Positions 1 to 62,384 of a stretch of DNA of 62,384 nucleotides are shown here, one piece after another; the stretch's first letter is position 1, and every line of letters starts with the position of its first letter. Source of the stretch: Chloroflexota bacterium (lineage in GTDB: Bacteria; Chloroflexota; Dehalococcoidia; UBA2979); NCBI GenBank assembly GCA_027592645.1, contig JAQCKI010000002.1, positions 1 through 62,384 on the forward strand, given 5' to 3'. The position numbers were made by a program, and so were the translations under genes. The notes below the pieces were generated by a model. It saw only the letters and a program-made list of their open reading frames with translations, was not told the DNA's origin and ran no database searches.

Positions 1-222
1 GGCAGGGCTCCCCGGCAAGCCGGTGACCAGCGTCACCGTCTTGCCGCCGCGCCCGGCCTTGGTGCGCTGGACGCGCACCCAGCCATCGGCGGGCGGCGCG
101 GTGCGCGATGGCGTACCAGCGGGCTTCGGTGCTTCGGCGCGACGCGCCCGCGAGGGTGCCTCGCCGGTGACGCGCTCGCCATCGGTGGAGTAGACCAGCC
201 GCGAGTTCGGGTCGCGCGCCAC
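1..222 (-). CDS. yciH: Translation initiation factor SUI1/YciH family protein, N-terminal part (C-terminus lies left of the window)
   Basis: Not in the ORF track because it runs off the window. The minus-strand frame from GTG at 222 reads VARDPNSRLVYSTDGERV...DGWVRVQRTKAGRGGKTVTLVTGLPG. This matches the NSRLVYST and R.QR..GR.GK.VT.ITGL signatures of E. coli YciH. A GGGAGGG Shine-Dalgarno lies 6 nt upstream, inside the end of the preceding gene. Confidence 0.75.
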   Translation of the reverse strand, partial: MARDPNSRLVYSTDGERVTGEAPSRARRAEAPKPAGTPSRTAPPADGWVRVQRTKAGRGGKTVTLVTGLPGSPA

Positions 223-223
223 C

Positions 224-763
224 TCAGCCCTCCCGTGCGCCCTCGAACCGGCGGGCCCGCCAGATCGCGACCTGCAGCGCCAGGATCGAGATGAACCCGA
301 CCCCCGCCATGAACGGGATCGAGATGAAGCCCAGTTCTTCGACGTGACGGAAGGTGCACGGCACGCCCGCGGTGCAGACCGTGGCCTGCTCGGGGAAGAG
401 TTCCAACTGGTAGTGATAGACGGACACGAGCAGGCCGATGACCGCCAGCGGCACGACGTACTTCGCCGCTCGGACGTCACGGGTCACGGCCGCTGCCAGC
501 AGGATCAGCACGAGCGGGTACATCGCGATGCGCTGGTACCAGCAGAGCAGGCAGGGGACGAAGTTGGCGACCTCCGAGTAGTAGAGGGAGCCGCTCATCG
601 CGAGCAGCGCGACGCCGAACGCCAGCCATTGCCCTCGGGCAACCAGTAGCCGCCGAAGGCTCTCCGCCGCGGGGGCACCGGCACCGAGCGCGGCAGCGCT
701 CGATGCGAACAGCACCAGCAGGGATCCGATCGCGAGAATTGGCGAGATCGTGCTCTCTGGCAT
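224..763 (-). CDS. DsbB/BdbC-family disulfide bond formation protein (membrane thiol-disulfide oxidoreductase)
   Basis: ORF 224..826 trimmed to the ATG at 763 (MPESTISPILAIG...). Four hydrophobic helices. Has a CLLCWYQR CxxC motif and a second Cys pair (CTAGVPC), as in BdbC-type DsbB. Lies near a thioredoxin-fold gene. Confidence 0.85.
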   Translation of the reverse strand: MPESTISPILAIGSLLVLFASSAAALGAGAPAAESLRRLLVARGQWLAFGVALLAMSGSLYYSEVANFVPCLLCWYQRIAMYPLVLILLAAAVTRDVRAAKYVVPLAVIGLLVSVYHYQLELFPEQATVCTAGVPCTFRHVEELGFISIPFMAGVGFISILALQVAIWRARRFEGAREG

Positions 764-847
764 GGTTCCCCTGATCGCGCGTGGGATGCACGCCCAGTGT
801 ATCCCGCAAGGTCGTCTGAGCCTCACGGTGCCCCCGAGCAGGCCGGC

Positions 848-1096
848 CTACCGCGCCGGAGGCTCCCGCATCGCCTCGATCAGCTGCTCCAGGCGCGCCG
901 CCTCGATCTGCCACGACGACAGGCCGGCCAGACGCGCGGTGCGCTCGCCGGATCCGTGGTCGTCGACGATGCTCAGTCGCTCGATCTCGCGTCGGGCGGC
1001 CTCCAGGCGGGCGCGCAGCACGTCGAGTGACTCCCGTTCGCCCTCGACCGAATCCACCATCGAGGCCTCCGCTGGTGCTCGCCGAGGCGGGGACAC
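848..1096 (-). CDS. Hypothetical small coiled-coil protein
   Basis: 82-codon ORF filling the gap between the DsbB-like and TlpA-like genes. Heptad-like charged sequence (LDVLRARLEAARREIERL...WQIEAARLEQLIEAM). No recognisable family, and it could be a shadow ORF. Confidence 0.3.
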   Translation of the reverse strand: MSPPRRAPAEASMVDSVEGERESLDVLRARLEAARREIERLSIVDDHGSGERTARLAGLSSWQIEAARLEQLIEAMREPPAR

Positions 1097-1166
1097 GGCT
1101 GCCAGGCCGCGGCGCGCCGCCTCACCGCGCCGGGTTCACAACCCGACCGTGCTCTAACCTAGGGGT

Positions 1167-1739
1167 ATGGACGCACCGATGCAGCAAGAGTCGCTCCGCA
1201 GGCGGCTCATGCGCTACTTCCTGGTCTTCGTGATCGTCGGCGGCACCACGGCGGTGCTCGTGCAGCGCGAGTTCCTCGGCGACGCGGACGGCAGCGTGGT
1301 CGCCGGCCAGGCGTTGGAGATTGGGCGGCCCGCACCGGACTTCACGCTGGAGACGGTGGACGGCACGTTCCGCCTCTCCGAGGCGCGCGGCAAGGTGGTG
1401 ATGGTCAACTTCTGGGCGACGTGGTGCGGCCCCTGCCGGTTCGAGATGCCGGAGTTCCAGAAGGCGCACGACGCGCGGCTGGAGGCGGGCGACTTCCAGA
1501 TCGTCGCGGTCAACCTCACCTCCTCCGACTCGCGCGAGGGCGCGCTGCGGTTCGTGGACGAACTCGGCCTCACATTCACGATCGCCTTCGATGTCACCGG
1601 CAGCGTGGCGCAGACGTACGGCGTCCTGGGCCTGCCGGCGACGTTCTTCATCGATCGCGACGGCATCCTGCGGTCGCGCTCGTACGGGCCGGTGCTGGGC
1701 GACCGCCTCGCGGAGAGCATCGCCGCCGCGGGCGGCTAG
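1167..1739 (+). CDS. TlpA/ResA-like membrane-anchored thioredoxin-fold thiol-disulfide oxidoreductase
   Basis: N-terminal TM helix (YFLVFVIVGGTTAVLV). WATWCGPC active site. Redoxin-fold sequence follows (GLPATFFIDRDG). Confidence 0.9.
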   Translation: MDAPMQQESLRRRLMRYFLVFVIVGGTTAVLVQREFLGDADGSVVAGQALEIGRPAPDFTLETVDGTFRLSEARGKVVMVNFWATWCGPCRFEMPEFQKAHDARLEAGDFQIVAVNLTSSDSREGALRFVDELGLTFTIAFDVTGSVAQTYGVLGLPATFFIDRDGILRSRSYGPVLGDRLAESIAAAGG

Positions 1740-1752
1740 CGCGGAGACGTCG

Positions 1753-2571
1753 ATGGCGATCAACCGGCGACAACTCGGACGGTCCGGCCTGATGGTGACG
1801 GAGCTAGGCCTCGGTGCGATGGACACGCCGACCTCGGACGAGGGCGCCGAGACGCTCCGGGCCGCGGTGGACGCCGGCATCAACTTCATCGACACCGCGC
1901 GCGAGTACGCTGGGAGCGAATTCCTCATCGGCCAGGAGGTGCGCGCGCGCGAGTCGCGTGACTTCCTGATCGCGAGCAAGACGTTCAGCCACTCGATCAA
2001 CGGCAGTCAGCGCGATGTCGATCGTTCGCTGAGCACGCTCGGCGTGGAGCAGATCGACCTCTATCAATTGCACGACATCTCGACGCCAGAGGCGTGGCGC
2101 GAAGTGACCTCGGACGAAGGCGCGCTGGCTGGCCTGCAGATCGCGCAGTATCGCGGCCTCGTCGGCCACATCGGCGTCTCTTGCCACGACATCGATGTGG
2201 CGCGCGAGGCGATTAGGAGCGGCCACTTCAGCGCGATCATGCTGGAGTACTCCGCCTTCTTTCCGGAGACCGCGCACCTGATCGACCTCGCCGCGTCACT
2301 CGATGTGGGCGTGATCGTGATGCGGCCGCTCGGTGGGTCGGGCCGCACCAGCACCATGCGCGGCCGGCTAGCCGAGGGCTACGACGGCCCGCTCACCGCG
2401 CCGAACCTCCTGCGCTATGTCCTCTCCCACCCCGGCGTCTCCACGGCGATTCCCGGCGCCCGGTACCCGTCGCGCATCCACGAGAACGTTGCGGCGGTGA
2501 CCGACTACGAGCCGATGGATGAGGGCGAGCGGCGCGCGCTGGAGACCGAGGCAGCCCGTCTGTTCTTCTAG
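1753..2571 (+). CDS. Aldo/keto reductase family oxidoreductase
   Basis: ORF 1591..2571 trimmed to the ATG at 1753 (MAINRRQLGRSGLMVTELGLG), a typical AKR N-terminus. Also has INFIDTAREYAGSE and IDLYQLHD motifs. Confidence 0.85.
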   Translation: MAINRRQLGRSGLMVTELGLGAMDTPTSDEGAETLRAAVDAGINFIDTAREYAGSEFLIGQEVRARESRDFLIASKTFSHSINGSQRDVDRSLSTLGVEQIDLYQLHDISTPEAWREVTSDEGALAGLQIAQYRGLVGHIGVSCHDIDVAREAIRSGHFSAIMLEYSAFFPETAHLIDLAASLDVGVIVMRPLGGSGRTSTMRGRLAEGYDGPLTAPNLLRYVLSHPGVSTAIPGARYPSRIHENVAAVTDYEPMDEGERRALETEAARLFF

Positions 2572-2654
2572 CAGGTGTCCACCTCCCGGCCACTCGACGC
2601 CCCGCCTACGATCTCGGCTTGCCGTGGCGAGCACGGCGACGGCAGAGGTGGCGA

Positions 2655-3419
2655 GTGATCGACAAGGTCGTGGCAACGTTCGATGAGGCGGTGGCGGACA
2701 TCGCCTCGGGCGCGCGCGTCCACTGCGGAGGCTTCGCCTCGCCCTTCAACATGCCCTCCTATCTGATCGCGGCGCTGGCACGCCTCGGCGCGGACGGGCT
2801 GACGGTGGCGTCCACCTCGGCGGGCACGGGGATGGCGAACGCTCAGCAGTTGCGCGAGCAACTGGCGCCCATCGTCGCGTGGCCGATGGACTACTGGGAT
2901 CCGGGACTGCTCGCCGAACTCGGGCGCATCAAGCGGCTGATCACCACGTTCCCGGTCTCCACCGGCCATGCGCGGATGTGGCCGTTCGAGGCGGCACTGG
3001 AGCGCGGCGAGGTGGAACTCGAACTCATTGGCCAGGGCTCGCTGGCCGAGCGGATCCGCTGCGCCAAGGCGGGCATCGCCGGCTTCTACACGCCAGTCGG
3101 CCCCGGTACCGCGACCGCCGAAGGCAAAGAGGTGCGCGACTTCGATGGCGTCCCGCACGTCCTCGAACGTGCGTTGCACGCGGACTTCGCAATCATCCGC
3201 GCCTGGAAGGCGGACCGGTACGGGAACCTGGTCTTCCGCGGTGCACGCACCTTCAACGAGACGATGGCGGGCGCAGCGCGCGTCACGATCGCGGAGGTGG
3301 ATGAAGTGGTGCCGCTGGGCGACCTCGCACCCGACGCCATCCACACGCCGGGCGTGTACGTGCAGCGGATCGTGGTGCGCCCGGCGGCGCCGGCGCAGCG
3401 CTGGGAGGACCCGTGCTAG
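2655..3419 (+). CDS. Family I CoA-transferase, subunit A (3-oxoacid/acetate CoA-transferase alpha-like)
   Basis: ORF 2619..3419. The likely start is the GTG at 2655 (VIDKVVATFDEAVADI) with GAGGTGG upstream. Has GFYTPVG and ADFAIIRAWKADRYGNLVF motifs typical of ScoA/AtoD. Confidence 0.85.
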   Translation: MIDKVVATFDEAVADIASGARVHCGGFASPFNMPSYLIAALARLGADGLTVASTSAGTGMANAQQLREQLAPIVAWPMDYWDPGLLAELGRIKRLITTFPVSTGHARMWPFEAALERGEVELELIGQGSLAERIRCAKAGIAGFYTPVGPGTATAEGKEVRDFDGVPHVLERALHADFAIIRAWKADRYGNLVFRGARTFNETMAGAARVTIAEVDEVVPLGDLAPDAIHTPGVYVQRIVVRPAAPAQRWEDPC

Positions 3420-4087
3420 AGCCGCCTCGGCTGGACGCAGCGGTGATGGCGATGGTCGCGGCGCGCGAGTTCCACGATGGCGCGGTGGTGAACCTGGGCA
3501 TCGGGCTGCCGCTCGCCTGCGCCGACTACATCCCGGAGGGGCGGGAGGTGATCCTGCACTCCGAGCACGGACTGCTCGGCTACGGCCCGCTGGCCCAACA
3601 CCCGGACGAGGTCGACCCGTACGTCTTCATGGTCGGCAACCGCCCGGTCCGGCCGAGGCCGGGCATGGTCTTCCTCAGCCACGATGAATCGTTCGCCATC
3701 GTGCGGGGCGGGCACATCGATGTCACCGTGCTAGGCGGGCTGCAGGTGGACACCGGAGGCAACCTGGCGAACACGCACGTCCCCGGCAAGATCGCGGGGA
3801 ACCTCGGCGGCGCGCCGGATCTCGCGACGTGCGCGAAGCGAACGGTGGTGTTGATGTACCACACCGCCCGCGACGGCTCCCCGAAGGTCGTCGAGCGCTG
3901 CACGCTGCCACTGACCGCGGCTGCGTGCGTGAACCGCATCGTGACCGATGTGGCGGTGATCGATGTCACCGAGGGCGGCCTGCTCCTGCGCGAAGTCGCC
4001 CCCGGATGGTCGGCGGAGGCCGTGCAGCAGGTCACGGGTGCCACCCTCGTGATCGCCGAGGACTTGCGCGAGGTCACGATCGGCTGA
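3413..4087 (+). CDS. Family I CoA-transferase, subunit B
   Basis: GTG start overlaps the subunit A stop and has GGGAGGA upstream. VNLGIGLP is present. HSEHG occupies the position of the catalytic-Glu SENG motif. GGAPDL is also present. Together with 2655..3419 it forms a split A/B pair. Confidence 0.85.
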   Translation: MLEPPRLDAAVMAMVAAREFHDGAVVNLGIGLPLACADYIPEGREVILHSEHGLLGYGPLAQHPDEVDPYVFMVGNRPVRPRPGMVFLSHDESFAIVRGGHIDVTVLGGLQVDTGGNLANTHVPGKIAGNLGGAPDLATCAKRTVVLMYHTARDGSPKVVERCTLPLTAAACVNRIVTDVAVIDVTEGGLLLREVAPGWSAEAVQQVTGATLVIAEDLREVTIG

Positions 4088-4135
4088 CGGCTGACGGCTG
4101 ACGGCTGACGGCTGACGGCTGACGGCTGACGGCTG
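4082..4135. repeat. Perfect heptanucleotide tandem array (GGCTGAC) x7 plus a partial eighth unit
   Basis: Direct reading gives seven identical head-to-tail GGCTGAC units at 4082-4130, then GGCTG. The TGA stop of the upstream CDS (4085-4087) lies in unit 1. Confidence 0.95.
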
Positions 4136-4211
4136 TTCGCCAGCCGGTATCGTCCTGAGTAGCGCAGAGACTCGGGCGTCCCGGTCAACCTCGGCGCACG
4201 GCGCGGCAGCA

Positions 4212-4952
4212 ATGGAGTACGCCATGACTGACGAAGCACGGGGTGAACTGACCCGCGGCGCGGTGCTGCGCGCGGCGATCAACATGGGGAACTTCCTGCT
4301 CGTCACGGGCCGCACGCCGGAGGGCGACCCGGACGGCGTCTCGCCCGACATGGCGCGCACGATTGCCGAACGCCTCGGTGTGACGCTGAAACTCGTGCCG
4401 TTCAAGTCGCCCGGCGAGATCGCAGACGCGGTCGAGGTGGACGCGTGGGACATCGCGCTGATCGGCGCCGAGCCACAGCGCGCCGAGAAGATCGAGTTCA
4501 CCGCCGCCTACGCGGAGATCGAGTCGACCTACCTCGTGCCCGCGGGTTCGCCGATCCAGTCGATCGATGAGGTCGACCGCCCGGGGGTGCGCATCATCAC
4601 CTCGGCGCGCAGCGCGTATGGGCTGTGGCTCGAACGAAACATCAAGCAGGCCACGCTCATCGCCTCCGACAGCCCGGGTGGCGCGACTGCACAGTTCATC
4701 GAGCAGGGGCTCGATGTGCTCGCCGGGCTGCGACCCGGCCTGCTGGAGGACGCCGCGAAGATGCCGGGCGCGCGTGTGCTGGACGGCCAGTTTGCGGCCG
4801 TGCAGCAGGCGGTGGGGACACCGAAGGCGAACACGGCCGCGGCGGCGTTCCTGCGCGAGTTCGTGGAGGAGGCGAAGTCCTCCGGGCTGGTCGCGCGGCT
4901 GATCGAGAAGCACGGCGTCCAGGGGCGGCTCTCGGTGGCGCCGCCCGCCTGA
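4212..4952 (+). CDS. Type-2 periplasmic-binding-protein fold (family 3 solute-binding) domain protein without signal peptide
   Basis: 246 aa. Amino-acid-type SBP sequence (DIALIGAEPQRAEKIEFTAAYAEIESTYLV, GVRIITSARSAYGLWL). The N-terminus is polar with no hydrophobic signal, and no adjacent permease or ATPase gene is present. Confidence 0.7.
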   Translation: MEYAMTDEARGELTRGAVLRAAINMGNFLLVTGRTPEGDPDGVSPDMARTIAERLGVTLKLVPFKSPGEIADAVEVDAWDIALIGAEPQRAEKIEFTAAYAEIESTYLVPAGSPIQSIDEVDRPGVRIITSARSAYGLWLERNIKQATLIASDSPGGATAQFIEQGLDVLAGLRPGLLEDAAKMPGARVLDGQFAAVQQAVGTPKANTAAAAFLREFVEEAKSSGLVARLIEKHGVQGRLSVAPPA

Positions 4953-4967
4953 GCCCGGCCCGTCGGC

Positions 4968-6341
4968 CTACGTCGTCGTGTCGAGCCTGATCGGCAGCGG
5001 CACGTCCGGGTAGTCGGCGAGCAGCCGTCCCCATGCGCGGCGGCCGATGCGTTCCGCCTCCGCGACGATCGCGGGCTCGTCCATCGTCAGCACCGCGCCG
5101 TCGCGCATCACCCATGCGCCATCCACCATCATCGAGCGCACATCGGCGGGCGTGCCCTGGTGCACGAACGCGGAGACGATGCGCATGGTGGGCACGAGGT
5201 GCGCGCGCTGCGTATCGATCACGATCAGGTCCGCCTTCTTGCCGACCTCGAGCGAACCGGAATCGGTGAGGCCCAGCGCGCGATGGCCGTTCGCGGTCGC
5301 CCACTGGAGCACCTCCTCGGGCGTGGGCTGCTCGCCGTCGCCGAGGCGGACGCGCTCCATGAACAGGCCGGTGCGCATTACCTCCACCATGTCTTCCGCC
5401 ATGTTGTCGCTGCCCATGGCGATGGTGCAGCCGGCGGCGGCCAGTTCCGAGACACGCGGGCTGTAGCCGCGCCGCGCCGCGATCGCCGAGTTGAACGATG
5501 CGTACGCGCCGGATCGGCCGAGCAGCGCGATTTCGCGCGTCTCCATGCAGCGGCAGTGACCGGCGACCAGCCGGTCATGGAGGTAGTCGTTCTGGAACAG
5601 GTACTCGGTGGGCAGCACGCCGCGGACGCGCATCACCGCCTCCACCTCCCACCACGACTGGTTGAGGTGGATCGTGGCGATCGTGCCCAGGCGCTCCTGC
5701 AGGTCGCGCAGCCGGCGGAGCAACCCCGGCGACACCGCCTCGGGCGCATGCGCGGCGACGGCGACCGAGAGCCGCCCGTCGGCCGCGCCGTGCCAGCGCG
5801 TGTGCAGCGCCTCGATGCGTTCGAGCGAGGCCTCGCCGCGCGCATCGTCGTACTCGAACACACCGTCGTGAGCCGCCTTTGGCTGATCGAGGTCCGCCGC
5901 GGTCTCGCCGAGCACGATGCGGATGCCGGTCGACGCCATCGCCTCCGCGTACACCTCGAGGTTGCCGCCAATCTCGAACGCTGCCGTGGTGCCGGAGCGG
6001 ATCGACTCCAGCGCGCCCAGTTGCGCCATCACGGTCCGCTCCTCGTCCGTGATGTAGGAGGCGACAGCGCGCGGGAACTTCAGCGTGGAGGGGAACGAGA
6101 AGTCCTCCTGGATGCCGCGTGACAGCGTCAGGGTGAAGTGCGTGTGGCAGTTCGCGAAGCCCGGCATCACCGCCTTGCCTCGGCCATCCACGACCTCTGC
6201 GCCGGGCAGCCGCGCGTGCACCTCCGCGCTCGGCCCGAGCGCCACGATCCGGTCGTCCTCGATGCCAATCGCCGCGTCGTAGAGCACCCGCCGGCCGGCA
6301 TCGGCGGACACAATTGTGGCGTGGTCGATGATCGTGGGCAC
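4968..6341 (-). CDS. Metal-dependent amidohydrolase (chlorohydrolase / aminohydrolase, TrzA-AtzA / MTA-SAH deaminase-like)
   Basis: ORF 4968..6476 trimmed to the GTG at 6341 (VPTIIDHATIVSAD). Has an HxH metal motif (FANCHTHF), plus IHLNQS and AMGSDN motifs characteristic of the amidohydrolase superfamily. Confidence 0.85.
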   Translation of the reverse strand: MPTIIDHATIVSADAGRRVLYDAAIGIEDDRIVALGPSAEVHARLPGAEVVDGRGKAVMPGFANCHTHFTLTLSRGIQEDFSFPSTLKFPRAVASYITDEERTVMAQLGALESIRSGTTAAFEIGGNLEVYAEAMASTGIRIVLGETAADLDQPKAAHDGVFEYDDARGEASLERIEALHTRWHGAADGRLSVAVAAHAPEAVSPGLLRRLRDLQERLGTIATIHLNQSWWEVEAVMRVRGVLPTEYLFQNDYLHDRLVAGHCRCMETREIALLGRSGAYASFNSAIAARRGYSPRVSELAAAGCTIAMGSDNMAEDMVEVMRTGLFMERVRLGDGEQPTPEEVLQWATANGHRALGLTDSGSLEVGKKADLIVIDTQRAHLVPTMRIVSAFVHQGTPADVRSMMVDGAWVMRDGAVLTMDEPAIVAEAERIGRRAWGRLLADYPDVPLPIRLDTTT

Positions 6342-6437
6342 GGGGCACCTCCTGCGGCGGTAACTGCTGCGGGCGGCATCGTAGCGCCGCGCGTCGCCCG
6401 TGCGAGAATCGCCGAGGACGCCACAGGAGGCCGAGCC

Positions 6438-7016
6438 ATGCAGCCGATCACCGACGCGATGGACCTGTTCCGCCACCAGCGCGCGGTGCGCGACTGGTCA
6501 GACCGCCCCGTCACCGACGACGACCTGCGCATCGTGCTGCAGGCGGCGCTCCACGCGCCCTCCGGTTCCAACACGCAGCCGTGGCGCTTCGTCGTGGTGC
6601 GGGATCAGGCAGTGAAGGACGCGATCAGCGACGAGTACGAGGCGGCGCAGACGGGTGATTCGGCGGCCCCGGCGGCGCGACAGCCCTCGGGCAGCGGGAC
6701 GCTGTCGCGGGCGCCGGTACTGATCGTCCCGTGCGTGCAGGTGCCAGCGAGGACGGGCCGTGCGGGTTTCCAGACGGGCGCCTCCGTCTACCCGGCGTGC
6801 CAGAACCTGATGCTCGCGGCGCGCGCCGTGGGGCTGGGCACAGTGATGACCACGCGCCATCGCATCCGCCGCGCGCAGATCCACGCGATCCTGCGTATCC
6901 CCGAGGGGTACGACACGGCCGCGATCATCCCGCTGGGCTGGCCGGATCGCGCCTATGGGCCGAACCGTCGAGCGCCGCTCGACGAGTTCCTCGTGTACGA
7001 CCGCTGGCCGGAGTAG
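6438..7016 (+). CDS. Nitroreductase family protein
   Basis: ATG at 6438 preceded by AGGAGG (6425-6430). Sequence MQPITDAMDLFRHQRAVRDWSDRPV...APSGSNTQPWRFVVV is the classic nitroreductase N-terminal motif. Confidence 0.85.
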   Translation: MQPITDAMDLFRHQRAVRDWSDRPVTDDDLRIVLQAALHAPSGSNTQPWRFVVVRDQAVKDAISDEYEAAQTGDSAAPAARQPSGSGTLSRAPVLIVPCVQVPARTGRAGFQTGASVYPACQNLMLAARAVGLGTVMTTRHRIRRAQIHAILRIPEGYDTAAIIPLGWPDRAYGPNRRAPLDEFLVYDRWPE

Positions 7017-7029
7017 CAGCCGGGCGGCG

Positions 7030-7422
7030 TTAGCCGTCCAGGCGCGACCAGCGGTAGGTGTGGGGCGCGAAGACGATCAGCGTCGGCTCCCCGGTCTGAC
7101 GGCCGCTGCCCGGCTTCTCGCCTAGGTACGCCTCGGCCCCCGCGCCGGTCAACAGGCGCGCATCGCCGTACACGACCACACACGTCGGGCCATCCGAGAC
7201 CGCCAGCGAGACGCCCGGCAGGCGGCGGACGTTCTTCACCTTCGCGGCGTCCGACCCGCTCGCAATGACGATGTCCTCGCCGCGTACCTGGTAACTGAGG
7301 ATCGATTGCTGCGGCGTGCCGTCGCGGCGGCCGGTGGCGAGGATGCCAAGGCGGTGGTTCGCGAGAAACTCGTCCGCCTGCGCCTTGCGCTCTTCGTACG
7401 TCTTGCGTGGCGGTGTGGTCAT
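7030..7422 (-). CDS. Pyridoxamine 5'-phosphate oxidase (PPOX) family flavin/deazaflavin-binding protein
   Basis: 130 aa from the ATG at 7422. HRLGILATGRRDGTPQQSILSY...VKNVRRLPGVSLAV fits the split-barrel PPOX class. Confidence 0.8.
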   Translation of the reverse strand: MTTPPRKTYEERKAQADEFLANHRLGILATGRRDGTPQQSILSYQVRGEDIVIASGSDAAKVKNVRRLPGVSLAVSDGPTCVVVYGDARLLTGAGAEAYLGEKPGSGRQTGEPTLIVFAPHTYRWSRLDG

Positions 7423-7462
7423 CTCGTGCCTCCTCGATGCGTTCGATGTGGCGCGGCCGGGG

Positions 7463-7978
7463 TCATGCCGGGCGCGCGAAACCTGCGGTGTACTGCCAGA
7501 CGGGGTGCTCGGCGGGTTCGTCGGAGAGACGGAAGCGCGGAAGCCCGAGCCCGTCGCCGAGGTCTGCGAAGTCGACCTGCACGCGCAAGCCGATGCCGGT
7601 GCGCTCTTCGTGTTCGGGCTGCCCGAGGGTGTCCACGAGCAGTCCGAGGATGCGCAGCCCGTCGTACTCGGTCGGGACACCGCGCTGCTCATCGAGTTCG
7701 ACGAGGACCACCGGGTACGGCGTCACGCCTCGGAACGCCGGGTGAATGCCGTGCGTGACGATCTGGTACGAGTAGATCGTGCCGCGCCCCGACACGGCCT
7801 CCCACGACCAGCCAAGCGCCTGGCAGAACGGGCAGGCGTTGCCGATGGGGTAGCGCAGGCGGGCACAGTCCTCGCACTTCTGGAGGACAAAGCGGCCCTG
7901 GCCGGCGTGCTCCAGGAACTCGCGGTGCTCGGGGTCGTTGGAGAGGATCTCCACCTTGACGCCCAGGTACTCGGCCAT
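7463..7978 (-). CDS. Zn-ribbon + OB-fold protein (DUF35 family, BbsA / thiolase-associated type)
   Basis: Has a CEDC...CPFC rubredoxin-like zinc ribbon followed by an OB-fold region. Lies immediately downstream of the thiolase-like gene, the canonical DUF35-thiolase pairing. Confidence 0.85.
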   Translation of the reverse strand: MAEYLGVKVEILSNDPEHREFLEHAGQGRFVLQKCEDCARLRYPIGNACPFCQALGWSWEAVSGRGTIYSYQIVTHGIHPAFRGVTPYPVVLVELDEQRGVPTEYDGLRILGLLVDTLGQPEHEERTGIGLRVQVDFADLGDGLGLPRFRLSDEPAEHPVWQYTAGFARPA

Positions 7979-7990
7979 GGTGTCGCCTCC

Positions 7991-9205
7991 CTACCGGCGC
8001 ATGATGAGCGCGGAGCCGGTCGCGGGACTGGCCCAGCCGAGGTTCATGGCGATCTCCACGTCCTTCACCTGGCGACAACCACCTTCCGAGTAATCGTAGG
8101 TGTGTTTGCCCTCCGCCCAGCCGGTGCAGAAGTCGTCCGCCTGGTGGCGAAGTTGGCGCACGTTCTCCACGACGTGGCCGATGCCGTGCGTGTAGCCCTC
8201 ACACAGGTGCCCGCCGGCGGTGTTGTTGGGTCGTGCGCCGCCGAGTTCGATGATGCCGCTGGAGACGTAGCCCCCACCTTCACCCTCCGCGCAGAAGCCG
8301 TACGCCTCCAGTTGCAGCATCGTGGTGAAGGTGAACGCGTCGTACGAGCCGGTCACATCCACGTCCTCCGGGCCGACACCGGCCTGCCCGAAGACGATCG
8401 GCGCGCCGTAGTAGCCCGCGACACGCGAGATCGGGCCGCGCGACCAGTGGGAGCCGCCCGGCTGCTCCTTATTCACGCGCCCCGCCACGCCCATGATGTA
8501 GGCCGGTGCCTGGCGGAGGTCACGAGCGTGCTCGGCGCTGGTCACGATGATCGCGACGCCGTTGTCGGTCTCCACGCAGCAGTCCAGCAGGTGCAGCGGC
8601 TTGGTGATCCACCGCGAGTTGACGACGTCCTCGACGGTCATCCGCTGCGGGTAGAGGGCGCGCGGGTTGTTGGAGGCGTGCTTACTGTGCGCCACCTTCA
8701 CGTGCGCCACCTGCTCGCTGGTGGTGCCGTACTCGTACATGTGGCGCATGAAGGAGGGCGCAAACGACTGCGCCGCCGAGTGCATCCCGTGCATCGCCAC
8801 ATCTACCGAGGCGCCCCGGAACACCGGCGCCTGCCGCCCCGTCCCGCCGATGCGTGCCTCCGTGTAGCCGTTCATCGCACGGAAGATGACGACGGTGCGG
8901 CACATGCCCACCTCGATGGCGCCCATCGCGAGGCCGATCAGCGCCTCCGTGCTGGAGCCACCACCGGAGCAGTCCATGTAGAAGTTCAGGCGGATGCCCA
9001 GGTCCCCGGCGATCACGGGCGAGGTGGTCGAGTCGTTCCCGTGGTACGAGAGCATCCCATCGATGTCCCCGGCACCGAGGCCGGCATCGATCATCGCGGC
9101 GCGCACCGCCTCCACGCCCAGCGCACGCGTGGTGCGACCGGAGTTGCGGGAGAACTCGGTCATCCCGATCCCGACGACGGCGTACTGATCCCTCAATCCG
9201 GGCAT
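7991..9205 (-). CDS. Thiolase-like protein (SCP-x / BbsB-type non-acetoacetyl thiolase)
   Basis: ORF 7991..9787 trimmed to the ATG at 9205 (MPGLRDQYAVVGIGMTEFSR). Thiolase-fold motifs present (CSGGGSS, GGHLCEGYTHG). Confidence 0.85.
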   Translation of the reverse strand: MPGLRDQYAVVGIGMTEFSRNSGRTTRALGVEAVRAAMIDAGLGAGDIDGMLSYHGNDSTTSPVIAGDLGIRLNFYMDCSGGGSSTEALIGLAMGAIEVGMCRTVVIFRAMNGYTEARIGGTGRQAPVFRGASVDVAMHGMHSAAQSFAPSFMRHMYEYGTTSEQVAHVKVAHSKHASNNPRALYPQRMTVEDVVNSRWITKPLHLLDCCVETDNGVAIIVTSAEHARDLRQAPAYIMGVAGRVNKEQPGGSHWSRGPISRVAGYYGAPIVFGQAGVGPEDVDVTGSYDAFTFTTMLQLEAYGFCAEGEGGGYVSSGIIELGGARPNNTAGGHLCEGYTHGIGHVVENVRQLRHQADDFCTGWAEGKHTYDYSEGGCRQVKDVEIAMNLGWASPATGSALIMRR

Positions 9206-9338
9206 GGGGCCCTCCTTGCTGAGCGCAGCGCGACGGCAATGTAGCACCGGTGATTGCGCCCGTGATTGACGGCCTTCTCCGGCGCGTGTTAGCAACGTCG
9301 GGCCGGAACACCTCCCGGGATCACCAGGCGAGGGACAC

Positions 9339-10529
9339 GTGGAACAACCGCTGGCCGGAACCCGAATCGTGGAGGTCGGTGGCGCGCTCGCCGCTGCGGC
9401 GGCGACGAAGGCGTTCTCTGACTTCGGTGCGGACGTGATCGCCGTGGAACCGCTCGCGGGCGGCCAGGTGCGGCGGTTGCCGCCCTTCCCGGGCGACCGA
9501 CCGGACATCAACGCTGGCGCGTTCCACCTCTCGACCAACACCGGCAAGCAGTCGATTCCGCTCGACCTCGAATCGCCCTCGGGGCGCGAGGTACTCGGAC
9601 GGCTGCTGCAGGGCGCGGACCTGGCGGTCACGGAACTCTCGCCGGACGCGACGCGGCGCATCCTGCTACTGGCCGAGGCCGCCGGGGTGAGCATCATCAC
9701 GATCACACCGCACGGCCTGACCGGCCCGTACGCCGACCGGAGGGAGACTGACACCTCGATCTTCGCGTGGAGCACGCGGATGCACACGCACTCGCAGCCG
9801 GGGCGCGCGCCGCTGCGTTACGCGCCGCACCTGGCGACGATGCAGGTGGGCAGCACCGCCGCCGCGGCCGGCTTCGCTTCGATCTGGGCGACGCAGCACG
9901 GACAACCGCGCCGCGAGATCGAGATCGCGGGCATCGAGGCGATCTCCGGCAACGTCGATTCGTTCTTCCTCCAGTGGTCGTTCATGGGCGCGGAGGCGCC
10001 TCGCACCGCCGGCCGCTCGAAGGCCGCCTACCCGGCGGGCAACTACCGCTGTAAGGACGGCTGGGTGATGTTCGCCGCGGCCGGGGATCGCTTCTTCGGC
10101 CGGCTGTGCGAAGCGCTCGGCCAGCCCGATCTCCCGAAGGATCCCCGCTTCGCGACGCCACTCGCAAAGGCGGAGCACTTCGATGATTTCATGGCACACC
10201 TCGGGCCGTGGCTGGAGACGCGCACTCGCCACGAGGTGGTCACCGAACTTCAGGCGTTCGGCGTGATGGTCTCCCCCACCCTCACCGCGGCCGAGGTACT
10301 CACGGACGTGCAGGCAACGGCGCGCGGCACCTTCGTCACGTTTGACCAGCCGGGCGTTGGGGCGATCACCATCCCCGGCCCGCCGTTCCGTCTCCGCGGT
10401 GGCGATGACGATGCGTGGCAGGCGCGCCCGGCACCGCGCCTCGGCGAGCACACGGTCGCGCTGCTGGATGGCGCCGGGTACAGCCGCGACGAACAGATCG
10501 CGCTCTTCCGCGCGGGGGTGACGGGATGA
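9339..10529 (+). CDS. Family III CoA-transferase (CaiB/BaiF), A-type member of pair 1
   Basis: GTG start. GTRIVEVGGALAAAAATKAFSDFGADVIAVEP is the N-terminal Rossmann-like signature. C-terminal LGEHT motif. It is followed after 4 nt by a second family III gene. Confidence 0.9.
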   Translation: MEQPLAGTRIVEVGGALAAAAATKAFSDFGADVIAVEPLAGGQVRRLPPFPGDRPDINAGAFHLSTNTGKQSIPLDLESPSGREVLGRLLQGADLAVTELSPDATRRILLLAEAAGVSIITITPHGLTGPYADRRETDTSIFAWSTRMHTHSQPGRAPLRYAPHLATMQVGSTAAAAGFASIWATQHGQPRREIEIAGIEAISGNVDSFFLQWSFMGAEAPRTAGRSKAAYPAGNYRCKDGWVMFAAAGDRFFGRLCEALGQPDLPKDPRFATPLAKAEHFDDFMAHLGPWLETRTRHEVVTELQAFGVMVSPTLTAAEVLTDVQATARGTFVTFDQPGVGAITIPGPPFRLRGGDDDAWQARPAPRLGEHTVALLDGAGYSRDEQIALFRAGVTG

Positions 10530-10533
10530 CGCC

Positions 10534-11826
10534 ATGACCTCGTCGCTGCTGAACGGTCTGCGCGTGCTCGAACTGAGCGAGGTCTGGGCGGGGCCCATGG
10601 CTGGCTCGCTGCTGGGTGACCTCGGCGCCGACGTGATCAAGGTGGAGTCGTACCCGCGCGCCTCGCAGACCCGCGTGCTCGTCGAAGGCGCCACGGTGAA
10701 GCCGGGCGAGGGGGCGCCGTACGAGCGCGGGATGGTCCACCACCTCGCCAACCGCAACAAGCGCAACGTCGCCTTCAACCTCCGCCACAGCGACGCGGCC
10801 GAGCCGTTCCGGCGGCTGGTCCGCTCCGCTGACGTGCTGTACGAGGGCTACTCGGCGGGCACCATCGATGCGATGGGGTGGGGCTGGGAGACGCTCCACG
10901 CGATCAACCCGCGGCTGGTGATGGTCTCGATGCCCGGCTGGGGCGTGCAGGGGCCGTTCCAGGGCTACGTCACGCTCGGCTCCGGACTGGACGCGTACCT
11001 CGGGCACACCTTCGTGCGCGGCTATCCCGGCGACAGCCCGGACGACACCAAGCCCGTTTATCACTCGGACGCCACAGGCGCGTTGGCGCTCGTCGCCGCC
11101 GTCATGACGGGCCTCCGCCGCGTGGAGCAGACCGGCGAGGGCTGCTTCATCGACATGTCGCAGGTGGAGGCGATGGCGTGGCAACTGCCCGGCCTCTACG
11201 CCGACTGGACGATGAACGGCCGCGTCTCCGGCCCGCTCGGCAACACCGATCCTCACGTCGTGCCGCACGATGTCTATCAGGCCGCCGGCGATGACTCGTG
11301 GGTCTTCGTCGCGGCCGAGGACGACCGCCAATGGGCTGGCCTCGCGAGCGCGCTCGGGCACCCGGAGTGGGCGGCTGACGGCCACCCGTGGGCGACCGTC
11401 ACGGGCCGCCTGCGCGCGCGCGATGCCGTGGATACGGCCGTGGCCGCGTTCACTCGCGAGCGAGCGGCCTCGGACGTGGCGGATGCGGTACAGGCGGCCG
11501 GTGCCATTGCGGCGCCGGCGACGCGGCCGGCCGAACTGCCGAGCAGCCCGCAGATGCTGGCGCGCGACTGGTTCCAGATGGTCGTGCACGAATGTGCGGG
11601 CGCGAACATCATGCCCGGCTTCCTCTGGTCGATCGCGCCCGATGCGCCCTCGTGGGATCGCGTGTGCGGCCTCGTCGGCGAACACATGGACGAGGTACTG
11701 GCGGAGGCGGGCTACTCCGCCGCGGAGATCGCGGCGCTGGAGGCGGCGGGCGCCATCGGGCGCGGCTACCCCATGCCCGCCGGAGCGGTGAAGCAACAGG
11801 AGCGCGGCGCAGGAACGCCGCAGTAA
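10534..11826 (+). CDS. Family III CoA-transferase (CaiB/BaiF), B-type member of pair 1
   Basis: Has GLRVLELSEVWAGPMAGSLLGDLGADVIKVES and GEGCFIDMSQVEA (the Asp-containing active-site-type motif). C-terminal VGEHM. Confidence 0.9.
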   Translation: MTSSLLNGLRVLELSEVWAGPMAGSLLGDLGADVIKVESYPRASQTRVLVEGATVKPGEGAPYERGMVHHLANRNKRNVAFNLRHSDAAEPFRRLVRSADVLYEGYSAGTIDAMGWGWETLHAINPRLVMVSMPGWGVQGPFQGYVTLGSGLDAYLGHTFVRGYPGDSPDDTKPVYHSDATGALALVAAVMTGLRRVEQTGEGCFIDMSQVEAMAWQLPGLYADWTMNGRVSGPLGNTDPHVVPHDVYQAAGDDSWVFVAAEDDRQWAGLASALGHPEWAADGHPWATVTGRLRARDAVDTAVAAFTRERAASDVADAVQAAGAIAAPATRPAELPSSPQMLARDWFQMVVHECAGANIMPGFLWSIAPDAPSWDRVCGLVGEHMDEVLAEAGYSAAEIAALEAAGAIGRGYPMPAGAVKQQERGAGTPQ

Positions 11827-11837
11827 GGCAGTAGGCC

Positions 11838-12656
11838 ATGAAGGTTGGCATCAACGACGAACTGGCACTGAACTACGAACTGGACGGCGATCCGGCGGCG
11901 CAGTCGGTCATCGTCCTCACGCACGGCATGGGCTCATCGCTCCGGTCGTGGGACGCGGATGTGCCGCACCTCGCGAAGCGACACGCCGTCCTGCGCTGGG
12001 ACGTCCGCGGCCATGGCGACTCCGACAAGCCGGAGATCCCGTACACACCATCGATGCATGCGAGCGACCTCGCCGGGCTGTTGCGTGCGCTCGGCATCGA
12101 GAAGGCCCATGTGGGCGGCAACTCGATGGGCGGCGCGATCACGCAGCGGTTCGTGCTGGACTACCCGGAGATGGTGCGTTCAGCGTTCCTGCTCTGCACC
12201 TCCAGCCAGGTGGGGGAGCGCCTCGCGGACGCATGGGAGCGCCGCGCCCTGGTCGCAGAGACCGAGGGCACAGCGGAGGCGTTGCGGCAGGCGGACACGT
12301 ACGCCAACTACAACATCCCCGTGCGGGGGCTGCCAGACGAGAAGGCGGAGTTCGGGCGGCAGCAGACGCTGAAGATTCCCGGCCGCGTGTACGCGAGCGT
12401 CGTGCGCGCGATGGCGACCTACCACTGGACGGCGGATCTACCAAAGATCACCGCGCCGGTGCTCATTCTGCAGGGGCTACAGGACACCATGACGCCGCCG
12501 GGCGGCGCGGTGATGATGCATCGCATGATCCGCGGGTCGCAACTGGTGATGATGGACGAGTGCAGTCACGCGATCACCAACGACCAGCCGAAGCAGTGGC
12601 GCATGCACCTGCTCAACTTCCTGGACGGCGTGGAGCACTGGGAAGGGCTGGCCTGA
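11838..12656 (+). CDS. Alpha/beta hydrolase fold protein
   Basis: GNSMGG nucleophile elbow, an HG-type oxyanion region (LTHGMGSS) and a C-terminal His (ECSHAI). Confidence 0.85.
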   Translation: MKVGINDELALNYELDGDPAAQSVIVLTHGMGSSLRSWDADVPHLAKRHAVLRWDVRGHGDSDKPEIPYTPSMHASDLAGLLRALGIEKAHVGGNSMGGAITQRFVLDYPEMVRSAFLLCTSSQVGERLADAWERRALVAETEGTAEALRQADTYANYNIPVRGLPDEKAEFGRQQTLKIPGRVYASVVRAMATYHWTADLPKITAPVLILQGLQDTMTPPGGAVMMHRMIRGSQLVMMDECSHAITNDQPKQWRMHLLNFLDGVEHWEGLA

Positions 12657-12670
12657 CGGCCAGCCCTTCC
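12641..12670. terminator. Perfect 13-bp GC-rich hairpin between convergent genes (putative bidirectional terminator)
   Basis: GGAAGGGCTGGCC-TGAC-GGCCAGCCCTTCC. The loop TGA is the stop codon of 11838..12656. There is no U-tract on either side. Confidence 0.5.
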
Positions 12671-12692
12671 GTGCACACTTCGCGCGCCCTGA

Positions 12693-13622
12693 TCAGGCGC
12701 TGGCGCTCATCGGGCGGTTGCCGTCCGGTGGCGTCAGGCCTTTGAACAGCGTGTTCGGTGCGAGTTCGAATAGCCGGTCGACGTCCCACGGGCCGTCGTT
12801 AAAGATCTCGCGTTCCATCTGCATGTCGCTGTAGAGGCCGATCCGGTAGCCGGAGGCGGCAATCACGCGGCCGGAGACGTTCTCCGCCTCGCCGGAGCAG
12901 AGGTACACCACGATCGGTGCCACGTTCTCCGGGTCACGCTCGCTACCGCCCGCACGCGCGCTCGGTGCGGCGCCGGAACGGGTCGCGTCCTGGTTCGCCA
13001 GGCCTCGGTCCGTCATGCGCGTCGCCGCGCCGGGCGCGATGGCGTTCGAGGTGACGCCGTAGCGCGCGAGTGCGTTCGCACACGACTTCGTGAACCCGAT
13101 GAGGCCGGCCTTCGCCGCCGCGTAGTTCGGCTGCCCGGCGGAGCCGTTGATGCCGGCGGTCGAGGTGAAGTTGATCAGCCGGTAGCCACCTCGGCGGTCG
13201 GACCGCCAGTGGATGGAAGCGAAGTGGGTCGTGTTGTACGTCCCCTTCAGATGGACGCGGATCACGGCGTCCCACTCCTCTTCCGTCATGTTGAAGATCA
13301 TCCGCTCGCGCAGGATGCCGGCGACGTTCACCAGGATGTCCAGGTGACCCCAGGTGTTGATCGCCTGGCGCACCAGGTCTTCCGCCGCGCGGTGGTCGGA
13401 GACGTCCGCGAAGTTCGGCTCCGCGGTACCGCCGGCCTTGCGAATCTCCTCGACGACCTGACTGGCCGGCATGTTGTCGGTGCCCTGGCCTTCCACGGTC
13501 GCGCCGTAGTCGTTGACGATCACCTTCGCGCCCTGCGCCGCCAGCGCGAGCGCGATGCCGCGCCCGATGCCACGACCGCCGCCGGTCACGATCGCCGTCT
13601 TGCCTTCCAGGTGATGAGGCAT
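12693..13622 (-). CDS. Short-chain dehydrogenase/reductase (SDR), 309 aa
   Basis: ORF 12693..14192 trimmed to the ATG at 13622 (MPHHLEGKTAIVTGGGRGIGRG). Has the TGxxxGxG cofactor motif and YAAAKAG (YxxxK). Confidence 0.9.
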   Translation of the reverse strand: MPHHLEGKTAIVTGGGRGIGRGIALALAAQGAKVIVNDYGATVEGQGTDNMPASQVVEEIRKAGGTAEPNFADVSDHRAAEDLVRQAINTWGHLDILVNVAGILRERMIFNMTEEEWDAVIRVHLKGTYNTTHFASIHWRSDRRGGYRLINFTSTAGINGSAGQPNYAAAKAGLIGFTKSCANALARYGVTSNAIAPGAATRMTDRGLANQDATRSGAAPSARAGGSERDPENVAPIVVYLCSGEAENVSGRVIAASGYRIGLYSDMQMEREIFNDGPWDVDRLFELAPNTLFKGLTPPDGNRPMSASA

Positions 13623-13708
13623 CACCCCGCTCCTCTCCCCCGCCGCGCGGCCATCCAGCCGCCCGGGCGCGCGGATGATAACAAACGTTCTGCAAGAGGG
13701 AGCGGTGA

Positions 13709-14992
13709 CTAGGCCGTCTGGATGGCGCCCGTGTCCTTGAGCGCCTCGATCTCCGCCCAGGAGTAGCCGACGCCGAGCAGGATCTCTTCGGTGTGCATGC
13801 CCAGCGGTGGGCCGGAGCCCTGGATCCGGGGCGGGGTGGCACTCATGTGGATCGGCGGCCCCGGCACCCGCATCCGGCCGAGGACGGGCGAATCGATCTC
13901 CTGCAGGTAGCCGTTCGCCCAGTACTGCGGGTGCTCCGACATCCCGGCGTAGTCCAGCACCGGTGCGTGCGGCACGTCGGACAGTTCGAGGCGGTCCAGC
14001 CACTCGGCGACGGGCCGCGCGAGGAAGATACGCTCGAGTTCCTCGGCGAGTTCGTCCTTGTACTTCGCCCGGCCGAAGGGGTCGGCGAAGCGCTCGTCGG
14101 TGCGCATCCACGCGGCATCGAGCGCGTCGCACATGCGCTCCCACATCGCCTGCGTGTTCGCGGCGATGGCGACCTGGCGGCCGTCCGCGCACTCGTAGTT
14201 CGTGTAGGTCGCGGCACGACGGCGCTGGAAGCCGCTCTGCTGGCCGGTGCGCAGGAACTCATAGATCTGCTTCGACTGCATCGCGACCATGCCACCGATG
14301 AGCGACCCATCGATGAACTGGCCGATGCCGTCCCGCTCCCGCACCAGCAGCGCGGAGGCGATACCGTACGCCAGCAGCATGGCGCTGACCTGGTCCGCGA
14401 AACCGCCGATCAGTGCCTGCGGCTCGCCGCCCGGGCCTTCGCCCTGCTCGTACATCACGCCGCTGAGCGCCTGCGCGACGTGGTCGAAGCCGCCGCGGTT
14501 CGCCCACGGGCCGGAGCGGCCCCACGCCGAGGCGGAGGCCATGATGATGTCCGGCTTCAGTTGCCTCAGGTCGTCGTAGCCGAGACCCAACCGCTCCATG
14601 ACGCCGGGACTGAAGTTCTCCACGACCACGTCGCAGGTGGGGACGATTCGGCGCACCGCCGCCAGTGCCTCGGGCACCTTCAGATCGAGTGTGATGCTCT
14701 TCTTGCCGCGGTTGTGACCTTCGAAGTAGGACGAGAATCCGTCCGGGCCCAGTCCGTTCGCACGGCCTGCCTCGCCGCCGGGCGGCTCCACCTTCAGCAC
14801 CTCCGCACCCATGTCGGCGAGGAGCAGCGTGGCGAACGGGCCCTGCTGGTAGCGGGTGAAGTCCAGCACTCGAACGCCGGTCAGCGCGGACGGCAGGACT
14901 GCGCCCCCGTCCGTCGAGGGTGCCTGCCAGCCCGCGCCCAGCGCATCGCGCGGGTCCACGGCTCGAGTCGGGTCGGTGCTCTCGGTGGCCAT
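13709..14992 (-). CDS. Family III CoA-transferase (CaiB/BaiF), unpaired copy
   Basis: Has GVRVLDFTRYQQGPFATLLLADMGAEVLKVEP. GQFIDGSLIG lies at the active-site-type position. C-terminal LGMHT. Confidence 0.9.
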   Translation of the reverse strand: MATESTDPTRAVDPRDALGAGWQAPSTDGGAVLPSALTGVRVLDFTRYQQGPFATLLLADMGAEVLKVEPPGGEAGRANGLGPDGFSSYFEGHNRGKKSITLDLKVPEALAAVRRIVPTCDVVVENFSPGVMERLGLGYDDLRQLKPDIIMASASAWGRSGPWANRGGFDHVAQALSGVMYEQGEGPGGEPQALIGGFADQVSAMLLAYGIASALLVRERDGIGQFIDGSLIGGMVAMQSKQIYEFLRTGQQSGFQRRRAATYTNYECADGRQVAIAANTQAMWERMCDALDAAWMRTDERFADPFGRAKYKDELAEELERIFLARPVAEWLDRLELSDVPHAPVLDYAGMSEHPQYWANGYLQEIDSPVLGRMRVPGPPIHMSATPPRIQGSGPPLGMHTEEILLGVGYSWAEIEALKDTGAIQTA

Positions 14993-15138
14993 CGGTGCCC
15001 CTCCGGCGGGAGTGTACCGGTTCGCCGGTACGCCTGATCCGCCCTGCCCGAGGCGCTATGCTGCGGCCACGAAGTACCAGCGCGGCACGACGTTCCGCGC
15101 TGATGTGCGTGCTGAGGCGCACGGAGGAGGGATCTGCC

Positions 15139-15999
15139 ATGGCGATCGTCGAGACGGAGCGTGACGGCGCGCTGATGGTGATCCGCATGAACCGCCCCGA
15201 CCGCCTCAATGCGCTGGGCGTCGAGATGCGTCGCGCGCTGGCCGAGGCGTGGTGCGAGTTCCGCGACAGCGACGATGCCGAGGTGGCGATCTTCACCGGC
15301 ACCGGTCGCGCGTTCTGCGCCGGCGAGGACATGAAGGAATCGGTAGAGCGCGGCTCCGTCCCGGGCGACACCAGCAGCGCGCCGACCAACCTTCGCGCCG
15401 GCGATGAACGCCCGAGGCTCGTGAACCCGTACGACCAGCGCAGCATCCAGAAGCCGGTCATCGCCGCGATCAACGGCTTCTGCATGGGTGGCGGCTTTGC
15501 GATTGCCGAGCACGCCGATCTGCGCGTCGCCGTCGCCGGTGCCGTCTTCGAGATGTCCGAGGCGAAGCGCTGGCTGCTGGGCGGCTACGCCCACGGCCAC
15601 GCCGGCAACGTCCCTCACACCGTGGCGACAGAGATGGCGTTCGCGTTCCGCTTCACGGCGGAGCGGATGCACCAGGTGGGCTGGCTCAACCGCATCACCG
15701 AGCCGGAGACGCTGATGGACGAGGCGCGGTCGATGGCCGCGCATCTGCTCTCGCTCCCACCGGCCGCGCGGGTGAACACCCTGGTGATGATGCGCGCGCT
15801 GCGCCCGCAGGTGCCGGAAGCGCTGGAGGAACTGGCGGACCGCCTCCGCGGACACGGGGCGCTCAGCGATCTGATGGAGTCCCGCCGCGCCTTCGCGGAG
15901 AAGCGCGCACCGAACTTCAAGGGCTGGGACGACCCCGCCGACCGCTACCGCACGCCCTCGCTCGAGTCGATGCAGCAGGAGCGCGAGGGCAACGCCTGA
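15139..15999 (+). CDS. Enoyl-CoA hydratase/isomerase (crotonase) family protein
   Basis: ORF 14920..15999 trimmed to the ATG at 15139 (MAIVETERDGALMVIRMNRPDRLNAL). Has the FCAGEDM oxyanion-hole motif and INGFCMGGG. Confidence 0.9.
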   Translation: MAIVETERDGALMVIRMNRPDRLNALGVEMRRALAEAWCEFRDSDDAEVAIFTGTGRAFCAGEDMKESVERGSVPGDTSSAPTNLRAGDERPRLVNPYDQRSIQKPVIAAINGFCMGGGFAIAEHADLRVAVAGAVFEMSEAKRWLLGGYAHGHAGNVPHTVATEMAFAFRFTAERMHQVGWLNRITEPETLMDEARSMAAHLLSLPPAARVNTLVMMRALRPQVPEALEELADRLRGHGALSDLMESRRAFAEKRAPNFKGWDDPADRYRTPSLESMQQEREGNA

Positions 16000-16023
16000 G
16001 CGCACCATCCGGGTACTCGAGGG

Positions 16024-16860
16024 CTAGTGCCCGAACTTGTCGGAGTCGGCCGGGGCGCCCGTGCCGCCGTCCAGACCGGTGATCTCGGCCACCTCGGCGG
16101 GCGTGAGTGCGAAGTCGAACACGTCGAGGTTCTCGCGCATCCGCTGCGGGTTGCCGGACTTAGGAATCGTCACGAGGCCGAGTTCCAGGTGCCAGCGCAG
16201 CACGATCTGTGCGGGCGTCTTCCCGTAGCGCTCGGCGAGGCCGGCAATCACCGGCTGCTCCATCAGGCGCTCGTGTCCCTTGCTGATCGGCGCCCATGAC
16301 TCCGTGACGATGCCGTGCGCGGCGTCGTACTCGCGCGTCGCGGCCTGCGTGATGAACGGGTTCAGTTGCACCTGGTTCAGGGCCGGCATCTCGCCGACCT
16401 CGGTGCGCAGCCGCTCCAGGTGCGCCGGCTTGAAGTTGGAGACGCCGATGGCACGCACCAGGCCCGCGTCGCGGAGGCGGATCATGCCGCGCCACGCGTC
16501 CACGTAGCGATCCTGCTCCGGGTTCGGCCAGTGGATCAGCAGCAGGTCGATATACTCGACGCCCAGGCGCTCCGCGCTGCGCTCGAACGCCTCACGCACC
16601 AGATCCTCGCCGTGCCACTCACGGTTGAACTTGGTGGTGACGAACAACTGCTCGCGCGGCACACCGCTGGCGCGCATGCCGCGCCCCACTCCGGCCTCGT
16701 TTTTGTAGTTCTCGGCGGTGTCGAAGAGGCGGTACCCCGCCTCGATGGCGCTGAGCACGGCGCGCTCGGAGTCCGCGTCGTCCATCGGCCACGTGCCGAG
16801 ACCCACGCGAGGGATCTCAAGTCCACCGCGCAGCGTGATCGTGGGAGTGATGTCAGCCAT
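16024..16860 (-). CDS. Aldo/keto reductase (2,5-diketo-D-gluconate reductase-like)
   Basis: 278 aa. Has LGTWPM, GYRLFDTAENYKNE, IDLLLIHWP and IPKSGNPQRMRENL, the classic DkgA-type AKR motifs. Confidence 0.9.
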   Translation of the reverse strand: MADITPTITLRGGLEIPRVGLGTWPMDDADSERAVLSAIEAGYRLFDTAENYKNEAGVGRGMRASGVPREQLFVTTKFNREWHGEDLVREAFERSAERLGVEYIDLLLIHWPNPEQDRYVDAWRGMIRLRDAGLVRAIGVSNFKPAHLERLRTEVGEMPALNQVQLNPFITQAATREYDAAHGIVTESWAPISKGHERLMEQPVIAGLAERYGKTPAQIVLRWHLELGLVTIPKSGNPQRMRENLDVFDFALTPAEVAEITGLDGGTGAPADSDKFGH

Positions 16861-16911
16861 GCGCGCTCCTGTCCGCCAGTCGAGTGTGCCGACGGGAGGA
16901 GCGCGGCCGAC

Positions 16912-17121
16912 CTACCGCTTCAAGAATTTCAGCGGTTGCAGGATGCCCAGCGCGAGTCCGACCAACAGCATGATGATCGGGAGTGCGATCACCATCACGC
17001 TGTCGAGTGCGAACACGCTCATCATCAGCAGGTCGAACGTGAGAAAGAGGCCAAAGAGCAGGCCGAATACGGCGCCCAACACGGGACGTCCACGGCCTCG
17101 CGACGGTTGAATGGCAGTCAT
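16912..17121 (-). CDS. Small (69 aa) two-helix membrane protein
   Basis: ATG at 17121 preceded by GGAGGTAATCGG. Two hydrophobic helices. Lies 29 nt downstream of the 188-aa envelope protein gene. Confidence 0.55.
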   Translation of the reverse strand: MTAIQPSRGRGRPVLGAVFGLLFGLFLTFDLLMMSVFALDSVMVIALPIIMLLVGLALGILQPLKFLKR

Positions 17122-17150
17122 CCGATTACCTCCGATGCTCAGGTCGTGTG

Positions 17151-17717
17151 TTACAGCCCGCGCGGGATCGCTGCGAAGCCGAGTACCGCTGCGGTGACGA
17201 GCGTGAGTGCCACCGATGCCAGCCCGACGGGACTGTCGGTGATACCACCCTCGACCTTCACGGTGATCGCCCCGGTGCAGGTCGCGGTGTCGTTGTGGAC
17301 GCCCTCGACGGTGAAGATGATGCCGCGAGGCAGCGCGCCCGGCAGATCCCATGAGACCTCGCCGGTGTCGCCCACGGTCTCGGCCACGGGGTCTTCCCAG
17401 GACTTGATGGTGAACGAAGGAATGCCGGGCGGTGTCACCACCCAGACGCTGCCCCCAGCGAATCGCTCTTCCGCCGGCACCGCGATGGAGCCGGAGTAAT
17501 TCGCCGACCCACTGAGCGGCACCGTGTACACCCCGCCCGAGGATGACGGGTCGATGGTGGTACCGGTTCCGTTGATAGTCGCGGTTACCTGGCACGGGCC
17601 GGTCAGCCGAGCCGGTATCGAGCCGTCACTCCCGGCAGCCTGCGCGCTGGCGACGCCGACGACGCTCAGCACTCCGCAGATAGCCAGTACGAAGGAGAGC
17701 ATTCCTCTGCGCGTCAT
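17151..17717 (-). CDS. Secreted protein with C-terminal membrane anchor, unknown function
   Basis: Signal peptide MTRRGMLSFVLAICGVLSVVGVASAQA. Beta-rich body with two Cys. C-terminal TM helix (VALTLVTAAVLGFAAI). Confidence 0.6.
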   Translation of the reverse strand: MTRRGMLSFVLAICGVLSVVGVASAQAAGSDGSIPARLTGPCQVTATINGTGTTIDPSSSGGVYTVPLSGSANYSGSIAVPAEERFAGGSVWVVTPPGIPSFTIKSWEDPVAETVGDTGEVSWDLPGALPRGIIFTVEGVHNDTATCTGAITVKVEGGITDSPVGLASVALTLVTAAVLGFAAIPRGL

Positions 17718-17818
17718 GGGCTTCCCCGGTCACTCCCGCGATCCCGGTTATCAGGATCGGCGGGACTGTACGCCATATGTGATGGCCTGTGGATAGCTGA
17801 AGGCAGCAAATTCCGCCG

Positions 17819-17837
17819 AGGCGACGGAACGTCGCCT
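17819..17837 (-). terminator. Short hairpin overlapping the stop codon of the NHL gene
   Basis: AGGCGACG-GAA-CGTCGCCT (8-bp stem). On the minus strand it is followed by CGGCGGAATTTGC. Weak. Confidence 0.3.
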
Positions 17838-18780
17838 AGTGCTGCCGCTCCATGCGGGTGAACGACTTCAGTTCGCGGGGCGGCGTCATGTGGCTGCCAC
17901 GGATCGTGTACGAAACTTCGCCCACGTAGACATCGCCCGTCGGGCTCACCGCCAGCCCGTGGGGCGCCATGAACTGGCCGGGCGCCTCGCCCTCCTCGGG
18001 GTCACCGATGCGCCCCAGCAAGGTGCCAGTGGCATCGAAGATGCTGATTCGGTGGCCCATCCCCGGGGCGCCCTCCATCAGCGGGACGGCGTTCAGTTCG
18101 CCCACATAGACGTGATGCTCGGCGTCCGCGGCGATCGCGCAGGGGCGGTGGATGTTGTTCCACACCTCGAGCAGGGCGCCGGTCGGTGTGAACACCTGCA
18201 CGCGGTGCGCCTCGCGGTCGGCCACATACAGCCGGTCGCCATCCAGCGCGATGTTGTGCGGCACCATGAACTGCCCAGGCTCGATGCCTGGCGTCCCCCA
18301 CGAGGACAGCAGCTCGCCGTCCGATGAGTAGTGATGGATGCGCGCGTTGCCGTAGCCGTCGCTGATGAACAGCGTGCCGTCCGGGGCCAGGGCCACGTCC
18401 GTCGGGCGGTTGAACGGCTCACCGCTGAACTTGGGTGACGGCTGCCCCGGCGTGCCGATGGTCATCACCAGTTCGCCATCGGTCGTCCACTTCGTGATGG
18501 TGTGGGAGCCGTCATCGACGCAGTAGAGGAAGCCGTCGGCGGTGGCGCGGATCGCGTGCGTCCGGTTGGTGAACACGCCCGCGCCAAACGTCGTGATGAA
18601 CTCCCCCTCGGGCGAGAGCACCACCACCGGGTTCTCCGGGTTCCGCGTCAGGAGGTACACGCGCCCATCGAGGCCGACCGCGACGCCTGGCACCTCCACC
18701 ACTCGCATGCCGTCCGGCAGTCGCTGCCAGTCCGTGCGCACCTCGTACGTCGTACCGCCGACCATCACTCGACTCGTCAT
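17836..18780 (-). CDS. NHL-repeat six-bladed beta-propeller protein (peptidyl-alpha-hydroxyglycine alpha-amidating lyase-like), copy 1
   Basis: ORF 17836..19104 trimmed to the ATG at 18780 (MTSRVMVGGTTYEV). Repeated NHL-like blades (FNRPTDVALAPDGTLFISDGYGNARIHHY, PHNIALDGDRLYVADREAHRVQVF, PHGLAVSPTGDVYVGE). No signal peptide. Confidence 0.85.
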   Translation of the reverse strand: MTSRVMVGGTTYEVRTDWQRLPDGMRVVEVPGVAVGLDGRVYLLTRNPENPVVVLSPEGEFITTFGAGVFTNRTHAIRATADGFLYCVDDGSHTITKWTTDGELVMTIGTPGQPSPKFSGEPFNRPTDVALAPDGTLFISDGYGNARIHHYSSDGELLSSWGTPGIEPGQFMVPHNIALDGDRLYVADREAHRVQVFTPTGALLEVWNNIHRPCAIAADAEHHVYVGELNAVPLMEGAPGMGHRISIFDATGTLLGRIGDPEEGEAPGQFMAPHGLAVSPTGDVYVGEVSYTIRGSHMTPPRELKSFTRMERQH

Positions 18781-18818
18781 GGCACCCACCTCCCCGCCAG
18801 CATCCGGCCGGGCGCATC

Positions 18819-20786
18819 CTACTCCGCGGCGGCGACCGCCACGGCCTCGTGGTACCGCGCGAGGCACGCCTCGATCACCACGTCCAGGTCCTCCGCGAGC
18901 AGGTACCGCTCCGCGATCAGCACCTCGGCGGCGACCTGGACCCGCTCCCGGTACGCCTCGCGCGAGGGGTACCGCTCCTCGATCGAGGCGCGCGGGTCGC
19001 CCGTCGCGTCGCGGGCGGCTCGCGTGGGGGCGAAGAAGTGCGATGAGCCCTGCATCGGCAGGATCTGCTCGGCCGCTCCCGTGTCCGGGTGGCGCGGGTT
19101 CCACGGCAGGTGCGTACCAACGGGCACGGTGAGATCCGGCAGCCGCACCCCGGCGACCTCGTTCCCATCGCTATCCACGGCGGAGACCAGAGCGGCGTAG
19201 GTGTCGCCCTCGACCGCCGGGTAGCGGCCGATCCCACGCCCCGCCTCCGGCCCGAGGTCGACCGTGCGCACCACCCACAACCGCTCCGGATCGGGCTGCA
19301 CGAGGCCCGGCAGCGGCTGCGCGGCCAGCGCCGTGGCCCGTGGGACGGCGGTGCCATCCACGATGCGCGCGTGGCGGCTCGGCGGTGGCTCGGCGCCCTC
19401 AGCGATCCATGCGTCGAGGTGGCTCAGTGCGGCACGGAGCAGCGGGCGGTAGTCGGTGACGTTGGCGCCGTAGCGGCCCTGCCCGCCGCCCTCGGCGATC
19501 TCGCGGCGTTGAGGCACAGAGCCGACCGTGTGCTGCGTCCCGGCGAAGTGGTAGATGCGCGACCCTGGCGCGGAGGCCAGGTCGCGCTCCCCGGCGGGGT
19601 CAACGTGGACCAGGCTGCCATCGCCGCGCCAGTACTCGGCGGAACTGTTGGTGTAGATGACACGCGGGGCGACACCAACCGCGCGCACGCGGTCGAGCAG
19701 CCCGGCCGTCTCGCCGCTGTACGGGTCGGTCAGCGGTTCGTCCGCGAACGGGAAGCGGTGCCCGAAGCCCGACACCGACTGCTGCGAGGGCTGAGCGAAG
19801 CGGTGGTTGAACTCGCCGAGGCGCCCCCCGGCGATGTGCACGAGCAATCCATCGAAGGCGGCGCGCCCGCTCTCGTCGGCGTTCAGACCGTGGGCGAGCA
19901 GCGTCCGCAGGAAGCGCCCGGTCTGCGACACACCGAAGCCGATCACCCGCTGGAAGCCGGCGGCGCACGGGTTCAACTCGGACGGTGCACGCAGGAACGA
20001 CGCGATCTCGCGCACGGCCAGCAGGCCCGTGCCCACCACCCGCGCGTCCGTGGCGGTGTAGATGACGTGGTAGATGCGCCCGGGCTCGAAACCATCGGGC
20101 ATGTGAATGTGCTCGGCGCTCGGCTGCACGCCGTCAGGCGTCTCACGCGCGAACTGCCAGGCGGAGCGACGCACCTCCGTGTCCTCGCCGTCCTCGAAGT
20201 CGCGCACGATCAGGCGTGCCGCGGGCTCTTGGAGGTCGACGGCCGGGTACGGACGGTGGCCGCGATTCGCCAGCGGGAACGTGCGCTCGCGCGTGTTCGG
20301 ACGGATCTCCACGATGCTCTGGCCGGTGACCGGCTTACCCTCCGACAGCGCCAGCGGCGCATCGAAGCCGAGGAGGCCGTCCTCGCGGTAGACATCCCAC
20401 TGCCAGCCGATCGAGGCGACCGAGAAGCCGTGGCGGAAGAGGAAGCCATCGCCCGGCGCCAGGTCCTGCGGTCGGGCCGGCCCCACGCGGTTCAGCATCG
20501 GGATCGCGCGCGGACGCCCGCGGTTGACCACGTCCACGATGAGCGCGCCGTTCCCGCGTCCGGCCTCCCGCGGGGTGATGATGACGAAGTCGGCGGTGAA
20601 CCGCACCCGACCGCCCTCGTCGCGGGGCGCCAGGTCGAGGTCGACGACGGCCCGGTTCGCCTCGTGGAGCGGGTCGACCGAGAAGGTCACGCTGCCATCG
20701 ATACGCTCGTACGTGCCGGCTTCGCCGAACGCCACCCCGTCCGCATACGCCTCGCGGCGGTCGATGTGTACCGAGATTGCGGTCAT
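18819..20786 (-). CDS. Large (655 aa) alpha/beta-hydrolase-like protein of unknown function
   Basis: Clean ORF with good coding appearance. The N-terminus MTAISVHIDRREAYADGVAFGEAGTYERIDG...LIVDVVNRG resembles a conserved hypothetical hydrolase-domain family. Assignment is from memory only. Confidence 0.7.
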   Translation of the reverse strand: MTAISVHIDRREAYADGVAFGEAGTYERIDGSVTFSVDPLHEANRAVVDLDLAPRDEGGRVRFTADFVIITPREAGRGNGALIVDVVNRGRPRAIPMLNRVGPARPQDLAPGDGFLFRHGFSVASIGWQWDVYREDGLLGFDAPLALSEGKPVTGQSIVEIRPNTRERTFPLANRGHRPYPAVDLQEPAARLIVRDFEDGEDTEVRRSAWQFARETPDGVQPSAEHIHMPDGFEPGRIYHVIYTATDARVVGTGLLAVREIASFLRAPSELNPCAAGFQRVIGFGVSQTGRFLRTLLAHGLNADESGRAAFDGLLVHIAGGRLGEFNHRFAQPSQQSVSGFGHRFPFADEPLTDPYSGETAGLLDRVRAVGVAPRVIYTNSSAEYWRGDGSLVHVDPAGERDLASAPGSRIYHFAGTQHTVGSVPQRREIAEGGGQGRYGANVTDYRPLLRAALSHLDAWIAEGAEPPPSRHARIVDGTAVPRATALAAQPLPGLVQPDPERLWVVRTVDLGPEAGRGIGRYPAVEGDTYAALVSAVDSDGNEVAGVRLPDLTVPVGTHLPWNPRHPDTGAAEQILPMQGSSHFFAPTRAARDATGDPRASIEERYPSREAYRERVQVAAEVLIAERYLLAEDLDVVIEACLARYHEAVAVAAAE

Positions 20787-20948
20787 GCGTCACCTCCCGG
20801 GCGGATCCATGCATCCGACCCTGTCCGTTGGGCGCAGCGTAGCGCCGGCGTCCGCGCAGGAGGGCGCGCACCTCGGTATCGTCAGTGTCGCGTTCCAGTC
20901 AGCGCGCGCCGGGCCGGACGAACCGTCCGCTAGAACGTCGGGGATCAA

Positions 20949-22205
20949 GTGGATCAGTGGTCGCGGCACCCTCGCTACCGGCTGCTCGTCGCCGTCGTCG
21001 TCTTCCTGGCGTTCACGCTCACCATCGGGATCGTGCAGTACTCGTTCGGCGTGTTCCTCACCGAACTCGAACGCGACTTCGGCTGGACGCGCACCGAGGT
21101 CAGCTCGGCGATGTCGTTCTTCGCGGTGGCGGGGCTGTTCGCGCTGCCGGTGGGCTGGGCGCTGGACCGCTGGGGTGCGAGGCCGGTGATGGCGATCTCG
21201 GTCGCGGCGCTCGCGGTCAGCCAGTTGCTGCGCCCGGCGATGACCGAACTGTGGCAGTTCTATGCGCTCAGTGCGCTCCAGTTCGCCGCGATGCCCGGCG
21301 CGGTGATGATTACCGGCGCACGCCTCGTCGGTGCGTGGTTCGATACCAACCGCGGACGCGCGATGGGGTTCACCTCGATGGGTGCGAACTTCGGCGGCAT
21401 CCTCTTCTCGTCGCTGACCGCTGTGCTGGTGAACTCGGTCGGGTGGCAAGCGGCGTACGTGGTATACGGGCTGTTGTTCGCGGCGCTCCTGCCGCTGGTG
21501 TTGCTGATCGTGCGCGAGGCGCCGGCGGTTGAACGTCGCACCGAGGCGGACACGAGCACCCTCGAGGCCGCGCCACCAGCCACGGCCGTATCGCCCACCT
21601 CGCTCGGGGTCAGCCTGCGCGAGGCGGTGCGCAGCCGATCATTCGCCCTCGTGGTGTTCGCGCTGTTCTTCGCGCAGGTGACGTACCAGTCAGTCCTGCC
21701 GCAGATCGTCCCGCACCTAGAGCACGTCGGTATCACCAAGACCACGGCGGCCGCCTCGCTCAGCGTCCTCGCCTTCTTCGGGATGGGTGGCAAGGTGTTC
21801 TTCGGCTGGTTCTGCGAGCGCTATCCCGCGCGGTACGCGTTGATCTTCAGCCTCTCCTGCCAGGTCACCGGGCTGGTGTGGATGCTGTTCGTGACAGGCC
21901 CCGCCGTGTGGCTGTTCGTGCCCGTGTTTGGCCTCGGGTTTGGCGCACTCGGCGTGATCCTGCCGCTGCTGGTGCAGGACACGTTTGGGCTGAGGTCGTT
22001 CGGCACGATCTTCGGGCTGATCAACTTCCTGACGCTGGGGTCTGCACTCGTGGGGCCGCCGCTGGTGGGCGCCTCGTTCGATTCGACCGGCTCCTACCAG
22101 ACCGCGTTCCTCGGGATCTCGGGCCTGTTTGCACTCGCGGCGGTCTCGATCTGGTTCGCGCGCCCGCTTCCGGGCGTCCGTAGCCCGGCGACCACGGCTG
22201 TATGA
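20949..22205 (+). CDS. MFS transporter
   Basis: 418 aa with about 12 hydrophobic helices. Has a GWALDRWGARP loop 2-3 motif typical of MFS. Confidence 0.85.
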   Translation: MDQWSRHPRYRLLVAVVVFLAFTLTIGIVQYSFGVFLTELERDFGWTRTEVSSAMSFFAVAGLFALPVGWALDRWGARPVMAISVAALAVSQLLRPAMTELWQFYALSALQFAAMPGAVMITGARLVGAWFDTNRGRAMGFTSMGANFGGILFSSLTAVLVNSVGWQAAYVVYGLLFAALLPLVLLIVREAPAVERRTEADTSTLEAAPPATAVSPTSLGVSLREAVRSRSFALVVFALFFAQVTYQSVLPQIVPHLEHVGITKTTAAASLSVLAFFGMGGKVFFGWFCERYPARYALIFSLSCQVTGLVWMLFVTGPAVWLFVPVFGLGFGALGVILPLLVQDTFGLRSFGTIFGLINFLTLGSALVGPPLVGASFDSTGSYQTAFLGISGLFALAAVSIWFARPLPGVRSPATTAV

Positions 22206-22268
22206 GATTGCGGATGGATCCGCACGCCCCCTCCAGCCACGTCGTAGCCATGTAGAATCGCTCGCATC

Positions 22269-22532
22269 ATGACGGAACCACAGACCAGTTCCACCATCGC
22301 CGTGCGGCTGTCCCTCTTCGCCGATCTGCGCCGCTTCGAGCCGGAGAATCAGCCGGGGACGCGCACGTTCATCCTCATCCCGGGTGCCACGGTGGCCGAC
22401 CTCGTGTCGGCGGCGGGCATCCCTCCGCAGGAGGACGTGACGGTCGGACTGAACGGCGAGCGAGGCCGCCTGGACACGCCGCTGAACGAGGGCGATGACG
22501 TGGTGCTGTTCAGTCAGATGGAAGGCGGCTAG
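22269..22532 (+). CDS. MoaD/ThiS-family ubiquitin-like small protein
   Basis: 87 aa ending in ...FSQMEGG (C-terminal Gly-Gly). Beta-grasp-like sequence. Lies 44 nt upstream of the AOR gene. Confidence 0.75.
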   Translation: MTEPQTSSTIAVRLSLFADLRRFEPENQPGTRTFILIPGATVADLVSAAGIPPQEDVTVGLNGERGRLDTPLNEGDDVVLFSQMEGG

Positions 22533-22576
22533 GCCCCCTTCCGAATTCAATCACCCCCCCGCACGGAGGAGGTCCC

Positions 22577-24379
22577 GTGGATCGCTTCGGCTACTGGAAC
22601 AAGATCCTGCACGTTGACCTGACCGCTGGCACCACCACGGTGGAGGAGCCGGGCGACGCCTTCTTCCGCCGGTACGGCGGTGGGCGCGGCCTCATCGGCC
22701 ACTACCTGCTGAAGCACGTCCCGACGGGTGCCGATCCGCTAGGGCCGGACAACATCGTGGTGTTCGCACCGGGCGTCCTGACGGGTTCGCCCGTGCCCGG
22801 TGCCGGCCGGCACAGCGTCGGCGCGAAGTCACCGCTCTCGGGCGGCTTCGGCGAGGCGGAGGCGGGCGGCTTCTGGGGCGCGGAATTGAAGCGCGCCGGC
22901 TGGGACGCCATCGTCGTGCACGGCGCATCGAGCACCCCGGTCTACCTCTGGATCAACGACGGCGACGTGGAGATCCGCGACGCAAGCCACCTATGGGGCA
23001 AGATCACCGGCGACGTGGAGGACATCCTCCACGAGGAACTGGCGGACCCCCGCGTGCGCATCGCGCAGATCGGCCCCGCCGGCGAGAACCTGGTCCGCTT
23101 CGGCAACATCGTGAATGACCTCAATGAGTTCGCCGGCCGCAGCGGCATGGGTGCGGTGATGGGCTCCAAGAAGTTGAAGGCGATCGCCGTCCGCGGGCGT
23201 ACCGCGGTGAAGGTGGCCGACCAGCCCGCGCTGCTCTCGATGGCGAAGTGGGTCAGCAGCACGGTGGACCAGGTGCACCGTGGCTTCCATGAGTACGGCA
23301 CCGGCGGTGCCATGCAGGGCAAGAACCTCGATGGCGGCATGCCGACTCTGAACTACCGCATGGGCGCCTTCGATGAGATCGCCAAGGTGGACGCCATTGC
23401 GATCAAGGAAGAAGTACGCATCGACATGGGTGCCTGCTACGCCTGCTCGGTGCGCTGCAAGAAGGTCGTGCAGATCGAGCAGCGCGAGGAGGACGCCGGC
23501 GTCACGCGCAAGGGCGTGAAGATCGCCGTCGACCCGCAGGGCCGTTACCGCGTGGATCCGAAGTACGGCGGGCCGGAGTACGAATCGCTCGCCTCGCTCG
23601 GCCCCAACCTCGGCGTGGACGACATCATCGCCGTGTGCAAGTCCAACGAGGTGTGCAACTACCTGGGCATGGACACGATCACCGCCGGCGCCACGATTGC
23701 GTGGGCGATGGAGTGCTACGAGAAGGGCATCCTCACCGTCGAGGACACAGACGGCATCAAACTGCAGTTCAGCAACGGTGACGCCGTGGTGCAGATGCTG
23801 GAGCGCATCGCGTACCGCGAGGGCATCGGCGACCTGCTCGCCGAGGGCTCACAGCGCGCCGCCGCCCAGATCGCGGAGGGCTCCGAGGAGTTCCTGACGA
23901 CCGTGAAGGGCATGGAGATGGCGATGCACGACCCGCGGCACATGCCGCCGATGCGCGCCAGCTACCTGCTCGCCCCCACCGGCGGCGACCACATGCGCCA
24001 GACCGGCGACAAGAACGGCCTCCGCAACCAGATTGGCATGTGCCACTTCCTGGCCTACGACGACGACCAGTCGGAGCAGATCATCAACGCCGTCACCGGC
24101 TGGGGCGTGGATCAGGCAGAGATGGTTGCGACGGCCCACCGAGGCCTCACCCTCGCCCGCCTGTTCAACATGCGGGAAGGCATGACCCGGGCGGACGACC
24201 GCCTCCCGAAGCGATTCTCCGAGGACCTGCCGCTCCACAAGGGCCTGACCAACGAACAGATCGACGAGATCGTGACCGACTACTACATCGAGCAGGGTTG
24301 GGATCCGCAGACCGGCCGGCCCACCGCGGAGACGATTCGCACGCTGGGCCTGGAGGCGGACGCCGTCGGGCTCGTCTAG
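22577..24379 (+). CDS. aor: Aldehyde:ferredoxin oxidoreductase family (tungsto-/molybdopterin, 4Fe-4S)
   Basis: GTG start with GGAGGAGG upstream. The N-terminus MDRFGYWNKILHVDLT is typical of AOR. Has the CxxCxxxC cluster motif (CYACSVRC) and a distal Cys (IGMCHF). 600 aa. Confidence 0.9.
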   Translation: MDRFGYWNKILHVDLTAGTTTVEEPGDAFFRRYGGGRGLIGHYLLKHVPTGADPLGPDNIVVFAPGVLTGSPVPGAGRHSVGAKSPLSGGFGEAEAGGFWGAELKRAGWDAIVVHGASSTPVYLWINDGDVEIRDASHLWGKITGDVEDILHEELADPRVRIAQIGPAGENLVRFGNIVNDLNEFAGRSGMGAVMGSKKLKAIAVRGRTAVKVADQPALLSMAKWVSSTVDQVHRGFHEYGTGGAMQGKNLDGGMPTLNYRMGAFDEIAKVDAIAIKEEVRIDMGACYACSVRCKKVVQIEQREEDAGVTRKGVKIAVDPQGRYRVDPKYGGPEYESLASLGPNLGVDDIIAVCKSNEVCNYLGMDTITAGATIAWAMECYEKGILTVEDTDGIKLQFSNGDAVVQMLERIAYREGIGDLLAEGSQRAAAQIAEGSEEFLTTVKGMEMAMHDPRHMPPMRASYLLAPTGGDHMRQTGDKNGLRNQIGMCHFLAYDDDQSEQIINAVTGWGVDQAEMVATAHRGLTLARLFNMREGMTRADDRLPKRFSEDLPLHKGLTNEQIDEIVTDYYIEQGWDPQTGRPTAETIRTLGLEADAVGLV

Positions 24380-24404
24380 GCACGTGTGCGCCTACTCCGC
24401 CGAG

Positions 24405-25040
24405 TTACTCCGCGGAGGCGTAGGCCTGGCCCCACCGGTCCGAGTACACGACCTCCTCGAGAGGTGCGCGCCGCGTCGGGCCGAAGCGCCCCATCGGGTA
24501 CCCCAGCGGGATGATCGCGTACGAGTGCGCGTCCGCCGGCAGCCCAAAGATCGCGTCGACCTCGGCGGCGTGACGGATGTGGCGGCTGGTCAGGGTCGCG
24601 CCAAGGCCCAGCGCCCGCGCCGCCAGCAACATGTTCTGCACCGCCGGGTAGATCGAGGCACCCGTCCCCCGGTTCGGTGACGCTCCATCCTCCAGGCAAG
24701 CGACGATCCAGACGGGCGCCTCGTGGAAGTGCTCGGTGAGGTACTCCACCGCGCTCAACTGACGCGCGTAGCCCTGCTTGGTGACACCGGGCGGGAGCGG
24801 CGCGCTCAGGTAGTGGTCGCGGATGCCCTCGTCCAGCGCCCGGGCGTAGTACACCTGCACGCGCTGCTTGATGTCCGCGTCCTTCACCACGAGGAAACGC
24901 CAGCGCTGCTGGTTGCTCGGATTCGGCGCGGCGACACCGGCCTCCAGCACCTGCCTCACGAGGGCGTCCGGGATCGGATCCGGCTTCAGCCGCCGCATCG
25001 CGCGCATCGAGTGGATGACCTCGAACAACTCGGTACCCAC
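24405..25040 (-). CDS. Nitroreductase family protein
   Basis: ORF 24405..25109. The GTG at 25040 is preceded by GGGAGG at 6 nt and gives VGTELFEVIHSMRAMRRLKPDPIP...APNPSNQQRWRFLVV, a canonical nitroreductase N-terminus. Confidence 0.8.
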   Translation of the reverse strand: MGTELFEVIHSMRAMRRLKPDPIPDALVRQVLEAGVAAPNPSNQQRWRFLVVKDADIKQRVQVYYARALDEGIRDHYLSAPLPPGVTKQGYARQLSAVEYLTEHFHEAPVWIVACLEDGASPNRGTGASIYPAVQNMLLAARALGLGATLTSRHIRHAAEVDAIFGLPADAHSYAIIPLGYPMGRFGPTRRAPLEEVVYSDRWGQAYASAE

Positions 25041-25149
25041 GGCGGGCCTCCCATCACGACTGGCGGCGTGCCCTGAGTGCCGAGCGGCGTCCACGGGCTC
25101 CCGCATCATGCCGCATCCGCCCGGCGACCGGCGAGGGCGCCGGCGCTCC

Positions 25150-25190
25150 GGGGCTTGTGGGCTTGTGGGCTTGTGGGCTTGTGGGCTGGG
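25150..25190 (+). repeat. (GGGCTTGT) x4 octanucleotide tandem array extended by GGGCTGGG; six G3 runs (G-quadruplex-type motif)
   Basis: Direct reading gives GGGCTTGT at 25151-58, 25159-66, 25167-74 and 25175-82, then GGGCTGGG to 25190. Lies in the 200-nt divergent spacer between 24405..25040(-) and 25241..26458(+). Confidence 0.95.
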
Positions 25191-25240
25191 ATTACACTCG
25201 TGCTCGCGCGCGTCTGCGCGACCCTGGAAAAGAGGACGAT

Positions 25241-26458
25241 GTGGACTGGAATGACTCCGCAGAGCAGGCGACGTTCCGTGCTCAGGTTCGTGAAGTCATC
25301 GAAACGAAGATGCCCGAGCGCTACCGGCGCGGCTCTTCAGCTGAAGGCGCCGGATCCTGGCAGTCCGACCGCATCTCGAAGGACCCGGCAGCACGGCAGG
25401 CCGCGAGCGAATGGGCGAACGCCCTCGCCGAGCGCGGATGGATCGCGCCCCACTGGCCCAAGGAGTACGGCGGAGCCGGACTGAGCCCGATGGAGCAGTT
25501 CGTCTTCAAGCAGGAGATGGCACAGGCGCAGGCGCCGGGTGTGGGCGGCATGGGTGTCTCGCTCCTGGGCCCCACACTGATCGTCCACGGCACCGAGGCG
25601 CAGCGTGCCGAGCACCTGCCCCGCATCCTCTCCGGTGAGGTCGCGTGGGCGGAGGGCTACTCAGAGCCGGGCGCCGGCTCGGACCTCGCGTCCCTCCAGA
25701 CGCGCGCCATCAAGGACGGCGACGACTACGTCATCAACGGGCAGAAGATCTGGACCTCCGGCGCGCACACCGCGGACTGGCTGTTCGCCCTGGTCCGCAC
25801 CGACCCGGAGGCGCCGAAGCACCGCGGCATCTCGTTCCTGATGATGGACATCCACACGCCGGGCCTGAACGTGCGGCCCTTGATCAACATGGCGTGGGAG
25901 CACGGCTTCAACGAGACGTTCTTCGAGGACGTGCGTGTGCCGGCCAAGAACCTCGTTGGCGACGAGAACCGCGGTTGGTACGTGGGCGCTTCGCTGCTGG
26001 ACTTCGAGCGTTCCAACATCGCCGGGGCGATCGAGAACCGCCGCCTCCTGACGAACCTCATCACCTACGCGGGGAGCGCCGAGGGCCGGCCGAAGTCGCG
26101 CCTCTCGGAGAGTGTCGCCCTGCGCCACGAACTCGCCGATGCCTACGTGCAGACCGAGGTGCTGTTCAACTTCTCGTTCCGCATCATCTCGATGCAGAAC
26201 CGTGGATTGATCCCGAACTACGAGGCCTCCACGAGCAAGCTCTTCAACTCGGAGTTGGTCCAGCGCGCCGCCCGGCTCGGGACACGGGTCTTCGGGCTGT
26301 ACGGCAACCTCTGGGATCGGGACGACCCGATGGCCCCGATGGGCGCTCAGTTCACGCGCCTGTACGTGACCTCGATCCCGCGCACGATTGCGGCGGGGTC
26401 GTCTGAGATCCAGCGCAACATCATCGCGACCCGCGGCCTCGGGCTGCCTCGCGGATAG
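25241..26458 (+). CDS. Acyl-CoA dehydrogenase family protein
   Basis: ORF 25157..26458 trimmed to the GTG at 25241 (VDWNDSAEQATFRAQV) with GGAAAAGAGGA upstream. Has GYSEPGAGSDLASLQTRA, the ACAD signature, and IAAGSSEIQRNII at the C-terminus. Confidence 0.9.
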   Translation: MDWNDSAEQATFRAQVREVIETKMPERYRRGSSAEGAGSWQSDRISKDPAARQAASEWANALAERGWIAPHWPKEYGGAGLSPMEQFVFKQEMAQAQAPGVGGMGVSLLGPTLIVHGTEAQRAEHLPRILSGEVAWAEGYSEPGAGSDLASLQTRAIKDGDDYVINGQKIWTSGAHTADWLFALVRTDPEAPKHRGISFLMMDIHTPGLNVRPLINMAWEHGFNETFFEDVRVPAKNLVGDENRGWYVGASLLDFERSNIAGAIENRRLLTNLITYAGSAEGRPKSRLSESVALRHELADAYVQTEVLFNFSFRIISMQNRGLIPNYEASTSKLFNSELVQRAARLGTRVFGLYGNLWDRDDPMAPMGAQFTRLYVTSIPRTIAAGSSEIQRNIIATRGLGLPRG

Positions 26459-26468
26459 GCGTCATCGC

Positions 26469-26535
26469 GTGGAGGTGCGACACCGGGTCGGCGTCGCACC
26501 TCCCGAACGCCTCGTCCCGGTGGAGGTGCGACGTG
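26469..26535 (+). promoter_or_regulatory. Duplicated SD-containing 13-mer flanking its complement: two mutually exclusive hairpins in front of the DinB-like gene
   Basis: GTGGAGGTGCGAC occurs at 26469-26481 and again at 26520-26532, where it is immediately followed by the GTG start at 26533. GTCGCACCTCC (26493-26503) is the exact complement of the shared GGAGGTGCGAC. Confidence 0.55.
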
Positions 26536-27057
26536 CCTGAGCCAGGTGAGCAGCGCCGCGATGTCATCGAGAAGCTGCAGGCACACCACAATGAGATCGT
26601 GGTCGCGGTGCGGCGTCGCTCCGGTGACGAACTGCGCAGGCCGCCTCAGCCCGGCGAGTGGTCCGCCCTCCAGCAACTGGAACACCTGCTCCTTGCCGAT
26701 GACATCTGGACATCCATGGCGGTGCGCGCAGCGACTGAGGACGAGCCGGATCTGGCAGAACTGTGGGCGAAGTACCGGGTAGTCGAGGAGAGCAATCCGT
26801 TCCCTCCCCCGGGCAACCTGCGCTCGCTGGACGAACTCGTCGCTGCCCTGGAGCAGCGCCACCGCCATACGCTGGCGATCATTGACTCAGTTCCGGATGA
26901 GGCGCTCGCGCGGGTGGGACGCAATACCGGCTGGGGCAATCTGCCCGTGCTGCAGATGCTGCGCGGCGTCTACCGCCACTACCGCATGCACATCGACCAG
27001 ATCGAGGAACGCGAGCAGTCGTTTGCCCCTCGACGGGTGGAGTCGCGCGAGGGGTGA
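26533..27057 (+). CDS. DinB-family (DinB_2-like four-helix bundle) protein
   Basis: 174 aa. Pattern EWSALQQLEHLLLADD...YRHYRMHIDQI, with His residues spaced as in the DinB/YfiT metal triad. Confidence 0.7.
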   Translation: MPEPGEQRRDVIEKLQAHHNEIVVAVRRRSGDELRRPPQPGEWSALQQLEHLLLADDIWTSMAVRAATEDEPDLAELWAKYRVVEESNPFPPPGNLRSLDELVAALEQRHRHTLAIIDSVPDEALARVGRNTGWGNLPVLQMLRGVYRHYRMHIDQIEEREQSFAPRRVESREG

Positions 27058-27120
27058 CGGCGGGCTGCTCGTTCCCCAGTTGAGCGGCGAGAAACGCGGC
27101 GACGCGGCTCATCGCTCTGG

Positions 27121-27450
27121 CTACCCGGCACTCACCGTGCGGTTCGTTTCGTCTGCATCCGGGATGGGGTCGGCCGGGACGATGTATGGCGTTGCGAGGG
27201 CGCGATCTTGCGCTTCGATCTGGCGCGTCAGTGCGCGGCGCTCCTGCCGGCCGTGGATCCGCGTGGGGATTGAGAGCAGAAGGCTCATCACCACCCCGAC
27301 GAGCATGGCGATGCCGAGGGCGAGCACGAGCGGTACGGACGTAGTCTCCCAGGCGAGAAAGTGCAGGTTCACGGCCTGCGCGTTCTGGGCTCCAAAGAGC
27401 ACCAGGAGGATGCCTATCAGCATCGCGAGCACCAGACCGAACATGTTCAC
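27121..27450 (-). CDS. LapA-domain (DUF1049) inner-membrane protein
   Basis: Two TM helices with FGAQNAQAVNLHFLAWE between them, typical of LapA/YciS-like proteins. The start is GTG 27450 or ATG 27444. Confidence 0.7.
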   Translation of the reverse strand: MNMFGLVLAMLIGILLVLFGAQNAQAVNLHFLAWETTSVPLVLALGIAMLVGVVMSLLLSIPTRIHGRQERRALTRQIEAQDRALATPYIVPADPIPDADETNRTVSAG

Positions 27451-27698
27451 AATGAGACTCCATCCGCGCTCCGGAGCGCGTCACCCTCGGCACGAACGCA
27501 CTGTGGCGCCTCGCTACTCGGGCTTACCCGCGAGCTTCTCTTCACATTGGCAACGACACCCTGGCCCTTGCCCTTGAGTTCCTGAGCGGCACCCTTGGCC
27601 TGCATCTCATCGTTGCCGATGGCCTCGCCCACCTTCTTGCGAGTCGCGCCCGCAGCCTCGCTGGCCTTGCCCTTTGCGCGATCCTTTTTGCCTGCCAT
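27447..27698 (-). CDS. CsbD-family general stress protein
   Basis: ATG at 27698 preceded by AGGAGG. MAGKKDRAKGKASEAAGATRKKVGEAIGNDEMQAKGAAQELKGKGQG is the CsbD repeat signature. The stop overlaps the LapA-like start (GTGA). Confidence 0.75.
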   Translation of the reverse strand: MAGKKDRAKGKASEAAGATRKKVGEAIGNDEMQAKGAAQELKGKGQGVVANVKRSSRVSPSSEAPQCVRAEGDALRSADGVSL

Positions 27699-28158
27699 GA
27701 ACTTCCTCCTAAAGGTGCACAGTGAACCGTTGCATACCGTGTGATCCGTTGCGGCCTGCGCGCCGGCGCAGGCGCCGGCAACGAGTGAAGAGAGCCCGGA
27801 GCGCAGCCCATCCAGGGTGGCTTCGAGGCGACCGTGCTGACGGTCCCTGCGCTTCTTCAGGAAGAGCGCCACAGCGCCCAGGCTGAGAGCCGCCGCCGTG
27901 GCCTTGATTGGGAATCTCAAGAGGTCACCTCGGCCATCGCGAGCGGGCGGAAACCAGACGCTGGCATGTCGAACTTCCTTGCCGAACGGCATCAATCGGT
28001 GCTCCGACGCTAGGTCGGGGAGCGTCACCAATTCGTCACACACGCGAGACATGGCGCTCCGCGGCAGATCGATGAGCATTCGCGCGTCTGAGGCCCGGTC
28101 GAGCGCGGAACGAGGCGCGCACTCAGACAGCGCTGCAGCCGGGCCGTACCATGGTTCA

Positions 28159-28794
28159 ATGGGAATCGGCATCGCGTTCTGCCTGGTGAGCCTCATCTTC
28201 ATCGCGATCCTGCTGATCGGCGGCGTGCTGTGGATCGGCGGGCGGATCGAGGGCGTCAACCCGTTCAAGACCGAGCCGATCATGAACGTCGGCCCGACCG
28301 TCATCGAGAGCATCCGCGAACTGTCGGACCTGGTGACCGTGGAGGTCGTGGAGTACACGACGATTGAGCGCGGCCAGGACGCGGGCTTCCTCAACTTCTT
28401 CCGTGGGGACCGTATCTTCCTCTTCGCCGTCGCTCGCATCGGTGCGGGCGTCGACCTCGCACAGCTCCGTGACGAGGACGTCGAGGTCGACCGCGAGGCC
28501 AACTCCGTCCGCATTCGCCTCCCGGAGGCCAAGATCCTCTACGCCGCGCTCGATAACGAGAGCACCCAGGTCTACGACCGCGAAACCGGCATCTTCCGCG
28601 GTGCCGACCGCGATCTGGAGAGCCAGGCGCGGCTGGCGGCCGAGCAGATCCTGCGCGAACAAGCGCTGACCGCGGGCATCCTGGAGCATGCGACCGCGAA
28701 CGCGAAGACCACGCTCGAAACGTTCCTCCACGGCCTCGGGTTTGAGCAGATCACGATTCTCGGCGCATTCGACGAGGTTCCCGCGACACGCTGA
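28159..28794 (+). CDS. DUF4230 domain membrane-anchored protein
   Basis: ORF 27898..28794 trimmed to the ATG at 28159. N-terminal TM helix, then IRELSDLVTVEVVEYT...FLFAVARIGAGVDLAQL...RIRLPEAKIL, matching the DUF4230 pattern as I recall it. Confidence 0.7.
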   Translation: MGIGIAFCLVSLIFIAILLIGGVLWIGGRIEGVNPFKTEPIMNVGPTVIESIRELSDLVTVEVVEYTTIERGQDAGFLNFFRGDRIFLFAVARIGAGVDLAQLRDEDVEVDREANSVRIRLPEAKILYAALDNESTQVYDRETGIFRGADRDLESQARLAAEQILREQALTAGILEHATANAKTTLETFLHGLGFEQITILGAFDEVPATR

Positions 28795-28859
28795 CGCCGC
28801 GCATAGCACGCCCCGCATCGCTGTATCCTCGAGCGGTACCCGGCAGCGCCCATCAGAGT

Positions 28860-29633
28860 ATGCACATGAGTCCCACAAGTACCCGCCCGCGCATCCTGAT
28901 CACCACTCAGCACGCTGCCGTCGATGGCGGCTGGGATGACTACTCGGCGGACTACGCGCGCGCCATCGCCGCCGCCGGTGGCGACGCGATCCCGATTCAC
29001 TTCGACCATTACGTCCCAGGCGACGTTCCGGAGCACGATGGACTGGTGATCATCGGTGGCGTTGATGTCGACCCCGCGCGCTACGGGGAGGCGCGCCACC
29101 GGTCCGTTCAGCGGTCGGTACCTGCCCGCGACGAGATGGAGATCGACCTGGCACGACTGGCGCTCGATCAGCGCCGCCCGTTGCTCGCGATCTGTCGCGG
29201 TGCGCAGGTGATGAACGTCGCGTGCGGCGGATCGTTGCTCCAGCACATCGATGAACGCATGCCCCATCGCGGCCCCGCCGGGACAGACGAGTCTGGCTGG
29301 CACGGCGTCACGGTTACGCCCGGCTCGCTCCTCGCGCGGATCGCGGGGGAGGCGCCCCTTCGCGTGAACTCGCGCCACCACCAGGCCGTGACACCGGAAC
29401 GGCTCGCGCCGGGCCTGGTGGAGTCCGGTCGCACGGACGAAGGCGGCGTGGTCGTCCTTGAGGCGTTCGAGGCGCCCGACCACCCGTTCGCACTCGGAGT
29501 GCAGTGGCACCCCGAGCGACCCGAGATGAGTGGTGACCCGATGCACGAGGCCGCATCGACCCGATTGTTCGAGGCGTTCGTGGATGCATCGCGGGAGGGC
29601 GCCATCCGTTCCGCTGGCGCTGGCGAGACGTAA
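28860..29633 (+). CDS. Gamma-glutamyl-gamma-aminobutyrate hydrolase family (class I glutamine amidotransferase-like, peptidase C26)
   Basis: Has LLAICRGAQVMNVACGGSL (nucleophile Cys), NSRHHQA and the GVQWHPE motif. Confidence 0.85.
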   Translation: MHMSPTSTRPRILITTQHAAVDGGWDDYSADYARAIAAAGGDAIPIHFDHYVPGDVPEHDGLVIIGGVDVDPARYGEARHRSVQRSVPARDEMEIDLARLALDQRRPLLAICRGAQVMNVACGGSLLQHIDERMPHRGPAGTDESGWHGVTVTPGSLLARIAGEAPLRVNSRHHQAVTPERLAPGLVESGRTDEGGVVVLEAFEAPDHPFALGVQWHPERPEMSGDPMHEAASTRLFEAFVDASREGAIRSAGAGET

Positions 29634-29705
29634 CGTCGACGAACGTGGGCGACGGCTTGAACCGTCCCGTACAGTGAAATCATCGACCCGACGAAGGAGA
29701 GACTC

Positions 29706-30431
29706 ATGACCACTGGACTGCTCTTGCTGCACGCGTTCCCATTGGATGCCCAGATGTGGAGCGAACAGGTCACGGCGACCTCGGGCGTTCCGGTGGTCGC
29801 CGTGAATCTGCCGGGCTTCGGAGGCGCACCCTCCGCGGACCCCGCGGGCTGGATGGACACGGCGGCGGATCACGCGGATGCCGCGATCGTCGCGGCGGGC
29901 ATCGATCGGGTGATTGTGTGTGGACTCTCGATGGGCGGCTACGTCGCCTTCGCGTATCTGCGCCGCCACGGGGCCAAGGTGGCCGGTCTGATCCTCGCGA
30001 ACACGCGGGCGGATGCAGACGATGCCGCCGCGAAGGAGCGTCGCCAGGGGCTGGCGACTCGCCTCCGCAGCGAAGGCAACTTCCTCGCGGATTCGCCTCC
30101 GCCCCTGCTGTCCGACGCTGCGCCTGCCAGGGTGCGCGACCGAGTCGCGGCGATCATTCGCGGCCAGACGCCCGAGGCGATCGCGCAGGCCGCGTTGGCC
30201 ATGGCTCAGCGGGCCGACTCACAGGGCGATCTGGCGGCTATCTCCGTACCAACGCTGGTGATCACATCGAGCGCGGACGCGTTGATCTCGCCAGACTTCT
30301 CGAAGGCGATGGCGGACGCTATCCCGGGAGCGCGGCTGGAGACCATCCCCAACGTGGGGCACCTCTCCAACCTGGAGGCGCCGGCAGAATTCAACCGGCT
30401 GATCGCTGACTTCGTCGCCGCGGTGGGCTAG
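29706..30431 (+). CDS. Alpha/beta hydrolase fold protein
   Basis: GLSMGG nucleophile elbow, LLLHAFP oxyanion region and C-terminal VGHLSNLE. Confidence 0.85.
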   Translation: MTTGLLLLHAFPLDAQMWSEQVTATSGVPVVAVNLPGFGGAPSADPAGWMDTAADHADAAIVAAGIDRVIVCGLSMGGYVAFAYLRRHGAKVAGLILANTRADADDAAAKERRQGLATRLRSEGNFLADSPPPLLSDAAPARVRDRVAAIIRGQTPEAIAQAALAMAQRADSQGDLAAISVPTLVITSSADALISPDFSKAMADAIPGARLETIPNVGHLSNLEAPAEFNRLIADFVAAVG

Positions 30432-30453
30432 GAGAAGCGGGCGTAGATGCTGC

Positions 30454-31809
30454 CTACCGCACCTCGTACGCGAGTGCGGTGAGGAGCGCGTTGACGCCGT
30501 CCTGCTGCGCCGCGGCGTCGCTATCGTCTGACCACCGCAGTTCCACATCGATCGCCGCGACACCGGCGGCCTCCATCGCGTCGATGAATTGCCCGGTGAT
30601 CGGGTAGGCCTCCCAGTGCTCGACGTAGTCGAGTGCCGCCGCCTCCGCGTATGCGAGTCCGAGGTGTTCCGCGAGTGGAATGTCGTTCCCCTCGACGAGC
30701 GCCGCGTACGAGTGCCACACCACGACGATCGTCGGGCGGGCCACGATCACGAAGTCGGCCAGCGCGCGCGTCTCCGGCTCGGACAGTGGTGCGGTGCCGC
30801 CGCTGACGGTACCGCTGGCGGGATGGAACGCCTCCGGGTGCCAATCACTGGTCGCCCAGTTGCGGTTGAGATCGACGCCGTTCGCATTGGTGCGCTGGTC
30901 ATGGGCCAGGCCATCCGGGTTCAGCACCGGGATCGCGCAGAGCCGCACCACGAGGGGAATCGAGAGCCCGCCGCGCTCCATCTCCACCACCATCTGCCGC
31001 GCAAGCGTGACGGTGTTCTCCTCGACACCCGTGTGCATACCGCCGACGAGCAGCACCAGGTGCGAGCCGTCACCCACGCAGAACATCTCGATCGGGCGTC
31101 CCTGCACGGAGTGGCCGATGACGACTTCCTCGAGCACGGACGGGGTGTCCGGGAGCATCGCAATGCTCGCCTCGCTGCAGACGACCAGCAGCGGGGTCTG
31201 CGCCGGGATGTCCGTGGGGAACTGCGATAGCCAGTGTGCATTCACGAAGGGCGGCGCCCCCGCGTTGTAGCCGACGAACCGGCCGCCCACCATGACCCAC
31301 ACGGATCGAGCGGCACAGCCCTGCTCGCCGGCCGCCTCGACCAACCGGTGAACCGGCCCACCGTTCCAGATGACGAAGCCGGTGCCACCGAAATGAGGCA
31401 GGGTGCCGCCAATGGTCCCGGCGAGTGGTGCAGTCGAGGCGGTCGGGCTCCCGTCGGCCTCGACGAGCGCGGCGGTGGCTATGGCGCCCCCGTCCCAGAG
31501 GCGGCGCCAGGGCGAGCCATCGGCTCCGGTGGCGCGCTGTAGTACCTGAGACGCCGTCCCATGCTGGACGCAGCGGATCGTGTCGCCGTCCGGGCCCGCC
31601 ACGCTCCTCAGATCAGCGCACCCACCACCGACGGGACTCGTACGCGGCTCCAGTTCCGCTCCGGCAACGTGCGCGGTGGCGAGGAGCAGGATCAGCGCCC
31701 CGAGCAGGGCGATCCAGGGGCGTACAGGGACAGAAGTGGAGCGCGGACGGGTGGGCAACAGCGGGCCTTCGCTAGCCACCCCGCATCCAACGTACCTCAA
31801 CGGTGCCAC
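30454..31809 (-). CDS. Secreted M14-family zinc carboxypeptidase-like protein (MpaA / gamma-D-Glu-DAP peptidase-like) with N-terminal extra domain
   Basis: Signal-like segment PWIALLGALILLLATAHVAGA. Has GGMHTGVEE, NPDG, DLNRNW and WHSY motifs in the order expected for M14. The exact start is uncertain. Confidence 0.7.
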   Translation of the reverse strand: MAPLRYVGCGVASEGPLLPTRPRSTSVPVRPWIALLGALILLLATAHVAGAELEPRTSPVGGGCADLRSVAGPDGDTIRCVQHGTASQVLQRATGADGSPWRRLWDGGAIATAALVEADGSPTASTAPLAGTIGGTLPHFGGTGFVIWNGGPVHRLVEAAGEQGCAARSVWVMVGGRFVGYNAGAPPFVNAHWLSQFPTDIPAQTPLLVVCSEASIAMLPDTPSVLEEVVIGHSVQGRPIEMFCVGDGSHLVLLVGGMHTGVEENTVTLARQMVVEMERGGLSIPLVVRLCAIPVLNPDGLAHDQRTNANGVDLNRNWATSDWHPEAFHPASGTVSGGTAPLSEPETRALADFVIVARPTIVVVWHSYAALVEGNDIPLAEHLGLAYAEAAALDYVEHWEAYPITGQFIDAMEAAGVAAIDVELRWSDDSDAAAQQDGVNALLTALAYEVR

Positions 31810-31897
31810 CGTTGGATCGAGGTGGCCGTCTAACGCCCGCGATCAGCGCGCTCACCCACCGATCGCACCTGCTGGAGGTGGGGGGACGGCCTGCGGC

Positions 31898-32094
31898 CTA
31901 CGACAGCCGGGCGATGACGAACAACAGCAGGTACTTGCAGGGGTCCTCGAGATCGCCCTCCACCACGTTCGTGGCCGTGGCCATGACCCGCGCTCGGTCG
32001 AGGATCCACGGGCGATCCGCGCCCCACTCACGCACGCTGGTCTGAAGGATCACCGCCGGGGTGCGCGGCAGCGGGCCAGCGCCCTCCGCCTCGA
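31898..32094 (-). pseudogene. Out-of-frame continuation of the sortase-like gene (C-terminal TLxTC-region with Ser in place of Cys)
   Basis: The frame of ORF 31898..32278 reads ...AEGAGPLPRTPAVILQTSVREWGADRPWILDRARVMATA. This fits the sortase pattern L.L.T[C]...R.[IV][VM].A, but in a different frame from 32095..32808 and with AGC (Ser) where TGC (Cys) is expected. Confidence 0.35.
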
Positions 32095-32808
32095 CTAGTC
32101 GCCGCCTGAATCGCGGTCGGCGAGGTAGATGCCCTCCACCACGTAACGCCGGCGCTCGACGGCATCGCCGGTCGCACGGTCGATGCCATCGACCAGCAGG
32201 ACGTCGCCGTGGCCGAGGTACTGCAGCACCATGAGCAGGCCCGGTGCGCCCTGCCACCGACTGTGCCCGAAGATCCACGCGACGTGCTCAAGGCCGGCGA
32301 ACGCCTGCTTCGGCGTCGCAATCCCGAAGTTGGGGACCGTGAGCGTCTGGCCGCCGGGGGGCGGGGCGGCACAGCCCGGGTAAGGCGCTCCGGTGTCAGG
32401 AGTGGTGTAACTCAGCACGACCTCGGCATCGAGGTTCTGCGATGGGATCTGCAGCCGGGTCGCCCGGATCCCCAGCGATGCCGGTGCGGGCGTGGCGGTG
32501 GTGACTGTCGGCGCGGCGGTCGCGGTAGTGACGGCGGTCGTTGTGGCGGTGGCTGTGACGGTCGTGGGAACGGTGGCCGTCGCCGTCGCAGAGGCGGTCG
32601 CTGCCTCGGTCGCGGTCCCGGTCACCGTCGCGGAGGCACCTGCGGTGGCAGTTGGGGACGACGCGGCGACAGTCGCGTCGGGCGTGCCGTCCGGTCCGGC
32701 ATCGGGTTCACCGCATGCAACGGTGACCACGGCGACGAGAACGACGGCGAACCAACGGAGATAGACCATGATCACAGCGTACGAGGCAACACCAGACGTC
32801 ACCCGCAA
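32095..32808 (-). CDS. Secreted protein with Thr/Ala-rich linker and sortase-like domain (N-terminal two thirds, ends prematurely)
   Basis: Signal/TM segment (YLRWFAVVLVAVVTVACG), about 80 aa of T/A low-complexity linker, then LQIPSQNLDAEVV...WIFGHSRW...LGHGDVLLV...YVVEG. This resembles the His-containing half of class E/F sortases. Confidence 0.55.
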   Translation of the reverse strand: MRVTSGVASYAVIMVYLRWFAVVLVAVVTVACGEPDAGPDGTPDATVAASSPTATAGASATVTGTATEAATASATATATVPTTVTATATTTAVTTATAAPTVTTATPAPASLGIRATRLQIPSQNLDAEVVLSYTTPDTGAPYPGCAAPPPGGQTLTVPNFGIATPKQAFAGLEHVAWIFGHSRWQGAPGLLMVLQYLGHGDVLLVDGIDRATGDAVERRRYVVEGIYLADRDSGGD

Positions 32809-32858
32809 GGTGGCCTGACGTGCTTGCTCGCTGGGGATCTTGGCTCTTCAGCCGTGGC

Positions 32859-34289
32859 CTAGAGCGCAATCTCCTTCACCGTCGGGCTGACCTGCAGTGG
32901 CGCACCGGTCACGGCGGCGATCTCCTCGGGCGTGTACCCGGGCGCGTACTCCTCCAGGATGAACTGACCAGCCCGAACGGCGATCACCGCCAGGTCGGTG
33001 ACGATGAGCGTCACCCCACCCGGGGACGTGACCGGCAGCGTGCAGGTCTGCAGCAGGCGCGGCTTCCCGTCTCGCGTCGTGTGTTCCATCGCCAGCCATA
33101 TCTCCTTCGCCGACGCGACGAGGTCCATCGCACCGCCGATGCCGCCGAGGTTGTCGAAGGGCGCGTCACTCAGACGCCAGTTCGCGAACGACCCATCGGC
33201 CGCCGCCTCGTACGCACCGAGCACGGTCACATCGAGGTTGCCGCCCCGGATCAGTGCAAACGAATCAGCGTGATTCACAAAGCTCGCGCCCGGGCGCAGC
33301 GTGACCTGCTGGCCGCCGGCGTTCCAGACATCCGGGTCGGCCTCCTCCGGCGTCGCGATCCGGCCGTAGCCAATCACGCCGTTCTCGGAGGTAAAAGTGA
33401 TGTCGTCCTCGTCACGCGTGTAGCCGGAGGCGAGCGTCGGGATGCCGATGCCGAGGTTCACCGTGGAGCCGGCACGGAAATGACGCCCGATGGCGGCCGC
33501 CATCTGCTCGCGGTTCAGGCGGCGCTTGCCGCCGCCGGCGTGTTCTTCGCGCGCCTCGACAGCGGGTGCGGGCGGGCGAATGGGGCGGAGGATACCGTCC
33601 GGCGGGATCTGCACCATGCGCGCAACGTAGATACCCGGCGTGTGGATCTCGTCCGGCTCGAGCATCCCCGCCTCGACGATCGGCTCCTCCACCTCGACGA
33701 TGGTGTGCCGCCCGGCCATCGCTGCGATCGGGTTGTAGTTGCGCGCGCCGTGCCGGTAGATCAGGTTGCCGGCCGTGTCGGCCTTCCACGCATGAATGAA
33801 CGCGTAGTCCGCGACGATGCCCTCCTCGAGGACGTACGAACGCCCGTTGAACTCGCGATGCTCCTTGCCCTCGGACAGCAGCGTCCCCACGCCGGCGGGC
33901 GTGTAGAAGGCGGGGATCCCGGCGCCACCGGCGCGGATGCGCTCGGCGACGGTTCCCTGCGGCACCAGTTCCACATCCAGGAGACCGTCCCGCACCATCT
34001 GTTCGGTCTTCGACACGCGCGAAGGATGCGTCGCCGCAGTGAACGATGCGATCACCTTCTTCACGCGGCCATCCTCGATGAGATTGCCGGAGTTTCGGAC
34101 GCGAGCATCGGTGGAGGCGTTGCCCTGGCCGTTCTGGACGAGAGTCATACCCTTCGCGCCCTGGTGATAGAGCGCGGTCAGCAGGTTCAGCGGCGTCCCC
34201 ACGCCGAATCCGGGTACCAGCAGCGTGATCCCGTCAGGAATATCGGCCACTGCTTCAGCCATCGTTGCGCAGATCTTCGGTCGGGCCAT
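32859..34289 (-). CDS. Fused family I CoA-transferase (subunit A + subunit B in one 476-aa polypeptide)
   Basis: ORF 32859..34745 trimmed to the ATG at 34289 (MARPKICATMAEAVADIPDG). The A-like half has AFYTPAGVG. A linker follows. The B-like half has VNLGIGIP and the catalytic FTSENGVIGYG (SENG) motif. Confidence 0.85.
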   Translation of the reverse strand: MARPKICATMAEAVADIPDGITLLVPGFGVGTPLNLLTALYHQGAKGMTLVQNGQGNASTDARVRNSGNLIEDGRVKKVIASFTAATHPSRVSKTEQMVRDGLLDVELVPQGTVAERIRAGGAGIPAFYTPAGVGTLLSEGKEHREFNGRSYVLEEGIVADYAFIHAWKADTAGNLIYRHGARNYNPIAAMAGRHTIVEVEEPIVEAGMLEPDEIHTPGIYVARMVQIPPDGILRPIRPPAPAVEAREEHAGGGKRRLNREQMAAAIGRHFRAGSTVNLGIGIPTLASGYTRDEDDITFTSENGVIGYGRIATPEEADPDVWNAGGQQVTLRPGASFVNHADSFALIRGGNLDVTVLGAYEAAADGSFANWRLSDAPFDNLGGIGGAMDLVASAKEIWLAMEHTTRDGKPRLLQTCTLPVTSPGGVTLIVTDLAVIAVRAGQFILEEYAPGYTPEEIAAVTGAPLQVSPTVKEIAL

Positions 34290-34485
34290 CGTGGTCTCCC
34301 TCGCTCGCAGCCCCTCCAATTCCATCAAGGCGTCCGCACTGTATACCTCTCTCCAATCGCTTGATCTCAGGCGTATGCTCGCCGCGGTTCGCGCTCGTCG
34401 CGAAAAGCGCTGCTGATCACGGATCGGCACGCTCGGTATTGGTCGCACGGATGTCGTTACTTTTGAGTGCCAGAAATACCTGCTT

Positions 34486-35754
34486 GTGACGAACGCTGAA
34501 CCTGCGCCCGACCCGCCGGCCGCCCCTCCCCGGGGGCGGATGAGGACAGCCTTCGCTGCGTTCGAACAGCGCGACTTCCGGTACCTCGGGCTGTCGACGT
34601 TGGCACTGGGGTTTGGGCAGTGGGCACAGCAGCTGGGGCTCGCGTGGCTCGCGCTTGAACTGACCGGCTCGCCGATCCAGCTCGGGACGATCTCCGCGTT
34701 CCGCGGCGGCGTCGGGGTCATCACCGCGCCACTCGGCGGGTACATCGCCGACCGATTCCCTCGACGCCTGGTGCTCGCGCAGACGACGATCGCCAGCGCC
34801 GTGCAGGCGACGATCTTCGCGGTCCTGATCCTCTCGGGTCACATCGAGCTGTGGCACGTGTACGTCCTGGCATTCGCCGGTGGCGTCATCCAGTCGTTCA
34901 GCCAGCCGGCGCGACAGTCCTTCGTGTACGACATCTCGACCGACGAAACCTTCCTCAATGCCGTGACGATGAACTCGGTCATCCAGAACGTGTCGCGGAT
35001 CGCTGGGCCTCCCCTCGCCGGGATGGTGATCGGCTTCTGGGGCACCGGGACGCTCTTCATCGTGATGGCATGCCTGGAAGTTGCCGCCGTGATCTTCACG
35101 CTGATGATCAGCACGACCACCCGGCAGAAGCGGATCGAGAACCCGCGGGGACTCGGCTCGGCGGTCAGCGATGTACGAGATGGCTTCGCCTACTCGTGGC
35201 GCGACAAGCTCGTGCTGGGGCTGATCCTCGCCCACGCGATCCCCACGCTCCTGATCTTCCCCTACCTCCCGTTCCTGGCGGTCTTCGCGCAGGACGTGCT
35301 GAACCGAGGCCCCGAGGCGTTCGGACAGCTCTCCGCGATGGGAGGGTGGGGCTCGATGGTCGGGCTGACCGCGCTCACGCTGATGGGAAACCCGAAGCGC
35401 AAGGGAGCGATGCTGATCGGGTGCTTCGGGATCTACATGGTGATGGTGCTGGGCTTCACGCTCTCCAGTAACTACGCGCTCTCGCTGGCGGCGCTGGCGG
35501 CGGCCGGGATCTTCTCTTCGATCGCGTTCACCCTGAACAACACCCTGATCCAGGTCGCCGCCAGGAACGAGTTCCGCGGCCGGGTGATGTCGGTGTGGCA
35601 GGTGGTGAGCGGCCTGCAGCCGCTCGGCGCGCTGCCGATGGGCATTCTCATCGAGCGGTACGGGCCGCAGTCCACGGTCGCCGGCTTCGTGATCACGGCG
35701 ATGATCGCGTACGTGCTCTTCGCGGCCGTCTTCGCTTCGGTGCGGCGCGCGTAG
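34486..35754 (+). CDS. MFS transporter
   Basis: 422 aa with about 12 TM helices. Has the GGYIADRFPRR loop motif. Confidence 0.85.
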   Translation: MTNAEPAPDPPAAPPRGRMRTAFAAFEQRDFRYLGLSTLALGFGQWAQQLGLAWLALELTGSPIQLGTISAFRGGVGVITAPLGGYIADRFPRRLVLAQTTIASAVQATIFAVLILSGHIELWHVYVLAFAGGVIQSFSQPARQSFVYDISTDETFLNAVTMNSVIQNVSRIAGPPLAGMVIGFWGTGTLFIVMACLEVAAVIFTLMISTTTRQKRIENPRGLGSAVSDVRDGFAYSWRDKLVLGLILAHAIPTLLIFPYLPFLAVFAQDVLNRGPEAFGQLSAMGGWGSMVGLTALTLMGNPKRKGAMLIGCFGIYMVMVLGFTLSSNYALSLAALAAAGIFSSIAFTLNNTLIQVAARNEFRGRVMSVWQVVSGLQPLGALPMGILIERYGPQSTVAGFVITAMIAYVLFAAVFASVRRA

Positions 35755-35779
35755 GACGCGCGGGAGCGTCCGCGCTCGC

Positions 35780-37039
35780 TTACCTAGCGCCGTAGCGATC
35801 CCCGATGGCACCGCGCTCCAGCAGTGCGGCCACCTGCTCCGCGCTGTAGCCGAGGCCCTGCAGGATCTCGACGTTGTGCTCGCCAACCAACCCACACGCG
35901 AGATCCCACGAGGGCGCGTCCGGCTCGATCCGCCAGAGGAAACCGCCCAGCGTCTGCGTCCCGGCGTAGCGATGAGTCACCGTCTGTAGCCACTCCCGAT
36001 GCGCGATCTGAGGGCTGGTCATCAGACCGATGTGGTAGATCACGGGCGCCGCAATTCCGCCCGCCTCCGCAACGTTCGTGGCGATCTCCTCGGCGGTGCC
36101 GGAGGCGGCGTACGCCGCGAGCGCGGCATCGATGTCCGCGCGGGCCCGCAGGCGCCCCGTCACGGTCGCCCACGGGTGTGGTGCTTCGGCCCACTCGGCG
36201 TGGCCCGCCGCGCGGGCGACGCCAGCCCACTGCGCATCGTTCTCGGCGGCGATGGTCACCCAGGCGACCGCGCCCGCCTCGCCGCCCGCCGCCAGGTAGC
36301 AGCCGTGCGGCACCACGTGCGGATCGACGTTCCCGAGGCGCCCGGGCACGCGCCCGTTCATCGTCCACTCCGCCTGCAGCGCGGGCAGATGCCAGGCGAA
36401 CGCCTCCGCCTGCGACATGTCGATGAAGCAGCCCTCGCCGGTCTCCTCGCGCCGCAGCAGGCCGGCGACCACGGCGGTCACGAGGCCGACGGCACCCGTC
36501 GCATCCGTGTGGTACATCACCGGCACCTGGTCCGGCGGGCCGTCCGGATAGCCGCGCACCACCATGTGTCCGAGCGTGGCGTCGAGACCGGAGCCCAGCG
36601 TCGCGTAGCCGCGGTAGGGGCCTTCGACGCCCCACCCGGGCATCGAGACCATGACCAGGCGCGGGTTGATCGCGTGGAGTTGCTCCCACCCCAGCCCGAG
36701 GCCTTCGATCGTGCCCGCGGAGTAGCCCTCGACCAGCACGTCGACGGTGGCGACGAGACGCCGGACGACCTCCGCGCCCTCTTCGTTGCGGATGTTCACC
36801 GCGATGTTGCGCTTGTTCCGGTTCGCCATGTGGTGCGACCCCGCGCGTTCGTACGGCGGGCCGTCGCCGGGGACCGCGTTGCCTTCCCGCAGCGGGCGGG
36901 AGATCGCGGGTGGCCGCGGGAACGACTCGAGGCGTATGACGTCCGCGCCGAGGTCACCGAGCAGGGACGTCCCCATTGGCCCCGCCCACACCTCGGTCAT
37001 GTCGATCGCGCGGATCCCGGCGAGCAGTTGCGAGGTCAT
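35780..37039 (-). CDS. Family III CoA-transferase, B-type member of pair 2 (paralog of 10534..11826)
   Basis: ORF 35780..37291 trimmed to the ATG at 37039 with GGAGGGAG upstream. Has GIRAIDMTEVWAGPMGTSLLGDLGADVIRLES and GEGCFIDMSQAEA. Alignable along its whole length with 10534..11826. Confidence 0.9.
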   Translation of the reverse strand: MTSQLLAGIRAIDMTEVWAGPMGTSLLGDLGADVIRLESFPRPPAISRPLREGNAVPGDGPPYERAGSHHMANRNKRNIAVNIRNEEGAEVVRRLVATVDVLVEGYSAGTIEGLGLGWEQLHAINPRLVMVSMPGWGVEGPYRGYATLGSGLDATLGHMVVRGYPDGPPDQVPVMYHTDATGAVGLVTAVVAGLLRREETGEGCFIDMSQAEAFAWHLPALQAEWTMNGRVPGRLGNVDPHVVPHGCYLAAGGEAGAVAWVTIAAENDAQWAGVARAAGHAEWAEAPHPWATVTGRLRARADIDAALAAYAASGTAEEIATNVAEAGGIAAPVIYHIGLMTSPQIAHREWLQTVTHRYAGTQTLGGFLWRIEPDAPSWDLACGLVGEHNVEILQGLGYSAEQVAALLERGAIGDRYGAR

Positions 37040-37058
37040 CGTCGCTCCCTCCTGGCGT

Positions 37059-38246
37059 TCATCCGGCGACGCCGGCGCGGAACAGCGCGATCTGTTCGTC
37101 GGCGCTGTAGCCGAGTTCGGATAGCACCTCGAACGTGTGCTCACCGAGCGCGGGCGCGGGGGCCAGCGACCACGCGCCTTCGAGGCGGAACGGGGCGCCG
37201 GCCAGCGTGTGCTCGCCGACGCCCGGCTGCTGCACGCGCACGAACGAACCTCGTGCCACCACCTGCGCGTCCTCGAACGACTCGGCGACATCGAGCACCG
37301 GTGCCACCATCACGCCGTGCGACTGCAGATCCAGGAAGACCTCGTTGCGGGTGCGCGTGGCGAGGTACTCGCGGATGTGCCCCATGAACTCGTCGAAGTG
37401 CGCCGGCTTCTGGGCCGGGTCGGTGAAGCGGGGGTCGGTGGCGAACTCGGGGTGGCCGATGCCCTTGCACAGCCGGCTGAAGAACGGCTCGTTCGCCGCG
37501 AAGAACGAGACGTAGCCATCGGTCGCGCGGAGCAGGCCAGCCGGGTACGCCACGCGCGACAGCCCGGCGGGCCGAGGCGTATCCGCGCCGGTGAAGCTCC
37601 ACGGCACGAACCAGTTGTCGACGTTGCCCGCGAGCGACTCCACGCCGCCGACATCGATCGCGCGGCGCACGCCATCGTGGCGACGTCCCCAGATCGCGGC
37701 CGCCGCCACCGCCGTGGCCGTAGAGGCCCACTGCAACGTCGCGACCTGCGCCGAGTAGCGCAGCGGCTCCTGTCCATCGAACGAATGGCGGAACATCCGG
37801 TTGGACCACGCGAACAGCGTCAGGTCGTTCTCCTGGCGTCCCGCGAACGGCCCGTCCACTCCGTGTACGGCGAGCGTCACCGTCGTCGGCCCCGAATCGT
37901 CGAGGCGTGCGATGGCATCGAGGACGCGGCGCGCCTCCTCGGGCGGCAGGTGCAGCAGCACCAGGTCGCTCTCCGCCGCCAGCGCCACCAGCACCTCCAG
38001 CCCGGAGGGCGAGGTGTGGTCGAGGACGACCGAGCGCTTCCCGGTATTCAACGCGAGGTGGAAGGCGCCGCGGTCGAGGTGCGGGCGGTCGCCCGGGAAC
38101 GGGCCCAGGCGGCGCACCTCGTCGCCCGCGCCGGGCTCCACGACGGTCACCGTGGCCCCGTAGTCGCTGAGGCCTTTCGTCGCGCCCGCAGCCGCGACGG
38201 TGCCACCGACCTCCACGACCCGGACGCCCGAGAACGGCTGCGCCAT
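37059..38246 (-). CDS. Family III CoA-transferase, A-type member of pair 2 (paralog of 9339..10529)
   Basis: ORF 37059..38354 trimmed to the ATG at 38246 (MAQPFSGVRVVEVGGTVAAAGATKGLSDYGATVTVVEP). C-terminal LGEHT. Confidence 0.9.
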   Translation of the reverse strand: MAQPFSGVRVVEVGGTVAAAGATKGLSDYGATVTVVEPGAGDEVRRLGPFPGDRPHLDRGAFHLALNTGKRSVVLDHTSPSGLEVLVALAAESDLVLLHLPPEEARRVLDAIARLDDSGPTTVTLAVHGVDGPFAGRQENDLTLFAWSNRMFRHSFDGQEPLRYSAQVATLQWASTATAVAAAAIWGRRHDGVRRAIDVGGVESLAGNVDNWFVPWSFTGADTPRPAGLSRVAYPAGLLRATDGYVSFFAANEPFFSRLCKGIGHPEFATDPRFTDPAQKPAHFDEFMGHIREYLATRTRNEVFLDLQSHGVMVAPVLDVAESFEDAQVVARGSFVRVQQPGVGEHTLAGAPFRLEGAWSLAPAPALGEHTFEVLSELGYSADEQIALFRAGVAG

Positions 38247-38451
38247 GCCGTGCTCCCCCGCTCCAGACTCCGTGACGACGTGTCGCGCCACGAACGTGAT
38301 GCCGCGGCGGGAGCGTACAAGCCTCGGCGGCGCGGTGCGTGACTCCCGGCACAATCGACGGCGGGGCGGACGCTACGATGCGCCGGATGACACGCGTGAT
38401 GCGCCGCCCTGGTCGATCTCCGACGGGTGGCGGTGGGAGTCGAGGTGCAGG

Positions 38452-39276
38452 ATGACCGCGGAGACCGAGGCGAAGACGGACACCGAGGAGCAGGTCACGT
38501 TCGAGCAGGTGGGGTCGGTGCTCATCGCCCGGCTGAACCGGCCGGAGAAGTTGAACGCGCTGAGCGCCGGCATCTCCCGGGGGATGCACGAACTGGTACG
38601 ACGCCTGAACAGCGGCGAGACCGGCGCCCGCGCAGCCATCGTCACCGGCGAGGGCCGCGCCTTCTGCGCGGGGGGCGATGTCACCTCCTTCCCCACCTCC
38701 AACCAGCCCGGCGTCCGCCGAGGTGGCCCCTATGCCCGCCCGCACGCGGAACGTTCGATTGCGCGCGCGATGCACTCCTGTGACGTGCCGATCATCGGCG
38801 CGATCAACGGCTACGCGGTGGGCGCGGGGTTCGGCCTGGCGCTCTCCACGGACCTGAGGATCGCCGCGGACGACGCCATCTTCCAGGTCGCGCAGATCAA
38901 GCGCGGGCTGGTCGCCGATATGAGCACCGGGCCGCTGCTGCGGGAGGCGCTGGGCAATCAGCGCGCGCTGGAGTTGATGCTCAGTGGCCGCCGGGTGAAC
39001 GCCACCGAGGCGCTCGAACTCGGCCTCGTGCTGAAGGTCGTGCCGCGCGACCGGCTGCTGGAGGAGGCGCTGGAACTCGCGACCGCGATCGCGGAGGGGC
39101 CGCCGCACGGCATGGCCGCCTCCAAGCACGTGGTCTACATGGCGGGCGACCACGACCTGGAACAGGCGGACGCCTTCGTCTCCCTCTCCGTCGCCGGCCT
39201 GTTCAAGACCGAGGACGCCGCCGAGGGCGTGCAGGCCTTCCGCGAGCGGCGCGAGCCAAAGTTCACCGGCCGCTGA
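38452..39276 (+). CDS. Enoyl-CoA hydratase/isomerase (crotonase) family protein
   Basis: ORF 38200..39276 trimmed to the ATG at 38452. Has LIARLNRPEKLNAL, FCAGGDV and INGYAVGAGFGLAL. Confidence 0.85.
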   Translation: MTAETEAKTDTEEQVTFEQVGSVLIARLNRPEKLNALSAGISRGMHELVRRLNSGETGARAAIVTGEGRAFCAGGDVTSFPTSNQPGVRRGGPYARPHAERSIARAMHSCDVPIIGAINGYAVGAGFGLALSTDLRIAADDAIFQVAQIKRGLVADMSTGPLLREALGNQRALELMLSGRRVNATEALELGLVLKVVPRDRLLEEALELATAIAEGPPHGMAASKHVVYMAGDHDLEQADAFVSLSVAGLFKTEDAAEGVQAFRERREPKFTGR

Positions 39277-39322
39277 CCGAGGCGTAGCGGGACGTACCGG
39301 CCCGGACGATCAGACCGGACAG

Positions 39323-39359
39323 ACGAAACCGGGGAGGCCAATGGCCTCCCCGGTTTCGT
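39323..39359. terminator. Perfect 18-bp inverted repeat between convergent genes (bidirectional terminator candidate)
   Basis: ACGAAACCGGGGAGGCCA-A-TGGCCTCCCCGGTTTCGT. Lies between the stop of 38452..39276(+) and the stop of the giant gene (-). Confidence 0.65.
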
Positions 39360-39381
39360 ACTCGTGCGCGTTGGGCCGGTA

Positions 39382-42300
39382 CTACTGCGGGATCGTCAGC
39401 ACGAGCCCGTCGCGGATCGCGTAGCTCGGGCCGGCGATGCCGTTCGCCTCCGCGATGCTCATCCATGGGATGCCGTACCGCACGCCGATGGCGGAGAGCG
39501 TCTCCCCCGGGGCGACGGTGTGCGTCGTGCCGGACGAGGCCGCCGCCGGCGGCGGCGTCCCGGTCGAGACCGTCGCCGGGCGCGCCTGTGCCAGCGTCAC
39601 CGGCGTGTTCGCGGCGAGCTCAAGGCCGAAGTCGCCGAGGAACTGGTCGAGCAGGAACGCGGGGCCGTTGACCCGCAGGACGCGGAACAGCCCGTCGAAG
39701 CGCTGCAGCCACACGCCGGTTGCCCCCCGCAGCTCGGCGGCGCGGGCCAGCAGGTTGGCTGGGCCGCCGCCGAAGACCGCCAGGGCGTGGCCGGCGCTGC
39801 TGTAGCCGTTGAACCCGGTGATGGCCCCCAGGCCCGGCGCGAACATCAGCGCGATGACGTCGAAACTGGTGGTGCTGGCCGAGACGTCGTACGAGCCGTC
39901 CTCGTTCGCCGTCACCTGTGTCGGGACGAGCACCCACTCGGTGCCGGTCCAGCGCACGAACTGCAGGTCGCCCGAAGGCGTCCCCGCCAGCACGCGGCCG
40001 GCCGGCAGCGTGAAGTCGAACGCCATCGACCCGGGCGCCGTGGCAAGATCCAGCCCCGCGCTATCACGCCCGATGAAGGCGAACCCGAACAGCAGGGACG
40101 TGCCGGCCGGCGCCGGGTTCGCCTCCGCGAATGCATCGATGTCCACCGCGCCGAAGGAAATCACCGGCTCACCGGCCTCGTTCACCTGCGCGGCCTGGCC
40201 GGTGGCCACGCCGGAGGCGATCTCCTGGGTGATGCCGGCCGTGATGCTGGCTACGGTGATACGCGTACTCGAAACGCGCAGCGACATGGAAATTTCGTTC
40301 TTCAGGGTCGTCTGTAGATCGCGCCTCAGACTCTCGGATGAGAGGACAGAGAGGTCGCGGTTCAGCCGCAAGGTCGTCGCCGCCGCCTCCGTCGCGTGGA
40401 CGGTGAACGGCCCCGACGTGGCGGTCAACTGGACGCCGCCGACCGCGGCCGTGGCGTTCAGCACGAGGTTCGCGTCCGCACCGGTCACATTCACACCTGC
40501 GAACGTGGCAACGCCAGCTGCGGTCGTCGAGGTTGCCGTCGTGATCAACGAGGTGGTGGTGTCACCCGACTTGCTCAGCGACAGCGTGACCGGGCTCGTG
40601 ACCGATGTCACGACCTGATTCGCAGCGTTCCGGAACTCCAGCCGCGGCTGCGTGGTGAAGGCGACGCCGGACGCCTCGTGCGCCGGCTGCTGCGTGAACA
40701 CGAGTTGCGTCGCCACGTTGTCGGCGGTCACGGGGATCGAAGGGGACCTGGCGGACGTCAGGGCCCCGTGGCCTGCCGTGATCTCGTATCCAGCCGCCGA
40801 AGCCGTGCTGAACGACAGGCCGCTGAACGTCGCCACGCCGCTCACAAACGGTGCTTCGAGCAGACCCTTGAACGCACTCGGAGTGCTTGAGGCCAGCGTC
40901 ACCGATCCCATCTGGTTCGGGTTCGTCGCGCCCGTTGCATCCTGCGCCGCCACCGTCAGGGTGAACTTCTCGCCCACCCTCAGCGTGGTCGGCACGACCG
41001 AGGTGATGGTCAACTTCGTTGCCGTGACCGCCCGCTGCACCGTGATCGTGTGACTCGCGCTCGTGATGCCCGTAGCGCTAGCGGTAAGCGTATACGTGTC
41101 AGCGGCGCTGATGCGGCAGCCAGCGAACGTTGCCGCGCCGGCGACTGCGGCGACGGACGTCGAAGTGCAGGTCAGGCTGCCGCTACCAGACACCTTGGTG
41201 AGCGTGACTGTGTCCGTCGCCGCCCCCACGGTTGCGCCGGACGCGTTCACCACGCGGACGGTCGGCTGCTGCGCGAACGCGACGCCTACGGACGCGAAGG
41301 AGGGAGCGTCGATCACGAGGCGGTTGACCGCCGTCGCGATCGCCGGCATCGTGCCGGTCGAGGTCTGCGCGACCACCACGTCCGCGCTCGTGGTCGTACG
41401 CATGACCACGTTCGTGCGTGCAGGCTGAGCCGCCGGGTTGGTGGCGCCGGTCACCGTGAACGTGACGGCCGAGTCGGCGGGAACACCCGCGTTGAGTGTC
41501 ACCGTGAGCGTCCCCGCGGTGAAGGCCGCGCTGTTCGCCAGGGCACTGGATGAGGTGAACGTCGCAGTAGGCGCCGCCGGCCACGTGAAGCCCGGCATCT
41601 CCACCACGATCTTGCCACCTGAGGGGATCGCCACCGGCGTGACGAACGCCACCGTCGCGGTGACGGCGGTGGCACTCGGCACAGTGCTGCTCAGCGTCAC
41701 GGCCGCGTTGAGGAGCGCGCCCGTGTAGGTGTAGGTCACGTCCGAGTTGCTCGCCACGCCGCCCACGGTCACCACCACGGGCAACGCGCCGGTCACGATG
41801 CGAGCCGGCACGATCGCCTGAATGATCGTCGAACTGAGCCAGGTCACGCTGGGCGCGGCGAATCCGCCAACGGTCACGGAGGTGATGCTGGCTGTCGACG
41901 TGCCGAATCCGGACCCGGTGATACTCACGACCGTGCCAGTACCCGATGGCCCGAACGCCGGCGTGACCGCGGTCACTCGCGGCCCAGCCGCGGTGAGCGT
42001 GAAGCCCGCGCTGGAGTCGACCGGCGTGGTGTCCTTCGACGTGTGCACGGTGAGGGCACTCGTCGCGATTGTCCCGGCACCCGGGTTGGTGGCCAGGAAG
42101 GTGAGCCTCGCACTCGTCCCTGCCACCACCGCTCCCCCGCGGATTACGACGGTGTCACGGGCGTCTGCCGTGACCGTGCCGGTCAGGGTCCCCGTGATGC
42201 CGGTGCCGGCGGCGACTGCCACCGATCCCTCGGGGAACGTGTACCCGGTCATCTTGACGGTGATGGTGTCAGCGGCAACGAGCGCCGTGGTGGCGCGGAA

Positions 42301-45300
42301 CGTCGTCGTGATCGTCGTCGCTGCGCTCGCCACCAGCGGGCTGGCCGAGATGGTCAAGGCGGTGACGGAAGTGCCGGGGATCGCCACCAGCGTCCCGGTC
42401 GAGGTCTGCGCGCGCACCTGGTCCGCGCTCGTGGTCGTACGCATGACCACATTGGTGCGTGCAGGCTGAGCCGCCGGGTTGGTGGCGCCCGTCACCGTGA
42501 AGGTGACGACCGATTGGGGGGAAACCGAAACACCCGCGTTCAGTGTCACCGTGAGCGTCCCCGCGGTGAAGGCCGCGCTGTTCGCCAGGGCACTGGGTGA
42601 GGTGAACGTCGCGGTGGGCGTACCCGGCCACGTGAAGCCCGGCATCTCCACCACGATCCTGCCACCCGCAGGGATCGCGACCGGCGTACTGAACGACACC
42701 GTCGCCGTGACGGCGGTTGCACTCGCCGTGGTGTTGCTCAGCGTGATGATTGGATTGAGGAGCGCGCCCGTGTAGGTGTAGGTCACGTCCGAGTTGCTCG
42801 CCACGCCGCCCACGGTCACCACCACGGGGAACGCACCGGTCACGCTGCGAGGCGGCACGGTCGCCTGAATGATCGTTGAACTGACCCAGGTCACGCTGGG
42901 CGCGGCGAATCCGCCAACGGTCACGGAGGTGATGCCGGCCGTCGACGTGCCGAATCCGGTCCCGGCAATCGTCACGACCGTGCTGGTACCGAAGACGCCC
43001 CCTGGCCCGGACGCCGGCGTGACGGCGGTCACTGTGACCGCCGACCCGAACGTGATTCCCGCCGAGGAGGCTACGGGGATCGTGTCCCTCGACGTGGCGA
43101 CCGTGAGGCCGTCCGCCGGGATGGTCCGGGCGGACGGGTTCGTCGCGGGGAAGGTGAAGGAGGCTTCTGTACCCCCATTCACCGACTGGTCAGGACTCAG
43201 GCTGATGACCACCGTGTCGGTGGCATCCGCGGCGACGGAACCCGCCATCCCGCTGGTCAGGCGAGTGATACCCCTACCGGCGGTGGCCACGAACGCCCCC
43301 GTGAACGTGTAGCCCGCCAATTTGACCCGGATCGTCTCATTCCCTAACAGCTCCGTCGTCGGCGTGAACCTCACCGTCATCGTCGTCGCGGCGCCCGGGG
43401 TCAGCGAGCTCGAGGTGATGCTGACGTGCCTGACCGCGGTGCCGCTGATCACGATGTCGGCGCTGGACGCCACCGGGAGGCTCGTGCCGAGATCGGCGTG
43501 ACTGATGTGGACCGTCATGCCGGCCTTGAGGATCGTCTTTGCGGCCGGATTGGTCACCGGGAAGCGCAGGGTGATGGGTGTGCCCGCCGGCAGCGCTGCC
43601 GTCCCCGTCGTCACGATCACGACGTTGGAGGTCAGCCCGGTCTGGGCGACCGTGGTGGTGCCAGAGCCAGCGACAAACGAGGCCAGTGGCACCGTCGAGA
43701 GTGCGAAGTCGGCGGGGAGTCGAACCATGATTCGCCCACCCGCGGGCAGCGGCTGGTCCAGCGTGAACCGCACGTTCAGGTTCGTGTTGGCCGTGGGGGC
43801 GGGGGACGTGACGGTGTAGAACACGTCGCGCACCGTCGGCAGGACGCCCCGCAGCGTGACCGTGTAGTCCGTCGAGCCGTTCGCGTCAGCGGCACGGACG
43901 GTGACGACCGTACCGGTAGCCAGCGGCGTGACGTTCGGCTCGTACGGGGTGGTACCGCGAAGGTAGGTGAGGTCGCCGCGCTCCGCCTCCGCGGCGACGA
44001 AGTAGCGCTTGCCGGCCGGCACATCCACGGTGTAAGCCGTCTGGCCGTCCACGAGCGGTACGTTGATCAACTGGGCGAGACTCGTGAAGTCCTCGGGGCC
44101 CACGAGCAGTGACGTGAGTTTCGGCCCGGGCGGCGGCGTGATCACCACGTCCGCCAGGGCAGCGCCCGGCGTCGTATCACGCGTCGTCCTGACTGTGATG
44201 GCCGCGCTTGCGATCGTGCGTGCGGTCGGGTTGGGGATGACGAGCGTGAGGCGCCCCGTCTGCGAGGCGTCCAGCGACGCGTCCCGCAGGACGAATTCAA
44301 TCGTGTCCGGGGCGATCCGGTGGATCTCCTGGTATGAGCGAAGCGCCGAACCCCCAACGACGAAGTCCCCACCGAGGGCCGGAGCGCCTGTCTGGCTACC
44401 GAACGCGAAGAAGTTGTAGCCGGTCACCGTCAAGTAGATCCGATTGCCGCTGGTGAGCGCGCCGGTGGCAGATGTCGTGAACTCCAGCGTCCAGATCGCC
44501 AGGGCGCCCGCCCGGTAGTTGTTGGCCGTGAACGAAACGCTGCTCACCTGGTTCGGGCGGACGCACTGGCTCTCGCTCGTCGCGCCGGGCGCGTTGGTCG
44601 TTGTGCCCGTGGGGCAGGCCGTCGCGGTCGTCGCACCCGCAACGGCAACGAAGAAGTTCACCGGCGCGTCTACGCAGGAGGCCGAGCCGGACGTGTTGTT
44701 GTACGTCCCAGGGGCGCACGGCGTCGCACTGGTGCCGCCGATGACGTTGACGTACGAACCTGGCGGTGCCGGCTGGCAGGGCGTGAAGCCCGTGGCGCTG
44801 AACGTGCCGACCGGGCACAGGGTCGGCGCAGGCGCGAAGATCGGGGGCGCCGGTGGCGCGGTGAAGGTGATCGTGAACGTGGGCGCGGCGACGATGAGCG
44901 CAGCGCCAGTCACGGCCGTCGCCGGGACGGTCACGGTGATCGTCTCGTTCGCGGTGATGTTGTAGCCGGCGAAGGCCGGCAGCGTGACCGTGACCACGGT
45001 GCCGCTGGTGCGCACCACCGTGCCGACGGCGAGGCCGGCCTGCACCACGGCGTTCCAGCCGGCGCCCTCCGCACCGGCCGAGGTGATGCCGTTGATGATG
45101 TTCTGGCGCTGCCCGTCAAAGACGCCGCCAGCGGCGACCCAGGTGTCGTTGGTCAACGTGATGATGATCGTCCCGCCGTCCGCCACGATGGCGGCCTCGG
45201 TGTTCGCGCCGGCCTGAATCGTGCCGGTGATCGCCGCGGAAACCGGAAGTGCCGCCACGATCGTGAGCGTCGGCGCCGCCGTCAGCGCGCCCGCGCTGGC

Positions 45301-46296
45301 GATCGCCGTCGCGGGGACGGTCACGGTGATCGTCTCGTCCGCGGTGATGTCGTAGCCCGCGATCGCCGGCAGAGTGACGGTGACCACGGTGGCGCTGGTG
45401 CGGACCACGGTGCCCACGGCCAGCGTGTCGCGCACGGTGGTGTTCCAGCCGGTGCCTTCGGCCTGCGCCGAGGTGATGCCGTTGATGATGTTCTGTCGCT
45501 GCGCCGCGAACGTGCCGTCGTCCGGCACCCAGGTGTCGTTCGTCAGCGTGATGATGATCGTCCCGCCGCCCGCGACGATCGCGGCCTCGGTGTTCGCGCC
45601 GGCCTGAATCGTGCCGGTGATCGCCGCGGAAGCGGCCAGGATGTTGAACGTGGGCGCGGCAACGATGGGGTTGCCGCCGGTCACCGCCGTGCCGGGCACG
45701 GTCACCGTGACCGTCTCGTTCGCGGTGATGTTGTACGTCGCGAACGCCGGGAGCGTGACCGTGACGACCGTCGCACTGGTGCGAACCACGTTGCCGACGA
45801 CCAGCCCGGCCCGTACCACGGCGTTCCAGCCCGTGCCCTCGGCCTGCGCGGAGGAGATGCCGTTGATGATGTTCTGCCGCTGCGCCGCGAAAGTGCCGTC
45901 GTCCGCCACCCAGGTGTCGTTCGTCAGCGTGATGATGATCGTCCCGCCGCCCGCGACGATGTGGCCCTCGGTGTTATTGCCGGCCTGGATCGTGCCGGTG
46001 ATCGCCGCCGTCGCGGCGGCGGCGACGATGTCGAAGGCCGCGCTGGTGCCCTGCGCCTGGCCTGTGGCGTCCACGGTTACGGTGAGGCCAGCGGCGGGCG
46101 CGCCGGGGTTCACCAGCTCAGCGGTGGCGTTGATCGGAATGTTGAGTATGGCGAGCGATGTCTGAATCCCGTCGATCGTGAACGTCACCGTGCGCGCAGC
46201 GGCGTTCCCCGTAACGGTCGGCGGGAGTGCGAAGACCGTCGTGTCAAACCCGGTCAGGGCGCCGGCCTGGACCGTCCAGCCGGCGGGGAACGTCAC
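39382..46296 (-). CDS. Giant (2,304-codon) repeat-rich cell-surface protein body: tandem beta-sandwich repeats, Cys-rich module, IPT/TIG and bacterial Ig-like domains, C-terminal LysM
   Basis: Longest ORF in the window, with a Thr/Ala/Val/Gly-rich beta-strand composition. Two IPT/TIG-like segments (ITSVTVGGFAAPSVTW.SSTIIQA.VP...VVVTVGG). Ig-like repeats (QQPTVRVVNASGATV...ATFAGCRISAADTYTLTA). The last 46 aa, HTVAPGETLSAIGVRYGIPWMSIAEANGI...LVLTIPQ, form a LysM motif. The annotated first codon is an internal GTG and no signal peptide occurs in this ORF. Confidence 0.85.
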   Translation of the reverse strand: MTFPAGWTVQAGALTGFDTTVFALPPTVTGNAAARTVTFTIDGIQTSLAILNIPINATAELVNPGAPAAGLTVTVDATGQAQGTSAAFDIVAAAATAAITGTIQAGNNTEGHIVAGGGTIIITLTNDTWVADDGTFAAQRQNIINGISSAQAEGTGWNAVVRAGLVVGNVVRTSATVVTVTLPAFATYNITANETVTVTVPGTAVTGGNPIVAAPTFNILAASAAITGTIQAGANTEAAIVAGGGTIIITLTNDTWVPDDGTFAAQRQNIINGITSAQAEGTGWNTTVRDTLAVGTVVRTSATVVTVTLPAIAGYDITADETITVTVPATAIASAGALTAAPTLTIVAALPVSAAITGTIQAGANTEAAIVADGGTIIITLTNDTWVAAGGVFDGQRQNIINGITSAGAEGAGWNAVVQAGLAVGTVVRTSGTVVTVTLPAFAGYNITANETITVTVPATAVTGAALIVAAPTFTITFTAPPAPPIFAPAPTLCPVGTFSATGFTPCQPAPPGSYVNVIGGTSATPCAPGTYNNTSGSASCVDAPVNFFVAVAGATTATACPTGTTTNAPGATSESQCVRPNQVSSVSFTANNYRAGALAIWTLEFTTSATGALTSGNRIYLTVTGYNFFAFGSQTGAPALGGDFVVGGSALRSYQEIHRIAPDTIEFVLRDASLDASQTGRLTLVIPNPTARTIASAAITVRTTRDTTPGAALADVVITPPPGPKLTSLLVGPEDFTSLAQLINVPLVDGQTAYTVDVPAGKRYFVAAEAERGDLTYLRGTTPYEPNVTPLATGTVVTVRAADANGSTDYTVTLRGVLPTVRDVFYTVTSPAPTANTNLNVRFTLDQPLPAGGRIMVRLPADFALSTVPLASFVAGSGTTTVAQTGLTSNVVIVTTGTAALPAGTPITLRFPVTNPAAKTILKAGMTVHISHADLGTSLPVASSADIVISGTAVRHVSITSSSLTPGAATTMTVRFTPTTELLGNETIRVKLAGYTFTGAFVATAGRGITRLTSGMAGSVAADATDTVVISLSPDQSVNGGTEASFTFPATNPSARTIPADGLTVATSRDTIPVASSAGITFGSAVTVTAVTPASGPGGVFGTSTVVTIAGTGFGTSTAGITSVTVGGFAAPSVTWVSSTIIQATVPPRSVTGAFPVVVTVGGVASNSDVTYTYTGALLNPIITLSNTTASATAVTATVSFSTPVAIPAGGRIVVEMPGFTWPGTPTATFTSPSALANSAAFTAGTLTVTLNAGVSVSPQSVVTFTVTGATNPAAQPARTNVVMRTTTSADQVRAQTSTGTLVAIPGTSVTALTISASPLVASAATTITTTFRATTALVAADTITVKMTGYTFPEGSVAVAAGTGITGTLTGTVTADARDTVVIRGGAVVAGTSARLTFLATNPGAGTIATSALTVHTSKDTTPVDSSAGFTLTAAGPRVTAVTPAFGPSGTGTVVSITGSGFGTSTASITSVTVGGFAAPSVTWLSSTIIQAIVPARIVTGALPVVVTVGGVASNSDVTYTYTGALLNAAVTLSSTVPSATAVTATVAFVTPVAIPSGGKIVVEMPGFTWPAAPTATFTSSSALANSAAFTAGTLTVTLNAGVPADSAVTFTVTGATNPAAQPARTNVVMRTTTSADVVVAQTSTGTMPAIATAVNRLVIDAPSFASVGVAFAQQPTVRVVNASGATVGAATDTVTLTKVSGSGSLTCTSTSVAAVAGAATFAGCRISAADTYTLTASATGITSASHTITVQRAVTATKLTITSVVPTTLRVGEKFTLTVAAQDATGATNPNQMGSVTLASSTPSAFKGLLEAPFVSGVATFSGLSFSTASAAGYEITAGHGALTSARSPSIPVTADNVATQLVFTQQPAHEASGVAFTTQPRLEFRNAANQVVTSVTSPVTLSLSKSGDTTTSLITTATSTTAAGVATFAGVNVTGADANLVLNATAAVGGVQLTATSGPFTVHATEAAATTLRLNRDLSVLSSESLRRDLQTTLKNEISMSLRVSSTRITVASITAGITQEIASGVATGQAAQVNEAGEPVISFGAVDIDAFAEANPAPAGTSLLFGFAFIGRDSAGLDLATAPGSMAFDFTLPAGRVLAGTPSGDLQFVRWTGTEWVLVPTQVTANEDGSYDVSASTTSFDVIALMFAPGLGAITGFNGYSSAGHALAVFGGGPANLLARAAELRGATGVWLQRFDGLFRVLRVNGPAFLLDQFLGDFGLELAANTPVTLAQARPATVSTGTPPPAAASSGTTHTVAPGETLSAIGVRYGIPWMSIAEANGIAGPSYAIRDGLVLTIPQ
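41330..43400 (-). repeat. About 1.05-kb tandem duplication inside the giant gene (unit = IPT/TIG domain + two beta-sandwich modules)
   Basis: The stretch around 41330-41970 recurs around 42380-43020 at an offset of 1041-1047 nt. For example, 41710-41781 (72 nt) is identical to 42757-42828. Confidence 0.85.
44860..46002 (-). repeat. Three tandem coding repeats of 381/390/~372 nt (127-130 aa units starting ITGTIQAG)
   Basis: Units start at 46002, 45621 and 45231 on the minus strand. The 18-mer GCCGTTGATGATGTTCTG recurs at 45088, 45478 and 45859. Confidence 0.9.
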
Positions 46297-46344
46297 GACA
46301 ATGGTCTCCCCGTTGTTGAGGTCAGCATCGAGGGTGATGTCCAG

Positions 46345-46512
46345 TTAACCGGCGGTCTGGACGCTCACGGTGTTGTCAGTCAGGGTGAAGACGACCCCGA
46401 CCGCGGCCTCCGCCCGCCCGAGCGGACTCAGCGCCAGCAGGGTGAACATGAGGAGCGCCGCGGCCACGCGCCACGGGCGCAGCCAGCCAGAGATGGCCTG
46501 GTGAGAGATCAT
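46345..46512 (-). CDS. Signal-peptide-encoding 5' fragment, in frame with the giant ORF but closed by TAA at 46345-46347
   Basis: ATG at 46512. The sequence MISHQAISGWLRPWRVAAALLMFTLLALSPLGRAEA/AVGVVFTLTDNTVSVQTAG has n-, h- and AxA regions. It is in the same reading frame as 39382..46296 (46539-46296 = 243 nt). Confidence 0.6.
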   Translation of the reverse strand: MISHQAISGWLRPWRVAAALLMFTLLALSPLGRAEAAVGVVFTLTDNTVSVQTAG

Positions 46513-46550
46513 GATTCGTACCTGCCGCACTTGCCGCACGAATAAGTGAA

Positions 46551-46577
46551 GCGCCCACTCGTGCTCCGAGTGGGCGC
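46551..46577 (-). terminator. Perfect 11-bp hairpin 38 nt upstream of the giant-gene ATG (terminator of the upstream gene or 5'-terminal mRNA stem-loop)
   Basis: The minus strand reads GCGCCCACTCG-GAGCA-CGAGTGGGCGC followed by TTCACTTATTCG. Confidence 0.45.
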
Positions 46578-46581
46578 AGGT

Positions 46582-46610
46582 ACAGTACGTTCCGGAACCT
46601 TCCCTCGCAA
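46582..46610 (-). promoter_or_regulatory. Candidate sigma-70-type promoter for the giant gene
   Basis: On the minus strand, TTGCGA (46610-46605), then a 17-nt spacer, then TACTGT (46587-46582). The predicted start falls at the first bases of the hairpin. Pattern match only. Confidence 0.3.
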
Positions 46611-46720
46611 ACGCGCGAATCTGACGGTTTGGCGCGGCCGCCGTCGGTCACCCGTCGCACACGCGACGCCCCTGGCCGATCACCCGGCGACTCGCAGATT
46701 CCACCACGAACGCAGGCCGA

Positions 46721-48997
46721 TCAGGCGGGCTTCAACTCCAGGCTGTGCTCCGCGGACGCCAGGATGTCCGCCCACCGCGTGTAGAGCGGGTGGTACTCCA
46801 CGTTGAGCCAGTGCTCGAGCTGATCGGCGTAGTGCGGCGAGCCCGGCTGCCCTGAGTTGCCCGGCGGGATGCAGATCTTCATGCCGTTGAGATCGGCCAG
46901 ATCGATGATCTGGCGGTACGTCACACCATGCGTGGATGCCGCTCCGCGCTCCGTCTGCGTTGCAAACGGCGTCATGCCGTCGCCCCCCGCCTCGTACAGC
47001 CCGAGGTTGACCGTGGCGGCGAGCGCCTCGTCGCGGCCGAGGTTGTGCGCCCACAGCACCTGGTGCTCCGCGCCCCATCGCCACACGGCGGGGTCGCCGC
47101 CGTGCCGCTCCACGATCACCCTCGATGCCTCCGCCATCGCCTCGGCGATCGCGACGTTCCAACTCGCTGCGCCCATCAGCATCAGCGGACGGCCCGCCGT
47201 CAGTTGTTCGTAGAGGATGCGGTACTCCTCGGCGGAGGTGGAGGCGGCCACGTTCGGAACCTGCGCGTAGTAGGCCCGCACGGTACGGGCGATCAGCGCA
47301 TCGCAGATGTTGGCGTAGGCGACGGGAATCGCGCTGTCGACATCGAGCCTGCCATCCCACCCCTCGAGGAGCCCGCGGAGGCGCTTCGCGCCAGCATCGG
47401 CGACCTCGACGCCGGCAAAGCGCCGGCCGAGGTCGCGCGCGTGGATGCTGGTCTGGTCGCCCTGCAGCAGCCGCATCGTGTCCGCATCGAACGTTTCGAC
47501 CTCATCGAGCAGTTCGCGCAGGCGGTCGGCGCGCCATCGCGACGAGGTGAACGACAGGTAGTGCGGGTAGTCGGGCCCGATCGTGCGGTTGTTCGCCGTG
47601 AGGATCACACCGCCGGGCGGGTTCTCATCGAACGGCAGTTCATCCTTCGGGATGTCGCCGTCCCACTCGTGCTTCCCGTCCCAGCCCGGCACCGGCAGCA
47701 CCCACCCGGGCCGCTTCGGCAACCGTCCCGAGTACTGGTAGCCGATGTCTCCGGAGGGCCCGGCGAAGCAGAAATTGCCGGAGACGGAGTCGTACTTGCG
47801 GAAGCCCTCGCGCGCGTCCTCGAACGTGCGGGCGCGGAGAACGGCGAGCAGCGCATCGGTGTCGTGCGCAGGCGCCTCCAACCCCCAGTGTGCCGCGATC
47901 ACCTCGTCGTCGCGCGTGGGGTCGCCAGAGATCACCGGGCCGTGGCGCGTCAGCCACACCGTGCGCGTGACCGGCTCTCTGCCGCGCACCTCGAACATCT
48001 CGTCGAGCCGTGTGAGCGGCGCCCACGCATCCTCGAAGAGCGCCTCCGGGCCGGCCGCGCCCTGACGGATGCGCTCGCGGTACAGATCCCACCGGTCGCC
48101 CTGCGCGTGGGTCATCGTCCACGCGACGTGGCCGTTGTGGCCGTAGAACACCGGGCCCGGGTAACACGGGTTGCACGGCCCCGCAGCAACGAACTCCGGG
48201 CACTCCATGTGCACCACGTACCACTGCGCGGGCACGGAGATCGCCAGGTGCGGGTCGCCGATCACCATCGGGTGTCCGCTCGCCGTCCGCGAGCCGTGCA
48301 CCACCCAGCAGTTCGACCCGCCGCCCGAGGGGATCGGCCCGTCCGGCTCGCCCATCGCCGACTCCGGGTCGGCCAGGAAGGGGTGTGTCTCCTCGGTCCA
48401 CCGCGCCCCCGCGGGGACGATGAGCGCGGCATCCCGCGGTACGTCCGGGATGAGCGCACGCACCGCCTCGATGCCGAGGCGTGCCGCCACCTGTCCGAAC
48501 TTCAGTTTGCTGGCCCACTGCGCGTTGACGTTGATCATCTTCACGACCGCCAGCGAGTCGACCGGCGACCACGGCGCCATCTCCAGACCCAGGACGCGGT
48601 GTTCCCACGAACGCGGCTGCGTCGCGATTGCGGCGTTGATGCCGTCGGCATACGCCTGCAAGACCGTGCGCGACTCGTCCGTCTGCTGCTCCCACTCCAC
48701 CTCGGCCAGCCGCCCGAAGCCCAGCCGCCGGTTCTGGATGTCACGGCTCAGCAGCCCGGCGTTCAACATCGCCGCGGAGGTGCCCCGCGCCATGCGGCGG
48801 TAGAGGTCGATCTGGAACGCGCGGTCCTGCGCGATACAGAACCCCTGCGCGAAGAACGCGTCGCGCATGCTCTCCGCCTTGATGTGCGGGATGCCCCAAC
48901 GGTCGCGGACGATGCGCACCGGCGCATCGAGTCCCGCGACGGTCGTTTCGCCCTCGGTGATCGCGAGGCAGTCCGCAGGGCTGATGGTGGTCGTCAT
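46721..48997 (-). CDS. Penicillin acylase (penicillin amidase / AHL-acylase) family Ntn-hydrolase, no signal peptide
   Basis: ORF 46721..49150 trimmed to the ATG at 48997 (MTTTISPADCLAITEG). DRWGIPHI is the alpha-subunit motif. GGGSNCWVV corresponds to the SN.W nucleophile Ser at the beta-subunit N-terminus. 758 aa. Confidence 0.9.
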   Translation of the reverse strand: MTTTISPADCLAITEGETTVAGLDAPVRIVRDRWGIPHIKAESMRDAFFAQGFCIAQDRAFQIDLYRRMARGTSAAMLNAGLLSRDIQNRRLGFGRLAEVEWEQQTDESRTVLQAYADGINAAIATQPRSWEHRVLGLEMAPWSPVDSLAVVKMINVNAQWASKLKFGQVAARLGIEAVRALIPDVPRDAALIVPAGARWTEETHPFLADPESAMGEPDGPIPSGGGSNCWVVHGSRTASGHPMVIGDPHLAISVPAQWYVVHMECPEFVAAGPCNPCYPGPVFYGHNGHVAWTMTHAQGDRWDLYRERIRQGAAGPEALFEDAWAPLTRLDEMFEVRGREPVTRTVWLTRHGPVISGDPTRDDEVIAAHWGLEAPAHDTDALLAVLRARTFEDAREGFRKYDSVSGNFCFAGPSGDIGYQYSGRLPKRPGWVLPVPGWDGKHEWDGDIPKDELPFDENPPGGVILTANNRTIGPDYPHYLSFTSSRWRADRLRELLDEVETFDADTMRLLQGDQTSIHARDLGRRFAGVEVADAGAKRLRGLLEGWDGRLDVDSAIPVAYANICDALIARTVRAYYAQVPNVAASTSAEEYRILYEQLTAGRPLMLMGAASWNVAIAEAMAEASRVIVERHGGDPAVWRWGAEHQVLWAHNLGRDEALAATVNLGLYEAGGDGMTPFATQTERGAASTHGVTYRQIIDLADLNGMKICIPPGNSGQPGSPHYADQLEHWLNVEYHPLYTRWADILASAEHSLELKPA

Positions 48998-49071
48998 GGC
49001 GCGCTCCCTTCCCACCCGTGCGTACTGACCGCGGGTCGGGAGCCCGTTATACCACCCGCGTATAGCGCGCG

Positions 49072-50085
49072 TCAGCCGCTGGTGCGCCGCCACTTGCGCA
49101 GGCTGACCATCTCGCGGGGCGGCACCTGCTTGCTCCCGACCTCCACGCACGAGACCTCGGCCACATATATATCGCCATGCGAATCGGTCGCGATCGCGTG
49201 GGGCCAGAGGAACTGGTCGGGCGCCTCGCCGGGGAGCGGCGCGCCGATGCGCTTCACGAGGTCGCCCTCCGGCGTATAGATCGAGACGCGGTGGCCCAGG
49301 TTCGGCACGCCGAACTGCACCGGCGGTGGCCCCTGCTCCGCGACGTACAGCCGGTCATCGTCGCCGCGCCCACGCGTCACCGCGACGGCGTGGTGCACGT
49401 GCCAGGCGCGCACGAACGTGCCATCGAGGGTGAACACCTGCACTCGGTGGTTTTCACGGTCACAGACGATGACGTGGTCGTCGTCGACGAACGCGATGCT
49501 GTGCGGCAGGCTGAAATGCCCGTGATCAGAGCCCGGCTCGCCCCACGACAGCATGTGGGAGCCATCGGCCGCGAAGCGGTGCACACGAGAGTTCCCGTAG
49601 CCGTCGCTCACGAAAACCTCGCCGGTCTTCGGGTGGACAGCCACGTCCGTGGGACGGTTGAACGGCTCCCCGCCCTGCTTCGGCGCGGGGACACCGGAAC
49701 CGAGCGTCATCAACACCTTCCCGAAGCGGTCAGTCTTGAACACCTGGTGCAGGTGGACATCGACCAGCCAGAGGTTGTCCTCGACGTCCGTTCGGACGGC
49801 GTGCGCCCACGGGAAGCGGACGCCATCCCACACCTGACGCGACACGCCGTACGGATCGGTGATCGTCGTCATCCCAGCGTGCGGGGTGTCGTTCCCCCAC
49901 TGGTCGATGAGGCTCCCATCGCGATCGAACACCAGCACCGGCACATTGCCGCGATTGAACACGTGCACGCGATCCTGCGAATCGACCGCCACCGAGGTCG
50001 CCTCGCGGAGAAAGACTCCGTGCGGAATCTTCGCCCACCCCGCCACCGGCTCGTACGTGGTGTCCGCTGTCACTGGTGCTGGCAT
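49072..50085 (-). CDS. NHL-repeat beta-propeller protein (peptidyl-alpha-hydroxyglycine alpha-amidating lyase-like), copy 2
   Basis: ORF 49072..50208 trimmed to the ATG at 50085 (MPAPVTADTTYEPVAGW). Shares FNRPTDVAVHP...FVSDGYGNSRVHRF, PHSIAF...CDRENHRVQVF and PHAIATDSHGDIYVAEV with 17836..18780. Confidence 0.85.
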   Translation of the reverse strand: MPAPVTADTTYEPVAGWAKIPHGVFLREATSVAVDSQDRVHVFNRGNVPVLVFDRDGSLIDQWGNDTPHAGMTTITDPYGVSRQVWDGVRFPWAHAVRTDVEDNLWLVDVHLHQVFKTDRFGKVLMTLGSGVPAPKQGGEPFNRPTDVAVHPKTGEVFVSDGYGNSRVHRFAADGSHMLSWGEPGSDHGHFSLPHSIAFVDDDHVIVCDRENHRVQVFTLDGTFVRAWHVHHAVAVTRGRGDDDRLYVAEQGPPPVQFGVPNLGHRVSIYTPEGDLVKRIGAPLPGEAPDQFLWPHAIATDSHGDIYVAEVSCVEVGSKQVPPREMVSLRKWRRTSG

Positions 50086-50204
50086 TGACTCGCCCCTTCG
50101 CCCTCGTGCCGCGGAGCCTACGCGATGGGATGCCGGGTGAGTGCACTGCGACCCCGAGGTGGGGTGCCGCTGTTGGATGATCGCGTGCGGGCCGGCACCC
50201 TCAT

Positions 50205-52217
50205 TCACACTCGCCGCAGCACATGCAGCAGGTACTCCTTTCGGTCCAGGGGGTTGAGGTCGGTGCGAGAGCGTGTGGGAGGCGCACCTCTGACGGGCTC
50301 GTAGTGGTCGAACGTGGCCTCCAGTACGCCCTCCCCGCGAGTCAGTCCGGGCAGTTGTTGCTGCAGCGCGTGTACGTGTGCAGCGGGAATGTCGCCCTCG
50401 ATGATGGTCGCCGATGCCTCCGTGGAGGGTGTGCCGGGGACGGCACGCAGCTGCGTCAGCATCGGCAGCAACGCGCCGAACGTGTCGACGGGGACCTCGA
50501 TTCGGAAGCGGTGGACAGGTTCGCAGACCACCGTGCCCGCCTCCTTCAGCGCGCCCATGAGCACCAGCGGGGTCAGCTTGCGAAAGTCACCAGCGGTGGT
50601 GCCCGGCGCGCGATATCCGCAGTTCGTGACCGTCACGATGCAGTCAGGGACCCGCCAGCCGAAGAGGCCCTCGCGCAACGTCTCGCGAACGTATGCGGTC
50701 ATCTGGTCGGTGAACACGTCCACGGTCTTGTAGATGTACAGCGGGACCACGCGGACATCCACATCGAGGCGAAGCTCGATCCCCGAGCCCGCCGGTGCCG
50801 GACCGACACGGAGGCCAAGTGTGGCTGGGAACCGGTTGGAGCTCGTCGGCGAGCTGTCTCCGGTGACGTTCGTGTGCGTCCTCGCTCTGAGGATCTCTCC
50901 CGCTTCGCCTGTGCCGGTGAGTCGCTCGATGTGGATCGTCGTGGTTCCGCGGAACTCGACCTCAAGGCCGAAGTCGGTTGCGAGCGTGGCCTGGATGACC
51001 TCCTTCTGCACTTCCCCGTACAGGGACAGGAACAGCTCCTGCCGGACGTCGTCCTGTCGCAGGTTGATGAGCGGGTCTTGCTCCGCCAACTGGGTGAGCG
51101 CCACGTGCAACGCACCCTTCGTCGAGGCGTCGACGGGGATGATGGCCGTCTCCAACGTCGGCGGCGGGAAGAAGTGAGCATCCGAGGCCACGCGGGACAC
51201 GCCGAGCCGGTCGCCGATGCGCACGTCGCCGAGTCCCCACACCTTGCCGATCTGGCCAGCAACGACCGACGTACGCGGAGTGGTCGCGCCGCGCTCGAAG
51301 ACACTGATCGCCGTGATGCGGTGGTCGTCCCGGCCCTCAAACGCCACGCGCTCGCGGATGCGGAGCGTGCCGATGAACATCCGGACGTACGCAACCTTCT
51401 CGCCGGCAGACCCGCGCTCGACCTTGAAGACACTGCCCGAGGGCACACCCTCCGCGTCTCCTTCTGCGGCGGGCAGCAGATCCCGAATGCCGTGCATCAG
51501 TGCCTCGACGCCCGCGCCCGTGATGGCCGAGCCGAAGAACACCGGGTGTACGGCGCCCTGCCTGCTCTTCGCCGCCAACCGGCGCCGCAGCCGCCGGTAG
51601 GAGACCGAGGCCTCATCGTCCACGTACGCGGCGAGCAGCGCCTCGTCCTGCTCGGCGAGCAGATCAAGGAGCCGCGCGGTGAACGCCTCGTCGTCCGCGC
51701 CGAACGGGGTGAAGTCCGCGCCCCGCGTCCCCGCGTCGCTGACCAAACCCATCGCGACGATGGCCGGCGTCAGCCGCGCCGCGATGGCATCCAGCGTGCG
51801 CTGGTACTCCGCGCCTCCGCGGTCGATCTTGTTCACGAAGAGAAGCGTGGGGATGCGGAGGCGCTGCAGCGTCCGCATCAGTACCAGGGTCTGCGACTGC
51901 ACACCCTCGACGGCGGAGATGACCAGCACCGCCCCGTCCAGCACGTTCAACACCCGCTCCACCTCTGCGATGAAGTCGGGGTGTCCGGGTGTGTCGATCA
52001 GATTGCCGGTGACGTCATCGATCTCGAACGAGACGACGGCGGACTTGATCGTGATCCCGCGCTGCCGTTCCAGCTCGAGGGAGTCGGTCTGAGTGCTGCC
52101 TTCATCGACGCTACCGATTTCGTCGATGACGCCGGCTGCGTGGAGCAGCCGCTCTGTCAGGCTCGTCTTACCAGCGTCTACATGTGCCAGGATTCCAAGG
52201 TTCAGCGTGCGCCCCAC
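50205..52217 (-). CDS. Tet(M)/Tet(O)/OtrA-type ribosomal protection GTPase (translation-factor superfamily)
   Basis: GTG at 52217 with GAGAGGA 9 nt upstream. LNLGILAHVDAGKTSLTERLL...GSVDEGSTQTDSLELERQRGITIKS...LIDTPGHPDF...FVNKIDRGG matches the G1-G4 blocks of TetM/OtrA (GSVD.GTT.TD, NKID) rather than EF-G (NKMD). 670 aa. Confidence 0.8.
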   Translation of the reverse strand: MGRTLNLGILAHVDAGKTSLTERLLHAAGVIDEIGSVDEGSTQTDSLELERQRGITIKSAVVSFEIDDVTGNLIDTPGHPDFIAEVERVLNVLDGAVLVISAVEGVQSQTLVLMRTLQRLRIPTLLFVNKIDRGGAEYQRTLDAIAARLTPAIVAMGLVSDAGTRGADFTPFGADDEAFTARLLDLLAEQDEALLAAYVDDEASVSYRRLRRRLAAKSRQGAVHPVFFGSAITGAGVEALMHGIRDLLPAAEGDAEGVPSGSVFKVERGSAGEKVAYVRMFIGTLRIRERVAFEGRDDHRITAISVFERGATTPRTSVVAGQIGKVWGLGDVRIGDRLGVSRVASDAHFFPPPTLETAIIPVDASTKGALHVALTQLAEQDPLINLRQDDVRQELFLSLYGEVQKEVIQATLATDFGLEVEFRGTTTIHIERLTGTGEAGEILRARTHTNVTGDSSPTSSNRFPATLGLRVGPAPAGSGIELRLDVDVRVVPLYIYKTVDVFTDQMTAYVRETLREGLFGWRVPDCIVTVTNCGYRAPGTTAGDFRKLTPLVLMGALKEAGTVVCEPVHRFRIEVPVDTFGALLPMLTQLRAVPGTPSTEASATIIEGDIPAAHVHALQQQLPGLTRGEGVLEATFDHYEPVRGAPPTRSRTDLNPLDRKEYLLHVLRRV

Positions 52218-52515
52218 GCGTCGTGTCCTCTCGATAGGTGACGGTCACCTGCTGAGTGGGCATACGCGTTGCGCTCATATCGCTCTCCCTCGCCGTTCGG
52301 CTGCTATGTGGAGTGAAACAGATGGCCAGGGGGATCGCAACGGGAGACGTCCCTGTGACAGTAAGTGTGGCCGAACGCTCGGGCGGAGGGCGATTCGTTG
52401 TTCGTGAGTCGGGAGGAACCTCCCCGCCGCCACCATGCTGGCGAGGTCAACGGGAGCCGGTACCGGCCTTCCCCTGGCCATTGATCAGCGAGACTGCACT
52501 CGCTGGCGCGCCTGC

Positions 52516-53259
52516 CTAGACGCGCTCTGATATCTGGAAGCGCGTCACTGCCCTCGTCGCGTACCACCCACCGAGGGCGACCAGCAGGACGAGGAGCACG
52601 ATGGCGGGCGTCACATCAAGAGAGCGCGTCAGGATCTCCGCGTCCACGTCCGTCAGCGCATCGGCGATGCCGACGGTGTACGCCCGGATACTGAGGAAGC
52701 GCACGCCAGCGATGAACTGCGAAATGATCGCTTCCCAGACGAAGACGTAGCCGAGCCCGATGATCAACGCGCGGCTGAACCGCAGGCTGAGCGCGATGAA
52801 GATCGCGACGTAGGCAAGCGCACCCGCTGCACATGCGACGACGAACGCCGGCACCAGCGAAATACCCTCGTGCCCGGTGAGGACGATGAGCCCCGATCCG
52901 AGGACCGCGACGAGCGTGACGAGGTAGGTCAGCAGCCACGCGGACAGCATCTTCGCGACGACCACCTTCCACCGCGCGAGCGGCTTCGCCAGCAGGTAGG
53001 CGATCGTGCCTTCCTCGATGTCTTGCCCGAGCGCCGACGTGCCGACGAGCAGCGCGGCGAGCGGCAGGACGATCGGCACGACAAACGTCGCGAGCATGCC
53101 GGAGGCGAACTCGATCGCATCACGCTCGCTGCTGTTGTCTGCCGTGAAGCGGTAGAGGATCGAGATCAGGACGGGCACGAGTGCGAGCACCAGCAGGACG
53201 AGCATCCGGCGCTGGCGGCCCACCTGACGCAGGGTCACCCCGACGATCACCCCGATCAC
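52516..53259 (-). CDS. ABC-2 type transporter permease (second permease)
   Basis: 247 aa with six hydrophobic helices. Has a 4-nt overlap with the upstream ATPase gene. Confidence 0.8.
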   Translation of the reverse strand: MIGVIVGVTLRQVGRQRRMLVLLVLALVPVLISILYRFTADNSSERDAIEFASGMLATFVVPIVLPLAALLVGTSALGQDIEEGTIAYLLAKPLARWKVVVAKMLSAWLLTYLVTLVAVLGSGLIVLTGHEGISLVPAFVVACAAGALAYVAIFIALSLRFSRALIIGLGYVFVWEAIISQFIAGVRFLSIRAYTVGIADALTDVDAEILTRSLDVTPAIVLLVLLVALGGWYATRAVTRFQISERV

Positions 53260-54230
53260 GAGTCGCCCCCCTGGCCACCGCGGACACCAGCCACCAGGTA
53301 CTCGAACACGCTCTCCAGCGACTCGTCGCTCGGCGCCAGTTCTCGCAGCGTGACGCCGGAGTCGCGCGCGATCCGCGGCACGACTGTGATGAAGCGGCTG
53401 TAGTCCCGCGTCTGGACCGTGAGGCGATCGCCATCGAGTTCCACGCTGGTGACCGCCTCGTCGCCGACGAGCGCCTGCGCCAGTCGCCGGTTGCCCGAGG
53501 AGACGATGCGGAAGGTGTGCGGGCGATCCACCATCAGTCGGCGGATCGCACGGAAGTCGCCGGACGCCGCGAGCCGCCCGGAGACGATGACGAGGACGCG
53601 GTCGCCGAGGCGCTCCATCTCTTCAAGGATGTGGCTGGAGAAGACGATGGTACGGCCCTCGCCGGCCATCGCTCGGAGCATGTCAATCATGTGGAGCCGC
53701 TGGCGCGGATCGGCGCCGTTGAACGGCTCATCCAGAATCAACATCTGCGGGTCGTGGACGATCGCGGCGGCGATCTTGATCCGCTGCTTCATCCCCTTGG
53801 AGTAGCCGCCCGTGGCCCGGCCCTGCGCGTATCCCATGTCCACGAGGTCGATTGCGCGACGGGTCGCCGCATCAACGTCGGGGAGGCCGTGGAGCCGTGC
53901 GTTCATGCGCACAAAGTCCCACCCCGTCAGCGTGCCGTAGACCGCCTCACGCTCCAGGACGATGCCGACCTTCCGGTACACCTCGGGGTTCCCGGCGGCT
54001 GGTTCGCCCAGGACGGAGACGGCACCCGCGGAGGCGCGGAGCAGGCCGCCCATCATGTGGAGGATGGTGGACTTGCCGGCGCCGTTCGGCCCCAGGAGCC
54101 CGGTGATCCCGGGACCGATCTCGAACGACACATCGTTCACGGCAACCACGTTGCCGTACCACTTGGAAACGCCCTCCAGGGTGATCGCCGGCGCACTGCC
54201 GGAGGCGGCCATCTGACCTGGGCCGGTCAT
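53256..54230 (-). CDS. ABC transporter ATP-binding protein (second ATPase)
   Basis: Walker A GPNGAGKST, signature YSKGMKQR and Walker B MLILDEP. Confidence 0.9.
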   Translation of the reverse strand: MTGPGQMAASGSAPAITLEGVSKWYGNVVAVNDVSFEIGPGITGLLGPNGAGKSTILHMMGGLLRASAGAVSVLGEPAAGNPEVYRKVGIVLEREAVYGTLTGWDFVRMNARLHGLPDVDAATRRAIDLVDMGYAQGRATGGYSKGMKQRIKIAAAIVHDPQMLILDEPFNGADPRQRLHMIDMLRAMAGEGRTIVFSSHILEEMERLGDRVLVIVSGRLAASGDFRAIRRLMVDRPHTFRIVSSGNRRLAQALVGDEAVTSVELDGDRLTVQTRDYSRFITVVPRIARDSGVTLRELAPSDESLESVFEYLVAGVRGGQGGDS

Positions 54231-55126
54231 GCCTGCACCCGGATATAGCGGCGGACGAGGAGCGCGCTCGCGGCGAGGGCGACCACCACCGCGACCCCGG
54301 CGAACGTGGCGGTGCTGAAGTCCGTCAGCGCGATCAGCGAATCAGATGCGGGGGGTGCCGTCCCGAAGAGCCAGTACGTCAGCCCATCGACGAGGTCGAG
54401 CGGGCTGAGGTACACCGCATAGTCCGCCCACCCGGCATCGATCTGTTCGACAAGGATCGCCGCGATCGGGATCGGGAGGATGAACGCCACGATGATTCCG
54501 ACCGTGGCGAACGCGCGTTGAGGTGTCTGCGCGGCAATCAGCGTGCCGATGGCGGCGATCAGCCATGAGCCGAGGAGCGCCGATCCGAAGATCGGTGGGA
54601 GTTCGTCCCAGTTCTCACGGATGAAGTCACCGAATTGGTCGGTAGCGAGCGCGTTCCCCACGAAGAGCAGCAACTGGGGCACGAGCGTGATCGCCAGCAT
54701 CGCCGTCGTCATCGCGGCGAGCTTGCCCAGTGCGTAGTCGTAGCGCGTGATCGCGCGGGTGAAGTAGAGCGTCAGGCTGCGCGTCCGCTGGTCGCGGCCG
54801 ACGATGTCCGGTGCCACGACGCCGACGTACAACGCCATCACGAACTTGATCCCGCTGTAGTAGTCGTCGTGCCGAACCAGTTCGATTTCGCCAATCGGCA
54901 GGATCGCGCCCAGGATGAGCTGGATGAGCGCCGGGAAGAGCGCAATGCCGATCAGGATCGCCGGGGCGATCTTGGCGGCGGTGCTACGCCCGAGGCCGAA
55001 CGCGGCGCGCAGGCTCTCTCGGTAGAGCGCAAGCACGGCGTAGCGGCGTCCGAGGCGGACACCTTCGTATGACCGGTAGCCCAAGTCGTAGATGCTGCTC
55101 GTCTCATCTGTCGGTCGAGTCGTCAC
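54227..55126 (-). CDS. ABC-2 type transporter permease (first permease)
   Basis: 299 aa with multiple TM helices. Has 4-nt overlaps with both flanking ATPase genes. Confidence 0.8.
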   Translation of the reverse strand: MTTRPTDETSSIYDLGYRSYEGVRLGRRYAVLALYRESLRAAFGLGRSTAAKIAPAILIGIALFPALIQLILGAILPIGEIELVRHDDYYSGIKFVMALYVGVVAPDIVGRDQRTRSLTLYFTRAITRYDYALGKLAAMTTAMLAITLVPQLLLFVGNALATDQFGDFIRENWDELPPIFGSALLGSWLIAAIGTLIAAQTPQRAFATVGIIVAFILPIPIAAILVEQIDAGWADYAVYLSPLDLVDGLTYWLFGTAPPASDSLIALTDFSTATFAGVAVVVALAASALLVRRYIRVQA

Positions 55127-56064
55127 GCGTCGGACGTTCCATCGGCGGCGTCCGATGAGTCGATGCGGAAGAGGTCCTCCAGGGTGTGACGACGCTGCTG
55201 CACGCGCACCAACCCGAGACCGAGGTCCACGACCCCGTCCCGGATCAAGTCGAACATCCCTGCTTCGTCGTGACCACCTTCCGGACGGACAAAGATCCGC
55301 TGCCCCTCCACCGTCGCGTCGATCCCCGCTGCTGTTAGTCGTGCTGCGAGCAGCGTGGCGTCACCCGTGACCTCGACCTCGAGTGTCTCCGTAGCGGCCG
55401 TAAAATCGGCGACCGATCCCTGGTGCAGGAGACGGCCCGCGTCGATGACGATCAGTTGATCACAGGTGCGCTCGATCTCGCCGAGCAGGTGAGTGGCCAT
55501 GACGATGGTGATCCCCATCTCATGCCCGGTGCGACGGATGAGATCGAGCATGTCGTCGCGCCCGGCCGGGTCAAGGCCGTTCGTCGGCTCGTCCAGGAAC
55601 ACCAGCTTCGGGTCATGGACCAGCGCCTGCGCGAGCTTCGCGCGTTGCTTCATGCCGGTGGAGTACCCGGCGATCGAGCGATAGCGCGCCTCAAACAGGC
55701 CGGCGTGGCGGAGAGCCTCGGACGCGCGCTCGCGCGAGGCGGCGGCGGGGAGGCCGCTGATCTGCGCCATGTGGGCGACGAACTCGGTCGCGTTCATCTC
55801 GGGCGGCAGGCAATCGTGCTCGGGCATGTAGCCGACGTACTGGCGCAGTTGCAGGCCCTGCGTGCGGATGTCAAAGCCCAGGACGGTGGCATCGCCCTCG
55901 GTCGGCTGGATGAGGCCGAGGAGCAACTTGATGAGCGTGCTCTTCCCGGCACCGTTGGCCCCCACGAGCCCGACGATTCCCGGCTCGATGGCGAGCGTGA
56001 GCTCGTCCAGCGCGCGGACAGATGGATAGTGCTTGCTCAGGCCGTTGGTCGCGAACACGGGCAT
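55123..56064 (-). CDS. ABC transporter ATP-binding protein (first ATPase)
   Basis: ORF 55123..56157 trimmed to the ATG at 56064 (MPVFATNGLSKHY). Walker A GANGAGKST, signature YSTGMKQR and Walker B LVFLDEP. Confidence 0.9.
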   Translation of the reverse strand: MPVFATNGLSKHYPSVRALDELTLAIEPGIVGLVGANGAGKSTLIKLLLGLIQPTEGDATVLGFDIRTQGLQLRQYVGYMPEHDCLPPEMNATEFVAHMAQISGLPAAASRERASEALRHAGLFEARYRSIAGYSTGMKQRAKLAQALVHDPKLVFLDEPTNGLDPAGRDDMLDLIRRTGHEMGITIVMATHLLGEIERTCDQLIVIDAGRLLHQGSVADFTAATETLEVEVTGDATLLAARLTAAGIDATVEGQRIFVRPEGGHDEAGMFDLIRDGVVDLGLGLVRVQQRRHTLEDLFRIDSSDAADGTSDA

Positions 56065-56279
56065 GCCCGACAGCCTACCCCCCGCGGCCGGTGGGCGCCT
56101 TCCGGGTGCGTCCGGCGGGGCCGACGAGCCCACGTCGCGGGCGCGGCGGACGTTCACTTCCTGGAACGGGCGAAGCCACTCGTCTCCGGCACCCTATCGG
56201 GGTTTCCTCGCGACGCACGTGGGGCGCCCGCAATCGCTCACTGTTGGGCCTGCGGGGTGCGCGCCCGACGGGCGCGGCG

Positions 56280-58943
56280 CTAGGCGACAGCGTTGATCCC
56301 GAGAGCGACGGGCACGCCAATCGCGCGTTCGAATTGGTCGGCGGCGAGCGGCCTGGCGAAGTAGTACCCCTGACCTCGATCGCATCCGAGGTGGCTGATC
56401 AGCCCGAGCTGCGCCGGCGTCTCGATGCCCTCGGCGGTGACACGCATACCAAGCGTATGAGCGACCGCCACGATCGCGTTGACGATCGCGGTCCCGTTCG
56501 TGTCTTCCCCGAGCGCGCGGACGAAGGCCTGGTCGATCTTCAATACATCGACCGGGAGAGTACTGAGATAGGACAGCGACGAGTAGCCCGTACCGAAGTC
56601 GTCGATGGCGACTTCCACCCCCAGCGCGCGCAGCTGTTGCAGCACCTCGACGGTCCGCCCGGGATCGCGCATGGCAGTACTCTCCGTGATTTCCAGTCGC
56701 AACGATGTCGCGGGAAGCCCGGCCTCGTCGATGGCAGCCTTCACCTCAGCGACGAAATTCGGCTGCGTCAGTTGGACAGCTGACACGTTGACCCCAATCA
56801 CGAGTACTTCCGCAGGCGGCATGCGCGACCGCCATTCCATTGTCTGGCGGCATGCCTCACGCAACACCCAGTTCCCGAGTGCGGTGATCGTTCCGGTCTC
56901 TTCCGCAAGTGGGATGAAATCGGCGGGCGACACGATGCCGCGATCGGGATGGTGCCACCGCACCAGCGCTTCCATCCCAACCAGCGCTCCGGTGCGGAGG
57001 TCATGCTCGGGCTGGTAGACGAGCTCCCACTCGGAGCGGTCGATCGCGCGCCGGAGGTCGGTCTCAAGGTCCAGGCGTCCCAGCGCCGATGGATCCATCC
57101 CGTCCTCGAAGGTGACCGTCTGGACCTTGCCGTTCGCCTTCGCCCGGTACATGGCAATGTCCGCCTTGCGCAGCAGGTCGTGCGCATCCAAGGGCGAACC
57201 GCCGCCCGTGTGCGTCGCCAGTCCGAGGCTGGCGCTGACGAACACGTCGCGATCGGAGACGCGGACCGGAGCATGGAGCTCGCCCAGGAGCCGGTCGGCG
57301 ACCGCGATCGCACCCGCGACATCCGCTACGTCTGGCAACAGCACGACGAACTCGTCGCCGCCGAATCGCGCGATGGTGTCCTCCGGCGCCAGGCACCGGG
57401 CGAGCCGCTTGCACACGGCGACGAGGAGCTCGTCACCCACGGTGTGGCCGAGGCTGTCGTTGATGACCTTGAATCCGTCGAGGTCAAGGAACAGGACCGC
57501 GACCGGCAACCCGCTGCCGTAGCCGGACAGCAGCGCGTGCTCCAGGCGGTCCGTGAAGAGGGTCCGGTTCGGCAGCCCCGTCAGCGGATCGTGGAGGGCC
57601 TGGTGCGTGAGCTGCTCCTGGAATCGCACTCGCTCACTGATGTCCTGGGCAACCACCAGGACGGCCTGTCGTCCGGTGAACTGGATGCGATGCGACGTCA
57701 GCGCGACCGCAAACACCTCGCCCGACTTGCGACGGTGCCGCGACTCAGCGGCAATACGCCCGCCCGCGGAGGTCAGCGCTTCATCGGCAGAGAAGTAGGC
57801 GACGTCCTCGGGAGCAACGACATCGCTCACTTGCATTCGTGCGAACTCGCTACGGTCGTAGCCATACTGCGCGACCGCTGCATCGTTGACCTCGATGAAT
57901 GCGAGCGTCGAGTTGTCGTACACCCACATCGGTTGAGGGTTGCTCTCGAACAGCCGGCGGAAACGCGCCTCGCTGGTGCGAAGCGCCTCCTCGGCCTCAA
58001 GGCGCTCGGTCACATCGTTGAACGTGACCACCGCTCCGCTGGCGCGCCCTCGTTGGCGCATGGGCGTTGCGACGAAGTCCGCGAGGAACGTCGTGCCGTC
58101 GCCTCGACGGACGATCGTCCTGCCGACGTGACGCTCGGACGTACCGGCGATGACCGCCGCACCGGGCAGCGCGCCCTCGCCCTCGTCAACGAGCAGGCGC
58201 TCGGGCTGCCCGAGGATCAGAGGGATGTCCTGCCGGAGCAGCGCCCCGCTCGCCGGGTTGGCGAACTCGACGTTTCCGGCTCCATCGAGCACATAGATGC
58301 CCTCGCCCGCTGCCGTGAGGATGAGGTCAGTGGTCGCTCGCGCGCCTTCGTTCAAGCGCCAGTTCACGATGCCGGCGACGGAGGCGGCGAGGACGAACCC
58401 GCCATGAATCGCCGCCCATTTCCACGGGTGGTCCCACGCGTCCTGATGGTTGTAGACCGCAGTTGGATCGAGCACCCCGACGAACCCGTGATGGAAGACA
58501 ACGAACCCGATCGCGAACAGGAACGGGATCCAGTCCTGGTACAACGTGATGATGATCACGACCACGAAGAAGTGGAAGTGCATCTCGATGTTGCCCTGGC
58601 TGAGGTGCACGAGCAGCGCTGACGTACTCGCCAGGCCGACGCTTGCCGCGGTCGCACGAAGGCGCCGGCTCCCATGCTTCTCCGACGCGAGAATCGCAAC
58701 GGTTGCCGGCACCATGCCCTCGATCGTCGCGTGGACGATACCGTGCCCCAGAAGGACCGCCGCGGCAAAGATGACGGCCGCATGGATCCAGAGCAACGCG
58801 AGGATGACGACGTGTCGTCGATACCAGATGGGCTCCGGCAGCGGGCGTCCCTCTGGGAGAGAGGTGGCAACCTCGGCGATGAGGTTGCTCATCCAGAGTC
58901 TGAGTGGGGCGCTCACCCGGAGCGCCGAATGAATAGGTGCCAC
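56280..58943 (-). CDS. Membrane-bound PAS-GGDEF-EAL protein (c-di-GMP synthase/phosphodiesterase) with His-rich polytopic N-terminal domain
   Basis: Has RFGGDEFVVLL (GGDEF), MEALVRWHHP (EAL), DDFGTGYSSL, PAS-like blocks and about 6 N-terminal TM helices. An alternative start is the ATG at 58892 (MSNLIAEV). Confidence 0.9.
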   Translation of the reverse strand: MAPIHSALRVSAPLRLWMSNLIAEVATSLPEGRPLPEPIWYRRHVVILALLWIHAAVIFAAAVLLGHGIVHATIEGMVPATVAILASEKHGSRRLRATAASVGLASTSALLVHLSQGNIEMHFHFFVVVIIITLYQDWIPFLFAIGFVVFHHGFVGVLDPTAVYNHQDAWDHPWKWAAIHGGFVLAASVAGIVNWRLNEGARATTDLILTAAGEGIYVLDGAGNVEFANPASGALLRQDIPLILGQPERLLVDEGEGALPGAAVIAGTSERHVGRTIVRRGDGTTFLADFVATPMRQRGRASGAVVTFNDVTERLEAEEALRTSEARFRRLFESNPQPMWVYDNSTLAFIEVNDAAVAQYGYDRSEFARMQVSDVVAPEDVAYFSADEALTSAGGRIAAESRHRRKSGEVFAVALTSHRIQFTGRQAVLVVAQDISERVRFQEQLTHQALHDPLTGLPNRTLFTDRLEHALLSGYGSGLPVAVLFLDLDGFKVINDSLGHTVGDELLVAVCKRLARCLAPEDTIARFGGDEFVVLLPDVADVAGAIAVADRLLGELHAPVRVSDRDVFVSASLGLATHTGGGSPLDAHDLLRKADIAMYRAKANGKVQTVTFEDGMDPSALGRLDLETDLRRAIDRSEWELVYQPEHDLRTGALVGMEALVRWHHPDRGIVSPADFIPLAEETGTITALGNWVLREACRQTMEWRSRMPPAEVLVIGVNVSAVQLTQPNFVAEVKAAIDEAGLPATSLRLEITESTAMRDPGRTVEVLQQLRALGVEVAIDDFGTGYSSLSYLSTLPVDVLKIDQAFVRALGEDTNGTAIVNAIVAVAHTLGMRVTAEGIETPAQLGLISHLGCDRGQGYYFARPLAADQFERAIGVPVALGINAVA

Positions 58944-58989
58944 AGTCGCTCCGCGCTCGAGCCGGTCTTCTCAGGACTATCGGCGGCTC

Positions 58990-59552
58990 GCGGCGCTCCT
59001 GAAGCCGAGCGGAATCGGGCCAAACGCGACCGCACTCCGATTCGCCCGACATCTGCCGATACTTCAAGGCGGGCTTGCGACCGGAGGATCTTGTGCGTCT
59101 ATATCCTCAGCGCCGCGCACAGCGCCTCCCCGACAGCTCGGGGGGCCATCCGCCGAGCGAGCGCTGGCGGGCGTGGTTCCTCGTCGCCGCGTTCCTCGTC
59201 GCGAACGTGACCGCCGTCATCCTCCCCATTGCACCCCGCTCTGAGGGAGTCGGGGCAGGCGTCATCAGCTTCTTCTGCCGGTTGCCGGGCTGAGGATGCC
59301 GATGGAGACGGTGCAGGCGGATCTCGGACGCCACCATCTCCAGGCCAGTGCTACGCCCAGGTCGATGCCATGCGAGAGGACTCCGCGCATGCGATCGGCG
59401 GACTGCTAACGGCGCCCCCGGGCGTTCTGCATCCCTCGAAACGGGCTCCGTTCGAGGTGCTCCGAGTCGACCAGCCAGTTGAAGAAGCAACGCACCTCGC
59501 TGAAGTAGCGGTGCTCGGTACTTCGGCCCCGGGGATGCGTGAGTCGCCGTCG
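58990..59552 (-). pseudogene. Decayed tyrosine recombinase (phage-type integrase) remnant, multiple frames
   Basis: The best piece (59398-59520) reads STEHRYFSEVRCFFNWLVDSEHLERSPFRGMQNARGRR*, which fits the core-binding-domain pattern R.FF.WLV.eg.L..nPf. Weaker pieces lie in other frames: TGLEMVASEIRLHRL (59305-59349) and THKILRSQARLEVSADVGRI (about 59030-59090). No intact ORF remains. Confidence 0.4.
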
Positions 59553-59555
59553 CCC

Positions 59556-60791
59556 CTAAGCCAGCACGCCTTCCGCGACGAGCGCGGCCACCTCATCGGG
59601 GGAAAGACCGAGGATCTCCGTGGCGACCTCGGTCGTGTGCTCGCCGAGCAGTGGGGCAGGGCCGCGGAGCTCGACCGGCGTAACGGAGAGGCGGAACCCC
59701 GGGCCATCATACGCGCGGACGCCGGCCTCCGCGTGGTCCGGGTAGGCGTAGTACGTCCGCGCCTGCAGATGCTCATCGCGCAGGATCTCCGTCGCATTGA
59801 GGACGAGGCCGGCCGGGACGCCCGCGGACTGGAGGCGTGCCGCCACTTCCGGGCCGTGCTGGCCCGCCGCCCATCCCTCGATCAGCGCGTCCAGCGCATC
59901 CTCGTGCTGCTTGCGCAGGGCAAGCGAGGCGAACCGGGGGTCGTCCGCCCAACCCGGGTGCTCCATCACGTCCGCGGCTGCGCGCCAGTGTCCCTCGGTC
60001 AGGCAGGCGAGCACCAGCCAGCGGTCGGAACGGTCGCCCTCCGCGCGCGTGCGGTACGCGCCGTGCGGGGCGGCGTGGGGGACGCGGTTCCCTTGCCGCC
60101 GGTACTCCTCGGCGGCGTTGTCCCACGCGAATACCGGCGCGGCGAGTGCGGCGACCGAGGACTCCAGTTGCGACATGTCGATGAGTTGGCCCTGGCCGGT
60201 GCGTCGCCGGTGGCGCAGCGCGGCGAGCAGCGCGACGACGGCGTGCATCGGGTTCACGACGTAGTCCGGGTAGTTCGTGCTGACGCCGATCGGTGGACGG
60301 CCCTCCGATCCGGCGAAGTAGTTGACGCCGCAGATCGCGGAGAGCACCGCCCCGAAGCCGACGAACTCCGTGTGCGGCCCCGCCATCCCCTGCATCGGCT
60401 GGTACATCGCGACGATGCCCGGGTTCGCCTCGCGCACCGCCTCCCACGACATACCCACCTGGCGCACGGCGCGGTTGGTCATGTTCGTCATGAACACGTC
60501 CGCCCATCGCACGAGCCCGAGCCCCAGCTCATGCCCGCGCTCCGTGGTGAGGTCGAGCGTGATCGAGCGCTTCTCCGCGTTGTAGTTGTTGTAGTACCCG
60601 GAGACGTTCAGGCTGGCGTTTCCAGCCGGCTTCGGTCCCGCGATCCGAAGGCCATCCGGCCGCTTCCCCGTCTCCACGCGCACGACGTCCGCCCCGAGGT
60701 TCGCGAGCGAGCGCGTGGCGATCGGCCCGGCGCCGAACCAGGTGAGGTCGAGTACCTTCACGCCCTCCAGCGGACGCGGTGCGGCGGTCAT
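59556..60791 (-). CDS. Family III CoA-transferase, B-type member of pair 3
   Basis: ORF 59556..60929 trimmed to the ATG at 60791 (MTAAPRPLEGVKVLDLTWFGAGPIATRSLANLGADVVRVE). Has GQGQLIDMSQLES. C-terminal LGEHT. Confidence 0.9.
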   Translation of the reverse strand: MTAAPRPLEGVKVLDLTWFGAGPIATRSLANLGADVVRVETGKRPDGLRIAGPKPAGNASLNVSGYYNNYNAEKRSITLDLTTERGHELGLGLVRWADVFMTNMTNRAVRQVGMSWEAVREANPGIVAMYQPMQGMAGPHTEFVGFGAVLSAICGVNYFAGSEGRPPIGVSTNYPDYVVNPMHAVVALLAALRHRRRTGQGQLIDMSQLESSVAALAAPVFAWDNAAEEYRRQGNRVPHAAPHGAYRTRAEGDRSDRWLVLACLTEGHWRAAADVMEHPGWADDPRFASLALRKQHEDALDALIEGWAAGQHGPEVAARLQSAGVPAGLVLNATEILRDEHLQARTYYAYPDHAEAGVRAYDGPGFRLSVTPVELRGPAPLLGEHTTEVATEILGLSPDEVAALVAEGVLA

Positions 60792-62074
60792 CGTGCTGGA
60801 GTCCCGTCCGAGGTCAGCGCGGCGATCGCGTCGGGTGCGAGGCCGCTCTCGCGGAACACCTCCATGTTGTGCTCGCCGAGGAGCGGCGCCGGCCGGCGTA
60901 GGGTCGCCGGCGTACCGTGCAGCCGCCACGGCGGCCCGGGGTAGCGCAGCGTCTGCCCGCGCCCCGCGTCGTCAATGCTGCGGAACCACTCGCGCGCCAC
61001 CAGTTGCACGCTCTCCGAGATCTCACGAGGTCCGTTCACGGCGCCAATCAGTGCGCGTCGCTCCTGCCCCTGTACGTACAGGGTCTCCTTCGGGTAGCGC
61101 CGGAAGAACGCGCTCACGACCGCTTCAATCTCCTCGAGGAGCGGGCGGACGCGGTCGGATTGCGCCGGATCCTGCAGGAGCGCGGTGACCTGTGCCGTGG
61201 TCATGGAGGTGCGAATGAACGTCGCGTACGGTTCGCGGTCCAGGCCGTGCTCGAAGCCCAGGTCGGTCATGAGCCGGACGAGACCCGCGAATCCGGATCC
61301 GGCGGTGCCGGTGCACATGGCGTAGACGAAGCCATCGTCGACCTCGTACACGCCGAGGCCGGGCATCTTCACCGGCAGCACGCCGGTGCCGCCGGTGCGC
61401 GCGCGGTCCACGCCGTTGATGTCAGCACCCTGCATCGCCGTCTCCTGCGCCATCAGCAGCGCCTCCTGCGCGGACACCTCCACCCGTTGTCCCTCGCCCG
61501 TCGCGTCGCGATGGAGCACCGCCGCGAGGATCCCCGCCGCCGCGTTGATCGAGGCGCAGGCGTGGCTCTGCAGCGCCGGTAGTTGCTCCGGCGTGCCATC
61601 CGGGAAGCCCGCGAGCTGCATCACACCGGACATCGCGCAGGTGACGATGTCCGCGTACGCCAGACCAGCGGACGGACCGTCCAGGCCCCACCCCGTCACC
61701 GAGCAACGGATCAGGTCCGGGCGGACCTCGTGCAAGGCCTCGTCGATGAGGTGCAGGCTGTCCGCCTCCTGCGATGACCACGACTCGATGAGGACGTCGG
61801 CGGTGGCGACCAGCCGTAGGAACGCCTCGCGACCTTGCTCATCTGCGAGGTCCAGACGGACGCCACGCTTGTTCGCGTTCAGGAGCAGGAAGAGCAGGCC
61901 GCTCTCGGGTTCCGGTGTATCCGGGAGGAAGGGAGGCCAGAGCCGTGCCGGGTCGCCCGCGAGCGGCTCCACCTTGATCACGTCCGCGCCGAGGTCCGCG
62001 AGCAGGCGCCCCGCGTAGTGGCCGATCGGGCCGGTGGCATCGATCACGCGCAGGTCGTCCAGGGCGCCGGGCAT
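60788..62074 (-). CDS. Family III CoA-transferase, A-type member of pair 3
   Basis: Has DLRVIDATGPIGHYAGRLLADLGADVIKVEP and GEGQRVEVSAQEA. C-terminal LGEHN. Has a 4-nt ATGA overlap with the downstream partner. Confidence 0.9.
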   Translation of the reverse strand: MPGALDDLRVIDATGPIGHYAGRLLADLGADVIKVEPLAGDPARLWPPFLPDTPEPESGLLFLLLNANKRGVRLDLADEQGREAFLRLVATADVLIESWSSQEADSLHLIDEALHEVRPDLIRCSVTGWGLDGPSAGLAYADIVTCAMSGVMQLAGFPDGTPEQLPALQSHACASINAAAGILAAVLHRDATGEGQRVEVSAQEALLMAQETAMQGADINGVDRARTGGTGVLPVKMPGLGVYEVDDGFVYAMCTGTAGSGFAGLVRLMTDLGFEHGLDREPYATFIRTSMTTAQVTALLQDPAQSDRVRPLLEEIEAVVSAFFRRYPKETLYVQGQERRALIGAVNGPREISESVQLVAREWFRSIDDAGRGQTLRYPGPPWRLHGTPATLRRPAPLLGEHNMEVFRESGLAPDAIAALTSDGTPAR

Positions 62075-62158
62075 CGCGTACCCCCTCCGGCTTCCGTCAG
62101 AGCTCAGACCACGATCCGCATACTAGCGTGGCGGCCTACCCGACCGAGGGAGCGCCCC

Positions 62159-62257
62159 GTGACCTGCCCGCACTGCAGCTCGGCCCGCTTCGCAGCGCGC
62201 AAGCGGCGCACGTCGCTCGGCCATCGGACCTTCGCCCGTCACGACTGTCGGCGCACA
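62159..62257 (+). mobile_element. Remnant of a transposase-type N-terminal zinc ribbon (IS1/IS6-like), truncated
   Basis: The frame from the GTG at 62159 reads VTCPHCSSARFAARKRRTSLGHRTFARHDCRRT. This is a CPxC...(Y/F).C..C pattern with the third Cys lost, and it then runs into the hairpin and tRNA with no transposase body. Not in the ORF track (no stop before the window end). Confidence 0.3.
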
Positions 62258-62300
62258 GCGAGTCTCTGCTCAGTAAGCGAATCGTCGCCATCTCGACCAC

Positions 62301-62330
62301 GAAGAAGCCCGCCTTGCGGCGGGCCTCTTC
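62301..62330. terminator. 13-bp GC-rich hairpin 13 nt downstream of the tRNA 3' end
   Basis: The plus strand reads GAAGAAGCCCGCC-TTGC-GGCGGGCCTCTTC, with one G-U pair when read on the minus strand. Confidence 0.5.
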
Positions 62331-62343
62331 TATTGCATGCGCC

Positions 62344-62384
62344 TGGAGCGGGAGACGGGATTCGAACCCGCGACCCTTTGCTTG
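62344..62384 (-). tRNA. tRNA-Gly (NCC anticodon), 3' 41 nt only; the 5' part lies right of the window
   Basis: The reverse complement reads C-AA-GCAAA-GGGTC-GCGGG-TTCGAAT-CCCGT-CTCCCGC-T-CCA. That gives anticodon position 36 = C, then the anticodon stem, a 5-nt variable loop, a T-arm with a TTCGAAT loop, an acceptor strand pairing with GCGGGAG, discriminator U73 (Gly identity) and an encoded CCA. Confidence 0.85.

What the first reader, a model, noticed from the sequence alone, without database searches (positions are those of the whole stretch)
46297..46539. A single in-frame TAA separates a good signal peptide from a 2,304-codon surface-protein body
The 64-codon ORF 46345..46539 encodes a textbook Sec signal peptide (from the ATG at 46512: MISHQAISGWLRPWRVAAALLMFTLLALSPLGRAEA/AV) followed by beta-strand-like sequence. 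It is in exactly the same reading frame as the giant ORF 39382..46296 (243 nt apart).

Translating across the gap gives ...TLTDNTVSVQTAG-TAA-LDITLDADLNNGETIVVTFPAGWTVQAG.... This is continuous domain-like sequence with one stop codon (plus strand TTA at 46345-46347).
- The first codon of the giant ORF in the track is only an internal GTG.
- Without the upstream piece the LysM/IPT/Ig-like protein has no export signal.
- TAA is a rare triplet in this GC-rich coding context and sits in a near-palindrome, CCGGTTAACTGG.

Options are (a) a very recent nonsense mutation inactivating a 7.1-kb adhesin-like gene, (b) an assembly or sequencing error, or (c) leaky or programmed read-through or an on/off polymorphism of a costly surface protein.
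Basis: seen in the sequence. Interest (0 to 1): 0.7.

Follow-up and report, generated by a model that had tools for sequence, protein, structure and literature searches.

The report
Nonsense-interrupted giant surface-protein gene
A 7.1-kb gene for a giant exported cell-wall-anchored protein of an uncultured Chloroflexota bacterium carries one genuine premature TAA stop 55 codons in, which cuts off its export signal and most likely makes it a freshly dead gene, an ordinary but well-documented case.

Summary
On the minus strand, ATG 46512 opens a signal peptide plus 19 mature residues. A TAA follows at 46345-46347, and the same frame then stays open for 2,320 codons to 39382.

- **Not an artefact.** The identical 55-codon ORF ending in this TAA occurs in seven assemblies labelled as different samples or runs, all at least 99.8% identical to the window.
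- **Ancestrally one gene.** An exhaustive HMMER search found intact homologues of 2,099, 2,004 and 1,537 aa with the same signal peptide and first domain. Their alignments run without a gap through the stop position.
- **Sense codon in relatives.** All 12 aligned homologues have a sense residue there (7 Ser, 3 Thr, 1 Asn, 1 Asp).
- **Ordinary stop codon.** TAA ends about 4 of 44 coding-like ORFs in the window. I found no RNA structure, repeat tract or suppressor tRNA that would suggest read-through or switching.

Best reading: a recent loss-of-function nonsense allele, possibly TCA to TAA, fixed in a near-clonal population of a Chloroflexota bacterium, probably Dehalococcoidia. Other family members are also disrupted (a second in-frame TAA, a G-run frameshift, remnants), which suggests rapid turnover of this family. 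Interest is low to moderate.

The parts
46405..46512 (-). Start codon (ATG 46512-46510) and 36-codon Sec-type signal peptide. It has a long basic n-region with a conserved RPWRVAA motif, a hydrophobic core, and the cleavage motif AEA/A.
   Evidence: Sequence. M1, P13, W14, A18 and A36 are invariant or nearly so in 13 family N-termini. AlphaFold models residues 13-32 as a helix followed by a low-confidence linker at 32-36. No dedicated signal-peptide predictor was available.
46348..46404 (-). The 19 mature-protein codons before the stop (AVGVVFTLTDNTVSVQTAG). They form the first beta-strand and loop of the first Ig-like domain.
   Evidence: They align without gaps to homologues. DSSP assigns residues 39-41 as a strand in the model. 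GC3 is 0.86.
46345..46347 (-). The in-frame TAA (plus strand TTA), the premature stop at codon 56.
   Evidence: Seen. It is identical in L001/L004, L002 and L005-L009. Homologues have S, T, N or D at this column. The codon is TCG in L040 and ACG in L041.
46021..46404 (-). First Ig-like (adhesin-type beta-sandwich) domain, codons 37-164. The stop interrupts it.
   Evidence: AlphaFold2 on alignment A1 gives mean pLDDT 78.5 and pTM 0.69, with residues 51-60 at pLDDT 85. The best Foldseek PDB hits are the CLIPPER domain of a fibrillar adhesin, the SdrD/ClfB/SdrG MSCRAMM adhesins and BslA.
46294..46311 (-). GGGGAG (46311-46306), a 9-nt spacer, then GTG (46296-46294). Gene callers place the start of the 2,304-aa ORF here. 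It is a possible re-initiation site that would give a product without a signal peptide.
   Evidence: Sequence. ORF list. Genes called in L001/L004.
39382..46344 (-). The 2,320-codon open frame after the stop, the body of the giant protein, ending in TAG at 39382-39384.
   Evidence: Translation. GC3 is 0.89. N-terminal residues 11-295 are 65% identical to P0121, and C-terminal residues 1746-2376 are 45% identical to it through the last residue.
44833..46005 (-). Three tandem repeats of about 127 aa (AAITGTIQAG...TVTVP), weakly similar to Pfam DGF-1_5.
   Evidence: Translation. Pfam. DNA self-matches of 83%. The same module occurs in many short metagenomic proteins.
44563..44709 (-). Cys-rich Ephrin_rec_like module.
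   Evidence: Pfam PF07699, E = 1.9e-10, residues 546-594 of the post-stop protein.
41725..41982 (-). IPT/TIG domain, the better-scoring of two.
   Evidence: Pfam PF01833, E = 5.8e-17, residues 1455-1540.
39388..39522 (-). C-terminal LysM peptidoglycan-binding domain.
   Evidence: Pfam PF01476, E = 4e-9 and 36.7 bits against a cutoff of 20.9, residues 2275-2319. The same C-terminus (...VLTIPQ) is found in P0121.

Best explanation
This is a genuine nonsense allele of a gene for a giant secreted, LysM-anchored protein built of Ig-like repeats, in an uncultured high-GC Chloroflexota bacterium (probably Dehalococcoidia).

A sense codon, most likely Ser TCA given that Ser or Thr sits there in all close homologues, became TAA at codon 56. 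This happened inside the first Ig-like domain, 19 residues after the signal-peptide cleavage site. Translation from ATG 46512 therefore ends after a 55-residue peptide.

Any translation that restarts at the internal GTG 46296 would lack both the signal peptide and the first two strands of domain 1. Such a product could not reach the cell wall, where its LysM domain acts. The gene is thus functionally inactivated.

The event is recent. The remaining 6.96 kb is still an intact frame with normal codon bias. The allele is fixed, at consensus level, in a near-clonal environmental population.

**Shown:** the stop is real, it interrupts a domain, and homologues are continuous with a sense codon.

**Inferred:** loss of function, the ancestral codon, recency, and any selective cause such as cost saving or escape from phage that use the protein as a receptor.
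For: 1. **The stop is real.** The identical 55-aa ORF ending in TAA is found in 7 contigs from 7 assemblies: ERZ23495042, ERZ23495043, SRR19040531, SRR2027816 and ERZ24794637/39/40. The sequence was read directly in L001 and L002. All loci are 99.8-100% identical to the window.
2. **The gene was once continuous.** An exhaustive HMMER search gave 23 hits. P0121 (2,099 aa), P0123 (2,004 aa) and P0122 (1,537 aa) align from about residue 7-11 to residue 163-164, across position 56. P0121 and P0123 are each encoded by a single intact gene on their contigs.
3. **Relatives have a sense codon.** The alignment column holds 7 S, 3 T, 1 N and 1 D with no gaps nearby. The codons are TCG in L040 and ACG in L041.
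4. **The stop lies inside a folded domain.** Model strands sit at 39-41 and 58-60, with pLDDT 85 for residues 51-60.
5. **TAA is a normal terminator here.** It ends 4 of 44 coding-like ORFs. No other in-frame stop splits a coding frame in the window.
6. **No second lesion.** About 1.44% of all single-base changes in this gene would create a stop (308 of 21,393). By my calculation, an intact 6.96 kb therefore implies less than about 3% neutral divergence since the event.
7. **No polar constraint.** The next gene downstream is on the opposite strand.
8. **The family decays elsewhere too**.
Against: - No expression, protein or read-level data are available, so loss of function is inferred rather than shown.
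- No close relative (above about 65% identity) was found. The ancestral codon and the age of the mutation are therefore not pinned down.
- The few within-population SNPs (4 nonsynonymous to 1 synonymous in the gene, against about 5 to 2 in the flanking genes) give no power to detect relaxed selection.
- TAA is the least likely outcome of a random one-step nonsense mutation in this gene (9-15%). A second family member also carries an in-frame TAA. This is mildly odd for pure chance.
- It is not known how independent the seven samples are. No sample metadata were available.
Confidence: 0.8

Rival explanations
1. ON/OFF polymorphism. The TAA allele is a loss-of-function variant that coexists in the population with intact alleles. 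The balance would be maintained by phage predation or by the cost of the protein. The consensus assemblies simply report the majority OFF state.
For: The family shows several independent disruptions in other lineages. These include a frameshift in a G5/G7/G4 run that three assemblies reproduce and another in-frame TAA. From general knowledge, giant surface proteins of planktonic microbes are typical hypervariable loci.
Against: All 7 assemblies show only the TAA allele. There is no repeat tract or invertible element at the site. Reversion would need one specific point mutation, so this cannot be a high-frequency switch.
Confidence: 0.1
2. Leaky or programmed read-through of the TAA keeps a low level of full-length exported protein.
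For: The downstream 2,320 codons are fully intact with normal codon bias. Two family members carry an in-frame TAA rather than the expected TAG.
Against: None of the 12 homologues has a stop at this column. Both release factors recognise TAA, which makes it the tightest stop (established knowledge). The local RNA fold is not unusual (z = -1.04). TAA terminates ordinary genes in the window. The window's only tRNA is an ordinary tRNA-Ser(GCT), with no suppressor tRNA.
Confidence: 0.05
3. The split is functional. Translation re-initiates at GTG 46296 (with GGGGAG 9 nt upstream) and yields a 2,304-aa protein that acts without a Sec signal, either in the cytoplasm or exported by another route.
For: A plausible ribosome-binding site and start lie 48 nt after the stop. 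Gene callers annotate this ORF.
Against: The start lies in the middle of an Ig-like domain and removes two strands. The C-terminal LysM domain and the adhesin-type folds imply an extracellular location. No homologue starts there. All full-length homologues carry the signal peptide.
Confidence: 0.03
4. Sequencing or assembly error. The real genome has a sense codon.
For: None was found. Some of the supporting contigs have only about 2x coverage.
Against: The TAA is identical in seven assemblies made by at least three pipelines, labelled as several different samples. These include 58-kb and 19.8-kb scaffolds.
Confidence: 0.02

Closest known systems
Nonsense- or frameshift-inactivated large adhesin genes, for example the pseudogenised giant non-fimbrial adhesins shdA, ratB and sivH of host-restricted Salmonella serovars (recalled from general knowledge, not tested here)
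   Same: A very large surface-protein gene built of Ig-like repeats is knocked out by a single early lesion, and the rest of the ORF is still intact. The allele is fixed in a clonal lineage.
   Different: This is a free-living, uncultured aquatic Chloroflexota bacterium, not a pathogen. The protein has a different architecture: a LysM anchor, TIG and Ephrin_rec_like modules, and a family-specific N-terminal domain and signal peptide.
Phase-variable surface proteins switched by slipped-strand mispairing at homopolymer or short-repeat tracts (for example Neisseria Opa/PilC or Haemophilus adhesins; general knowledge)
   Same: A costly or immunogenic surface protein is turned off near the 5' end of its gene. 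One sister gene (L049-L051) is indeed broken within a run of G tracts.
   Different: The window's lesion is a point nonsense codon with no repeat tract, so it cannot switch reversibly at high frequency. Only the OFF state was observed.
Giant cell-surface proteins in hypervariable 'metagenomic islands' of planktonic prokaryotes (Rodriguez-Valera and colleagues; for example the Haloquadratum cell-wall island in PMC4535781 and Alteromonas in PMC3458243, both seen but not read)
   Same: It is a very large secreted repeat protein of an abundant aquatic microbe. It is not syntenic among relatives, and disrupted copies are frequent.
   Different: I did not show that the locus is a recruitment gap or island. 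The population sampled here is nearly clonal across the whole 22 kb compared.
MSCRAMM and fibrillar-adhesin Ig-like domains (SdrD, ClfB and SdrG; the CLIPPER domain, PDB 9ifr)
   Same: The predicted first domain has an adhesin-type beta-sandwich fold (Foldseek E = 2.9e-4 to 1e-2).
   Different: TM-scores are only 0.4-0.5 and sequence identity is below 20%. There is no LPXTG sortase anchor, and anchoring appears to be by LysM. This is a fold resemblance only, not family membership.

Membership tests
Nonsense-mutation pseudogene (disrupted gene) | The in-frame stop lies inside sequence that is homologous to uninterrupted genes in relatives. | tested here: met
   Single HMMER alignments span the stop. 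The alignment has no gap there, and 12 of 12 homologues have a sense residue. Intact single genes are seen in L040 and L041.
Nonsense-mutation pseudogene (disrupted gene) | The stop is real in the organism and not an artefact. | tested here: met
   It is identical in 7 assemblies. Read-level data were not available.
Nonsense-mutation pseudogene (disrupted gene) | The codon acts as a standard terminator in this genome, with no code reassignment. | tested here: met
   TAA ends 4 of 44 coding-like ORFs. No other coding frame in the window is interrupted.
Nonsense-mutation pseudogene (disrupted gene) | Functional product is lost, or selection on the downstream part is relaxed. | tested here: inconclusive
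   Only 5 reliable SNPs fall in the gene (4 nonsynonymous, 1 synonymous), against about 5 to 2 in the flanks. No expression data exist, and no relative is close enough for dN/dS.
Programmed stop-codon read-through or recoding | The stop is conserved at the same site in homologues. | tested here: not met
   None of the 12 homologues has a stop in this column.
Programmed stop-codon read-through or recoding | A leaky stop, a stimulatory context or RNA structure, or a cognate suppressor tRNA is present. | tested here: not met
   The codon is TAA. The 101-nt fold has z = -1.04. The only tRNA in the window is tRNA-Ser(GCT). The rest of the genome was not available.
Phase-variable surface protein (slipped-strand or inversion switch) | A simple-sequence repeat, homopolymer or invertible element lies at the switch point. 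| tested here: not met
   The sequence GCCGGTTAACTGGAC has no tract. Only short inverted repeats at chance level are present.
Phase-variable surface protein (slipped-strand or inversion switch) | Both ON and OFF alleles occur in the population. | tested here: inconclusive
   Only OFF was seen in 7 consensus assemblies. A pattern scan with NNN at the codon found nothing in JGI metagenome contigs. Minor alleles would need reads.
LysM-anchored secreted Ig-like repeat surface protein | An N-terminal Sec signal peptide is present. | tested here: met
   The sequence has an n-h-c layout with AEA/A. This is conserved across the family, and the model shows a helix at 13-32. No SignalP-type predictor was run.
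LysM-anchored secreted Ig-like repeat surface protein | LysM and Ig-like or TIG domains score above the curated thresholds. | tested here: met
   LysM scores 36.7 bits against a cutoff of 20.9, and TIG scores 61.9 against 20.9.
LysM-anchored secreted Ig-like repeat surface protein | The protein is located on the cell wall and has adhesive or structural function. | not testable with these tools
   This would need experiments on an uncultured organism.

The most novel reading that the evidence does not exclude
Loss of this giant LysM-anchored protein is recurrently selected in planktonic Chloroflexota, for example as escape from phage that use it as a receptor or as cost saving. Selection would favour a tight shut-off.

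Two independent family members carry an in-frame TAA near the 5' end, although TAA is expected for only about 9-15% of one-step nonsense mutations. One of them replaces a TGG codon and so needs two base changes. Another member is broken in a G-tract. Several lineages retain only short remnants that consist of a signal peptide and a stub.

If this is right, the family would be a natural system for studying adaptive gene loss, or ON/OFF variation, in uncultured aquatic bacteria.
Probability: 0.12. Interest if true: 0.55.

Novelty: new member of a known kind. Interest (0 to 1): 0.25.

Why it matters
**For annotation.** The 55-aa 'hypothetical protein' and the 2,304-aa ORF that starts at GTG are two pieces of one disrupted gene. 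They should be annotated as a single pseudogene, not as two genes. The same applies to the copies of this locus in public metagenome assemblies.

**For biology.** The locus documents a previously undescribed family of giant surface proteins in uncultured Chloroflexota. Members share a signal peptide with a conserved RPWRVAA motif, an N-terminal adhesin-like Ig domain, variable repeats and, in some members including this one, a C-terminal LysM anchor. The family appears to be gained, lost and broken often. This is the pattern expected for cell-envelope proteins exposed to phage and grazers.

The single event in the window is ordinary.

Tried and rejected
- **N-terminal 293 aa against the word-indexed protein database.** The result was swamped by the roughly 125-aa repeat module, and nothing matched the signal peptide or first domain.
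- **The same database with the 164-aa N-terminus.** Only one fragment came back (P0030).
- **The same database with the unique C-terminal 286 aa.** It found nothing, not even the window's own protein. No relative closer than about 65% identity could be found.
- **GTDB representative genomes with the N-terminus.** No relative was found.
- **Synteny.** The neighbouring penicillin amidase has 56-72% identical orthologues in Dehalococcoidia and other Chloroflexota MAGs. None of them has the giant gene next to it.
- **DNA pattern with NNN at the stop codon against JGI metagenome contigs.** There were 0 matches, so no alternative allele was recovered.
- **Exact look-up of the 2,304-aa ORF.** Nothing was found, probably because the query's first residue was translated as V rather than M.
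- **Code reassignment of TAA.** Rejected.
- **Stimulatory RNA structure or a meaningful palindrome.** Rejected.
- **Promoter and terminator consensus scan of 46200-46800.** It found nothing.
- **SNP-based test for relaxed selection.** There were too few SNPs.
- **Literature search for giant Chloroflexi surface proteins.** It returned nothing specific.

Full report
**1. The observation**

Reading the minus strand confirms the description. ATG at 46512 opens MISHQAISGWLRPWRVAAALLMFTLLALSPLGRAEA/AVGVVFTLTDNTVSVQTAG. A TAA follows at 46345-46347. The same frame then continues LDITLDADLNNGETIVVTFPAGWTVQAG... for 2,320 codons to TAG at 39382-39384.

The mechanically listed 2,304-aa ORF starts at an internal GTG (46296-46294), which lies 9 nt after GGGGAG. 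Codon bias is the same on both sides of the stop, with GC3 of 0.86 and 0.89. Pfam finds two TIG domains, an Ephrin_rec_like module, weak DGF-1_5-like repeats and a C-terminal LysM domain.

**2. Is the stop real?**

Exact-product look-ups found the same locus in other public assemblies. The 55-aa ORF that ends in this TAA is present on seven contigs from seven assemblies:
- ENA ERZ23495042, on a 58-kb scaffold
- ENA ERZ23495043, on a 19.8-kb scaffold
- Logan SRR19040531
- Logan SRR2027816
- ENA ERZ24794637, ERZ24794639 and ERZ24794640

I read the TAA directly in L001 and L002. All these loci are 99.8-100% identical to the window. They differ by 0-10 SNPs, and L005 also has one 6-bp indel. The window itself differs from L001 by 3 SNPs in 22 kb.

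The stop is therefore not an error of one assembly. It is the consensus state of one near-clonal environmental population. How independent the samples are could not be checked, because no metadata were available. The label 'MEHR18-1' and a close relative named casp150 suggest Caspian Sea water-column metagenomes (PMC5864207). This is inference only.

**3. Was it once one gene?**

An exhaustive HMMER scan used the conceptual N-terminus (164 aa, with X at the stop) against 1.84 billion cluster representatives. It returned 23 hits. The best were:
- P0121: 2,099 aa, 61% identity, aligned 10-164 as one stretch, E = 4.6e-42
- P0123: 2,004 aa
- P0122: 1,537 aa

P0121 has the same signal peptide ending (GRAEAA) and the same LysM C-terminus (...VLTIPQ). 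It matches the window protein at 65% over residues 11-295 and at 45% over residues 1746-2376. P0121 and P0123 are each a single intact gene on their contigs, in unrelated genomic contexts.

In a 13-sequence alignment there is no gap near the stop column. The 12 homologues there have Ser (7), Thr (3), Asn (1) or Asp (1). The codon is TCG in L040 and ACG in L041.

AlphaFold2 on this alignment (mean pLDDT 78.5, pTM 0.69) gives three features:
- a signal-peptide helix at 13-32
- a low-confidence linker at the cleavage site
- one beta-sandwich, with strands at 39-41 before the stop and 58-60 just after it

Residues 51-60 have pLDDT 85. The fold resembles adhesin-type Ig domains such as CLIPPER, SdrD/ClfB/SdrG and BslA.

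Weak internal paralogue matches also run straight through the stop. For example, TAGxLDITLDA aligns with TAGTLTVTLNA. The stop therefore sits inside a domain of a once-continuous precursor.

**4. Is TAA special here?**

- TAA ends 4 of 44 coding-like ORFs in the window.
- A scan for stops flanked on both sides by coding-like frames found only two cases outside the antisense shadow of the giant gene. One is this site. The other is a normal adjacent gene pair, a thiolase-like protein followed by a ChsH2-type OB-fold protein.
- The window's only tRNA is tRNA-Ser(GCT).
- The 101-nt RNA around the stop folds no better than shuffles (z = -1.04).
- The GTTAAC palindrome occurs once against 1.63 expected. 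The neighbourhood is full of similar short inverted repeats.

Nothing points to reassignment, programmed read-through or a switch element. From established knowledge, both release factors recognise UAA, which makes it the least leaky stop.

**5. Mechanism**

The most economical account is a point nonsense mutation. TCA (Ser) to TAA is a single C-to-A change. It fits the residue seen in most homologues, and TCA is used 8 times in this gene. TAC to TAA is the commonest one-step route by codon count but does not fit the homologues.

The mutation ends translation after 55 residues. A restart at GTG 46296 would give a protein with no export signal and a decapitated first domain. That is incompatible with a LysM-anchored extracellular role.

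The next gene downstream is on the other strand, so no operon constraint would preserve expression.

About 1.44% of all single-base changes in the gene would create a stop (308 of 21,393). By my calculation, the absence of a second stop in 6.96 kb means less than about 3% neutral divergence since the event at the 95% bound, ignoring indels. The event is therefore recent, though not necessarily very recent.

Within-population SNPs are too few to test for relaxed selection.

**6. Organism and context**

The upstream penicillin amidase has its best matches (56-72% aa identity) in MAGs labelled Dehalococcoidia or Chloroflexota. An NHL-repeat neighbour is 79% identical to one of them. None of those relatives has the giant gene beside the amidase. 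The homologues sit in other contexts. The gene is therefore not part of a conserved neighbourhood.

**7. The family is often broken**

- *Second in-frame TAA.* L044 (the same as L053; also L052 and L054) has an in-frame TAA that replaces the conserved Trp of the TFPAGW motif in its second domain. The frame stays open afterwards. These three assemblies may derive from one sample.
- *Frameshift.* L049-L051 carry a member split into 561-aa and 1,503-aa ORFs by a frameshift within GAGGGGGACGGGGGGGCGGGG, where a homologue has a poly-Gly linker. The three assemblies are identical across the junction.
- *Remnants.* L046 and L047 hold a 119-aa remnant next to a FUR gene. L045, from the same metagenome as the window, holds a 76-aa stub consisting of a signal peptide and one strand.
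- *Weak evidence.* P0127 and P0135 look like deletion or frameshift products, but each rests on a single short contig.

Truncated proteins form their own clusters and so are over-represented among cluster representatives. These counts are not frequencies. Even so, the pattern fits rapid birth and death of this surface-protein family.

Two in-frame TAAs, where TAG is expected about 70% of the time, are a small oddity that I cannot evaluate with n = 2.

**8. Verdict**

Option (b) is excluded for practical purposes. Option (c) has no positive support, although a minority intact allele cannot be ruled out without reads.

This is a new example of a familiar phenomenon, a recently nonsense-inactivated giant surface-protein gene, in an undescribed family of uncultured Chloroflexota. 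Interest is low to moderate. The recurrent disruption across the family is the only part that might repay further work.

Noticed in passing
L044 1070-1072 (same contig as L053; also L052 and L054): Another member of the same giant-protein family has an in-frame TAA. It replaces the conserved Trp of the TFPAGW motif in its second Ig-like domain (GCG GGG TAA ACC). The frame stays open for at least 223 more codons. TGG to TAA needs two base changes, equivalent to a CC-to-TT tandem change on the other strand.
   Followed up: partly
L049 about 9520-9560 (also L050 and L051): A third family member is split into 561-aa and 1,503-aa ORFs (the latter with Cadherin-like and LysM domains). The frameshift lies inside GAGGGGGACGGGGGGGCGGGG, which in a homologue encodes a poly-Gly linker. 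The three assemblies are identical. This could be a slipped-strand (phase-variation-like) site.
   Followed up: partly
L045 388-618; L046 2990-3349; L047 795-1154: Short remnants of the family survive next to unrelated genes: a 76-aa piece with the signal peptide and first strand, and a 119-aa piece. L045 comes from the same metagenome as the window but from a different organism with 65% GC.
   Followed up: partly
window 46468-46488 (-), codons 9-15: The signal peptide has an unusually long n-region with a conserved RPWR[VIL]AA motif. P13 and W14 are invariant or nearly so in 13 family members. It may be a family-specific targeting motif, in the way YSIRK or extended signal peptide regions are for other giant surface proteins.
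   Followed up: no
window 44833-46005 (-): The roughly 125-aa repeat (AAITGTIQAG...TWV...QRQNIINGI...VVTVTLPA...ITVTVP) is 60-73% identical to very many stand-alone proteins of about 164 aa in metagenomes. It also occurs as a module in unrelated proteins. This looks like a mobile or promiscuous domain with no Pfam family of its own beyond a faint DGF-1_5 match.
   Followed up: no
window 46551-46577 (-): A perfect 11-bp stem with a 5-nt loop (GCGCCCACTCG-GAGCA-CGAGTGGGCGC) is followed by TTCACTTATTCG. It lies 144 nt after the amidase stop and 39 nt before the giant gene's ATG. It could be a terminator of the amidase gene or a 5'-UTR structure. The consensus terminator scan did not call it.
   Followed up: no
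window 46275-46278 compared with L007 1275-1278: One low-coverage contig (about 2x) carries three clustered changes that turn the conserved Trp79-Thr80 of TFPAGWT into Arg-Ala. This is either error or a non-conservative variant in an already dead gene.
   Followed up: no
window 7463-9817 (-): A thiolase-like ORF (608 codons stop-to-stop) and a 175-aa ChsH2-type OB-fold/zinc-ribbon ORF lie in the same frame, separated only by a TAG. Pfam shows they are the usual two separate genes and not a second interrupted gene.
   Followed up: yes
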